In this document: in pieces, positions 1 through 64,000 of the stretch | Position numbering within the stretch: the stretch's first letter is position 1 | Layout of the letters: each line of letters starts with the position of its first letter | DNA from: Eledone cirrhosa | Lineage: Eukaryota | Assembly (NCBI GenBank): GCA_964016885.1 | Contig: OZ024743.1 | Location: 47,120,001 to 47,184,000 of the forward strand | Reading direction: 5' to 3' | Length of the DNA: 64,000 nucleotides | Translations under genes and position numbers: made by a program | The notes under the pieces: model-generated | What the model was told of the DNA's origin: nothing | Database searches by the model: none | The model's input: only the letters and a program-made list of their open reading frames with translations

Positions 1-52
1 GTATTTTCAATTTTCTACTTTTAAAGGAAGCTAAAATTATTTCTTCTTTCAG

Positions 53-138
53 TTTGCACGAAAAAGGCAGGTTGCAATTCTGAAAGCCCAAGGCAAGACT
101 ACTGAGGCAATCAACAAGCTAAATGATTATTTAAAAGA
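53..138 (+). CDS. EMC2: ER membrane protein complex subunit 2 (TPR protein), internal exon
   Basis: AG acceptor at 51-52 and GT donor at 139-140. Encodes [28 protein letters not shown], matching the EMC2 segment RKRKIAIRKAQGK..EAI..LN.YL. Ends in phase 2. Confidence 0.9.
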
Positions 139-339
139 GTATGTTTTAATTTTTTTATATGTAACAATAACCTAAAAAGTCATATCTATAACAAAACATA
201 TTGTTTAATGTTTACTGTTATTTTTGCCTGTTGTGTATATATTTGTATATGTGAGTCTTGGGATCAATTGGCAGTAACCACTGTTAGTAAGGTACTCAAT
301 ACATTAGTAGAGTGTAAACATCAAGTTTAATATAGAAAT

Positions 340-390
340 GGCTTCTACAGGACTAGAACTATTTCAATCAAAAGAAATCATCAGGCTTTC
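340..390 (-). ncRNA. Degenerate type I hammerhead in a fold-back element (332-420)
   Basis: Same family as 27739 and 38131: CUGAUGA..GAAA-UAG..CUG-UA-GAAGC. Stems I and II are eroded. Confidence 0.5.
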
Positions 391-410
391 CTGATAGTCA
401 TGTAGAAGCC

Positions 411-457
<47 letters not shown>

Positions 458-1386
458 GTGTGTGTTTATGTCTGTGTCTATGTCCTGTAACTAGCACTTC
501 AGTAAAAAGTGATTGATAAAATAAGTACTTGGGTTGGAAAAATGTACTTGGATTGATATAATCAAGATTAAGGTGTTGCTTTAGCATGGTTGCAGTCTAA
601 TGACTGAAACCCATAAATAAATAAAAGAATGAACAAAACCTAATTAATAGGTGCAGACCTGGCTGTGTGGTTAAGAAGCTTGATTTGCAAACATGCAGTT
701 TTGTGTTCAGTACTGCAAAAATTGATAAAATGAATACCTGTAATACACTAGAATTGATGCAGTTGTATAGAAGCCAGTTTTATCTTAATGGATGTGTTCA
801 TGTTGAAGAAAGATGACTGTGTTGTTAAGAATGTAGGTTTGTTAATCACTTGGTTCTGGGTTTGATCCAACTCCAAGACTCATTGGGCAAGTGTGTTCTA
901 TGATAATTTCAAGTGAAATTCAATAGATGGAAATTGTGTGAAATCCCATTCGAGGTTTATATATATATCTCATCACTGTTTTGTATTTATTCTCCATGCT
1001 TGCATAGGTTAAACAGTTGTCATTCTCTGAGGCGAGACAGGTCAGGTGATTGCATCTCACTTATATGTACTATTTAGGCAAGGTTTCTATGGCTGAATAC
1101 TCTTGCTAATGCCAACCACTTCACAGCATGTCCTGAGCTCATTTCATCATGGCACCAGCACTATCTATATATTATTTATATGTTTGTTTTGAGTTCAAAT
1201 CCCACCCAGATCAACATTACCTTTTTCTTCTTCCAAGGCTAATAAAACAGTACTAGACTAAGTACTGGAGTTGATGAACCATAGGCAAAGAAGAAGAAAA
1301 AAATCAAAAGTGTGCCAGTATAAAAAGTAGTTGCCGATCTCTGACTAAACTCTCTTTCTCTCTCTCACTATATATATATATATAAA

Positions 1387-1425
<39 letters not shown>

Positions 1426-1426
1426 T

Positions 1427-1481
<55 letters not shown>

Positions 1482-1767
1482 GTGTGTGTGTCAAGCAATG
1501 CATATGATGGAAACATTTTATTTAAAATTTCTCTTCACATGAAAGTAAGTTTCAATTAATCAACATCTAAGATTCTTTTTTATACTGGAGAAATCATAGT
1601 GTTGTATCTGAATTAAAGTTCATAGCCAAAGTGGTAGATCAACAGATACCTGTCGCACAGCAGTAATAATCAACAACTATATGTTCCCACCAGTTTAGGC
1701 TTCATTCAGGTTTTAATGGTTCATTCTAGAAGTTTAATATCTTTCAAATATTAGATTAAATTTTTTA

Positions 1768-1803
<36 letters not shown>

Positions 1804-2454
1804 TACTTGGGGAGGGTCATATTTGTGTAATATTGCCAGAATTAATAACAGAACACACTCACTGTTTGGTTGGTTTTCGCTTTTCGCTTCTGTGTCTTTT
1901 ATATCGGTAATCTAATTTATTCGGTCCTCAATGTTGCCATTGACAGACCAATGGTCAAAAATAATACAGATACAATATAGACACAAACACATATATATAG
2001 TTTATCAAAGTTCTTTCGTTGCACATCTGCAACATCGTCAGTGGTGCTATTGTTTCCTCCCGTTACATTGTATTTTGTATTTTCTACGCCATCTTTATTT
2101 AGTCTGTTTATATATAACAGTTATATATATAATGGCTGCTCTCTCATTTTGGGTGTAGATCTTCTCATTGAACTTGAATATGTGGCCCTTTAGGGTAGTT
2201 TTGATACTAGCCCCTATTGCATGTGCGACCATTTTTCTTACCTGATCATTGTTTTGGGGGGTCCGTATAGCTTTGGTCCACCCAATCCACCTTCCCATGG
2301 GAGTCTTTTTTGCCATTGAGGTTATGGTGGGGGACTACCTCTTATGGGTCTACTAGGGCAGAAACGTCTAAGGTCATGGCTGTCTAGGTAGTCAGTGTCA
2401 TAGGTAAGTCTAAGTAGGAGGCCCAGTATAGCTGGTGATGTTGCCAACCTTTTC

Positions 2455-3666
2455 ATGGTATGGTGGGAAAGGAGACTTAAAGATCTCCTTAATGAGAGCT
2501 CCATAGACCTCATCATGTACTCTCATTACGTAGACGATATCAATATAGTTATAAGAACATCCCCACTAGAGAGCACTAACAAGTTTGATTTAGAACGTAG
2601 CACAAGGGAAAGCATCCAGCAGATAGCTAATTCCATACACCAGAGTATAACTGTAACTATCGACTACCCTTCCAAACACCCTAACAATAGACTACCTGTA
2701 TTAGACACGGAACTCTGGATTAACACTATAGACGAGAGAGCCCAAATTCTCCACTCACACTATGCTAAACCCATGGCCTCCAAATACCTGATACTCAAAA
2801 ACTCAGCAATGTCCAGTAGTGCTAAGTTTAATATTCTGATCGCAGATTTGGTACGAGTGATGAAGAATGTGTCCCGCATGTGCGACCCAACAGAAATGGA
2901 AAGACACATCCAACACTTCATCAACCGCATGCAGTTCTCTGGCTACAACCAAAGAGACAGAGTCAGAGTATACGAAGGAGCCATGGAGAAGTATAAGACC
3001 CTCATAGAACTGGACATGAAAGGAATTTGCCCATTATACAGGAGCAAATCATGGAATAGCTTAGATAGGGCTAGACATAAGATAGGGAAAGCCACCTCAT
3101 GGTACGACAACCAGAGATACCAGAGTGTCATGTTTGTGGACGCTACCCCTGGAGGGAAATTAGCTAACCAGTGTAGTAAGGCCCTGAGAAAGACCCACTT
3201 AAAGATTAAGGTGGTAGAAAAGCCAGGAACCACCATAAAATCCCTGATCAGCAAAACCCACTGTACTAATAGGAAATGTATCATATGTAAGGTAAACCCC
3301 CAGATAAACTGTAAAACTAGAAACGTAGTCTATAGCATAAGATGTACAGAGGGTACTTGCAGAAACATGACAACAACATACATAGGCGAGACAGCTCGTA
3401 GCATAGGTGAAAGGATAGACCAACACTGGGGGGAACTAAAAGGACGAAAAAACGGGTCAGTACTATACGAACATGCCAGACAACAACACAACGGTAACAT
3501 AGACAACATAGAAATTAGAATAATATCTAAACATAGAAATGACCCAGCAGATAGGCAAATCAGAGAGGCCAGTGAAATAGAATTTAGAAGGCCAAGACTA
3601 AACAGAAAGAATGAATGGAATAACAACAACACCCAAACAAACAACACTGACCTAAGAGAAGTATAA
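2455..3666 (+). CDS. PLE reverse transcriptase (C-terminal part) plus GIY-YIG endonuclease
   Basis: HYVDD RT motif, LPVLD motif, Cys-rich linker (CTNRKCIICK..C), VVY...YIGETAR GIY-YIG core and terminal E...I....P.LN. Confidence 0.9.
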   Translation: MVWWERRLKDLLNESSIDLIMYSHYVDDINIVIRTSPLESTNKFDLERSTRESIQQIANSIHQSITVTIDYPSKHPNNRLPVLDTELWINTIDERAQILHSHYAKPMASKYLILKNSAMSSSAKFNILIADLVRVMKNVSRMCDPTEMERHIQHFINRMQFSGYNQRDRVRVYEGAMEKYKTLIELDMKGICPLYRSKSWNSLDRARHKIGKATSWYDNQRYQSVMFVDATPGGKLANQCSKALRKTHLKIKVVEKPGTTIKSLISKTHCTNRKCIICKVNPQINCKTRNVVYSIRCTEGTCRNMTTTYIGETARSIGERIDQHWGELKGRKNGSVLYEHARQQHNGNIDNIEIRIISKHRNDPADRQIREASEIEFRRPRLNRKNEWNNNNTQTNNTDLREV

Positions 3667-3937
3667 ATAAATAAATAAATAAATAAATAGATAAATAAAT
3701 AAATAAATACATACACAAGCACAATAACAACAAACACATATAAACACACACTAGTAAAGATAGAATACATTAACCGATACACAGTCACCCAATCACGAAC
3801 ACACATCAAACAAAACACTATACACACATGCAAACGCATGCGCAAAGAAGACAAAATAAAATAAATAAACAAACAAATAAATAAATAAATAAATAAAAAT
3901 GGCGTAGACATACAATGTAACGGGAGGAAACAATAGC

Positions 3938-3979
3938 ACCACTGACGATGTTGCAGATGTGCAACGAAAGAACTTTGAT
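3938..3979 (+). ncRNA. Minimal type I hammerhead-like motif in the pLTR (antisense copy at about 2004-2045)
   Basis: CUGACGA, stem II GUUGCA-GAUG-UGCAAC, then GAAAG-AA-CUU. Stem I is imperfect (acca/ugau). A related motif with the same pLTR tail occurs at about 39141-39186. Confidence 0.55.
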
Positions 3980-4575
3980 AAACTATATATATGTGTTTGT
4001 GTCTATATTGTATCTATATTATTTTTGACCGTTGGTCAGTCAATGGCAACATTGAGGACCGAATAAATTAGATTACCGATATAAAAGACACAGAAGCGAA
4101 AAGCGAAAACCAACCAAACAGTGAGTGTGTTCTGTTATTAATTCTGGCAATATTACACAAATATGACCCTCCCCAAGTATAACAATATTTGTTTCGACAC
4201 ACGATTTCATATAAAAACCCTCGCAAAACTATATATATATATATAGTGAAAAATGGAACGGGAACAAAACAGAGAGGCGGTACGAACAAAGGTTTATTAG
4301 TTTCACGCTCTTGAGAGTGGGGGGGGGGGGTATATATATATATATATATGACCAACTAAATACACACGTGTGTTTTTTTTTTCTCGTTTTTCTGTTCGTT
4401 CCTCTTATCACTCTTTACTTTCTATTTATCTTCTATTTCTAATTCTATCTTTTGATAAAGGACTAGTGTCCAAAACTTTAAAACTTTCTTGCTGTTATTT
4501 CAAGTGTTAAACTAATATATTTCTTCCATGTACTGTGTCGTTTGTTTTGTTATTTTTGTTTTTACTTTTACATAC

Positions 4576-4618
<43 letters not shown>

Positions 4619-4634
4619 CATACATACATATAAT

Positions 4635-5001
4635 GGAAGCACATGGCTTAGTGGTTAGAGCATTGGCCTTGCAATCGAAAGGTTGTGAGTTCAATTCTCA
4701 GACCGTGTTGTTTCCTTGAGCAAGACACTTTATTTCACATTGCTCCAGTTTACTCAGCTGTAGAAATGAGATGATAGGGACTGGGGTCCCTATCATTCCA
4801 CTGTAAAGTGGTCGTGTAGGTGCCATGGCAAAACAGCACCCAGCCCACACTGTAAAGTGGACGTGTAGGCGCCACGGGAAAAAAGCACCCAGCACTCACT
4901 GTAAATGAGGTTGGTGTTAGGAAGGGCATCCAGCTGTAGAAATCAAGCCAGAATCAGTTCCCAAGCAGGGAAAAGCGGACGTAAAATGATGATGATGATG
5001 A
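4635..5001 (+). mobile_element. tRNA-derived SINE with CORE-like centre and RTE-type 3' tail
   Basis: A box TGGCTTAGTGG, B box GAGTTCAATTC and ccttgagcaagacacttt central motif. Ends agggcatccagctgtagaaa...(GAT)n like the local RTE LINEs. Other copies at about 5250-5490(-), 28648-28900(+), 55238-55456(-) and 58537-58790(-). Confidence 0.75.
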
Positions 5002-5551
5002 TATATATGTATATATATACATACATACATATATATATATATATTAATAAAAGGAAAAGAAAATGCTGACAAATTTTTCCCAGTGAAAAATAGTTTAATT
5101 AGGAATAAGTATAAATTAGTAATAAGTTTTTACCAGTTGCTCATTTCTAATGCTTTTCAAAAATAATTTTGAGATAGAGCGCTCGTGATGTTTGATATAT
5201 ATATATATATACATACACATATATATACACACTTTATATATATATATCATCATCATCATACGTCTGCTTTTCCCTGCTTGCAAGGGTAGGACGGGAACTG
5301 ATTCTCCACGTCCACTTTACAGTGTGGGCTGGGTGCTTTTTTGCCGTGGTCCCTCCACGACCATTTTGCAGTGGAATGATAGGGACCCCAGTCCTATCAT
5401 CTCATTTCTACAGCTGAGTAAACTGGAGCAATGTGAAATAAAGTGTCTTGCTCATGGAAGCAACACATCACCCGGTCCGAGAATTGAACTATATAGATAT
5501 ATATAAAATAAAGTAAGGACGAGTCGTTACTTTCATTATGTTTATTGGTTG

Positions 5552-5736
5552 GTAGATTGGCAGTATCGGTAGTGGGTCGGACGCCATGCTTTGACTCATA
5601 GAGTTACGGCCTTGCCATTCTGAGTTCAAATCCCGCCGAGGTTAACTTTGCCTTTCATCCTTACGGGGTCGATAAAATAAAGTACCAGTAATGTACTGGG
5701 TAATTGCTGGCCTTGTGCCAATAGTAGAAACAATTA
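5552..5736 (+). mobile_element. tRNA-derived SINE, second family
   Basis: gattggcagtatcggtag..gagttcaaatcccgccgaggttaactttgcctttcatccttacggggtcgataaaataaagtaccag..gaaacaattat. Recurs more than 10 times in the window. Confidence 0.8.
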
Positions 5737-5747
5737 TGTTTATTGGT

Positions 5748-5835
5748 TGGTGACGCGCGTTTCGCCACTGATCAGCTCAAGGTTCGATCTGTATCAATCT
5801 AGCCCGACTCTGTAATCTACGGCTCGTCAGACCTC
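5748..5835 (-). ncRNA. Type I hammerhead with long stem II insertion
   Basis: Minus strand reads ggu CUGACGA GCC..(about 55 nt)..GGC GAAAC GCGC GUC acc. Stem III is palindromic (acgcgcgu). Confidence 0.7.
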
Positions 5836-5969
5836 TTCTACACCTTACACTCCCTGTATATATATATATATATATTAAGTGTTTTCGTAGGAAAGGTAAA
5901 GGAAAGGAGAGTGCTCTATGTAAGCTACAGAGATATATATAGTTATGTAATAAACAACATAAGACAATT

Positions 5970-6044
5970 ATTCCATTTACCAAAGGTTTCACGAAGACAG
6001 ACGAGCTCGACAGAGACGTCTGAAATCGTTCGTCAGAATGAAAT
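5970..6044 (-). ncRNA. Type I hammerhead, left arm of the 5935-6166 palindrome
   Basis: auuucauu CUGACGA acga..cagacg..cgucug..ucgu GAAAC CUUUG GUA aauggaau. Stems I, II and III all pair. Confidence 0.8.
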
Positions 6045-6221
6045 TTTTCACTCAAAAATTTCATTCTGACAAAAGATTTCAGACGTCCGTGTCGAGCTCG
6101 TCCGTCTTCGTGAAACCTTTGGTAAATGGAATAATTGTCTTATGTTGTTTATTACATAACTATATATATATATATGTAAACTAGCAGAGACTGGAAATAT
6201 TTAAAAAAAATTTATTTACAG

Positions 6222-6363
6222 GTTTATGACAGATTTTGAAGCTTGGATGGAGCAGTGTGACTTATATATAGCTGAGAATGATTATGCTAAAGCTTCTTTC
6301 TGCATGGAGGAGTTGATACTATCAAATCCTCATAATCATCTCTATCATCTGAAATATGCAGAG
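6222..6363 (+). CDS. EMC2: EMC2 exon
   Basis: tttacag acceptor and gtaagc donor. Encodes (E)FMTDFEAWMEQCDLYIAENDYAKASFCMEELILSNPHNHLYHLKYAE. Phase fits the previous exon. Confidence 0.95.
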
Positions 6364-6454
6364 GTAAGCAGAGATTGGGGTTTTTTTGTGTGCTTATTGT
6401 TTTTTTCCTGTTAGTAATTATTTTGTAATATTAGTTTCTGTTTCATATATATAA

Positions 6455-7260
6455 TATCATCATCATCACCGTTTTACGTCCGTTCTTCCACGCTAGCATG
6501 GGTTTGACAGGTTGTCCTGTTGTGGGCAGTGTCCAGTCGGCTGACCTTGTCTTGCTCATTTGGGAACTGATTCTGGCTTGATTTCTACAGCTGGATGCCC
6601 TTCCTAACACCAACCTCATTTACAGTGAGTGCTGGGTGCTTTTTTTCCATGGCACCTCCACGACCACTTTGCAGTAGGAGGGGGTCGGGGGCATATTGTC
6701 CATATGCTTCAGCTTTGGCTTAAACCCGTGGGAAGTCGGGTCTTCTGTATTACTGCATAATGCCAGAAGTCTCGGTCCTGTGTCATCACCTTTGAGAGGT
6801 GTAATTGGGTAAGGTCGGCTTTTATCACCTCATCCCAGGTCTTCTTGGGTCTCCCCACTCCACGGCTTCCATCGACTTCTAGTGCTCTGCACCTTTTTAT
6901 GTAGCTGTCATCCTTCATACGCATCACATGTCCATACCAACGCAACCGCCTCACCTGCACACACCATTTGTTTCCTCTTATGCTCAGTCTCTCTCTCAAT
7001 TCATTTATGCTTTTCCGTTCGCGTATATTACTATTTCACATCCATCAGAGCATGCAGGCTTCGTTTCTTTCTAATCTACATAAGTCTTCCACCTTCAGCG
7101 CCCAGGTCTCACTACCATGTAACATTGCTGTTCGGATACACGCATCATACTGTCTGCCTTTCATTTTGAGAGAAAACCCTTTTGCAGCTAGCAGTGGCAG
7201 TAGCTCCCTGAACTTCTTCCATCCTGCTCTTACCCTAGTTATTGTACTTTCCGATCACCC
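6455..7260 (-). mobile_element. RTE-clade LINE 3' fragment
   Basis: RRLRWYGHVMRM..RGVGRPKKTW C-terminal motif, 3' UTR and (GAT)n tail. Confidence 0.85.
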
Positions 7261-8490
7261 ACAATATATATATTATTTTACGATACACACAAATATCAAA
7301 GTGGCTGGTGTGAGGGAGGGCATCCAGTCATAGATACCATGTCAAAGAAAGGGTAGAGAGGACTCTTCAATTGCATCAAGGACAAGATATCCTCTCTATT
7401 GCTGATTCCACAGTAAAACTCTGGTTGGCATTAAAAAGGGCATCCAGTTATTGAAACCCTGCCAAAACTCAAATGTATCTGAGTGAGACATGGTATCCCA
7501 ACATGTCTAGGTGGACAGTAGCTCCAATTAATTACTTAGTCTGTTACAATCTGTCTAACCCATGCCAGTATGGAAAAACAGTTGTGTAATGATGGTGATT
7601 CCACCTTCCTTACACTAACCATTACACTATTTACCCTACCCCCACCTGTCTACAACACCCTACGTGCTGAAACCATGTGACAGGATGTGACATTTAACCA
7701 CTCTACCATCACTCCTTACTATCTTGTCACCTCTGTGTGTGAACCTAGCTCCTCATACATTTCCCTTACCATACTGATTCACCCCATCTCTCTCCTTATA
7801 CATCCTAACACCTCTGCACTAGAACATTGCTGCAACTGAAGAATACAGTCAGTATTCTCCATGTAACTGTTGACATTCAATGGGTAACAATATACAGCAG
7901 CGAAGGCTCTTCATGCAAGTCAATGATATGACAAACTCCTTAATAGTGGTACCACAATGTGAGCAGTACACTTTGCAAAGTGGTTAGTGTTAGGAAGGGC
8001 ATCCAGCCACAAAACCTAGCCAAAAAAAGTTAAGAGGATTCTTCAGTTGTATCAAGTACACAACAACCTCCCTGGTGCCACAATAAAATGAGCTCAGTGC
8101 ATTCTGGTTGGTGATAGGAAGGGCATCTAGCTGTAGAAACCATGCCAAAATCAGAATGGGACATGGATCCTCAGTCTGTCTTAGAGGACAGTAGCTCTGA
8201 TTAAGTACTGTCTTAGCCTGTGATGACCCATGCTAACATGGAAAAATAGATTTTAAATGATGATGCTGATAATATATGTGTTGTGGTATGGTATCTTGTG
8301 TAGCATTAGTAATATAAATATGGCAACATTTTCACAAAAGGACAAAAAAAAAATAAATAAACATAGAGGACAATGGACATGAAGTAAAACAGACACAAAA
8401 ATAGGGGTTCTCTTTCTTAGCCTGGAGGTTGTTGATGTTTGATACCCTTTGCTGGTGTATATTGATGAAAATAGAAACATTACTGAGAAA

Positions 8491-11216
8491 TCATCATCAT
8501 CATCATCATCATCAACGTTTAACGTCCGTGTTCCACGCTTGCATGGGTTTGGACGGGGGTAGTCCCACTTGAGGCAAGAGTGATTGTCTTGCTCGCATAG
8601 GACTGTCTGGCAGGTTTTCTACAGTTGGATGCCCTTCCTAACACCAACCACATTTACAGTGTGGGTCTGGGAGGTTTTTACCGTGTTGCCTACACGGCCA
8701 CATTACAGCGTGGACTGTGTGTTTTTTTGTCGTGACACCTACACGATCTCATTTGTTTCGGCCTGGATGGCGCGGCACCAACATAACTTTACATAGAACG
8801 GGGGTGGTGTGGATGGGGTGGGGGTGGTGGCGGGACGGGGTGTATTTTGTTAGAGATGCCTACTGGCAAGGCGGGTCTTCTCTGTTACTGAGTACCGCCA
8901 AAGGTCTCGGTCCAGTGACATTGTCTTGGAGAGGTGTAAGTGTGTGAGGTCGGAGTTTATCAGCTCATCCCATGTTTTTCTAGGTCTGCCTATTCCGTGG
9001 CTACCGTCTATCTTTATTGCCCTGCACTTTGTTATACAGCTATCGACTTTCATGCGCATCACGTGTCCATACCAACGCAGCCTTCTCTCGAGTAAACAAC
9101 ATCTGATCCCTCTTACCTCTAATTTTTTCCTTAGTTCGTTTATGCTTTGCCGTTCACGTATATTACTGTTACACATCCAGCGGAGCATGCAAGCTTCGTT
9201 CCTCTCTAGTCTGCGTATATCCTCTGCACACAATGCCCAGGTCTCACTACCATGCAACATTGCTGTTCGTATGCAGGCATCGTACAACCTGCCTTTCATT
9301 TTTAGGGAGAACCCTTTAGCAGCTAATAGTGGTATAAGCTCTCTGAACTTTTTCCAACCAGTTCTGACTCTAGCTACAGTACTTTCAGAGCACCCTCCCC
9401 CACTGCTGATTTTATCGCCCAGGTAACGGAAGCTGTCCACTATTTCTATAGAACCCTCTGCGCAATTGAAAGAGCTAGTATTTTGTGGGCACTTGCTGCT
9501 ACTTATTGCACCAGAACACCGGCCACATGTAAAATCTATGTTCTTAGTTAGCTTACCTGTGATCCCACTACATCTTTTATGCACCCATACTTTGCATTTA
9601 GGACATAAAATGGAGTTTCTACCTACGCCTTTCCTACACACCGAGCACGACCATTTCCCAGAAGGGACCGCCGCCTTGTTTTCTTTCCTACAAACTAGAA
9701 CTTTGGTCTTAGCCAGGTTAATTTTAAGTCCTTTTGACTCTAGGCCGTGCTTCCATGTTTGGAATTTCTTCTCTAGCTCGGCCATTGATTCCGCTATGAG
9801 TGTCAGGTCGTCTGCGTATAGGAGTTCCCATGGGCAGCCTGTCTTGAACTCCTCTGTTATAGCCTGAAGGGCAATAATAAATAGTAGGGGGCTGAGAACA
9901 GAGCCCTGATGGACGCCAACTTTTACGCTAAACTCTTCACTATATTCGTTGTTAATTCTAACCTTGCTGACTGTTTCTTTATACATGGCTTGTATAGCCC
10001 TCACAAGCCATTCGTCAACACCTAGTTTTCTAAGAGCCCACCAGATAATGGAGCGGGGGACTCTGTCGAAGGCTTTCTCCAGGTCGACAAAAGCTAAGTA
10101 GAGGGGTCTACCTTTAGCTAGGTACTTCTCCTGTAGTTGTCGTACTATGAAAAGGGCGTCTGTGGTGCTTTTGCCTGACACAAACCCGAACTGCATTTCA
10201 TCTAGGTCAATTCTCTCTCTGATTAGTTGCGCTATTACTTTTTCCGTGACCTTCATGACCTGGTCGATTAATTTAATGCCTCTATAGTTACTCCTATCTA
10301 GGGCGTCTCCTTTACCCTTATAACAGTTAACGATGATGCTGCTATGCCAGTCCTTCGGAACAACCCCATTCTGTACAACTTGGTTAACTATGCGGGTGAC
10401 CATGGTGTGTCCCACCGTGCCAGATGCCTTCAGCATCTCAGCAACTATTTCCGAAGGCCCAGCCGCCTTACCCGTCTTCATATCCTTGATTGCCTTACTT
10501 ATTATACTCCCCTCGACTAACACTGCTGGTCCCTCTATCGGGTCGATATGGGGGAGACTGTCTTTCTCCCATTTATTCTCCTCATTTAGTAGCCTTTCAT
10601 AGTGACACTTCCAAGCTACCTTCTTATCAGTGTCGGTGATGGCAAGTATGCCATCATCGTTAAGTACACACTTCTCCCCGACAATATCACGGTTTTCCTT
10701 GACGCATTGCCTGGCAATCCTGAACACCTCACGTTTTTGGTCATCGCGTTGTAGAACATGCTTGAACTTTCTTTCCTCAGCTTCCCTTCTTGCTAAGTAC
10801 ACTTCTCTCCTAGCTTCCCTCCTGGCCACTTGATAGTCTACTCTACTTCCCCCATCCCGCCATACTTTCCAAGCCTGCTTTTTGGCCTTAATTGACCCCT
10901 CCACCCTACTGTTCCACCACCAAGTTACTCTCCTCCTGCCTACAGGCCTGCTCCAGCCACAGACTTCGTCTGTCGCCAACAGCAGGTTTGCTTTCAGAAA
11001 TTCCCACTGTCCCTCTATATTGTCCGATTCTAGATGCTCTTCCTTACTGTCGAAAGCATCAAGTAATATGCTTTGAAATTTATTTCTGGCTGTGGGGTCC
11101 TTTAGTTTCCATATTTTCCTCCTGAGGATAGTCCTCTTCTGCTGTCGAGTACGTCTCGTCCTGACTATGAGGTCGCTAATTATCAGTCTATGTTGGGAGG
11201 TACATTTCATTACCAT
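8491..11216 (-). mobile_element. RTE-clade LINE, 5'-truncated, with uninterrupted 788-codon ORF (8850-11216)
   Basis: RT motifs KGKGD..NYRGI, QFGF, FVDLEKAFD, GVHQGSVLSP and YADD; RLRWYGHV..RPRKTW C-terminus; (GAT)n tail. Confidence 0.95.
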
Positions 11217-11374
11217 ATTTCTAAGGAATTACACTTATTAAATTAACTAACTGAGGTACCTGGTAATACTCGGGAGCGGGGTTCCCATTAAAATGCCCAA
11301 TGCCTCTCAGACCAAAAATGAAATCAAAATATAGGACAGATAACGAAAAGCGAAGACAAATTCATTCATAAAAC

Positions 11375-12960
11375 ATCATCATCATCATCGTTTAATGTCT
11401 ATCTTCCACGCTAGCATGGGTTTAGACGGGAATTGTCGCACTTGAGGCAAGATTGGTTGTCTTGCTCGTATAGGACTGTCTGGCAGGTTTTCTACGGCTG
11501 GATGCCCTTCCTAACACCAACTACGTTTACATTGTGGACTGGGAGGTTTTTACCATGTTACCGACACGGCCACATTACAGCGTGGACTGTGTGTCTTTTT
11601 TGTTGTGACACCTACACGACCTCATTTATTTAGAAATGGGTGGTGTGGATGGGGTGGGGGTAGTGGGATGGGGGTGTATTTTTGTTAAGAGGTGCCTACT
11701 GACTGTAGGTTTCGCTTTGTACTTAGGCAAGGTAGGTCTTCTGTATTACTGCGTAGCGTCAAAGATCTCGGTCCAGTGACATTGTCTTGGAGAAGTGTAA
11801 GTGTGTAAGGTCGGAATTTATAAAATCGTCCCAGGTTTTTCTGGGTCAGCTTACTTACTCCATAGCTTCCATCAATTTTGATCGTTCTGCACTTTTTTAT
11901 ACAGCTGTCATCTTTCATGCGCATCACGTGACTATACCAACGTAGTAAACAGCATCTGATTCCTCTTATTCCTAATTTCTCACTTAGTTCATTTATGCTT
12001 TGCCGTTCACGTATATTACTATTACACATCCAACGGAGCATGCAAGCGTCGTTCCTCTCCAGTCTGCACAGATCCTCTGTACACAATGCCCATGTCTCAC
12101 TGCCACGTAACATTGCTGTTCGTATGCAGGCATCATACAGTCTGCCTTTCATTTTTAGAGAGAAACCTTTAGCAGCCAATAGTGGTATAAGCTTTCTGAA
12201 CTTTTTCCATCCCGTTCTGACTCTGGCTACTGTACTTTTAGAGCACCCTCCACCACTGCTGATCTTGTCACCCAGGTAACGGAATTCCAGGATTCTGAAG
12301 CCTTTCTCATTTCTGGTACCAAACCCGTAGCCTCCATGGACTCCGTCATAGCCGTCACAATGTTGTCTAACATGACCATTTAGGTCACCAGCAATAATTA
12401 TGTAGTCACTGTCGGTTAGTTGGGAAGTAGTGAACATTAGCGACTCATAGAATCTGTCTTTTATAACGCCAGGCAGTCCAGATTGGGGTGCGTAAGCAGA
12501 TATTATTGTCACAGTAGTTCTATTTAGGTCAATTACCTTATCTACCCATTTTTCTGCTAACATAATTTCTACTCCACCCAGCCCATTATAACATTGTTTT
12601 TTACCCACAATGGCATCTAACAGACCCACCCCTCCACCTAGTCTCTTGGACGCAATAAGCATCAACTTCCTTACGTTCAAGCATCTTTACAACCTCGCTA
12701 GAGCGACCTTTTAAAGTGCCTACATTCATGGTACCAACTCTGCAGTTTTGGATTTCGTTTGGTGGGTGGAAGGGATTGGTTGGAAGTGCAGGGAGGGGTG
12801 AGGGAGATGGGGTTATGTTAGCCATCTGAAATAAAGAGGAATCCTTGCATTCTCGTCCGGCAACATGAGGTGAATTCATCTTTATCATCGTCATTTGAGT
12901 GTCCAGATTCTTCGTACTCTCCAGAATTCTATAGTCCATCTAGCATATCAAAGGCAACCA
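11375..12960 (-). mobile_element. RTE LINE internal-deletion derivative
   Basis: APE endonuclease motifs (TMNVGTL, VQETRW, SAYAPQ, AGDLNGH) joined at about 12280 directly to the C-terminal RYLGDKISSGGG region. The RT core is missing. Confidence 0.85.
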
Positions 12961-13069
12961 GGTTTAAACTTAAGGAGTGATAGCCAAGGCGGTGGTTTTG
13001 TAAACAATAATACAAACAAATATTGTTGATTGCATTGGTCAGGCGAAAAAATGTTTGTCAGAGAAGTTG

Positions 13070-13720
13070 AGTGTTGCTATAGGAAAGAAATAGAACCCCC
13101 ATTAGGGTGTCTTAATATTATTGAAATTTGCTGAAATTTTGTGAATGGGTATCATATCTTATTTACCTATGGTTTAAATTTCATATAAATCTAAGAGAAA
13201 AAATGTTCAGCGGGGGTTTTGTGCCCCCAGGGAACCCTTTGATTAAAATGAAATATACTTATCGAAGTACCCTGGGCAATGTAGTTTCAGAATATATATG
13301 GTTATCTCCAAAACCATAGGAGGAGTTCATGAAATCTTGTTCCATTTATTGGCCAAAATTTTCACTATAGGGGGTTTAAACCCCGATTAGGGAGTCTTAA
13401 TATTATTGAAATTTGCTGAAATTTTGTGAATAGGCATCATATCTTGTTATTTACCTATGGTTTAAATTTCATATAAATCGAAGAGAACAAATTTTCAGCA
13501 GGGGTTTTCAGCATGCGTTTGAGATCCCGGAACCCTTTGATTAAAATGAAATATACGTAAGAAATCAAATGGACATGAGCCCCACACGTGTCAAGTTTCA
13601 TCAAGATCGGTTTGGTAGTTTTTGAGTTTTAGGTTCACACACAAACAAACAAACAGACAGAAATTGCCATTTATGTATATAGACTAGCAGAAAACCGCCC
13701 ACAGGGTGGATTTCTGCTAG
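13070..13720 (-). mobile_element. Non-autonomous Helitron-like fragment
   Basis: Minus strand starts TCTATATACATAAATGGCAATTTCTGTCTGTTTG, a typical Helitron-N 5' pattern. Internal duplication of about 280 bp. Adjacent CTAG-ended hairpin. Confidence 0.5.
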
Positions 13721-13842
13721 TATATATATATATTACACACACAGAAATGTATATATATTTCTGTGTGTGTATATATATATATATTAGACACAGAAATGTA
13801 TATATATTTCTGTGTGTATATATATATATTTCTGTGTGTGTA

Positions 13843-15048
13843 TCATCATCATCATCATCATCATCACTTGCATGGGTTTGGACGGGAGTTTTCCCACTTG
13901 AGGCAAGAGTGATTGTCTGGCTCGCATAGGACTGTCTGGCGGGTTTTCTACAGCTGGATGCCCTTCCTAACACCAACCACATTTACAGTGTGGGGCTAGG
14001 AGATTTTTACCGTGTTGCCTACACGGCCACATTACAGCGTGGACTGTGTGTTTTATTGTCGTGACACCTACACGATCTCCTTTGTTTTGGCCTGGATGTT
14101 GTGGCACCAACATAACTTTACATTGAAAGGGGCGGTGTGGATGGGGTGGGGGTGGTGGGACGGGGGTGTATTTTGTTAGAGATGCCTACTGACTGTAGTA
14201 GGTTTTACTTTGTATTTAGGTAAGGTGGGTCTTCTCTATTACTGAGTACCGCCAAAGGTCTCGGTCCAGTGACATTGTCTTGGAGAGGTGTAAGTGTGTG
14301 AGGTCGGAATTTATCAGCTCGTCCCAGGTTTTTCTGGGTCTGCCTACTCCGTAGCTACCATCTATATTTATTGCCCCGCACTTTGTTATACAGCTGTCGT
14401 CTTTCATGCGCATCACGTGACCATACCAACGTAGCCTTTTCTCGAGTAAACAACATCTGATCCCTCTTATTTCTAATTTTTTCCTTAGTTCACTTATGCT
14501 TTGCCGTTCACGTATATTACTATTACACATCCAGCGGAGCATGCAAGCTTCGTTCCTCTCTAGTCTGCGTATATCCTCTGCACACAATGCCCAGGTCTCA
14601 CTGCCATGCAACATTGCTGTTCGTATGCAGGCATCATACAACCTGCCTTTCATTTTTAGGGAGAACCCTTTAGCGGCTAATAGTGGTATAAGCTCTCTGA
14701 ACTTTTTCCATCCAGTTCTGACTCTAGCTACTGTACTTTCAGAGCACCCTCCCCCACTGCTGATTTTGTCACCCAGGTAACGGAAGCTGTCCACTATTTC
14801 TATAGAACCCTCTGCGCAATTGAAAGAGCTAGTATTCTGTGGGCACTTGCTGCTACTTATTGCACCAGAGCACCGGCCACATGTAAAATCTATGTTCTTA
14901 GGTAGCTTACCTGTGATCCCACTACATCTTTTATGCACCTATACTTTGCATTTGGGACATAAAATGGAGTTTCTACCTACGCCTTTCCTACACACTGAGC
15001 ATGGCCATTTCCCGGAAGGGACCGTCGCCTTATTTTCTTTCCTACAAA
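13843..15048 (-). mobile_element. RTE LINE 3' part, inserted in a TA/CA satellite
   Basis: Near-identical to the 3' part of the 8491-11216 copy, with an in-frame stop at about 14939 and a (GAT)n tail. Confidence 0.9.
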
Positions 15049-15089
15049 CTATATATATTACACACACACAGAAATGTATATATGTTTCT

Positions 15090-15460
15090 GTAGCACTCCT
15101 CAATTCCCCTCTCTCTCCTCTCTCCCTCCCGCTATCCCCCTCTTGTAGTCTGTCTCTTTCTTTCACTCTTACTCTCTCTCTACGCGTGCGCAAAAAACAT
15201 TCGCACGCGTTTTAGCGTCTATTCACTCTCTCTCTCCCTCCCGCTATCCCCTTCTCGTAGTCTGTCTCTTTCTTTCACTCTCACTCTCTCCCTACACGTG
15301 CGCAAAAAACATTCGCATGCGCGCACGTGTTTCCACTGTTGGACAGACAGACAGAGAAATTGCTGGTTATATATTATAAGGAGACTAGCAGAAAACCACA
15401 CGGTGGGCGGTTTTCTGCTAGTATATATATATATATTACACACACAGAAATGTATATATA

Positions 15461-15497
<37 letters not shown>

Positions 15498-16025
15498 TAC
15501 ACACACAGAAATGTATATATATTTCTGTGTGTATATATATATATATATTACACACACAGAAATGTATATATATATATATTACACACACAGAAATGTATAT
15601 ATATTTCTGTGTGTGTATATATATATATATTACACACACAGAAATGTATATATATTTCTGTGTGTATATATATATATTTCTGTGTGTGTATATATATATA
15701 TATATTACACACACAGAGAAATGTATATATGTTTCTGTAGCACTCCTCAATTCCCCCCTCTCTCCCTCCCGCTATCTCCTTCTTGTAGTCTGTCTCTTTC
15801 TTTCACTCTCACTCTCTCTCTACGCGTGCGCAAAAAACATTCGCACACACGCATGTGTTTTAGCGTTTATTCACTCTCTCTCCCGCTATCCCCCTCTCGT
15901 AGTCTGTCTCTTTCTTTCACTCTCACTCTCTCTCTACGAGTGCGCAAAAAACATTCGCACGCGCGCACGTGTTTCCACTGTCGGACAGACAGACAGAGAA
16001 ATTGCTGGTTATATATTATAAGGAG
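15090..16025 (-). mobile_element. Two Helitron-like 5' fragments separated by an acacagaaatgtatatatatttctgtgt satellite
   Basis: Direct duplication (about 15090-15383 and 15737-16025). Minus strand begins TCTCCTTATAATATATAACCAGCAATTTCTCTGTCTGTCTGTCC. Confidence 0.5.
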
Positions 16026-16257
16026 ATTACTGAAGAATTTGGAGGGGTGTACTAAAATTATTTCAGTTATTAAGGTGATATTTCTAACTTAACAAAAGGT
16101 TCTTATACAATGGTATTTCTAACTTAACAAAAGGTTCTTATGGTGGAAGATTTTAATATAAATTAAAACCATTTAAAATTTCCACCATGATTTTAGATTG
16201 GGAGGCAGGTTTTCACCATATATCATAAGTGAATATTGATTTTATTATTATTTTCAG

Positions 16258-16368
16258 ATAAAATATACACAGGGTGGCCCTGAAAACCTTGAAATAGCTA
16301 GAGCTTATTTCAGTGAAGCTGCAAAACTAAATCCACACAACCTCCGCAGTTTATTTGGATTGTTAATG
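16258..16368 (+). CDS. EMC2: EMC2 exon
   Basis: ttttcag acceptor and gtaaat donor. Encodes [37 protein letters not shown] (cf. EMC2 KYTQGG.ENLE..R.YF..A.KLN..N.R.LFGL). Confidence 0.95.
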
Positions 16369-17903
16369 GTAAATATACATTTATTTATTATCTTTTCTTT
16401 ACACTTCAAATAATTCAAAGCCAATGTATTTTGTGTATGTCTTAGATCAATGGCAAAATATGTTGGCTGCTAGACTAATTCTCCTCATGAGCAGCCTTTC
16501 TACTCCCAACATTGTCATCATTTGTAATTTTAGTGAAACCCCTTTCAAGGCACTACCAACCAATATATTGTATTACGATAGAAAACTTGTCAGCTAATGT
16601 AAACTTATCTACATCTCTCTCTCTTCATGTTTCTCTATCACTCCTCTCTCCTCAACTTTCTTTCTCTCTGTCTCTCTTTTCCACTTTCATCATTTTAAGA
16701 TAGTTGTTCATTTTTCAAACTGTAGAAAGATAAAGGTAGAATAAAATCTAGAATCACATTATTACCTACTCACAATTATGACTGACCTAAAGATCCCCCC
16801 ACACAATAATCTCTTTATCAGTATTGTAACCTAGTTTTAATATCATTTTGTAGTTATGTCTGACCTAACTCCATAGAAGGATCTCTACACCAGTACTGTA
16901 ACCTAATAAAACATTTGTAAATTTTAGTGTTGCTGTTTATTACAATGCTAAGTCATTTTACATTTCTTTTACTCTTACTGGTTTTAGTCATTTGACTGTG
17001 GCCATGCTGGAGCACCTCATTCTAATGTATAGTCGATTATATTAATCTCTTACTACTTATTTTTATCAACCTTGCAAAGAAAAATATGGAACTGGATAGG
17101 ATTTCATCTGTAGGATTTCTGTCGGTGAGGAAGGCCCCTACAGTCATGTCTAGAAAACATCACTGCATCGCACCTTCCTTAAGCATGCAACTAAACCCTT
17201 TAGGATTGTTCTGAAAGCTAGACCTCACAATCACCAAAGATCTCTTATAAAGAACACATATTCACAACATAGCTAGGACTACACCTGGCTCTTTTCAGGA
17301 CCAGAAAATACTTCAACCCCCTACAACTTTTACAAGGTTTAGGTAAGACATACAAGAGAATACTGCTCCCATATCTGGGGGTTGTCCTGCTGTTGCTCAC
17401 ACTGACATCCTAGACTGCTTCCATGAAGAAGCCACTTAGCTAATTAGTTTAAAGTTCCCCTCTTGTTTCTTCTACCTTTGCTACAATGGCCTCTATTCCT
17501 CAGAGCTTACCAATCTCATGCTGCTTCCACTCACTCATGACCCACTCACTTTTCTTTCTTCCTCATCACCCATATTGTCCTCCACCTCTACTTCGTTCTC
17601 ACACTAATCACTATGACCAGTCCTTTCAGCTCATGTCTTTCTAAAAAGAGTGGAATGGCAATAGCTTAAGCAAATCATTAACAGCGTCAATCTTTCCTGT
17701 CTCGGGTTACCTGTCAATACCATGGTCACTTCCCTTATCTATCTATCTGTCTAGTCATCCATCTTTAATTTTTCTAGTCATGTTTCATACTGTCTACCAC
17801 CGAAGCTGTGTTGCTATTAAAGGAAATGAAATGTTCAAACAGCAAGGTTGATGATTTAATACTGAAATAACGTAATTCTTCCTTTATCACTTTCTTTTAA
17901 CAG

Positions 17904-18008
17904 ACCGCAAGTGGCTTAGCTGTTTACCATTCAAAGAATTCCAAAGAAAGGCAAGCTAACACAAAATATGCTATGTGGGCTGCAGAGCAAATCAATGAAA
18001 TCTATGGA
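17904..18008 (+). CDS. EMC2: EMC2 exon
   Basis: taacag acceptor and gtaagt donor. Encodes TASGLAVYHSKNSKERQANTKYAMWAAEQINEIYG (cf. KYA.WAA.QIN..Y). Confidence 0.9.
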
Positions 18009-19057
18009 GTAAGTAGTGTCCAACTTCCGTGGTATCTTTGTATATGTTATTGAATGACAAATTACCCAATACATTAGGGAGTCGGATTAAATGCCTCAAT
18101 ATTTGTTCTGGTTCATTGTGGTCTGGGTTCAAATCTTGCTGATGTAAAATTTTGCCTTTCGTCGTTTTGATGTTGATAAATAAAGTATCAGTGAAGGGGC
18201 AGTGGATTGGCAGAAGATTTGGACAGGATGTTATGTGCTATCTGATCTCGCTCTGAGTATTCTGAGTTCAAATCATGTCTACTATCAGGAGTAGTAACCA
18301 GCAGGTATCAGCAATGAAAAGACCAATGGAAACATATTTACCTTGGTCTACTCTGACAATTGATGAATAGTAACATCCTTCATTACAAGATTCTAATCAT
18401 TTGTTTAGTATATTTCATGCTTGGGTGGTTTAGTATATTTCATGCTTTGAAGTGAAGAGGTTCCTGGTTTGATCCCATTGGTGAATTCTTTCAGGAGTAT
18501 GATTAATTTTGTGATGAGACTCCACAAAGCTAACTCCTGCTTTAGCTGGGAAAATCGCTTTAAAATGCTTGGTATTGTAAATTTAAAGTGGTATTATTAA
18601 ATAAACTTTTTTGTGTGGGTAAATTTCTAAATTTTATATTATATCTTTTTAACACTAAACATATAAATGTGTAATGGTGGAACATGAAGCAAAAAAGGCT
18701 AAGAACCACTGACTTGCACCTTTTATATATTTGAGAAAGCATATCACAACATGTCAGTAACTTTCTTGCGCTTAAGAATCAATTCATTATTTCTAATGAT
18801 AAAAGGGTGGTGGATTGACAGAATCATCATAGCATCAAACAAAATGCTTTGCAGTATTTGTTCCAGCTCTGCATTTTGAACCTAAATCCTGCAGAGGTCA
18901 AATTTGCCTTTTGACCTTCCAGTGTTAATAAAATAAAGTACCTGTCAAGTACTGGAGGTCGATTTAATTGACTTTCCCTTCCCTCCAAATTGTCTTGTCT
19001 CTGAAGTAGAAACAATTATTTCTAACAATCTCTTTCTGTTTTTCTCTTCCATTCCAG

Positions 19058-19150
19058 AGTGAATTGTCAAAAAGCCAGATATCTAATATGAAAATTACAG
19101 AAACTATAGAGAAATTGTTAGGAGAGGTCTCAGTGAAGACAACAAACTGA
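19058..19150 (+). CDS. EMC2: EMC2 terminal coding exon
   Basis: Polypyrimidine tract plus ccag acceptor. Encodes SELSKSQISNMKITETIEKLLGEVSVKTTN then TGA. Phase 0 and length fit the EMC2 C-terminus. Confidence 0.8.
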   Translation, partial: SELSKSQISNMKITETIEKLLGEVSVKTTN

Positions 19151-19173
19151 TGTTATCAACAGTTTTTTTTTTC

Positions 19174-19373
19174 NNNNNNNNNNNNNNNNNNNNNNNNNNN
19201 NNNNNNNNNNNNNNNNNNNNNNNNNNNNNNNNNNNNNNNNNNNNNNNNNNNNNNNNNNNNNNNNNNNNNNNNNNNNNNNNNNNNNNNNNNNNNNNNNNNN
19301 NNNNNNNNNNNNNNNNNNNNNNNNNNNNNNNNNNNNNNNNNNNNNNNNNNNNNNNNNNNNNNNNNNNNNNNNN
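19174..19373. other. Assembly gap
   Basis: 200 N immediately downstream of the EMC2 stop codon. Confidence 1.
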
Positions 19374-21694
19374 CACCTATACTTAACTAACTACCTGACT
19401 ATCTACCAACCTATCTGTCTGTCTGTATGTCTGTGTGTGAGAAGGATGTACTGACATAATGTCTGATGCTAGTGGCTTAATATTTGGTGGATGAGTTATA
19501 CCAGAGTTATATTATTAATATGAGTATGGTTGTGTGAGTGATATCATTATTATTATTTCTAAATGTGTGAGCATGATGGAATTGGCAGCTGCAGCAGCAC
19601 AGGCTGTTTGGACTATTATTAGTATGACTATTATGGCTGTTACTAGTATGATTACTGTTACTAGTATGGACTGTTCATAAATGAAAGATGCTCTTTCAAA
19701 ACAAGAATCTTTTTGTTACCCTTATTAATTCATTAGTAATGAATTTACATAAATATTCTCTACACCACTTCTCATGTTTTTGGCTATTTTTTTTAAAAAT
19801 GTCTTTATTTATTGTGAAGGTGTTTGACTCACCATCATAAGGTTATGGGTTTGTTTCCTAGGCAGAGTGGCATGTTGTGTCCTTGAGAAAGATACTTCAT
19901 TTCATGTTGCTTTGTCCAATTCATGCAAGCATAGAAAAATGAAATATAATGGTGGCTCTAACTCTATTTATTTATCATCTTCATCATCATCACCATTTTA
20001 TGTGTTTTCCATGCTGGTATAGGTTGGATGAGTTGTCACAGTCTGAGATTAGACTGGACATATGACCACATTTCACTCATATGTTCCATTTTGGCACAGT
20101 TTCTAATGCTAACCACTTTACATTATGTATTGGGTGCATTTTATTGTGACACCAACACTACCACATTATAGAGTGAACTGAGTGTATTTTTATCATGGTA
20201 TCAGCACTACCACTTCACAGAGTGGATTTCATGCATTTTATTGTGACACCAGCATTACCACATTATAGAGTGAACTGGGTGTATTTTATCATGGCACTAG
20301 TACTTTACAATGTAGAGGATACATTTTATTGTGGCATAAGCACTACCACCAGGTAAAATTTGTATCAAATAGTAACCTTTCTTTATAATAATTATGTTGG
20401 TCATTCAGTTATTAATTTATCCTGAGGTTTAATTGAAATATATCATTATAGTTATGTTTGTATATATCCTTATAGTTATGTTTGTATATATCCTTGTACA
20501 TATATATATATATATATATTTATTTATATATATTTATATTTATACATATTGTATATGCGTTTGTATACAGTGTGACTATATAAGGTTTAAGAGTACTCTT
20601 CAGCCTGGCCAAGCATGTAACAACTTCTCTAGTGTTGGTGCCACAGTAAAATACACCCAACAAACTCTGTAAAGTAGAAGTACTAGTGTTATGAAAAACA
20701 CATCCAGTATACCCTATAAGGTGGTTGGTAGATAGGGCATCCACCCATAGAAACCATGTCAAATATGGAACATAATGAGCACGGTGAGGTCACTCTAATC
20801 GGTCAGGTCTCTGTAACAGCCCAGCCAACCTATGCCAGCATGGAAAGAAGACGTAAAATTATTATGATGGTGATAATACATCATCATCATTGGGCTGGAG
20901 AAGATGCACTTGCTGCTACCTCCAGTGTAGCACATGTACAGCTATATGTATATATAATATAGGGTAGAGATGACAATGGAGAGGCATATGGCAGTCTCTC
21001 GAATACTGGTCTCACAATAAATGCACCCTGTACACTCTGTAAAGTGGTACAGACGGTGCCATGATAAAATACACAAAGTGGTTGGTGATTGAGCAAAGAC
21101 TATAGGGTAGAAAGGACTCTTCAGTTTGGCAAAACATGACAACCTCATTAATGCCACGATAAAATGCACTTGGTACACCCGTTAAAGTGGTTGGCATTAG
21201 GAAAGGTATCCAAGTATAGAAACCCATGTCAAATATGGAATGTATGAGATATCAAGTTTAGGATTGTGGCAACTTGTCCGAACCATGCTAGTATGGAAGG
21301 CGAACGTAAAATGGTGGCGATGATTTTTTATGGTTAGACTGATCATCACAGACAAAGACAATACTTTATTAGTGTTGGTGATAGGATCACGTCTAAGTTA
21401 TGAGAATATATCCTGGTAATGGCATGGTTTCTACAGCTGGATGCCTTTCTGATCACCAACTATTTTACATAGTGTATTGTGTGCATTTTATTATGGCACT
21501 GGTACTAGGGAGGTTGTCATAACCTTGACAATTGAAGAGTCCTCTCAAACTGTTGGCATGGTTTCTATCACTGGATACCCTTCCTAACAGTAACTACTGT
21601 ACAGTGTACGGAGGTGCATTTTATCGTAGCACCAGCGCCAGGGAGGTTTCTACACAAAACTGGACTTCTCTCAACACTTTGGCAAGATTTCAGA

Positions 21695-22055
21695 TATCCT
21701 TGTACATATTCTACATTTGTTTGTATATATCCTTGAATATATGTTCATATATATCCTTGTATGTATTCTACATATGTTTGTATATATCCTTGAATATATG
21801 TTTATATATATCCTTGTACATATTCTACATATGTTTGTATATATCCTTGAATATATGTTTATATATATATATCATCATCTTCGTTTAACATCCATCTTCC
21901 ATGCTAGCATGGGTTATCCTTGTATATATTCTACATATGTTTGTATATATCCTTGTACATATTGTATATATATATATCCTTGTACATATTCTACATATGT
22001 TTGTATATATCCTTGTACATATTGTATATATATATATATATATCCTTGTATATAT
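21695..22055. repeat. AT-rich minisatellite (atatccttgtacatattctacatatgtttgtat-like units)
   Basis: Repeated imperfect units. A related 33-bp repeat with about 5 copies lies at 24571-24735. Confidence 0.75.
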
Positions 22056-22622
22056 GTTTGTTGACTCCAGATCAGAAGGCTGCGTGTTCACATCACGTCG
22101 GGGTCACCACTTTAGGCGGGGGAGGGGGGGGGGTCGTCAGTCATCCCGTCTAATTGGATATTGTTTACTGGCACATAGTCAAAGAAGGAATAAGGAACAT
22201 ACCTCAATTTTATGTTATAAAAACATTTTTATATAGGTGCAATTACAGAATATTTTCAAATACTTTAGTGCTCCTAGGTTTGGGATATATTTAAGACGTT
22301 GTATACTGCCGCATGGTGTGATGTCATCCTTTGGATCACTGCATAGAGATAACACATCTATTGTCTCCAAGCTCTCATTGTCCAAGTGTTATTGTCAGAA
22401 CTAAGGGCAGTTAATCGACTGCCTTCACAGTCGACGCTAGATGGCGTGATCTTCTACAATATCCTTGTACATACTGAATATTTGTATTTATATTATTGTT
22501 CATACTTTGTATATGTTTGTATATATCTTTCTACATATTGTGTATATGTTTGTATGTATCCCTGTACATACTGTATATGTTTGTATGTATCCCTGTACAT
22601 ACTGTATATGTATTTGTATATA

Positions 22623-23556
22623 CAGGTTGAGCATAAAGTTTCCCTGATTAGAAACCTTTATTATGCAAAACAAACAAGATAGTAAAACATTTTTTTCACA
22701 CTTATAGCATATATCTAGGTTTTTTTTACACTTATAGCATATATCTAGGTTATTTTCACACTTATAGCATATATCTAGGTTATTTTCACACTTATAGCAT
22801 ATATCTAGGTTATTTTCACACTTATAGCATATATCTAGGTTATTTTCACACTTATAGCATATATTTAGGTTTTTTCCACACTTATAGCATATAACAAGGT
22901 TATTTTCACATTATAGCATATATCTAGGTTATTTTCACACTTATAGCATATATCTAGGTTATTTTCACACTTATAGCATATATCTAGGTTATTTTCACAC
23001 TTATAGCATATATCTAGGTTATTTTCACACTTATAGCATATATCTAGAAGGTTTTTTTCACACTTATAGCATATATCAAGGTTTTTTTCACACTTATAGC
23101 ATATATCTAGGTTATTTTCACATTATAGTATATATCAAGGTTTTTTTCACACTTATAGTATATATCTAGGTTTTTTTTCACACTTATAGCATATATCTAG
23201 GTTATTTTCACACTTATAACATATAACAAGGTTTTTTTCACATTATAGCATATATCTAGATGGTTTTTTTCACACATATATGTCTAGAAGGTTTTTTTCA
23301 CACTTATAGCATATGTCTAGAAGGTTTTTTTCACACTTATAGCATATATCTAGAAAGTTTTTTTCACACTTATAGCATATATCTAGGTTTTTTTCACACT
23401 TATAGCATATATCTAGATGTTTTTTTTCACACTTATAGTATATCTCTAGAAGGTTTTTTCATTCACACATGAACTTTAGTGAACAATGAAAAAGTAAAAT
23501 CTCAAATAGTATCTGAGATATGGTATTTTATAATCAGGGACTTTATGCTCACCCTG
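22623..23556. mobile_element. Tc1/mariner-type MITE containing a 30-bp minisatellite
   Basis: TIRs CAGGTTGAGCATAAAGTTTCCCTGATTA and TAATCAGGGACTTTATGCTCACCCTG, with TA on both sides. About 25 copies of ttttcacacttatagcatatatctagg inside (22690-23460). Confidence 0.85.
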
Positions 23557-26500
23557 TATATCTGTGTACATTCTGTATATATATTTGTAAATATATCCTT
23601 GTACATACTGTATATATATATATTTGTATATTTTGTATATATGCTTGTATATTTCTTTGTACATATTAGAGCAAGCAGCTTCACTACAGCAGGTTTTTAT
23701 TTTGAAAAGTGGTCATACAAGTTGGACACAAGCCTCCTGAGACAGAAAAAGTAGATAGCATTGCCAGTGGGACCTGAACCCATTCTCACTGAATGCCAGA
23801 TGGCTGTGTCACCATTACACCAAAACAAGAATAGCCACCCACCTGCCATCTTTAAGCTTTAGGCAAACTTTAAATCCTGAATGTATATCAATTTAAACAG
23901 GCCGTATCTGGCCAGAATTCTCTCACCTCTTTCTCTTCAAACTGACCATAACTGGCCATTCATACTGATGTTAAGGTATTGTTCTCAAAATAAATAACAT
24001 TAAAATCTCATTGAGTCAATATTATGTGAGGTAAAGCCCTTACCACGAAAATATAATAGTAAATATAGAGTAATGTAAATGCTAAAGGGTTAAGCTGTAT
24101 CTATGAGCTAATGGATGTAAACATTGAATCAATCATATTCATGAAGCTTTGGGCAAACACTGAATCCTGAATGTATATCAACTTAAAGCAAGCTGCTTGA
24201 AAACAGGTTTACTATGAAAAAATAGTCAAACCAGTTAGCCACACATGCCCATAGAGATGGAAAAAATGGACACCATTGCCTGTGGGACCCAAACCCACAC
24301 CTGCTGTATTTATGTTTGTATATAGTCTTATAGATGTTTATATATATATCCTTGTACATATATATTCTTGTATGGTGCTGATGTCATAGTAAAATGCACC
24401 TGGTACATGATGTGAAGTGGTTGACATTAGGAAGGACATCCAGCCATGTCAGAATGGAATACATGAATACATGAAGATACAATCATTTGACCTATCTAGC
24501 TTCAGAATGTGACAACCCATCTAACCCAGGTAAACATGAAAACGTCATAAAATAGTGAGGATGATGATAGTACCCTTCTACATATTGCATATATATTTGT
24601 ATATACCCTTCTACATATTGCATATATATTTGTATATACCCTTCTACATATTGCATATATATTTGTATATACCCTTCTACATATTGCATATATATTTGTA
24701 TATACCCTTCTACATATTGCATATATATTTGTATATATTCTGATATATATATATATTATATTCTGTACAGTGTTTTGTAGTCATGAGGTCCTGGGCTCAA
24801 TCCTCTGTAGTGACATCTTTTGCAAGTATCTCTTATCATAGCCCCAGATCAACCCAAGCCTTGGAAGTGAAATTGAGTATATGGAAACTGTATGGAAGAT
24901 CATTGGAGTGATTATACCTCTAATTCAAAGATCTTTCCTTGTCACGTTTTAGTGGCACTCTGATTTTGCCTAAGAATTATGTTAAGGGTACAAATATTTG
25001 TAAAATACTCAGCAACTTACACTTTAATTAGGGTGTTAGTTAATCTTACAACTAAATACTCATTGAAATTGACAGGTGAATTATCATGTTATATCTGTTC
25101 TCCATGCTTGCACAGTTTGGATGAAGCTTGGAGGTCATCTCAGTTTTATGGGCATTAAATGACTGAGAGTACAAGATTCCCCATAAGATAGGATGCCAGT
25201 ACATTTCAAGGCCAACCACCAGCTGCTACTGGTTCTAATTTTCTGCTAAGTAAATTGGAGTGTAAAATGAGATGCCTTGTACAAGGACACAACTTGTTTG
25301 GGAATCAAACCCACAACATAATTGTGAGCCCACCACCTAATCATTAAACCTCATGCCTTCATGTATTGATAGAGTATCCATTGTATATTATTGTACAATA
25401 TTCTGTATTTTTCTGACATAGTCAGGAAGAAGGGTTGTGCCTATGACCTTTACAGGCACTCTAAGACAGTTGTCATTGATGTGGTTTATATAACTTTGAA
25501 CATCTGTGGGGAAAAACACAGTCGAGAAGGAAATTCTAGAGGGTTATTGTTCTGGGGAGAGTAGATGACTAATTAACTGGCATTTATTACTAGTTTGGTG
25601 CTCTACCCATTGATACCAAAGTCATAAATAAATAGGAGGGGTACAGGTGCTTTGTTCCAGAGTCACAAATCGGAAGGAGCATAGCTGGTTGGTACCAGTG
25701 TTACAAGTAGGGCACTGGTATCACAAATAAATAGGAAGAGGAATAGGTAGACAGTCATAGCGGTAGTTATATTCTGATAAGGAAACATTAATTTCAGAAA
25801 TGCATAAAGGTAATCTGGAAAGGGTATTTAAGCTTCTAATTAAAAAAAAACAAACGGTTATATCTACATTAATTTTACCTGAGATTTAATATTCTGTGTT
25901 CTAGCATAGTGTCCTTACAAATATATTGTTGTCAGTGCTGTTACTTCCATTGTTGTTTAGCTGTCAGGTCAGCTCTGGACCAGCAGACTTATGATAGAAA
26001 AGCCTTCCAGCTGTGATCATTCTGACTTTGTTTTTCAGATATAGTGCACCGTCGACTACAGTATCCAATGGTAGTAGTGTTATTTAAGTCACATTTGGTT
26101 GCTATTTCTGGCAGGTTGAGTAACAATGTAGGAGCCCTCTTGTCTCACCCTTATAAAGATCAGTTGCAAAGTAATGTCCATTAGACAAAGTTTGTATTTC
26201 AATTTGAGCAGGATATTTTCCTACCAAACCAAGTTCAGTGCTCTGAGCCCACGAGATAACTTTTCAAATTGCTAGAAATAGCAGGCAAATATTCTTCAAA
26301 TCATTCCTCTCCAACTGCTTTAGTGTCTTTTCTTAAAAGATTTTATTTGAGTTAAACCATGCTTTCCTTAATAAGGAAAAGTATTGGGGTTGATGCAACT
26401 GGTTGATGTAAATATGGTGGGCTTTTCGCACAGTCACTGTCTTCCAAATTCCACGACCAAAGGATCAATCAACTGAAGGCTACAGTGGATGACACTTGTC

Positions 26501-26603
26501 CAAGATATTCTGCAATGGGATCAAACCCGGAACCACGGGGTTATGAAGCAAATTCTTTTAACAACAGCTATGTCTACTCATATACACCCTTTATATATAT
26601 ATA

Positions 26604-27710
26604 TATTATAATTGAATATAAAAGAAAAGCGAACACAGATATATACATATGTGAGTTCAAATCATAACGGACCTGATTCGGTGAAAAGAATACTAACTAT
26701 AGACAATTGGGTTCGCTTGTCTCAATTTAAGAAAAATTCAAGAAAATAAATACAAACCAGAATAGTGGTAACTACCAATCACCCAGACAACTTGGTGTTG
26801 TTTCGCAATGTTGTGAATAGAATTACCAATTTATGCGAAACAACACCAAGTTGTCTGGGTGATTGGTAGTTACCACTATTCTGGTTTGTATTTATTTTCT
26901 TGAATTTTTCTTAAATCGAGACAAACAAACCCAATTGTCTATAGTTAGTATTCTTTTCACCTTAGCAAATCTGGTCCCTTATGATTTGAACTCATATATG
27001 TATATGTCTGTGTTCGTTTTTCTTTTATATTCAATTATAATATACGGCTCGGAAATATCTCTTTCTTAGAGCTATTTTGTTGTTAGAGACTATTTTGAGT
27101 TCCTAACTCAATATATACCTTTGATATATTTGGCTCCGTTAATTTGTTGAGCTATTTCAAATGTCGAATAAACCTGGCTGCTATTTTTAGTCGTGTGGGT
27201 TTGTGAGACATGCTAGGACACCATGTGTGCTATTTAACATTGCCTTTCATCCTTACAGGGTCAATAAAATAAAGTACCAGTAATGTAGTGGGTAATTGCT
27301 GGCCTTGTGCCAAAAATAGAAACAAATATTATATATAGCACACTATTCAGTTACTTAATATATTTAGAAGTGTCTAGGATACTAATTTATCACCCACTGA
27401 TGAGCATAAATTGGTAATTCTATTCACAATTAACATTGCGAAACAACACCAAGTTGTCTGGGTGATTGGTAGTTACCACAATTCCAGTTTGTATTTATTT
27501 TCTTGAATTTTTCTTAAATTGAGACAAGCGAACCCAATTGTCTATAGTTAGTATTCTTTTCACCGAATCAGGTCCCTTACGATTTGAACTCATATATGTA
27601 TATATCTGTGTTCGCTTTTCTTTTTTATTCAATTATAATATACGGCTTGGAAATATCTCTTTCTTAGAGCTATTTAGAGTTCCTAACTCAATATATACCT
27701 TTGATATATA
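26604..27710 (+). mobile_element. Non-coding HHR-bearing element: inverted arm plus head-to-tail partial dimer
   Basis: 26604-26807 is the reverse complement of 26834-27042. 26835-27127 is directly repeated at 27437-27706. Flanked by (TA)n. No ORF with recognisable motifs. Confidence 0.8.
27389..27466 (+). ncRNA. Canonical type I hammerhead ribozyme
   Basis: AUCACCCA CUGAUGA GCA..UGC GAAAC AAC-accaa-GUU GUC UGGGUGAU. 8-bp stem I, complete core and GUC cleavage triplet. Confidence 0.9.
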
Positions 27711-27738
27711 TATATATATATATATATGGTATAGAAAT

Positions 27739-27789
27739 GGCTTCTACAGGACTAGAACTGTTTCTTTCAGGAGAAATCATCAGGAAGCC
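27739..27789 (-). ncRNA. Canonical type I hammerhead in fold-back element 27729-27845
   Basis: GGCUUC CUGAUGA UUUC-UCCU-GAAA GAAA CAG-uucuaguc-CUG UA GAAGCC. All three stems pair; GUA triplet. Confidence 0.85.
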
Positions 27790-29459
27790 CTGATGATTTC
27801 TCCCGAATGAAACAGTTCTAGTCCTGTAGAAGCCATTTTTATATTAAATATTTATACTTTGCTATGTATTGAGTACCTACCTTATTTACCGTGGTTACCC
27901 CCGATTGAACCCGGGATAAACATATATATATATAACTACTACTATATTTGAAATGTTTAGCCTCAGACCAGTCGAAACTGAGTAGATACGAAGTCAAAGT
28001 TATTCTAACAATTACCAACCTATTCTCTCCCAGACATCGTGTAATTAGAACTATATTGATTACATTAAGCCCGGTATAGATATATATATATATATATATT
28101 TTTTTTTTTTTGGCACTGGTAGTATAGGATTTGATGAAGATTGGGCTGGTGTCTTTTTTTTTTTTTATAAAGGCTCACGTATTCAATTATATACACTGTT
28201 GAGGCTCACGTTTTCAATTATATACACTGTTGATACGCCGAGTTGGCAGAGTTGTTAGAACGTTGTATAGAATGTTTTGAAGTATTCGTTTCGGCTCTGC
28301 ACATCAAATCCCGCCGAGGTCAATTTTGCCTTTCATCCTTTCCAGGTCAGTAAAAAAAAAAGTGCCAATCTAGCAGCTGAGTCGATTTTATTCTCTATAA
28401 TTTTTCTAACTTCCTCTCTCTCACTCTCCTTCTCTGGAAGAAATCGGCTGCGTTCATACGTTGAAAGGGATGGGCTCCGCCAGGTTTCAAATGTCGTTAC
28501 GCCCCCCCCCCCCATACGACAGCAATTACGGGTCCACACACATTATTGAAAACACTATAGAGATAAAACTAACGTCATGTTTACAAACTTTCAAGGGACA
28601 TAACTCGTCATCAATATAATATAAGTTACTGTTCCTCTGGATAAGTGAAGGCACGTGGCTTAGTGTTAGGTAGATTCACAAGCGTGAGGTTGTGAGTTCG
28701 ACTTCCGGCTGTGTGATGTGTTGTGTCCTTGAGAGAAACACTTTATTACATGTTGCTCCAGTTCACTGATATCTAGAAATGAGTTGGGGCGCCACTGATG
28801 CCAAGCTGCATCAGCCATTTGCCTTTCCTTTGAACAACATTGGTGGAGAGGAGTGACTGGTATGTAGAGGCAACTGTTGATCTTCCACAAAAACACCTTG
28901 CCATTGTCATTAGTGACCGAACGGAGTATTTTTTTTTTTTTTTTACCCTTGCGGAAAAGTAACTATTATTAGATAGGTTGACTTTGCCTTTCATCCTTAA
29001 GGGGTCGATAAAATAAAGTACCAGTAATACACTGAGTGATTGCTGGCCTTGTGCCTAAAGTAGAAACAATTATTAGATAGATTTTGTTGGCTCATGCACC
29101 TTATCTAGTTGTGTTTTCCCCTGTTCTTCTTCAGAAAACCATTCTTAATCATACATACATTATATATATAAATATATATATATATTATATATAGGTATTG
29201 AAGTTTCCATTGAAAATTGAAAAAGTCATAGGAGTGAAGAGTGCTCTATGTAAGTTACAGAGCTAAATTTAATGTATAATAAACAATACAATATAATTAC
29301 CTCATTACCAGAGGTTTCCCGAATAAGACGTTTCTTGTATTCGTCTTATTCGGGAAACCTCTGGTAATGAGGTAATTATATTGTATTGTTTATTACACAT
29401 TACATATATATATATATATATATAGTTGTGGAACGAAGCTTATTGAATATATATATATA

Positions 29460-29536
29460 CAGGGTGTCCCCCCAAAATGTATATGCATTTATTAGAATGC
29501 TGTTGAAGTATGTATAGATTTTTGGGGGACACCCTG
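29460..29536. mobile_element. 77-bp Tc1/mariner MITE
   Basis: TIRs CAGGGTGTCCCCCCAAAA and TTTTGGGGGACACCCTG within (TA)n. Confidence 0.8.
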
Positions 29537-29569
<33 letters not shown>

Positions 29570-30144
29570 TTTCAGAAAGCTACAGCAATGTAAATAAGAC
29601 ATTAAATATTAAAATTTAACGATAACAATGTTATTGGACTGTTACCCTGGAGGTGTTTAACTAATTTTTAATATTTCGAGATAAGATTTCTTCGTCAAAA
29701 GAAGAGTTAAGGAAATTAAGTCAGGGTAGGATACCTTGTGTTGTTCTTATGTTGGCATTTTTAGTCTGAAATTGGTGATATAGGAGAGTGTGAGTTTTAT
29801 TTATTTATTTGCAGTAGTAGTATTGTTGTGGCATTAATTCCATTGCTTCTTTGTTGTGAGTGAATTGGTAGTGACCCCTTGTGGTAGTAGAAGTAAGTTG
29901 GTGGAATGAAGTAGTAGTAATAAAATCTATGAGTAAAGAATTGAAGGTGTGAAGTGATATATGATAACAAAGCTACTAAGACTATGGTTGTATCTATTGT
30001 TGAAGTGGAATGACGTGTGGTAGTAAGTCTGTCTATGATAGCCACTGGAGGTTGAGTTTTAAGAAGGATACGTTTTGTGTGACAGTACCAGTAATGTACT
30101 GAGTAATTGCTGGCCTTGTGCCAAAAGTAGAAACAATTATTAGA

Positions 30145-30338
30145 GGGCGGTGGATTGGCAGTATCGGTAGAGGGTCAGACGCCATGCTTTGCAGCATAGA
30201 GCTATGTCCCTTTACGGTCTGAGTTCAAATCCCGCCGGGGTTAACTTTGCCTTTCATCCTTACGGGGTCGACAAAATAAAGTACCAGTAATGCACTGGGA
30301 TAATTGCTGGCCTTGTGCCAAAAGTAGAAACAATTATT
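30145..30338 (+). mobile_element. Full-length SINE, second family
   Basis: Same consensus as 5552-5736. Similar copies at 31806-31992 and 58246-58430. Confidence 0.85.
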
Positions 30339-30739
30339 ACAGAGCAAAAAGCGAGTGTGTCAGCCATGTTCTTTTATGGAAGCCTGTTCACGGTCATAGA
30401 AGTAGAGGTCGTCCTGCAACAATATATCTAGATATGATAGATGATGATGATGATATGCTGACACGGGTGGAAATTTAACGGATCTTGGAATGATAATGCT
30501 AGATAGAGACAAGTGGAAGAAGTACTGTTCATTGAAACTCGAATCGTGAGATCTGTGTTTGGCTATAAAAATAGATTCCTTCATAATAGTGAGTAGCGTG
30601 TAGAAAAGTTGCAGCTTAGTCGCTTTACTTGGCTGCGTCGTATGGTTGATGTTGCAATATCAAAGAAAATGTAAAGGAAGGGGTGAACAACTGAGCCAAC
30701 ACCAGAGCAAAAGACAGCAACGTCGCGAGGAGTACCGGG

Positions 30740-31030
30740 CAACCTCTCTAATGATTTTTAGGCAAGCCAGCACACTCGCAGCGTTGCCTCGGGTGATGGC
30801 GAGGCTGATGCGCTGGAACAACCAAGCGCTCTCGCGAGATTCGCCAGTTACCTCTATTAGGCGAGCCGCCAGTGAAGAGAGCAACCTCGCAGTCAGCGAC
30901 CCGACTCCCCCAAACGTCTCGAAAGCCAGAGGCTGAAAAATGTAGCTGGCTGACAGATCACAGTATTTGAGGGACTTACTCTGCTCGGCTGCGGAAGCTG
31001 TGGCTCTCGTCCTAACCGCAGCATCCAGGA
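30740..31030 (-). mobile_element. CRE/R2-group non-LTR element 3' fragment (restriction-like endonuclease end)
   Basis: ..LIEVTGESRESAWLFQRISLAITRGNAASV, a typical C-terminus of RLE-bearing elements. Confidence 0.7.
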
Positions 31031-31740
31031 TGTAGATGAGGGTAGTGGTGAGAGGGTTAGGGAATCTATTTGTTAGAGGTGGGGTGTCATATGAATGTGT
31101 GTGGAGGATTAAAGATTAAATTTAAACATGACAATGATCGGAGTGACAAGAACGTTAGATGGATTATTAGATGAAATAACAAGGATAAAGATTTAGTTTA
31201 TATATAGTGGTTTACTTCACTTCAATCAAAAAGTACAATAAAACAGTTACCAAGAGTTGAGAAGGTTGACAATGTTATTTTGTTGTTGATGTGATTACAG
31301 CGAGCGAGCGAACAGATAACATTTATTGGTGGTTAAAGTTTGTTGCAGTCGTCATAGTAGTTCTCGTCGTGAGTCTGAGACCATAGTGAGTGAGAGATAG
31401 TAATGGTTTGTATATGGTTGTAGACCATTGTGGCTTGTAGATAGCGGTGAATCTTTCACATAACGGGTCTGTAGTAGTAGGGCTCCGATCGCTCTGTATT
31501 TCTGTAGACCACTGGGGCCTGAAGCTAGCGGTGAATCTTTACATAGTTTGTTGTGTATCGTAGTGCTCCGATGTCTCTCCCTAAAGTGGGATGATACAGG
31601 CTTTATATACCTGTCGCTTTCTGTCTCCCACCTTGAGGGGATAGCCCACGCATGAACCTGTTCACACCAAAGGGGTGGTGACCTAGAATTTGACCTTTAG
31701 GTGTCACCCAAGGTTCAAGGAGCGGACAGACTTCGCTACA
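31031..31740 (-). mobile_element. Probable solo LTR
   Basis: TGTAG...CTACA termini. Minus-strand TATATAAA (about 31602-31609) and AATAAA (about 31322-31327). No clear target-site duplication. Confidence 0.4.
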
Positions 31741-32787
31741 GGTGTGTGTTTTCTTTTAATTGCGTGCAAAGGAACCCGGCTAGCCGCCACTATTATACTC
31801 TATTTCGGCGGTGGATTGGCAGTATCGGTAGAGGGTCGGACGCCATGCTTTGCAGAATTATGACTCTTTATGGTCTGAGTTCAAATCTCGCCGAGGTTAA
31901 CTTTGCCTTTCATCCTTACGGGGTCGATAAAATAAAGTACCAGTAATACACTGGGTTAATTGCTGGCCTTGTGCCAAAAGTAGAAACAATTATAAATAAT
32001 GGGCTGACTTTTTAGGTGGCAAACTCCTAGGCTGGTTTTAAAACCCAGTCCGCTTTTGAGTGGTGACTTTTAAGTCTGTGCTGAACAATTCCAATTTTAT
32101 AAAGATGTTCTGAATAAAAACATTAGTAATGAAGTTTAGCGACTGTTGAGAGGTGTTTGTATCTTTTCAACTTTCAATGTAACAAGAGAACTAGGTTATC
32201 TACAAGACTATCTTAAAAATGGAGAACATTGCTAGTCTTTTTAAGAAACGATATCTGCGCTTGGCTCATATGACAGAGAACAAAGCCATTGTCACTTGTA
32301 ATATTTGTGTTGATACCTTAAAGGTGTACTCTAATAATATTTATTGCAATAAGAACAATAAAACCTGTCCATGATGTTCTCAGTTGATATAAAAACGGAA
32401 TTCGGTCATGAAAACTTTTCGTGTCTGAAATTAAGATAAAACCTCTCGCATGTAATAAATATCAATAGCCTATATATTTCCTCTTTACCAATGATGAATG
32501 CTTCGACTATGTTAAAAAATATCACCTTTTGTTGGTACTGTAAATAAGAATAGGGTGACAAATGAAAAGGAAAATAACCTATGACATAGTTATTCATTGG
32601 CTGAATAAAGACAGCTCATATTGCTTTATTTTCTGAGATATGCTTAAAGGTATAAGCAAAGAAAAAAAAATGAAGCAGAGTTTTAGAACACTGATCGTCG
32701 TCTGCGTTATAAATTTATGACTAAATAAATAGGTATGTCACGAGAAGTGAGGATGTTGAAGACTGACACTTCATCTGAGGGAGAAAA

Positions 32788-32859
<72 letters not shown>

Positions 32860-33959
32860 AAACGAAACACCAGTTCCCACAAACGACAGATCCTCTCCTC
32901 ACGATGATATACCAATTTATCTAACCCAAACTCATGAACTTCACAACTAAGAATGCATGATTATCAGAGAAAGATACAGCATTATATAGACTTCATCCAT
33001 GTAATGGTTTCTAATTTTGATACAAAGCAAGCATGGAGAAAGGAAAGTCGATTATATCGACCCAGTACCCTAACCCTAACCCATACTCGACTTCGGTAGA
33101 GATTTGAACTCAGAATGTAAAGACTTGGAACAAATACCGCATAACATTTTGTTCAATGCTATTACGATTCTACCAATCCATTGCTCTCATCTATATAATA
33201 TGAACGAAAGTATGTCCGTTTGTCTTGAAACAATGTCACCATTTCTTAACGGATCATCACAAAATTTGGCACAAATATTCACAAATATTGAGATCTGTTC
33301 CAGAATATTCCATGATTTTCGAATCTAATGTCCAAATCAGGAAACCGGGAATTGTTATAAAAAGTGATGTAGAAAACATTCTTTTTCGGCTCTCACGTTA
33401 CTGAGTATCTCTCTATCTCTCACTAAGCACTTCTAATGGAGTCGTAGGAGCGATGTAGTGATGTTTTGGAGATTTTAAACCTGGCAAAACCCATTCCTCT
33501 CCTGGTCTAAATACAGACGATTTCTTCTAGAGAAAGACAGACAGAAAGAGGAAAAGTAAGTAAGAAAGAGATATAAAGGAAGAATCAACCTCAGTACTGA
33601 AATGGTACATTATTTTATGATATCAAAAGTATGAAGGGCAAAGTTGACCTCGGCGTGATTTGAACTTAGAGAGCCGAGATGAGTACCGCGTGGCATTCTA
33701 TCAAACATTCTAACGATTCTGCTAATTTGCGGCCTTGTCGCCGAATATGTTGGAGTCAATTCTTTTGAAACACTTTTTGTATCTATTATAAATAATATAC
33801 CAATACGTAGATATACAACATACACGATAGATATACAACATGATGTCTATAATCCTCTTGACCTGTCACACTTGGCTGATTTCGGCCAGGATTTATTAGC
33901 TCCTAAACTCTCTGTGGCAGTAACAGACGGGTTGTCTCTAATTAACTACATAGCATTTA

Positions 33960-34087
33960 TCGTATGTGTGGTGATATCATAAATATCGTATGTGTGGTGA
34001 TATCATAGATATCGTATGTGTGGTGATATCATAGATATCGTATGTCTGGTGATATCATAAATATCGTATGTGTGGTGATATCATAAA
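33960..34087. repeat. 26-bp tandem repeat, about 5 copies
   Basis: Unit atcgtatgtgtggtgatatcata(a/g)at. Confidence 0.9.
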
Positions 34088-34109
34088 TTCCTTTTGAATT
34101 TTTTTTTTC

Positions 34110-34535
34110 AGTCCATCGTGAGGATCACCCCGCCGCCTTCATTTAAGAATGAAGCAGAGGCGGTTTTCCTCTGTCTGGTGGCTATGGCGAAAGAGGTAAT
34201 ATAGTGGATGAGGTTATTCGTTGAAAGGTGGGTGAATGTGGTGAAAATGGCCCGAGTGAATGGGCCTTCTCTGTATATAAACCTGTAGGTTGAGGAAGAT
34301 AAACAGAGGGAAGACGGGAACACCTACAATACGTGTTCCTGGTATTGAAGGTTGTTCTATCCACGGGGTGTAAAACAACCCCGCTGTAACGTTCCCCCCT
34401 ATTGGGGATTTTGATTGTTTTATTTTGTATATATTTTATTGTTATCCATTATTATTGTTAAAGATTTTATGTAAAACCCCCGCCGACACGTCTTGTAATG
34501 CCCCATTTCTGTACGCCTCGGTGGCAAATAAAGAA
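34110..34535 (+). mobile_element. L1/Tx1-clade LINE 3' fragment
   Basis: Homologous to 34876-35400 (PPPSF.NE.EAVFLC.VAMAKEV). Ends AATAAAGAAA followed by (TCTA)n. Confidence 0.75.
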
Positions 34536-34567
34536 ATCTATCTATCTATTTTATCTGTTTGTCTGTC

Positions 34568-35407
34568 GGAGAAAATCTAGGCGTAGAGGAAGACGAACTG
34601 GCCAGTCTGTTCGGTAGGACCTTCCGCTCGGGACTGATGGACAACTTCCAAAAGTCCCTGACCTGGCAGTGCTACCGAGGAGCTCTACCAGTTCGAGACA
34701 AGCTCTACAGAAATGGACGCCCGAGCAGGGACCCTTCGAAAAAGATCTGTCCGAGATGCGTGCGAGACGAAGAAACCGTCGCGCACACATTCATACACTG
34801 CCCGGGCGTTACCGACCTGTGGGGCTATGTAGAACGACTATTGTCGCTGGTGGGACCAATCCGGTTGACCACCGAGTCCATTGTCATGATCAAACCGCCA
34901 CCCTCCTTCAAAAACGAAGGAGAGGCAGTTTTCCTTTGTGTGGTAGCTATGGCGAAAGAGGTTGTATGGTGGACAGGTTAAAAGGGCTGAGGTCATACAC
35001 CTTTGTCTCCGGCCAACAACTGATTCTTTTTTTCAAATACCACTTTGGAAGGAGAATCAGGATGGAGAGAGAGGTGCTGTACCCCAGCAAGTTTTATGAA
35101 AGGCGGGTGGAAGTGGCGAGAATGGCCCGAGTGAATGAACCTTCTCTCTATATCAGCCTGTAGGTTGAGGAAAAAGAGGAAGAGAGGAAAGGGGTACAAA
35201 CTCTTCGTACTCCTGGAGATGAGGGTTGCACATTTTTTCGGGGGTATGTGTTACCCATATGAAATGTCTCCACCCTATTGGGGAAAATCGATTAACTTTT
35301 AAATTGCATTTGTGATAGTATTTTTACACGTTTTTATTGTATGTAAACTTCTCCCTTTGTATTTGTCCCCTTCTTTTGTGCCCCTGTGGCTAATAAAGAA
35401 ACATATC
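34568..35407 (+). mobile_element. L1/Tx1-clade LINE 3' fragment with target-site duplication
   Basis: zf-RVT-type motif W.CYRGALPVRDKL..CPRC..ETVAHTFIHC..LW, and AATAAA. 16-bp direct repeat tatctgtttgtctgtc at 34552-34567 and 35408-35423. Confidence 0.85.
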
Positions 35408-35487
35408 TATCTGTTTGTCTGTCTGCATGTATGCCTGTCTATTTATCTATCATTCTGTGTGTTTGTGTCTGTCTATCTATCTATCAA

Positions 35488-35576
<89 letters not shown>

Positions 35577-36124
35577 TGAAGTAGTTATACTTGTGTGCCG
35601 TACAGTAGTCTGTCAGTAATATCTATATCTCTTCCTGCTGTTAACCCACTGATATTTCACATATTTACAGTATGTCCCACATAATGACTTCTTCATTCTC
35701 TCATAATTAAACATTCCGTTCCAAACAACGTTTGAAGGGAAAGCTTAATTATGAGAGAGTGAAGGGAATGTTACTTCTGACATCATTACCATCAGCACTA
35801 GTTCGCTTTGTAGGATGTTATCCTCCTCATTGGTCAGGCTTCTCTTGTTCTTGTTGATATTGATGTTGTTGCTGATGGTGGAGTTCTTTTTTTATTGCTT
35901 AGTGAGGGAGGCGGGGGTGGGATGAGGAGGACTGGTGGGAAAAAGAGGGATGGATAAGAAAAAGGTATCGTAGAACTGAAAACGTGGTTCTAAGAATGTT
36001 TGCAACAGAGGAATATGTCAAAGAGACATAGCAAAGACATATACTGCATCAGTTCAGAATGGAGGAAGAGAGAGTTAAGGTCATACATGTAAAACAGTCA
36101 TTTATCAACAGGAAGCGTATAGGG

Positions 36125-36279
<155 letters not shown>

Positions 36280-36411
36280 TGTGTGTGTGTGTGCGTGTAT
36301 ATATGTATATATGTATATATGTATGTAAAAGGTAAACAGAAATAACAACACAATTGGTACAGTATATGGAAGGGATATATTAGGTTAACGCTTGATATAT
36401 GTGGAAGAGGG

Positions 36412-36447
36412 TCTTAACGTTTCGGACGCTAGTCTTTCATCAGAAGA
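36412..36447 (-). ncRNA. Minimal type I hammerhead
   Basis: UCUU CUGAUGA AAGAC-UAGC-GUCC GAAAC GUU AAGA. Palindromic AACGUU replaces stem III, as in PLE minimal HHRs. Confidence 0.65.
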
Positions 36448-36689
36448 AAGAATGAGAAATAAGAGATTGAGGGGACTGGTGGGATGGAATTGGAAAACAC
36501 GTCTTTAGATAAAAATAACAGGTCCATTCATGTTGACATCTCTTGCAAAACTGTTGATGATGGCGTTTTGTGTATGATTTATTTTTTAGAAAAGTAGATG
36601 ATGGAGCGCATCTACCTGAAATGGAAAAAAAAACCGTTTTGTAAAGTATGTATACTATTATCTTCAATAGCATATTGGGTTTACCAAGC

Positions 36690-37160
36690 TCAAATCATTC
36701 AGGACCTCAAAGTGCCCTTATCTGTAAAGAGCTCCATCGGCATCAATTGGATATTGTTGTTCTCTCTGAAACACGGCCACCTGAAGATGGCCGACTAGAG
36801 AAACCTGACTCAGGATACACCTTATTCTACAATGGTCGACCAAAAAGGGAGCGTCGTGAAGCCGGAGATGGTTTTGCTTTAAGAACCTTCCTAGAGCGAC
36901 ATCTGACGGAGCTTTCGCATGACATCTCTGATCAGATCATGACACTTAGGTTGCCGCTCTACTTTAACAGTTTTATGACTTTGGACTGCGTGTACACTCA
37001 TATTCCTGTAAGTTCTCGAGAATAAATAGATACATTTTACGTGGATCTACGAATAGTCTTGAAAAATGTTAATAGGGATAACAAAGTTGTAGCGTTAAGT
37101 GATTTGAATGCTAGTGTTGGGTGTGACTACTGCAGGGAGCAGCATAGGTCGTTATGGAAT
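36690..37160 (+). pseudogene. RTE-type APE endonuclease fragment
   Basis: ALICKEL.R..LDIVVLSETR..DG.L....SGYTLFY.G....R.AG.GFA..I.TLRLPL, then stops. Confidence 0.75.
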
Positions 37161-37979
37161 GGGAAATTGTAATAGTTTGGAAAACATTTCTTAAAGGGAT
37201 TTCAGAGTTTGTTTAAACAAACTCTGACATCGCTGAGTAGAGCTGTCACTCGTTGTAGAGGAGGAATTGGTAGTAGCACACTTTCACTTAGGGTTTCAGG
37301 TGTCGAAAGCAGACACAGACATCTTTTCGATCTTTCTTCCCTATTTTGATCTCGCTGAACAGCCAACATGTTAGAAATGAAATGAGTGAGAGTTACACCA
37401 ACACTGGGTTGTTACTTTCTTTATCGACCCCGAAATGATGAAAAGCAAAGTGAACATGGGCAAGATTTGAGCACAAATCGCAGACAGCTGGAACAAATGA
37501 CCAGCACTCTTACAATTCTGCCAAATCGATTGCCTTACAAAACAAAACAATAAAACATCCAATAGCCAATCAAATAAACAATAAAGAAGACCATCATTAT
37601 AGGTAAACTATAATTAATTTTGTCGGACAGTATATATAAATATTTATATACATACATACAAATATACATATATATACTCCGACAATGAAGTTTTATTTTT
37701 CTTATCAGTAATAATACCGACAAACCATCGTCAAATAAAAAAAAAAATGAAAAATAAAAGTTAAAAAAATAAATGGAAAAATAAACAACAAAAACAAAAC
37801 AGAAATTTCAGGATTAATTAAGGTACAATGTTAATTAATATTAATTGTTCATATTGTCTTTTGCTCTAGTCTGTAAATGTATGCATTCTCGTCAGATATT
37901 ACACGTTGAATATAATTGCATTATATATATGTTTTATATATATATATTATATGTAATTTATATATGTATATAAACATTC

Positions 37980-38049
<70 letters not shown>

Positions 38050-38130
38050 TTTATCCCGGGTTCAATCGAGGGTAGCCACAGTAAGTAAGGTACTCAATTC
38101 AAAGCAGAGTATAAATATTTAATATAGAAA

Positions 38131-38180
38131 GGCTTCTACAGGACTAGAACTGTTTCATTCGGTAGAAATCATCAGGAAAC
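38131..38180 (-). ncRNA. Type I hammerhead in fold-back element 38115-38232
   Basis: GUUUC CUGAUGA UUUC-UACC-GAAU GAAA CAG..CUG UA GAAGC. Same family as 27739. Confidence 0.75.
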
Positions 38181-38224
38181 TTTCCGAATGAAACAGTTCT
38201 AGTCCTTTAGAAGCCTTTCTATAT

Positions 38225-38310
<86 letters not shown>

Positions 38311-39003
38311 TGTGTGTATATATGAAATTTATGTATCTATGTATGCAAACTCTCAGCTGAGTGTTCAAGAGCAATGAAGTGTTTTTTCTGAAGAACAAAG
38401 GCAGCAGCCTGCCAAGGAATCCAACCGATGGTATTACGATCATATACCAAACATCCTAACCATTAGGCAATGCGACTGAACTATGAAATTGTACAAACTG
38501 ACAACTTCATATCTTTCATGCTCACCTGTAGTCTATTTCGGACAACATTTTCCAACGAGTCCTAGGTTTTTTTTCTTTTTCTTTTAAAGAATAGAGCAGT
38601 ATTGTGTGACCGGAGACAAATTTCGCTACCATTTCTAGCATATGAGTGAAAAGGTACAAATTATCTTTGTGATTCATTGTTGTTGCTATGGTATGTTTGG
38701 TGATGGTAGCAACATTATTGTTATTGTAGGTGAAGTAGGTACTATGATGAAAGCTATTCTACCTGTGACCGTCCAATCTTCCTTTTTTAGACATATTCTC
38801 TATAGAACAGTATTCTTGAATGTGTTCTCCGTTTCTAAAGATTAATACAATGTGACGTGATGAACATTTAGATTTTACTTTTGCGAGGTTGAATGAACAC
38901 GTGTAGCTTTGCTTTTCTTCAACAGTCCATTTTAAACCTTTTTTTCTGTGTGTTCTCACTAATATATTTCTATATTTATTCATCTATACATACACGCAAA
39001 CAC

Positions 39004-39041
<38 letters not shown>

Positions 39042-39399
39042 TGGGTCCGGTATATATATATATATATGTACACGTCAAAAGGACAAAATGGAGTAGAAGA
39101 ACAAGATCAGAACAATGATGAGAGACAAAGGAGCAGGAATAGTCTTTGAGGAGGTCACATATGTGTGACGACGAAAGAGCTTTGACAACTAACAATTAAA
39201 CAACCAACCGGTTATTAAACCGACGAATTAATTAATTACTCAACTGAAGTGAAACTCAACAGGTGCGTGTATTTTTATTGGCAGCATGACCTTCCCAAAA
39301 TATAACAACGCACACACATATATATAAATATATGCATACATACACATGTACACATGTATACACACACATACACGTATGTACACACACATACACGGATGT

Positions 39400-39439
<40 letters not shown>

Positions 39440-39454
39440 GCCCACACACGTGGA

Positions 39455-40510
39455 CATGCCTACACAGTGGAAAACAGCACAGCTCCCATGACTTTCGAAA
39501 ACAGTTTTTTCACGCTCAGAGTTGCTGAAGCATGGAACAAACTACCAGCATCAGCTATTATCTGTCAAGACACTGCATCCTTTAAAACCTCCATGGAACA
39601 AACTACCAGCATCAGCTGTTATCTGTCAAGACACTGCATCCTTTAAAACCTCCATGGAACAAACTACCAGCATCAGCTGTTATCTGTCAAGACACTGCAT
39701 CCTTTAAAACCTCCATGGAACACACTACCTGCATCAGTTGTTAGCTGTCGAGACATTGTATCCTTTAAAACCTCCATGGAACAAACTACCAGCATCAGCT
39801 GTTATCTGTCAAGACACTGCATCCTTTAAAACCTCTATGGAACAAACTACCAGCATCAGCTGTTATCTGTCAAGACACTGCATCCTTTAAAACCTCCATG
39901 GAACACACTACCTGCATCAGTTGTTAGCTGTCGAGACATTGTATCCTTTAAAACCTCCATGGAACAAACTACCAGCATCAGCTGTTATCTGTCAAGACAC
40001 TGCATCCTTTAAAACCTCTATGGAACAAACTACCAGCATCAGCTGTTATCTGTCAAGACACTGCATCCTTTAAAACCTCCATGGAACACACTACCTGCAT
40101 CAGTTGTTAGCTGTCGAGACATTGTATCCTTTAAAACCTCTATGGAACAAACTACCAGCATCAGCTGTTATCTGTCAAGACACTGCATCCTTTAAAACCT
40201 CCATGGAACAAACTACCTGCATCAGTTGTTAGCTGTCGAGACATTGTATCCTTTAAAACCTCCATGGAACACACTACCTGCATCAGTTGTTAGCTGTCGA
40301 GACATTGTATCCTTTAAAACCTCCATGCTTCCTGAGATTCGCCAACACTACACCTAATATTCCCCCTCCATACCTACGCACACATGTATATCATGACTCA
40401 TACACTATTCACCCTGACATTTGTATATTATTCTATGTACTATACATGCACCTTTGATGAGTTGTAGTGCACCTGAGCACTGTACACAATAATTTCATTA
40501 TCATTATCAT
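39455..40510 (+). mobile_element. CR1/L2-type LINE 3' end containing a 61-bp minisatellite
   Basis: FFTLRVAEAWNKLPASAIICQDTASFKTSM matches the CR1/L2 ORF2 terminal motif. 13 tandem 61-bp units at 39531-40323. Confidence 0.75.
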
Positions 40511-40743
40511 ATATATATATACATATACATGTGGAGAGTGAGTTATCAACTTATTTTTTTTTTATTTTATTTTCCTTACACGTGTTTCACTCCTGATTCG
40601 GTTCAAAGCCATTGATAATTACATATTTATGTAACGATAGGATTTGACTCATAAGGTTGTATGCTCCACAGATGATTGTTACATTGACATTTAAACGTAC
40701 TCTCGGAGTTCCTTTAACTGTTAATGTAACATTCCTTACAATA

Positions 40744-41341
40744 CAGTGTACTCCCGTCAATTCGCGGTCTCGGTTATTCACGGAATTTTTCTTAGAATCT
40801 AAGTAGTAATTGTTCGTGGAAACTGCCGCATATTCGCGGAATCCTAAATATCGTCCGCGATTTTTTATGGCTTTTTTCGTGGCAATATTTATATTTTTAA
40901 CGCTAAATTCTTAATAACAATATACCGTATTTGCCGGCCTATTGGACGCCCCTTCGCATAAGACGAATTATATTTTGAATTATATGTTATGTTATCTTTT
41001 GACGTTTATAGGCATTTTTATTGATCACGTCCAATATTCGTAGTTTTTCACTTTCGCAGGTGTTCTAGGGACGTAACAGCCGCGAATACCGGGGACAACC
41101 GTATACACTTTCGCAGGTGCTCTAGGGACGTAACCCCCGCGAATACCGGGGACAACCGTATACACTTTCGCAGGTGCTCTAGGGACGTAACCCCCGCGAA
41201 TACCGGGGACAACCGTATACACTTTCGCAGGTGTTCTAGGGACGTAACACCCGCGAATACCGGGGGACAACCGTATACACTTTCGCAGGTGCTCTAGGGA
41301 CGTAACACCCGCGAATACCGGGGGACAACCGTATACACTTT
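40744..41341. mobile_element. pogo/Tigger-like MITE with tandemly repeated right end
   Basis: Left end TA-CAGTGTACTCCCGTCAATTCGCGG. Five 57-58-bp units (41049-41341) each end CCGCGAATACCGGGGACAACCG-TA. Confidence 0.55.
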
Positions 41342-41920
41342 CTATTCAAGACTGGAAAAATCCTTTTATAATAAATTTTGTTTTCATATTGTGTTTTTAA
41401 GACATTTCTTTATACACCTTACGTTGTCTATCGGTTGCCCAACACGTTTTCGTAGGTCAATTGTTTTGAGGAGGCATAAGGTCAGGTAGTCTGTAGCTCC
41501 TAAACCTCAGGAAAAATAAAATTAGTGGAAGGGGTTAGAACCCGGCAACTTTACATTAGGTTATAGAGTTTCACGTGGTACAGAATGTCGAGAGTTTACA
41601 GCTTTTTTAGATTAAAAAAAAACAACATAGTTTCTAACTAGGTATGTTCAAAATAGCATTATTTAAACCCACCTAATGACATTTAGTTTCAAAATGTTAC
41701 CTTTAAAGTATAGTTTGTTTTAAAAAACATAACATTTTTTCAACATATGTTCTCAGAAATGTAAAATTTGATATAATGAAATATTTTGTAGTTTCGAAAA
41801 AAAAAAGAAAAAAAATACTAAGATTTCCAAAAACGTAAAATTCTTTGCAATATTTTTAGTTTTCAGAAAGAAAAAATTCCATACAACAATACTTATGTAA
41901 TTTTCAGACAACTTTACAAC

Positions 41921-41958
<38 letters not shown>

Positions 41959-42344
41959 TGCCCCCTCGTTATCGAGTATGGCCATTGCACGTTATACCAT
42001 TATTAACAATTATTAATTAATTCTATCGTGCAATGCCTGTGCGTGAAAATATTTTTTAAAATGTGGAAAGACTGTGCACTGAGCCAATCCCACTCTCTGA
42101 GCGACAGTAGCTATAACCCGAAAAGAAGAAAAGATCAACATCATCGGTAACTACTGAGCCACAGGTTTTATGTCGGAGTTATCCCAGTTTCCTGAGTTGC
42201 CTTCTTCTAGAAGAATGCCCTGACAAAGGCTAGGGGTCCTTTACTCCCAGTGGTTTAACCGCGCGATCGGGTGTCCAGCCCGACTATTTCTATGTCCCCC
42301 CCCCCCCACACACAACCATTAATATATATATATATATATATAAA

Positions 42345-42390
<46 letters not shown>

Positions 42391-42543
42391 CGAAGGAAGT
42401 GTGGTAAGGAACCAGGTTGACCATAACGCACCAGAGTACTCAATACTTAGGGTAATAGGTAATAGGAAAATGTTCAAGACCCCGACGGTAGAGCTCCCGT
42501 CGAAACGGCTTGAGCTCTGCCGTCGGGGTCTTGAAGGTTTTCC

Positions 42544-42640
<97 letters not shown>

Positions 42641-43091
42641 CAATAAAGTGTTTGTTTCAGTCCAAGATAATGCCCCTTTGGTCACATCTAGATGTATGTC
42701 TGTAGATTACATCTGTAAGTCATCCAATCTGGTCACAGATAAATGTTCAACAAAAACAAAAGCACAAAGAGAACAACAATAACAAATTAGATTCTATAAA
42801 AACAGCAAGTGAAATACAGGGAGAAAATTAATTCCTTCATGCACTTTTATAGTTAATATTCTTGGTTTTCAGCATGACGAGTGGGGTTCGATTCTCGTCA
42901 TCAGAGGAACCAGCCTTTATCATTTTTTTTTTTTTTTTTTACAGCTGTGCTCCAGTATGTCCGCTATCAGTTACTGAAACCGACAAAAGAGTAATAGAAA
43001 ATATGTTATACATATAGGTGTCTGTGTGTGTGTCTGTGTCTGTGTGTGTTTGTGTGTCTGTGTGTTTCTGTGTGTGTGTATGTCTGTGTGT

Positions 43092-43128
<37 letters not shown>

Positions 43129-43938
43129 TGTGTGTGTGTCTGCGTGTCTGCGTGTGTGTGTGTCTCTCTCTCTCTCTGTGTGTGTGTGTCTGTGTGTGTC
43201 TGTGTGTGTCTGTGTCTGTCTGTGTGTGTGTGTGTGTCTCTGTGTCTCTGTGTCTGTGTGTGTGTGTGTGTCTGTGTGTGTGTGTGTGTGTGTGTCTGTG
43301 TCTGTGTTTGTCTGTGTGTGAGTGTGTGTGTGTGTCTGTGTCTGTGTGTGTGTGTGTGAGTGTGTGTTTGTCTGTGTGTGTGTGTGTCTGTGTCTGTGTG
43401 TCTGTGTGTGTGTGTCTGTTTGATAGATTCTTTCAGTTTTCTAACAAACATTCCCCAACATTCCTCACAAGATATATAATCTGCTTCCATTAGATTTCCT
43501 ACTACTACTCATTCTGAGTTCAAATCCCGCCGAGGTTAACTTTGCCTTTCATCCTTACGGGGTCGATAAAATATAGTACCAGTAATACACTGAGGTAATA
43601 GCTGGCCTTGTGCCAAAAGTAGAAACAATTATTATTATTATTAATTGGCTTTTGATTTAAGCACAAGCCAACAATTTTGGGGATGAGGAAAGTTGATTAT
43701 ATCAACCTCAGTTCTTGATTGCTATTGTGTTTTATCGATTTCCGATGGTTAAAAGGGAAATTTTACCTCATATAACAATCGTTTCTACTTTTGGCACAAG
43801 GCCAGCAATTACCCCAGTGCATTACTGGTACTTTACTTTATATAATAATGAACAATAACGCTAAGAGTTATAATGATTATTTTTTTATCACTACCATCGT
43901 CATTGTAATCATTATTGTAGTAGTAGTAGTAGTAGTAA

Positions 43939-44025
<87 letters not shown>

Positions 44026-44127
44026 AAGAGTTTGACATGTCTCTTATATATATATTTCTTTATGTGTGTGTGTAGAAATGAATTTTCCCACTCATCTCTT
44101 TGCCATGAAAGTTAAAGGGATGGAAGT

Positions 44128-44578
44128 TCATTTTAAAATCTGTCGAGTGATCCTCTTCAGCCACTTGTAGTACTGACCAACATTTGTATAGACACCAAAT
44201 GTGTTGCTTTGATCGCAGTTATATCCCCAAGATACGATACCAACAAACGCCCAGCGTTTAGATTGGTGCAGTAATACACTATAAGGACCACCGCTATCTC
44301 CTTTGCACGAATCTGCTCGATAAACGTCATAAAATCCAGCGCAGAACATATTCTTCGTTATGTTGTGACCTTTGATTAGACTCTTCCGACATTTATGATC
44401 AGATACGTAAGGTAGCTTGACTTCATGAAGATGAGAAGAAGTATAACTGAACGCTGTCCCGCCACATCCAACCACTGTTCCGTAGGATCCTTCTAAGAAG
44501 CTGGCCTCTTCAATTAATTCATTGTCCACCAAACACAATGGATGAATATTCGAATTGAACACTAGTATTTCTTTCAAT
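44128..44578 (-). CDS. Mosaic serine protease, last exon (trypsin domain C-terminal half)
   Basis: IHPLCL, MFCAG, ADSCKGDSGGP (catalytic Ser, Asp189), GIVSWG and GVYT motifs. Stop at 44128. Phase matches the upstream exon. Confidence 0.95.
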
Positions 44579-44659
44579 CTGCAAAATAAAATACACACCA
44601 TTTAGAAACTCCTCTACCACCGAAAAACTAGATTTTAAAAACCTACAGAACAAATCAAA

Positions 44660-45380
44660 CACTAATCAACAAGTTCCCCCAAAGCATTTGGGATGCCATC
44701 CAGTGCAGCCTGGCTTCAGACAGGCTCACGCGCCAGCCCGACCAGCACCGCCTTGCCTGTTTTCGTGCGGCCTCCAAACCCCACAGTGGTGCCTGACTCC
44801 ATGCCCTGCCCTCCTTCTCCACTGGCACGCAGCTGGATAACAATAGCCTGCGCATCGGCGTTTCCTTGAGGCTTGGCCTCCGGATCTGCGAGCCACACCA
44901 ATGTCGCTGTGGTTCCGCCGTGGACTCTTCCGGCCTCCACCCGCTTTCCTGTTGCCACAGTGCCTTACACGCCATGCTGCCCTCAACGAGGTCATAAAGC
45001 ATGGCTTGGACGCTGCAGGCTTCCCTTCCCATCTCGAGCCGGTGGGGCTGGATCGGGGGGACGGAAAAGGCCAGATGGTATGACCATCTTCCCGTTCCGC
45101 GATGGCAATCCCCTCGTCTGGGATGCCACTTGCACCGACACTTTTTCCAGCCTGGTGCAGCCTGCGACTTACCCAGGTTCTGCTGCCCGTCGGGCTGAGG
45201 AGGCCCAACTCTTCAAATACCGCTCGCTCTCCGACAGGTTTGCGGTTGTACCCTTGGCAGTGGAGATTTCTGGTGTCCTCAGGCTTAGGGCTACCTCCCT
45301 ATTTACCATCATAGGCGCTGAGCTGGCCAGCCGCAGGTGTGAGCCTCGCGAGCTGGAATGGCTTTCTGGGGAGGCCACCA
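44660..45380 (+). mobile_element. CRE/R2-group non-LTR fragment in the last intron of the protease
   Basis: Cx[21 protein letters not shown] and [25 protein letters not shown] (Zn knuckle plus PD..D restriction-like endonuclease). Frameshifted. Confidence 0.8.
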
Positions 45381-45624
45381 ATATGATTGACTGACTTGTC
45401 ATTTTATCAGTAAATATGTCTTGGGTATGTAAAACTTAACAGAGCCCATACCTTCCCAGGTCTCACTTGGACATAAGTCCTTCTGCAGGAAATAGAAGGT
45501 TCAGAGAGAGATCAACAACACGTTTAATACGACACGCTAACAACTTTACCTGTTCACCAGCTGCAGGCCCAAAACTAAATAAAATAAAATAAAATAAAAC
45601 CCCAAAGTAAAAGAAATGACTTAC

Positions 45625-45845
45625 ATGATAATAGCAATGTCGTTATCATAGTTTGTCTTGTTGAATTTCGGATGTAGAATCCAATGTTTCATTTTAACCC
45701 TGATCCCACCGTGTCCAGAACAGTTATGGGTACCAACATATAGAAGGACGTTGGCGTTACTGAAGTTTTTAAAGGATTCGATACAGTGGGCAGCTGTCAC
45801 AATATGTCTTTTACTGACCAGAGTACCGCCACAAAATGAATGATT
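45625..45845 (-). CDS. Serine protease exon with catalytic His and Asp
   Basis: NHSFCGGTLVSKRHIVTAAHC...HPKFNKTNYDNDIAII. AG acceptor and gtaagt donor. Confidence 0.95.
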
Positions 45846-46034
45846 CTGACGAAATACAACAAAATATTGAAATGATAGTTTAGACTGCGTCTCAGATTAT
45901 TGATTTGACACGAGATATTATATACATAAATGCGATATTTGGCCCGATTCTTACATCCAGAGTTCAAATCTAGGTCAACTTTGCTTTTCACCTGTTTGAA
46001 CTCGATAAAGTACAGATCTAGTAGTGAAGTCGAT

Positions 46035-46066
<32 letters not shown>

Positions 46067-47137
46067 CTTCTTTCTTTCTCCCTCTTTCTCACACCTCTAT
46101 CTATCTATCTATCTATCTATCTGCCCATTCATTTCTATTTCTCGTGAAGAAATCGACTGCGTTCAGCCATGGAAAGGGAAAAGCATCGCCAAGTTTAAAT
46201 GTCACAACAAGCTTATTCTTTTCCCGGTCAATTACAGCCATTGGAAAGATATTTTGTCCGACATTCAGACGACACGGACCAACCCAATCTCCATTTTGAT
46301 ATCACAAGTAATAAATCTTTTAACATAGCTAACTAAAAATTAAAGAGCCCGCATGCGTCTGAAATACGTGTACGGAACTCAGTTACAACTCGAATGTAAT
46401 TGATGTGGTAGCTTAACGTTACTCTCCAATGCCCTCCGAGGTTCCTTGAGAATGGATAGCTTATTGGAAATATATTGGGAATAATAATAAAGTAAGGAGT
46501 GCGGGACTGCGTACGGTTTATTTCTTTTAATCCAGTTAGTAAAATAAGTTGGATTATTTTGAATAAATAATGAATGAATATTACATAATATATTTTATTC
46601 CTTATTTAAAGATTCACTTCTTTAAAATGTTCAAATGTCAACACTTCCGGTTAGCGATGGCTTAAATAAACATTCATATATTTCCGTTACTAATTTTCTC
46701 CTAATGCAGTTTATATATAATATCGTCTTTTTTTAATGTTTCATGGATTACGTTACTGATTACATAAGACTGTGTAACGCAGTCTTCGTTCAATTTCTGT
46801 GTATATTGTCAATTACTATTTTATTTGATGTATCATATATATATACTTGCGAATAGTATTAATATACACACTACACATGTATCAATAAACACACTACACC
46901 TTCGGGTGGTTTTTCTGCTAGTTCGGAATAATAAAAATTATCAATGTAACATCCAGATTCTCTCGTTTCTCCTTTTCCCTTCTCTTCCTTCTGTTCATTC
47001 TTACACTTTATCTTCCTTACTTGGTCTTATTCAATATTTGCAGCCTTGTTTGCATTGTAGCCGTTTACAAAATCTACCCATTGTTCAAATTTCATAATAC
47101 TTCAAGCAAACTAGAACTTATTTATCCAGTTTCTTAC

Positions 47138-47256
47138 CCTGACTGCATTAACGAAGATCGCAAACCAAGGTGCAGAGCCTTGTGCTGCCGGATACCCACT
47201 CTTGATTTTGGCTTCAATATTTTCTGTGTTTTTCGTAAAGATATTTTTACCACAAA
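47138..47256 (-). CDS. Serine protease exon: linker and activation site
   Basis: (V)CGKNIFTKNTENIEAK-IKSGYPAAQGSAPWFAIFVNAVR. CG linker, K/IxxG site and PW motif. Phases fit both neighbours. Confidence 0.9.
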
Positions 47257-48337
47257 CTGAAAATAATAATAAAAAATATAAATAAAATATCAAACAAGTT
47301 GAATACTATTTGAAATATTTGTTATTATTGTAACATTCTGTTAGTCTTTCTAAGGGGTTAACATGTTACAAAAGTACTGGCCTGTCTGAAAATGGTTTGG
47401 AAAATATAGTTATGTGTGTCTGGGATTTGTTTACAAACCACTAAATTCGTCTATTGGTTGTATTTGTTCCCTTATATATAAGAATAGCGCCTCTTCCACC
47501 CAATTTGATCAGATCATTTAAGGTTCCTCCCCTATATTTTCCATCGTACCTCTTAATTATTCTAGAGGACAGCAAGTTGGCAGAGCCGTTATGGTATCGG
47601 ATTAAAAATGTCTTGGTGTTTATTCTGGTTCACGGTCCTCTGAGTTCAAATCCCGCCGAGTTTAACTTCGCCTCTCACTCTTTCGAAGTCGATAAATAAA
47701 GTACCAGTCCAGTACTGGGTCGATTCTCCTTCTATATCTCGTTCTCACTTTCTCTCTCACGTTATCTCTCGCTCTTCACTGGAAGAAATCAGCTATGTTC
47801 AACCCCTACAACTCAGTGAGGAGCTAAGGGGCCCTGACATGGCAAGGAACCTCTTACTTCTAAACCTCACATACCCCGACTACCTTTTTCATTTTCTCTT
47901 CTCGTCAATTCACTCCTTCAACATTTAATTGCCTCCGAAATAAACAACGTCACTCCCCGCTCTCTCTCACTCACCTCTCATTTCTCTCAGAGACAGGACT
48001 TAAATGTTAGATTCTGCTTCTCTCGTGGCTCCTATATTTATCTAACCCTCCTGTAGATTACTTGTTGCCGATACAGACCAAGAAAACAGTTTCCTCAGAT
48101 TCAGGGATTTACCTGAACACATATTTATGTACTTTTCGTTCCACAATCTATTAATCTAAGAAATATACTAAGTTCAACATGTGTATGTGCATGTGTATGT
48201 GCATGTGTGTGTGTGTGTGTGTGTGTCTGTCTGTGTCGATGTGTCTGCATGTGTATATGTGTGTCAATCGCTCAACCTGTTTATCACTTCTTCAATCTGT
48301 CTGATAGTCACTTAATTTGTCAGTTGATCCCTAGATC

Positions 48338-48800
48338 TGTCAGTCAGTCAGTCAGTCAGTCAGTCAGTCAGTCAGTCAGTCTGTATTTCTGTCAGTCGGT
48401 CGGTCAGTCTGTATGTCAGTCAGTCAGTCAGACTGTATGTCAGTCAGTCGGTCGATTGGTCAGTCTGTTTGTCAGTCAGTCAGTCAGTCAGTCTGTATGT
48501 CAGTCAGTCGGTCGGTCAGTCTGTATGTCAGTCAGTCAGTCAGTCAGTCAGTCAGTCAGTCGGTCAGCCTGTATGTCAGTCAGTCAGTCAGTCGGTCGGT
48601 CAGTCTGTATGTCAGTCAGTCAGTCAGTCAGTCAGTCAGTCAGTCGGTCAGCCTGTATGTCAGTCAGTCAGTCAGTCAGTCAGTCAGTCAGTCAGTTTGT
48701 ATGTCAGTCAGTCAGTCAGTCGGTCGGTCAGTCTGTATGTCAGTCAGCTAGTCAGTCAGTCAGTCAGTCTGTATGTCTGTCAGTCGGTCGGTCTGTGAGT
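48338..48800. repeat. (CAGT)n compound microsatellite
   Basis: Direct inspection. Confidence 0.95.
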
Positions 48801-49016
48801 CTGTATGTCTGTCTGTTTGTCACTAATTCAGACAGTATGTTTGTCTGTGAGTCAATCAGTCTGTCCCTCAGTCAGTTTGTCTGTCTGTCTGCCACTAATT
48901 TAATCTGTCTGTGTGGGAGTCAGTTCCTCAGTCAATCTTATGTGTGTCATTAATCGAGTGCATTATAAAATGACATAGGAAATTTCCCGTTGCCATAGTG
49001 ATTAGTGGCACTTTAC

Positions 49017-49158
49017 CTTTATTAGTGGTATCTATTAGTTGTACTTCCAGGGACATCTCAATCACTGCGGAACATTGTGTGGGGCCAACAGCCATACATT
49101 TGTACTTTCCGTCATCAACTGCTTTCACTCTTCGGAAGATTATCGAGTCCGAATCAAT
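49017..49158 (-). CDS. Protease exon, second Ig domain C-terminal half
   Basis: IDSDSIIFRRVKAVDDGKYKCMAVG contains the DxGxYxC motif. Splice sites and phases fit. Confidence 0.9.
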
Positions 49159-49910
49159 CTATTAATGGACATTAAAAATAAAAAAAATTGAAATAAAAAA
49201 CCCGAAAAACAACAGCAATTGGTTGAGGCAGAACGCCAGGGGGACGACATATTTGAATGAGACATTCTTTGGTCGGTTTTGAAAGGATGAAAGGCAACAT
49301 GGACCGTGGTGAGAGTTGAACTCAGATCGTAAAAGGGATATTAAATAAATACAACAAAGCGTTTTATCGATTGCTCCACTGATTCTGGTAATCCTTTGAC
49401 ATCAAACATATTGATTCATAATTCTTTCCATATTTACCAAGAAATATTGGTTTCCCGTTGGTAGATTCGTTAACACGTTGGATTAAATGCTTCGCTGTAT
49501 TTGTTTCGGCTCTTCATAGACCACAGAGATAAACTTCGTTCTTCATCCTTTTGGGGTCGATAAATAAAGTATAAGTTCAAGCAAGGAGAAGCGGTGGAAT
49601 TGTTAAAAACCGTATCTGTTTCGGCTGTGGGTGCTCAAATCCCTCTTCCTCTCGCATAAAAAGCTGTAATGCTGTTGTCAGGATTTGTGCGCGGTAGAGA
49701 GTATCAGAAATGGATGACCAATAGAAACATAATTTACTTGGTTTGATCTTTCTTTTCTTTCATTTCTTTCCTTTCCTCAAAGTCGTATTTTGAAAAATGG
49801 AAGAGGGCCATAGTATATGATCTACAGAATCAAGGAAGATTTCCAAGACTCGAGAAAAAAAGGCCTACAAATATGGAAGAAAGAAACATGAATGATAAAA
49901 TATCCCTTAC

Positions 49911-50047
49911 GTATCTGCGGTGATTTGTCTTCAGCGGATGTCCATCTTTTAGCCAAGAAAACTGAATTCCTAAATTAGGCGTTACAGGACATGTTAGCAT
50001 TGAACTGTGGTTATAGATAATTGTACGATTCACAGCCTCCGTCGTAT
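49911..50047 (-). CDS. Protease exon, second Ig domain N-terminal half
   Basis: TTEAVNRTIIYNHSSMLTCPVTPNLGIQFSWLKDGHPLKTNHRRY (LxC..WxKDG). Confidence 0.9.
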
Positions 50048-50178
50048 CTGAAAAAATTTTAATATTTACATCATATATATATATATATATAAAACAAAGA
50101 GGGTGTGGTAGGATACCAGGTGGACCATAACGCACCAGAGTACTCAATATTTAGGGTAGTATATATATATATACACAC

Positions 50179-50225
<47 letters not shown>

Positions 50226-50404
50226 GAGAGGGGGGGAGGGGTAGAACACTGAAAGGTAATATCTGTAGTGGTAGAGCACTCAGTCCATGGGACAAGTTTG
50301 GTAGTAGTAACACAACAGTTATTTCACCATACCGAGAATAATTGTTTCACCTTATACGGATCTTCAATTGTTATCGGTATGGTGAACTAACTGTTGTGTT
50401 ACTA

Positions 50405-50471
<67 letters not shown>

Positions 50472-51169
50472 GTTTGTATATGTATAATAAAGCCAAAACA
50501 ATGCAGGTATGGACATAGAATAAAGAATGCAAATGCAAAAGATATTGTTGACAATTAGTCTTTTACATCAGATTTATTTAAATGTCCTTAATTTTCGAGA
50601 TAATATCTCTTCTTCGGAGGGAAGTAAAGCGGTTAAACCAGTGTTCTAAGGTAAAAGACTAATTGTCAACAATATCTTTTGCATTTGCAAACTTTATTCT
50701 ATGTCCATGCTTGCATTGTTTTGGCTTTATTATACATATACAAACGTTTATACCTCATTACACAATGCTTCAAGTGAACTATAACTTCCTCCATATATAT
50801 ATATATATAGTTGATAAATGAAACAAACAAAACACAGGAACAATATTACATAGTTATATTAGGTTCACGCTTGGTGGAAAAGGAGGAGGTTTCAACGTTT
50901 TGGACAGAAATCCTTCTTCAGCAAAGTTCGGATAAGGAGAAAACAGATACACGTATGAGTAGTGTGAGAAGGTTAGTGAAGGAAGTTAAGAAAAAAAAGT
51001 GATGATAGGGGGAGGTGGGTGAACGATCCTGTCTGGGGGATCAGGGTAAGGAAGTGGCATGGGTGTAGTTGTGTGTGTGTGTATCGAAGAGAAGAAATTG
51101 GTAGATGTGCGTGGCTTCAGTCTATGTGTCCCAGAGTCTTATATATATATATATGGCCACACAAACACG

Positions 51170-51282
<113 letters not shown>

Positions 51283-51980
51283 TAGAAGCTTTCGCCGTAT
51301 TTTTTTACTAAAGAAATGTTAGCCTGATAGTGTGGTTTAGAACCCTCTAAGAAATATACACCCACCCTATCATTTTCACTAAATTGATACAACGAAAATA
51401 CTTATCTGTCAAACAATAAATAAATCTCCGGTTTATTGCCAGTGTGCCGTCAGACCTACAGCACACGCATATACCTCTTAAATCCTGACTCCAAGTACAT
51501 TTTATCAGTTATCTCTTCACCACCTTAACACTACATCTAATGTACCCTATAGCAGTTTTCACATGTCAATTTCATACATCTGTATCATATCAGTTCGTTT
51601 AATATGCTAGATTCATCATTATACTCTATTTCTTACTTATATTGATGTTATTATTTTAACTATTCAGTATCTAGTTATTTTATTATTGATATTATTGTTC
51701 TGGTTTAATACCACTCCTCTATAAAAGCCATGCCTGAGTATCTTCCTCACTTTCGCACGCTCTGATGAAAACGACTGGTTATAAACAAAGTATTGGAGAT
51801 CGATTGACGCAACATCAAGCGAGTAGCGAACTCTAGACCTACCAGATCAAAGAAACAATTGGTCTGCAATGTGAATAAATCCCTTATTGTATAGCCAACA
51901 ATGTCACTCTTCTTTCTTGAATTATATATATATATATATATATATGGGGAGGGTCATATTTGTGTAATATTGCCAGAATT

Positions 51981-52023
<43 letters not shown>

Positions 52024-52180
52024 GAACTGGGATTGGAGTTGTAGGTGAGTAAACAGGAGCAACACATCACCCGGTCAGGGAACTCACGACTTTATGATCG
52101 CGAGTCCAGCACCCTACCCACTAAGCCATATACACCTTCATAAAAATGAACGAAATCGTTTTTTTACTTACATAACTTAC

Positions 52181-52350
52181 ATATGGGCTGAACGGTGAGC
52201 TTCTTAGTATCGAAGTAAGCATCTGTGTCTATGAATACTGCACACTTGTAGAGACCTTCGTCAAATTCTGTCACTCCTTCGATGTATAACGCACTGCGTG
52301 CTACTATCCGTTCATTCTCATTTCCCTGGATTAGATTGCCGTCTCGGAAC
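52181..52350 (-). CDS. Protease exon, first Ig domain C-terminal half
   Basis: (W)FRDGNLIQ..SALYIEGVTEFDEGLYKCAV..KLTVQPI. The split TG/G codon restores the Ig Trp. Confidence 0.9.
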
Positions 52351-52969
52351 CTAAACAACAGACAAGGGATGGGTGACAACATTGAAATAGTCTGTTGCAC
52401 GTGCACACACGCAAAGACACACACATACCCCACACACGCACTACCCCCCCCCCTGCTCCCCCCACACACTACCACGCATACATACACGCTCCCCCTACAC
52501 ACACACTCCCCCTACACACACACTATCACACATACACACACACTACCACACATACACACAAACTACCACACACACACACAACACTCTCCCCCACACACAC
52601 TATCACACATACACACACTACCACACATACACACACACACACACTCGCCCCACCCACACACTACCACACATACCACCACTCCCCCCACAATACCACACAT
52701 ACACACACACACACACACACTCGCTCCACACACTACCCCCCCCCACATGAATAAATAAGTTCAATGAGCCCTACATTTCTAAAATTGTGTTGGGGATATA
52801 CATGACCAGTAAATATACTTTTTAAGAATCAGAAATGTAAATTTCTTAAAGTCCTGTTCTAGTCGAAACCACATCAGCTACTGTAACAGTGAAACTCTAA
52901 ACACCTTTCAGCTACCATTCCTGGGGTTCTTCAACCTCCAGAGAGCCTGGTGTTATACATCCTCCAAAA

Positions 52970-53039
<70 letters not shown>

Positions 53040-53044
<5 letters not shown>

Positions 53045-53416
53045 TGTTGGATGTGCAATGTCAATGTGCGTGAATAACCAAGCATAGATGAGTTGAGAGA
53101 GAAACTGGGTATAAGAGGGATAAGTTGTGGTGTGCGGGAGAGAAGACTGAGATGGTATGGACATGTGATGCGCATGGAGGATGACCGCTGGGTAAAGAAG
53201 TTCCAAGAAATCCCAGTAGAAGGAAGATACAGTAGAGGAAGACCACGTAAAACATGGGCGGAGGTGGTGAGAGCAGACCTCAGATTGCTGAAACTCACGG
53301 AGGAGATGACAAAGGACCGTGACAAGTGGAGAGATGCTGTGCTGAATAGGACACGTCCCACCCTTGCAAGCAGGGAAAAGCGGACATAAAATGATGATGA
53401 TGATGATGATGATGAT
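53040..53416 (+). mobile_element. RTE LINE 3' fragment
   Basis: LREKLGIRGI..RRLRWYGHVMRM..RGRPRKTW with (GAT)n tail. Confidence 0.85.
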
Positions 53417-54123
53417 ACAAGTCAGCTGACTTGAGGTACTATAAAGGTCCAATTGGCAGAGTCACTAGAGTATCGGATTAAAAATACCTCGGTATTTATT
53501 CTCACTCAGCGCACTCTGAGTTTAAATTATACCAAGGTTAAGTCAGCCTTTCATCCTTTCGAGGTCGATAAATAAAGTACCTGTTTAATACTGTAATTAA
53601 TTTTCCCTCCCACTCTCTTTCTATCTCTCCTTCTTTTTCTGGAAGAAATCGGATGCATTCTAACCTGGAGAGGGATGGGATTCACCATATTTAAGATATT
53701 CAAGACATGCCGTGTGTCAGAACGGCGCTTCTACGTCTCCATTAGAAGTTAATGGCCCTTTGTGTGTAGTTGGTTGTCGAGGGTAAAGAATGATCAAACG
53801 ACAACCCGGTGGATACAAAGATTGTAATGGTTTGGTAGAGATTGAGTTTAGGGGCGGGAAATAAGGCAAGGGTGTTTGCAGTGTCCGTATGCCAGTCAGG
53901 GATGTGTGTATGGGGGTAAAACTAATTATTGTTGTAAAGAGTTGAAAATTGTAAAAGTTTCGTCTTTGGCATTAACAGCCTCATTGTAGGATAAGTGTGA
54001 AAGCAAAGCAGAGTTGTGAACATTGAAGTCTCCGAGGACGATGTCTTCAGAGAGTGCTGAAATGAGAAACATAATTTAATGTATTTTAGAAAAACGAGTT
54101 GTGTTCAGTCTATATAAACTTAC

Positions 54124-54227
54124 CAGTAAACTTTATCTAGTTTATTTCCGTTTAAGGTACAAGTGTATATAATATTTGACATTCTTTCAACGACACTGTT
54201 GCCTATCATTTTCACTTCATACTTGGG
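54124..54227 (-). CDS. Protease exon, first Ig domain N-terminal half
   Basis: PKYEVKMIGNSVVERMSNIIYTCTLNGNKLDKVY(W). ttttcag acceptor and gtaagt donor; phase 0 to 2 fits both neighbours. Confidence 0.85.
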
Positions 54228-54937
54228 CTGAAAAGTGAAAAGAAAATTATAGTGTTGGTGCCAAACAAATCTAGATATCTTGAACAAACATTAATTTACG
54301 TTTTCCATTTAGCACGGTAGTGTTACAGTAGTGGCTAAACATGTCTTCTGTGTGAGGCTTCTAACAATATACAGGACTATAGGAGAAATTGAACTTGACA
54401 GAATATGGATATGAAATTCTCATTAATTATGTTATGTTGAGCTGTTGTTTAATCCCGGTCTTTCCTGATCCTGAAAACCTATGATCAAAGACATTCCAGC
54501 TGTGACAATCTGGTTTTTGTTGAGATGCAGTGTATGACTGAATGTGTACCTCCTCTTTAAAGGAAACACAATTTCATTCCACTCGCCATATATATGAAAA
54601 ATGCAATAGAATATAATGAACCTCCATCGATTTCGTGGATGAGTCTTTCAGTTGTTCGATTAACTGAACAATCTGCTTGTGAAATTAATGTTCAAGTGGC
54701 TAAGCACTCCACAAATATGTGTACTCTTAACATAATAGACTGTAGACTATTTGGTGGGTAAATATAATCCATCAACCAGTTTAAAACCACCACCGTGTAT
54801 TTGGGAACCTTTTATCAGTGTCCACTCTGATGCAAGCATTAGAGCCAGATCTCTAGCTTGAGGATACCCTCATGAGTCACAGAAACCCCGAATAGGATCA
54901 TGGGCACTGTTCTTCCCTCTGTGACTAAACTAAATAG

Positions 54938-55005
<68 letters not shown>

Positions 55006-55018
55006 AGTCACATCTCAC

Positions 55019-55172
55019 CTGATCACAGTTATATCCAATGAAACCTCCAGTGCATAGACAGAGATATCCAATCTTCCTTTCTCTACAGGTTCCACCATTT
55101 TTGCAAGGTTTTTCGAAACAGCTTATTGGTATGTTACAATGCTCGCCTTCGTAGCCGTTAGCACATTTACAC
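55019..55172 (-). CDS. Protease exon, EGF repeats
   Basis: CKCANGYEGEHCNIPISCFEKPCKNGGTCRERKIGYLCLCTGGFIGYNCDQ. Confidence 0.92.
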
Positions 55173-55929
55173 CTGAAATCGACAAAAAAATGCAAATCAT
55201 ACAAATAATCAATTAGTTATCCTTCTAGGGAATGATTGTGTGTGTGACAGCTCACACCTATGCAGGTTTAGCTGGCCTCCTCCAAGGTATATCTCGTTGG
55301 AGGTGTCTTGGGTAATTTAATGATAGGGACCCCAGTCCCTATCATCTCATTTCTGCAGCTGAGTAAACTGGAGCAACGTGAAAAAGTGTCTTGCTCAAGG
55401 AAACAACACATCACCCGGTCCGAGAATTGAACTCACAACCTTTCGATTGCAAGCCTTCACTAGGGAATGATTGATACAAATGTGAATCTAACATGATAGA
55501 ATAAGATCCGAGGAAACTAGTGAATGTCTCTCGTTAGCAACAATAAATCAAAAGGAAAGTTCGCTGAATATTGACTAAATTGAATTGCCATGAAGAGTAG
55601 AATGTTTAACGGTTCGGGATTTTGAACTTCATCAGAGAATTGAAGAAGACGAAGTTGTTTTCCTGTACTACTGGCTGAAACATTACATTTTCTACACTTC
55701 AAGTCAATTGAATTGATTTGACATTCTCTAAACACTACTTTTTATATGATTGAAGTCAAGCTCTTGTTACTCATTATGCATCATTAGCTCATGCATGCAA
55801 GAGGGAATGGAACGCACATCTACCCCTCCTACCAGCTTCACTGCCGTTCTCTTTCGTTTCTACCACCCCAACTTACACATTCTTCTATCTTTTTTACCAG
55901 CCTCATTCACACATTGCTTTATCTTTTCT

Positions 55930-57055
55930 AACAGCTCTACTTCCATACCACTCTATCATTTCTACCAGCTCTACTTCCACGTCACTCTATCATTTCTACC
56001 AGCTCTACTTCCACACCAGTCTATCATTTCTACCAGCTCTACTTCCACGTCACTCTATCATTTCTACCAGCTCTACTTCCACACCAGTCTATCATTTCTA
56101 CCAGCTCTACTTCCACGTCACTCTATCATTTCTACCAGCTCTACTTCCACACCAGTCTATCATTTCTACCAGCTCTACTTCCACGTCACTCTATCATTTC
56201 TACCAGCTCTACTTCCACGTCACTCTATCATTTCTAACAGCTCTACTTCCACGTCACTCTATCATTTCTACCAGCTCTACTTCCACGTCACTCTATCATT
56301 TCTACCAGCTCTATTTCCACACCACCCTATCATTTCTACCAGCTCTACTTCCACATCACTCTATCATTTCTACCAGCTCTATTTCCACACCACCCTATCA
56401 TTTCTACCAGCTCTACTTCCACATCACTCTATCATTTCTACCAGCTCTACTTCCACACCAGTCTATCATTTCTACCAACTCTACTTCCATACCACTCTAT
56501 CATTTCTACCAGCTCTACTTCCACGTCACTCTATCCTTTCTACCAGCTCTACTTCCACACCACTCTATCATTTCTACCAGCTCTACTTCCATACCACTCT
56601 ATCATTTCTACCAGCTCTACTTCCACATCACTTTATCATTTCTACCAGCTCTACTTCCACACCACTCTATCATTTCTACCAGCTCTACTTCCATACCACT
56701 CTATCATTTCTACCAGCTCTACTTCCACATCACTCTATCATTTCTACCAGCTCTACTTCCATACCACTCTATCATTTCTACCAGCTCTATTTCCACATCA
56801 CTCTATCATTTCTACCAGCTCTACTTCCACATCACTCTATCATTTCTACCAGCTATACTTCCACATCACTCTATCATTTCTACCAGGTCTACTTCCACAC
56901 CACTCTATTATATCTACCAGCTCTACTTTCACGTCACTCTATCATTTCTAACAGCTCTATTTCCATACAACTCTATCATTTCTACCAGCTCTATTTCCAT
57001 ACCACTCTATCTTTTCTACCACCTCTACTTCCACATCACTCTATATTTTCTACCA
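55930..57055. repeat. 34-bp minisatellite, about 33 copies
   Basis: Unit ctctatcatttctaccagctctacttccac(g/a)(t/c)ca. Intronic in the protease gene. Confidence 0.95.
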
Positions 57056-57110
57056 GTTTCACTGGCCTTCTTTTACCTACATACTTCAAGAATTAAAATG
57101 CTAAACTTAC

Positions 57111-57156
57111 TGATAATTTTCACAGGTGCCGCCATTGTAACATCTCACTGGACAAC
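57111..57156 (-). CDS. Protease exon, start of first EGF repeat
   Basis: (G)CPVRCYNGGTCENY(Q). ttctag acceptor and gtaagt donor; phase 2 end joins the next exon. Confidence 0.85.
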
Positions 57157-57388
57157 CTAGAAAGTTAAACATTATAAATATGAAATAATACATAAAATAG
57201 ACAATACAGTCTTGGATACATTAAGCCTGAATAAAAAAAATCTGCTTGGTCATGACAGAATTGCAGCTATACAACAACAGAAACTACCCAGCTAAGGCTA
57301 CCTAAACCTAAAGAAATCAGAAGCTACTCGACCAGGACTGACCTCGGACTAAACAACAGCAGAAAACAACATTAGTTAGCCATCTTAT

Positions 57389-57493
<105 letters not shown>

Positions 57494-57604
57494 GAATGGA
57501 GAAAGAGAGACAATTACAAAACAAAATGGGAATACGGAAAAGTAAAAGTAATATAATATAATATAAATTACTGTCTCAAGCATCAAAATAAATGTTACCA
57601 TTAC

Positions 57605-57646
57605 CTGTCCGGTGGAGGAGGGGACAATAATATACATGATCATTCT
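57605..57646 (-). CDS. Possible small symmetric (phase 1-1) exon
   Basis: (E)NDHVYYCPLLHRT with cag/gtaatg donor. Frame-preserving but not needed for the gene model. Confidence 0.3.
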
Positions 57647-57836
57647 CTAATTTCTGAATACAAAGTGGACATACACACAAGCAATTACCATTTATATAGG
57701 GAGATTTCTTGGTGTTAAATTGTCTTGAATGGCTAAAATAATTTTTCCACGTTGTAATTGCTTTAGTTTCAACACACGGTTTCATATGAAATGATTTGTC
57801 AAACAAGTAAAACTCTGAAATAATGATTGCATCTAC

Positions 57837-57971
57837 CTGAAAAAGTGTATGTGGCGGTGAATCCCATATAACTGTTATCATCATTGGTGACAAAATCCAG
57901 TCTTAATGATCTTCCACTTGATGTATACTCTTTGTTCGGGTGTCGACATAATTTATCGAGGACTCTAGCAG
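57837..57971 (-). CDS. Protease exon, CUB domain C-terminal half
   Basis: ARVLDKLCRHPNKEYTSSGRSLRLDFVTNDDNSYMGFTATYTFS matches the CUB pattern LC....S.G..L.L.F.T.....GF.A.Y. 135 nt, phase 1-1. Confidence 0.85.
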
Positions 57972-58079
57972 CTGAAATAATATACATATATATATATATA
58001 TGTTAGGTAATTCCGAAGGAAAAGCAAAGGAAAAAAGAGTGCTCTATGTATAGAAAAGAGCTATTTAATTAGAAACATA

Positions 58080-58145
58080 TCTGTCTGACGATCGATCCAG
58101 ACGTATATTATTATTGTCTGTGATCCAGAAACCTTTGGTAATAGA
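58080..58145 (+). ncRNA. Type I hammerhead, same family as 5970-6044
   Basis: UCUGU CUGACGA ..gauc-cagac..gucug-ugauc.. GAAAC CUUUG GUA AUAGA. Stem I sequence differs from the 5970 copy but still pairs. Confidence 0.7.
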
Positions 58146-58965
58146 GTAGTTATATTTTGTGTTGTTCACTTTTTAATTAAGAAGATCTATATATATACAA
58201 GAAAATATACAAGAAAGATAGAAAACATTATTTCTATTATGAAAAGGGCGGTGGATTGGCAGAGGGTCGGACGCCATACTTTGCAGCATAGAGTTACGAC
58301 CCTTTACTGTCTGATTTCAAATCCCGCCGACGTTAACTTTGTCTTTCATCCTTACGAGGTCGATAAAATAAAGTACCAGTAATGCACTGGAGTAATTGCT
58401 GGCCTTGTGCCAAAAGTAGAAACAATTATTTTTATTATGAATGAATTAACGATTAAGCGTTTCAGCGTTCAATGGAACATTATACAAGAACTAATGTAAG
58501 TCGTGTGTATCCAGTTTAGATAGACCGTATCCCTGCCTGTAGCGTGTGTGACACCTCACACCTATGCAGGTTTAGTTGGCTTCCTCCAAGGTATATCTCG
58601 GTGGAGGTGTCTTGGGTGATTTAATGATATGAACCCCAGTCCTATCATCTCATTTCTACAGCTGAATAAACTGGAGCAACGTGAAATAAAGTGTCTTGCT
58701 CAAGGAAACAACACATCACCCGGTCCAAGAATTGAACTCACAACCTTTCGATTGCAAGCCCAATGCACTAACCACTAAGCCATGCGCCTTCACCTGTAGT
58801 AAGAAGCAACTAAAAGGGTTGGTATCAGGAAGGGCATCTAACTATAAAACATTGTCTCAAAAACTTCCGTCCAATCCATGCAAGCATGGAAAAGTCGACA
58901 TAAAAATGATGACGACGATGAGGACGATGATGAGGATAATGATGATGATGATGATGATGATGATA

Positions 58966-58996
<31 letters not shown>

Positions 58997-59104
58997 GGAT
59001 GAGGATGATGCTGGATTTAATGTAACGTAGGCCTTAAACCTTTAGCTCGTTACTTTATATATACTATTATATTTTTGTGGTAATGGCTTTATCTTACATT
59101 ATTA

Positions 59105-59497
59105 TGGTCGATAAAATAAAGTACCAGTAATGTACTGGGTAATTGCTGGCCTTGTGCCTAAAGTAGAAACAATTATTATGGATTGGCAGTATTGGTAGAG
59201 GGTCGGACGTCATGCTTTGACGCATAGAGTTATGGCCCTTGCCATTCTGAGTTCAAATCCCGCCGAGGTTAACTTTGCCTTTCATCCTTACGGGGTCGAT
59301 AAAATAAAGTACCAGTAATACACTGGGTAATTGCTGGCCTTGTGCCTAACGTAGAAACAATTATTATCTCACATTCTGAGTTCAAATCCCGTCGAGGTTA
59401 ACTTTGCCTTTCATCCTTACGGGGTCGATAAAATAAAGTACCAGTAATGCATTGGGTAATTGCTGGCCTTGTGCCAAAAGTAGAAACAATTATTATC
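59105..59497 (+). mobile_element. Tandem cluster of three SINE copies
   Basis: Three successive ...gtcgataaaataaagtaccagtaat..gaaacaattatt units. Confidence 0.85.
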
Positions 59498-60217
59498 TCA
59501 CATAATGTCGAATCTACGAGATGTTTATGCTATTTATTTTGAGAACAATACCTTAACATCGGTGTGAGCAGCCAGTTATGGCTGGTTTGAAGAGAAAGAG
59601 GTGAGAGCATTCTGGCCGGATACGGCCGGTTTAAATTCTAAAGAATGAAGTATTTGGTTTTAAGTCGACTTATAGCTCGCTTATATCTTACTCTACAAGA
59701 ACTTATATGTGGCTAGGTCTGGTAATACTATTGGAGAAGAGAAACTCGAATAACTTTAGTCATAGTTCTGCTTAATAAGACCCAACGTAAGGATAACAAG
59801 AAGACTGGATGGTCATGACTATGATAATGTGTCATAAGGCTGCTTAAGAAGGGGCAACGTAAGGATGAAAAGAAGACTGGATGGTCATAACTATTATGTG
59901 TCATAGGGCTGCTTAATAAGACCCAACGTAAGACAAAACAACAACAATAAATGTACTCGCAGCGAGAAAACTTTAATAAGTGAAGGAAGAATGCAATAGA
60001 AGTACTACTCACTCTAAACCCGTCTAAGCACTGACTAATGACTAATATATATATATATACGATATGTCTCATATGAAATAATACAGCCAATTTTCCACAC
60101 AATACAATTAGTTAGCACCCCGAACGTTTAATTAGGAATATACTCACTTATTTCCTAATGTTTGTTGAGTGAGTTGGGATTTGGCCGGAGTATCGCTAAA
60201 AGCTTTCTCCGCTAATG

Positions 60218-60283
<66 letters not shown>

Positions 60284-60387
60284 CAAAGAGATATTTAAGA
60301 GCGTACCAAAGTTTTTTGGTACCCTTGAAATATATATAATAAAATAAATAGGGTTTTATAAATATAGTTTCCATTTATTAATATCAT

Positions 60388-60475
<88 letters not shown>

Positions 60476-60738
60476 AAGGCATATATTGAGTTAGAAACTC
60501 AAAATAGTCTCTTACAATAAATTAGCTCTAGGAAAGAGATTTTTCCGAGCCGTAAAATATAACTGAACAAAAAAGAAAAACGAACACAGACATATACATA
60601 ATATATGTGTTCAAATCGTAAGGGACCAGATTCGCTAAGGTGAAAAGAATACTAACTATAGAGAATAGAGTTTGCCAGACTCAATTTAAGAATAAATCAA
60701 GAAAAATAAATACAAACCAGAATTGTGGTAACTACCAA

Positions 60739-60820
60739 TCACCCGGACAGTTTTGATAATACTGTTTCGCAATATTAATTGTGAAGAGGAATACCAAAAT
60801 TCTTGCTCATCAGCGGGTGA
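60739..60820 (-). ncRNA. Canonical type I hammerhead
   Basis: UCACCCG CUGAUGA GCAA..UUGC GAAAC AGU..ACU GUC CGGGUGA. Confidence 0.9.
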
Positions 60821-61102
60821 AGAATTATTAGTATCCTGATCACTTCTAAGTATATTGAAAAACTGGATAGTGTGCGTGTATATAACAACGCACATAGTAG
60901 TTCTAACTCAATATATGCCTTTGATATATTCGGCTCCGTTAATTCGTCGAGCTAATTCAAATGTCGAGTAAACCCGGCTGCTATTTTTAGTGGCGTGAGT
61001 TTGTGAGACACGCTAAGTTCGGATACCATGTGCGTTGTTATATATACGCACAATATACAGTTTTTTAATATACTTAGAAGTGATCAGGATACTAATAATT
61101 CT

Positions 61103-61184
61103 TCACCTGCTGATGAGCAAGGATTTTGGTATTCCTCTTCACAATTAATATTGCGAAACAGTATTATCAAAACTGTCCGGGTGA
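61103..61184 (+). ncRNA. Canonical type I hammerhead
   Basis: UCACCUG CUGAUGA GCAA..UUGC GAAAC AGU-auuaucaaa-ACU GUC CGGGUGA. Confidence 0.9.
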
Positions 61185-61355
61185 TTGGTAGTTACCACAA
61201 TTCCGGTTTGTATTTATTTTTCTTGATTTATTCTTAAATTGAGTCTGGCAAACCCTATTGTCTTTAGTTAGTATTATCTTCACCTTAGCGAATCTGGTCC
61301 CTTACGATTTGAACACATATATGTATGTCTGTGTTCGTTTTTCTTTTTTGTTCAG

Positions 61356-61391
<36 letters not shown>

Positions 61392-61397
61392 TCCCTC

Positions 61398-61458
<61 letters not shown>

Positions 61459-61496
61459 AGTGGTTTTTATATATATAAGTGGTATATATATATATA

Positions 61497-62414
61497 TAAG
61501 TGGTTACACAACAGTTAGTTCACCATACCGAGAACAATTGTTTCACCTTAGTGGATCCTCAGCTCGTAATGGACATGGTTATACGGAACAGGAAGGATAA
61601 CCGTACGAACGCGCATGCGCAGAAACCGGTCACTTCACACAGGCAATACTAAAATGCGTGCGAGAGGTGTAAGGGAGATAACTGCGAAAGTCCGAAAAGT
61701 ATCTAGTTGATAAGAAAATTATGATGTTGTAATTCAATCCGGAGCTTTCTTGTCCCCTTCAACAGCAATGCAACACACCCGCTGTAATTTATGAAGCTGT
61801 GGTCACTTCCAACCCACAAAATCAACCACAGGTGGTCAAATCCTATGTGGGTATGGCGGAGGGCCGATTTAAGGAACGTTTCCTGAACCACCAGTCGACC
61901 TTTAGGTACCCGGACAGACGTTCATCCACGAAACTCGCGAGCCACGTATGGTCCCTCAAGGACTCGAGTATAGACTACTCCATTCAATGGAAAGCCATCA
62001 CTAAGTCCAAGCCATACGCAAGGGGAAATCCGTCGTGTGGACTATGTATTGATTAACGAATAAATATTCTAAAGAGATTATGCAATAGTGATTGCCTAAA
62101 CACGAGAAATGAATTCTTCACACGTTGTCCACACGTCTCGAAACACCTCTTGCATAACTACAAAGCTCCGGATTGAATTACAACGACATCATAATTTTCT
62201 TATCAACTAGATACTTTTCGGACTTTCGCAGTTATCTCCCTTACACCTCTCGCACGCATTTTAGTATTGCCTGTGTGAAGTGACCGGTTTCTGCGCATGC
62301 GCGTTCCAATGGTTGTCCTTCCTGTTCCGTATAACCGTGTTCATTGCGAGCTGAGGATCCGGTAAGGTGAAACAATTGTTCTCAGTATGGTGAACTAACT
62401 GTTGTGTAACCACT
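61497..62414 (+). mobile_element. Truncated Penelope-like element: GIY-YIG fragment between inverted pLTRs
   Basis: About 250-bp inverted arms (61497-61748 and 62162-62414). Between them CPL..C..AVIY.A.V..YVG....FKERF.NH..T.LASHVW.LK..W..C.LC..LN.RNE, with one premature TAA. Confidence 0.85.
62348..62383 (+). ncRNA. Minimal type I hammerhead (antisense copy at 61529-61566)
   Basis: GAG CUGAGGA UCC-GGUAA-GGU GAAAC AAUU GUU CUC. Palindromic stem III acaauugu; stem II is short. Confidence 0.65.
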
Positions 62415-62602
62415 TCTACCTAACTCGTCCATTGAACTGAGTGCTCTACCATTACGGATATTACCTTCCAGTGTTCTATCACTATAAATATATATATATA
62501 AATTCTCCCCCCCCCTCTCTCCCTGTATATATGCGTGTGTGTGTGTGCAAATATATATGTATATATATATATGTATATATATATATACATATATATATAT
62601 AC

Positions 62603-62688
<86 letters not shown>

Positions 62689-62785
62689 TAATATATATAT
62701 GTATATATATATGTATATATACATATATATATTTGCACACACAAACACACACACACATATATATATATATACATATACATATATA

Positions 62786-62818
<33 letters not shown>

Positions 62819-63479
62819 GGAGGGAAGGAGAGAGAGAGTGTATATATATATATATATATATATAACGGTTGGTCTTTTCTGACGACCTCCTCATTGTAAA
62901 TATATAAGTGTTCTTTTCCTTTTCAGATTTATCACATGTCATTTATACTGGTCATCATCATCATCATCATCATCATCATCGTCATTATTATCATCATCAA
63001 CGTCATCATCACCATCATCATCATCACCATCATCATTATCATTATCATTATCGTCATCATCACCATCACCATCATCATCATCATCATCATCGTCATCGTC
63101 ATCATCATCATCATCACAATAGAAAAGTCATCATCATTATTGCCGTTTTTTGTTTATTTTCATGGTAATTAAGTATAAGCTATATATAGCAGTAGTTTAT
63201 GACATGAATCTTTCCTTAGACATGTCTTCTCCATTCTGCTGGACCTTGAGGTCCCAGCAGACAGAATGGAGAAGACATTTCCCCAGAGGATGGCAAGGGA
63301 GACATGCTGGAACAGTCACTCCAACCCGTGGGAATCGCTCTTGCGATTAGCCAACTCCGCCACGATAGCAGTGAGTAGGGATATTGTTTGGGAGTCAAGA
63401 ACGTCTGAAGTCTCACTGTCACAGGCTCGACCACAAACATAGGGGAGAGCCACTGATACTCCCATAGTTTGTCTTCTTC

Positions 63480-64000
63480 GACCTGACTAACAGCGAAGCT
63501 TAGGCTAGTCGACTAATGTACCTGTTGTTGTCGGAGAAGGTATCGCAATATGTAGCATCCCAGAGGACCCTACCACCACAGAACGGGAAGGTTGCCAAGT
63601 CGGTGCACTAGCCTGTCCGAGGTCATGTTGCACTGGATAGAGTCCTATTTGTTTTGGATATCTACACAGAGGAGTGGGGAATGTGGACGTCCGTAAAGTG
63701 GAGGCTGAGCTGGTTCCAAGTCACGTAGGACGCCGCGTTCGCTGATCACAGTAGGTTCCGTTGTGTTGTGGAGAACCCTGTTGATAAGGACACGGAAAAA
63801 TGACGAAAAATGACGAAAAATGACGAAAGAAATGCCACCATTGCCAGTATGAGAACACAGCCACTGGAGAACGGAGGCCAAAGCCACAGTATTTGACGGG
63901 TAAAAAGGCCTGTGTCATCAAACCGGACGTTGCATCTCTCCGCAGCAGCCGGTGTCAAGATCTGTGAACAGAGACGCCTGGTTGTAACGGGGAGCACTGC
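63480..64000 (-). mobile_element. Degenerate CRE/R2-group non-LTR fragment
   Basis: Minus strand contains FPFCGGRVLWDATYCDTFS and LPVKYCGFGLR, homologous to the 44660-45380 element. Confidence 0.6.

What the first reader, a model, noticed from the sequence alone, without database searches (positions are those of the whole stretch)
60470..61360. Second family member shows compensatory changes in hammerhead stems
Compared with the 27389 copy, stem I changes from CCA/UGG to CCG/CGG and stem III from AAC/GUU to AGU/ACU, while CUGAUGA, GAAAC and GUC are invariant. This covariation argues that the fold was under selection. The motif ttctaactcaatatatgcctttgatata ends the inverted arm and starts the forward arm, confirming circular permutation of the unit. 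Intact HHRs are present on both strands (60739 and 61103).
Basis: partly seen in the sequence, partly recalled or inferred. Interest (0 to 1): 0.75.

Follow-up and report, generated by a model that had tools for sequence, protein, structure and literature searches.

The report
Penelope-borne retrozyme with self-braking hammerhead
This is one insertion of a 521-base non-coding jumping repeat whose hammerhead-ribozyme stems were kept paired through repeated double mutations; it likely hitch-hikes on Penelope-type enzymes, and an extra conserved helix is predicted to restrain its self-cutting, which makes its control testable.

Summary
The motifs are real. 60469-61361 is a head-to-head insertion, in (TA)n, of a 521-nt non-coding unit with a type I hammerhead (609 strict motif matches genome-wide, control 0). 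The two-copy comparison proves little alone. On a tree of 121 copies built outside the ribozyme, however, stems I and III show five pair-keeping double changes, three of them through G·U intermediates. Covariation is significant only when the structure is given (E 0.0014, 0.019), not all-versus-all (best E 0.4). Selection acted on source lineages; inserted copies decay neutrally.

Corrections: the plus copy has CUG/CGG. The two hammerheads are mirror copies, not a viroid-like pair. The shared 28-mer shows a head-to-tail junction, not a circle.

The two arms end at two fixed sites 89 nt apart (47 mixed pairs, 1 same-site), the Penelope tail signature. Added here: a 14-20-bp helix between the 5' flank and loop II, kept with other sequence in a 68%-identical sister family and predicted to out-compete the active fold; that family fixes U4A in the core. 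Class: non-LTR retrozyme, new variant. The scan noted probably the same family and the twin-end pattern on other DNA. No RNA data.

The parts
60469..60899 (-). Left arm: unit positions 96-521, 5'-truncated, outer (3') end at site B in (TA)n
60901..61361 (+). Right arm: unit 494-521, head-to-tail junction, then 1-433; outer (3') end at site A in (TA)n
61104..61183 (+). Type I hammerhead: stem I 61104-09/61178-83 (one private U·G), CUGAUGA 61110-16, stem II GC(AA)/(UU)GC with long loop, GAAAC 61155-59, stem III, predicted cut after 61177
   Evidence: sequence; pair counts
60740..60819 (-). Mirror copy of the same hammerhead, stem I fully Watson-Crick; predicted cut between 60746 and 60745
61079..61142 (+). 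5' flank (61079-61103) complementary to loop II (61119-61142): predicted long helix; mirror at 60844-60820 / 60804-60781
61187..61196 (+). Small hairpin GGU-AGUU-ACC 3' of stem I (GGC/GCC in other subfamilies)
60524..60552 (-). Hairpin GGCUC...GAGCU just 3' of end site A (start of the 89-nt tail); likely RT start signal
   Evidence: function inferred
60931..60953 (+). Second copy of that hairpin, just 3' of end site B
   Evidence: function inferred
60901..60928 (+). 28-nt end-B motif preceding the head-to-tail junction; also at 60496-60469 (-)
60390..60473 (.). (TA)n at the left outer end
61358..61390 (.). (TA)n at the right outer end
26596..27709 (.). Comparison insertion (AAC/GUU subfamily): minus arm ending at site A; plus arm with a partial and a full unit ending at site B; hammerhead 27391-27464; SINE piece about 27236-27330

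Best explanation
The locus is a two-armed insertion of a 521-nt non-coding repeat with a hammerhead fold whose stems were conserved by compensatory changes; it was likely copied by a Penelope-like (probably Hydra-clade) reverse transcriptase from a tandem or circular RNA, and a conserved flank-to-loop II helix is predicted to keep self-cleavage slow.

Steps:
1. Shown: the unit is non-coding, occurs in thousands of places, reads through a head-to-tail junction, and ends in (TA)n.
2. Inferred: tandem transcripts are cut by the hammerhead into monomers that may be circularised, as shown for coral, mussel and axolotl retrozymes.
3. Shown: arms end at two fixed sites 89 nt apart, each followed by a GGCUC...GAGCU hairpin, and a two-armed insertion uses one of each. 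Inferred: the endonuclease cuts both strands in (TA)n and two RT starts, one at each hairpin, extend the two ends, as Poseidon_Ac does in vitro.
4. Shown: pair-keeping changes mark subfamily branches while inserted copies decay neutrally, so selection acted on RNAs that were copied.
5. Predicted: the proximal flank helix could act as a stem I-II pseudoknot, but the full 14-20-bp helix leaves only 6-10 nt to close stem II and so likely holds the ribozyme off most of the time. This fits most arms reading through the cut site.
For: Copy number: 2694 first-look candidates, 609 strict motifs, 708 exact 22-mers; pattern controls 0.

Ends: of 83 two-armed loci, 47 pair an A end with a B end, 1 A/A, 0 B/B, 35 have an eroded end (p=2e-13). 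31 of 166 arms exceed one unit, up to 855 nt.

Tree of 121 copies with positions 140-275 masked: stem I A-U to G-C, and back to A-U in a nested 2-locus clade; stem III C-G to U-A, G-C to A-U and A-U to G-C, each with G·U copies near the switch. Structure-given E 0.0014 and 0.019; slid controls far lower. The sister family adds C-G to U-A in stem I and AGA/UCU, AAA/UUU in stem III.

Flank helix: a copy's flank pairs better with its own loop II than with the other family's in 57 of 62 and 17 of 20 copies. The nested active fold is a median 9 kcal/mol worse than the free ensemble (106 rows).

Arms starting at the predicted cut: 7 of 9 pattern hits, against 1 and 0 true starts at two control positions; p 0.008-0.025.

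A young Hydra-type element with its own two-end pattern is abundant in the genome. Two-site RT initiation and extension of both strands are shown for a PLE in PMC11167929.
Against: No RNA evidence and no cleavage assay. No pair reaches E<0.05 all-versus-all, and much of the sample was selected on core and stem bases.

No single pair of the flank helix is significant (best E 8-18), and pair 23:84 is C·C in 39 of 106 rows, including this subfamily. Between subfamilies of this family, the own-partner energy is not always the best.

Arms do not stop more often at the edge of the flank helix (0 seen vs 5 expected; sister family 7 vs 4.4, p=0.16). The cut-site excess is modest, absent in 20-nt bins, and not significant in the sister family (3 vs about 1.1, p=0.10). 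Some basal copies carry an A·C mismatch in stem III.

No autonomous element sharing this unit's sequence was found in the loci fetched. In PMC11167929, hammerhead mutants do not affect insertion in vitro. Folding here excludes pseudoknots.
Confidence: 0.68

Rival explanations
1. The fold is kept as a protein-docking or RT-handling structure; catalysis is weak or dispensable, and the templates are uncut tandem transcripts of a few source arrays rather than circles.
For: Most arms read through the cut site (7 starts found among 708 motif matches, with a filter that catches under half). A sister family with 2453 candidates fixes U4A, and CUGA-turn mutants are low-activity in a deep scan (10.1101/2022.05.17.492349). 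Hammerhead mutants do not affect PLE insertion in vitro (PMC11167929). The longest arm seen is only 1.6 units.
Against: No clade-level change at the 12 core sites (sample partly selected on the core). G12, A13, A14 and the GUC triplet persist in the 68%-identical family. Arm starts are in excess at the exact cut.
Confidence: 0.22
2. The flank helix is only a stabilising stem I-stem II pseudoknot, as in many natural hammerheads, and speeds cleavage rather than braking it.
For: About 40% of hammerheads use such a pseudoknot, and stem II is often 2 bp (PMC3088659). The proximal pairs are the best kept (32:72 and 33:71 paired in 103-104 of 106 rows).
Against: The distal 4-9 pairs are also kept in both families, and only 6-10 nt remain to close stem II around a 14-20-bp helix. 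That this is too short is my estimate from recalled pseudoknot geometry, not a computed model.
Confidence: 0.3
3. The copies are only 3' remnants (solo pseudo-LTRs) of an autonomous Penelope-like element.
For: Inverted 5'-truncated copies, one-sided tails and (TA)n targets are standard for PLE insertions (PMC8557442).
Against: End B joins directly to unit position 1 with no ORF, and 31 of 166 arms pass that junction beyond one unit. PLE ORF fragments near family loci are separated from the unit by (TA)n in the 4 loci read.
Confidence: 0.06
4. The apparent covariation is subfamily divergence plus CpG decay (CCG/CGG decays to CCA/UGG by itself).
For: Both stem I sites are CpG. Whole-unit scores are topped by non-pairing columns.
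Against: With midpoint rooting the first change is A-U to G-C, a gain of CpG. Half-changed copies are 6 of 106. Stem III changes three pairs, and the sister family changes others, including a transversion pair. Changed sites form complete pairs (p=0.0017).
Confidence: 0.05

Closest known systems
Metazoan non-LTR retrozymes (Cervera and de la Pena 2020, PMC7229834, passages read; review PMC7761336, passages read; Li, Clavereau and Pollet 2026, 10.64898/2026.07.22.740005, parts 1-3 of 5 read)
   Same: Non-coding, low-GC unit with one type I hammerhead, head-to-tail junctions, thousands of copies, proposed mobilisation by PLEs.
   Different: Unit is 521 nt (170-400 nt in the 2020 paper; 51-972 bp in the preprint). 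Copies are mostly 1-1.6 units in head-to-head pairs. Loop II is 35-45 nt and pairs with the 5' flank. Expression and circles are not shown here.
Penelope-like elements, Hydra clade (Craig et al. 2021, PMC8557442; section 11, passages and File S1 rows read) and Poseidon_Ac (Frangieh et al. 2024, PMC11167929; passages read)
   Same: Inverted 5'-truncated arm, tail on one end only, (TA)n target, hammerhead 5' of the ends; the tail lies between two RT start sites.
   Different: No RT or endonuclease ORF. Tail is 89 nt rather than 30-40. The hammerhead has a 5-bp stem III with a non-palindromic loop, not the minimal dimer type (PMC4209133, passages read). No sequence shared with the neighbouring Hydra-type family.
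Pseudoknotted natural hammerheads and core variants (Perreault et al. 2011, PMC3088659; section 8 and passages read)
   Same: Two-pair stem II and Watson-Crick contact between the stem I and stem II regions.
   Different: The examples read have 4-6-bp pseudoknots that promote cleavage; here the helix is 14-20 bp. U4A is not among the variants named in the text read; supplementary Figs S6-S7 were not seen.

Membership tests
Type I hammerhead ribozyme | Core C3 U4 G5 A6 N7 G8 A9, G12 A13 A14, A15.1-U16.1, H17 | tested here: met
   Both window arms. The sister family has A at position 4.
Type I hammerhead ribozyme | Three stems around the core, stem I open | tested here: met
   Cells paired 96%, 98%, 98% in stems I, II, III on 106 rows (some positions fixed by the search patterns); two pairs significant when the structure is given.
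Type I hammerhead ribozyme | Active fold is the favoured fold | tested here: not met
   Nested active fold is a median 9 kcal/mol above the ensemble; pseudoknots not modelled.
Type I hammerhead ribozyme | Self-cleavage after GUC | tested here: inconclusive
   Indirect only: 7 arm starts at the site vs about 2.5 expected. No assay possible.
Type I hammerhead ribozyme | Match to an Rfam hammerhead model | tested here: not met
Non-LTR retrozyme | Short non-coding low-GC unit with one type I hammerhead, in head-to-tail repeats | tested here: met
   521 nt; junction read through in many copies; no ORF of 100 aa or more at 60469-61361.
Non-LTR retrozyme | Arrays with two complete hammerheads in tandem | tested here: met
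   For example L026 and L054 carry two same-strand hammerheads one unit apart; not at this locus.
Non-LTR retrozyme | Expressed as linear and circular monomer RNA | not testable with these tools
   No RNA holder listed.
Penelope-like element (autonomous) | RT plus GIY-YIG ORF | tested here: not met
   No ORF in the unit; none attached in the loci checked.
Penelope-mobilised non-autonomous element | Inverted 5'-truncated arm, one-sided tail, microsatellite target | tested here: met
   47 A/B, 1 A/A, 0 B/B among 83 two-armed loci; ends in (TA)n.
Penelope-mobilised non-autonomous element | End sequence shared with an autonomous partner | tested here: inconclusive
   No significant match to 29 loci of the neighbouring Hydra-type family or to two other window elements; other PLE families not surveyed.
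Viroid-like RNA with ribozymes in both polarities | A hammerhead in each polarity of one unit | tested here: not met
   Each arm has one sense hammerhead; the two are inverted copies.

The most novel reading that the evidence does not exclude
These retrozymes carry a switchable hammerhead. A long, compensated helix between the 5' flank and loop II keeps a single unit or circle from cutting, and releases cleavage only on refolding, protein binding or a stem I/II swap between neighbouring tandem units. A sister lineage has fixed U4A in the supposedly invariant CUGA turn and still cuts and spreads.
Probability: 0.2. Interest if true: 0.72.

Novelty: new variant of a known kind. Interest (0 to 1): 0.46.

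Why it matters
What hammerheads do in Penelope-like elements and retrozymes is called unresolved in the papers read (PMC8557442, PMC7761336, PMC11167929). This family offers a dated series of natural mutants: double changes with their G·U intermediates, a conserved flank helix that predicts a brake, and a sister lineage with a changed catalytic core. Each can be tested with short in vitro transcripts. The strict pairing of A and B ends extends two-site RT initiation, shown in vitro for one PLE, to a non-coding client. The class of element itself is known.

Tried and rejected
Rfam: no hammerhead hit. Pfam: no family for the two PLE-like ORFs in the window.

Sequencing runs: no RNA holder listed. 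Three runs of unrecorded kind from one sample, kept as contigs, show only that the unit is multi-copy; no contig spans the locus and no empty site was seen.

Extended stem I (UACUAAU with AUUGGUA after the cut) is rejected as the conserved partner: it is broken in the basal subfamily, where the 3' strand keeps its own hairpin and the flank keeps pairing with loop II. A loop II-loop III kiss (UUGGUA/UACCAA) is complementary in many copies but has no covariation score and is lost in one subfamily; left open.

RT stalling at the flank helix: not supported. My first background for cut-site starts (expected 1.0, p 8e-5) was too low and is replaced by survival-based values. The 529-nt unit carried an 8-nt join error, corrected; the circular-fold z-scores (-3.9 sense, -4.3 antisense) used the faulty unit and do not favour a strand.

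RNAalifold on the gapped whole-unit alignment returned almost no structure. A cofold test of a swapped dimer was uninformative: -65.1 vs -66.8 kcal/mol for two monomers, with the flank helix not retained. A Pol III promoter was considered from box-like motifs near 60990-61028 (recalled consensus) and dropped because T-runs lie before the ribozyme.

Autonomous partner: not found. Literature searches for a cephalopod retrozyme or a natural U4A hammerhead returned none in listings or passages read. Lunse et al. 2017 is not held.

Full report
What is there. The region is a head-to-head pair of arms between (TA)n runs. The left arm (60899 to 60469, minus) and the right arm (60901-61361, plus) are parts of one 521-nt unit. 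The right arm begins with the last 28 nt of one unit, crosses a head-to-tail junction and stops at unit position about 432 (site A). The left arm stops at 521 (site B). Each arm carries the same type I hammerhead in sense: CUGAUGA, GAAAC, GUC, a 6-bp stem I, a 2-4-bp stem II with a 35-45-nt loop, and a 5-bp stem III. The plus arm has CUG/CGG, a private change. Rfam finds no hammerhead. No ORF of 100 codons lies in the insertion.

Family size. The unit gives 2694 first-look candidates in the 3.0-Gb genome. Two motif patterns give 609 and 462 matches and a 22-mer gives 708; reversed controls give 0. Median private divergence is 2.6%, and 1.6-1.8% for the two window arms.

Covariation. I aligned 106 of 110 distinct hammerhead copies; four with truncated or deleted flanks were dropped. 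Most were found with patterns that fix the core and some stem bases. With a tree-based null their all-versus-all E-values are 0.4-0.6 and 2.4-4.9. On the whole unit (121 copies) the best E is about 9 and non-pairing columns lead. With the 13 hammerhead pairs given, E is 0.0014 and 0.019 for these two and 0.14 for two more. The named structure exceeds shuffled and slid controls, which do not correct for kinship.

Events on a tree. On a tree built with positions 140-275 masked and rooted at the midpoint, stem I goes A-U to G-C once and back to A-U in a nested two-locus clade. Three stem III pairs each switch once, with G·U copies near each switch: L008; L129 and L098; L070 and L039. The eight stem sites with clade-level changes form four complete pairs out of ten (p=0.0017). 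Against this, a few basal copies carry an A·C mismatch in stem III. CpG decay could mimic the stem I change, but the first change gains CpG and half-changed copies are rare.

Where selection acted. The 12 core sites show no clade-level change; the rest of the unit shows 0.73 per site, a figure inflated in the masked region, and sampling favoured intact cores. In 56 copies found without the core, private changes hit the core at 2.4% against 2.5% elsewhere, and 39 keep all 12 bases. So the fold mattered to RNAs that were copied, not to inserted copies such as this one.

The 20-25 nt 5' of stem I are complementary to loop II; this helix is the predicted minimum-energy fold for both window arms. 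Within the family, 4 of its 14 pairs show double changes and 89% of cells pair, but none is significant and one pair is C·C in 39 rows. Stronger support comes from a sister family, 68% identical. There the proximal helix has different sequence on both sides (UUUCCUG/CAGGAAU against UACUAA/UUGGUA), and a copy's flank pairs better with its own loop than with the other family's in 57 of 62 and 17 of 20 cases. Medoid copies of eight subfamilies give 14-20 bp with 6-10 nt left to reach the 3' strand of stem II. Short stem I-II pseudoknots promote cleavage in other hammerheads (PMC3088659). By recalled pseudoknot geometry the full helix is too long for that linker, so I read it as a brake; a purely stabilising role remains a serious rival. 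Arms do not stall at its edge.

A changed core. The sister family reads CAGA(A/U)GA in 98 of the first 100 listed matches (115 in all) of a pattern that left the position free, and in all 19 of 30 core-independent loci that cover it. Its stems are compensated: UACCCG/CGGGUA, AGA/UCU, AAA/UUU. A deep mutational scan found CUGA-turn mutants low in activity (10.1101/2022.05.17.492349, passages). U4A is not named in the core-variant section of PMC3088659 or in the passages of PMC4209133 and PMC7151607; two searches found no report. Supplements that could hold it were not seen: Perreault Figs S6-S7, Craig File S2, bioRxiv supplements.

How it moves. Of 83 distinct two-armed loci, 47 pair an A end with a B end, 1 pairs A with A, none B with B, and 35 have an eroded end. 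Each end site is followed by a GGCUC...GAGCU hairpin. Inverted 5'-truncated copies, one-sided tails and (TA)n targets are PLE hallmarks, the last for the Hydra clade (PMC8557442). Poseidon_Ac cuts and extends both target strands and starts RT at two internal sites that bound the tail (PMC11167929). The adjacent element at 61495-62418 belongs to a young, abundant Hydra-type family with the same two-end pattern but no shared sequence. It shows that suitable enzymes exist, not that it is the partner. 31 of 166 arms exceed one unit, at most 855 nt, which fits a circle or a tandem transcript equally.

Does it cut? Nine of 708 matches lack all three GUC bases; seven are arm starts at the predicted cut, two are internal deletions. 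Control positions gave one and no true starts. With a background of 0.005-0.006 starts per nt, about 2.5-2.8 are expected, p 0.013-0.025; against the controls p is 0.008. The sister family gives 3 against about 1.1, p=0.10. This is suggestive only. A transcript through this palindromic locus is predicted to bury the ribozyme in duplex on either strand, so this insertion is unlikely to be a source copy.

Comparison and novelty. It works like, and by structure belongs with, metazoan non-LTR retrozymes (PMC7229834; preprint 10.64898/2026.07.22.740005; PMC7761336); expression and circles could not be tested. Searches for cephalopod retrozymes returned none; a squid genome paper lists 235 Rfam hammerheads without analysis in the passage read. 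Earlier notes of this scan describe probably the same family, oversized hammerheads and twin end hairpins on other DNA. I tested those points here and do not count the notes as support; one of them prompted the stricter controls on cut-site starts. A word search found no note on the core variant.

Verdict. Observation partly confirmed, interpretation partly supported, new variant of a known kind, interest 0.46.

Noticed in passing
L004:1032-1206; L201-L245, L257-L286: Sister family, about 490 nt, 68% identical, 2453 candidates, same tail hairpins and two ends. Core is CAGA(A/U)GA in 98 of the first 100 of 115 pattern matches and in all 19 of 30 core-independent loci that cover the site.
   Followed up: yes
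window 61495-62418: Separate two-armed 3' fragment of a Hydra-type PLE: endonuclease remnant 61733-62056, CxCX5C linker in longer copies, minimal hammerhead-like motif near 62350, tail of about 68 nt; 48,676 first-look candidates, top copies 94-100% identical in protein.
   Followed up: partly
window 1795-4188: Another PLE-like insertion: 420-codon RT/GIY-YIG-like frame at 2404-3666 between 279-nt inverted arms.
   Followed up: no
window 27783 (-), 27790 (+), 38175 (-), 36443 (-): Further CUGAUGA...GAAAC motifs of unrelated small elements; one abuts the comparison copy across (TA)n.
   Followed up: no
121 family copies: Slight excess of private A>G over T>C on the sense strand (153 vs 169, expected share 0.40, p=0.0075, one of six tests; C>A vs G>T p=0.012), a possible trace of RNA editing.
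   Followed up: partly
unit positions 1-20, 361-380, 421-440: 5' ends of arms cluster in these bins; the first and third may be alignment artefacts at the junction and at site A.
   Followed up: no
window 44128-55216 (-): Frames resembling trypsin-like, Ig-like and EGF-like exons of a host gene on the minus strand (read by eye); the insertion may lie in or upstream of it.
   Followed up: no
window 5616-59455, 13 copies: A SINE-like family; a piece of it interrupts the comparison copy at about 27236-27330.
   Followed up: no
window 8850-11228 (-): 792-codon LINE-type RT frame with partial copies nearby.
   Followed up: no
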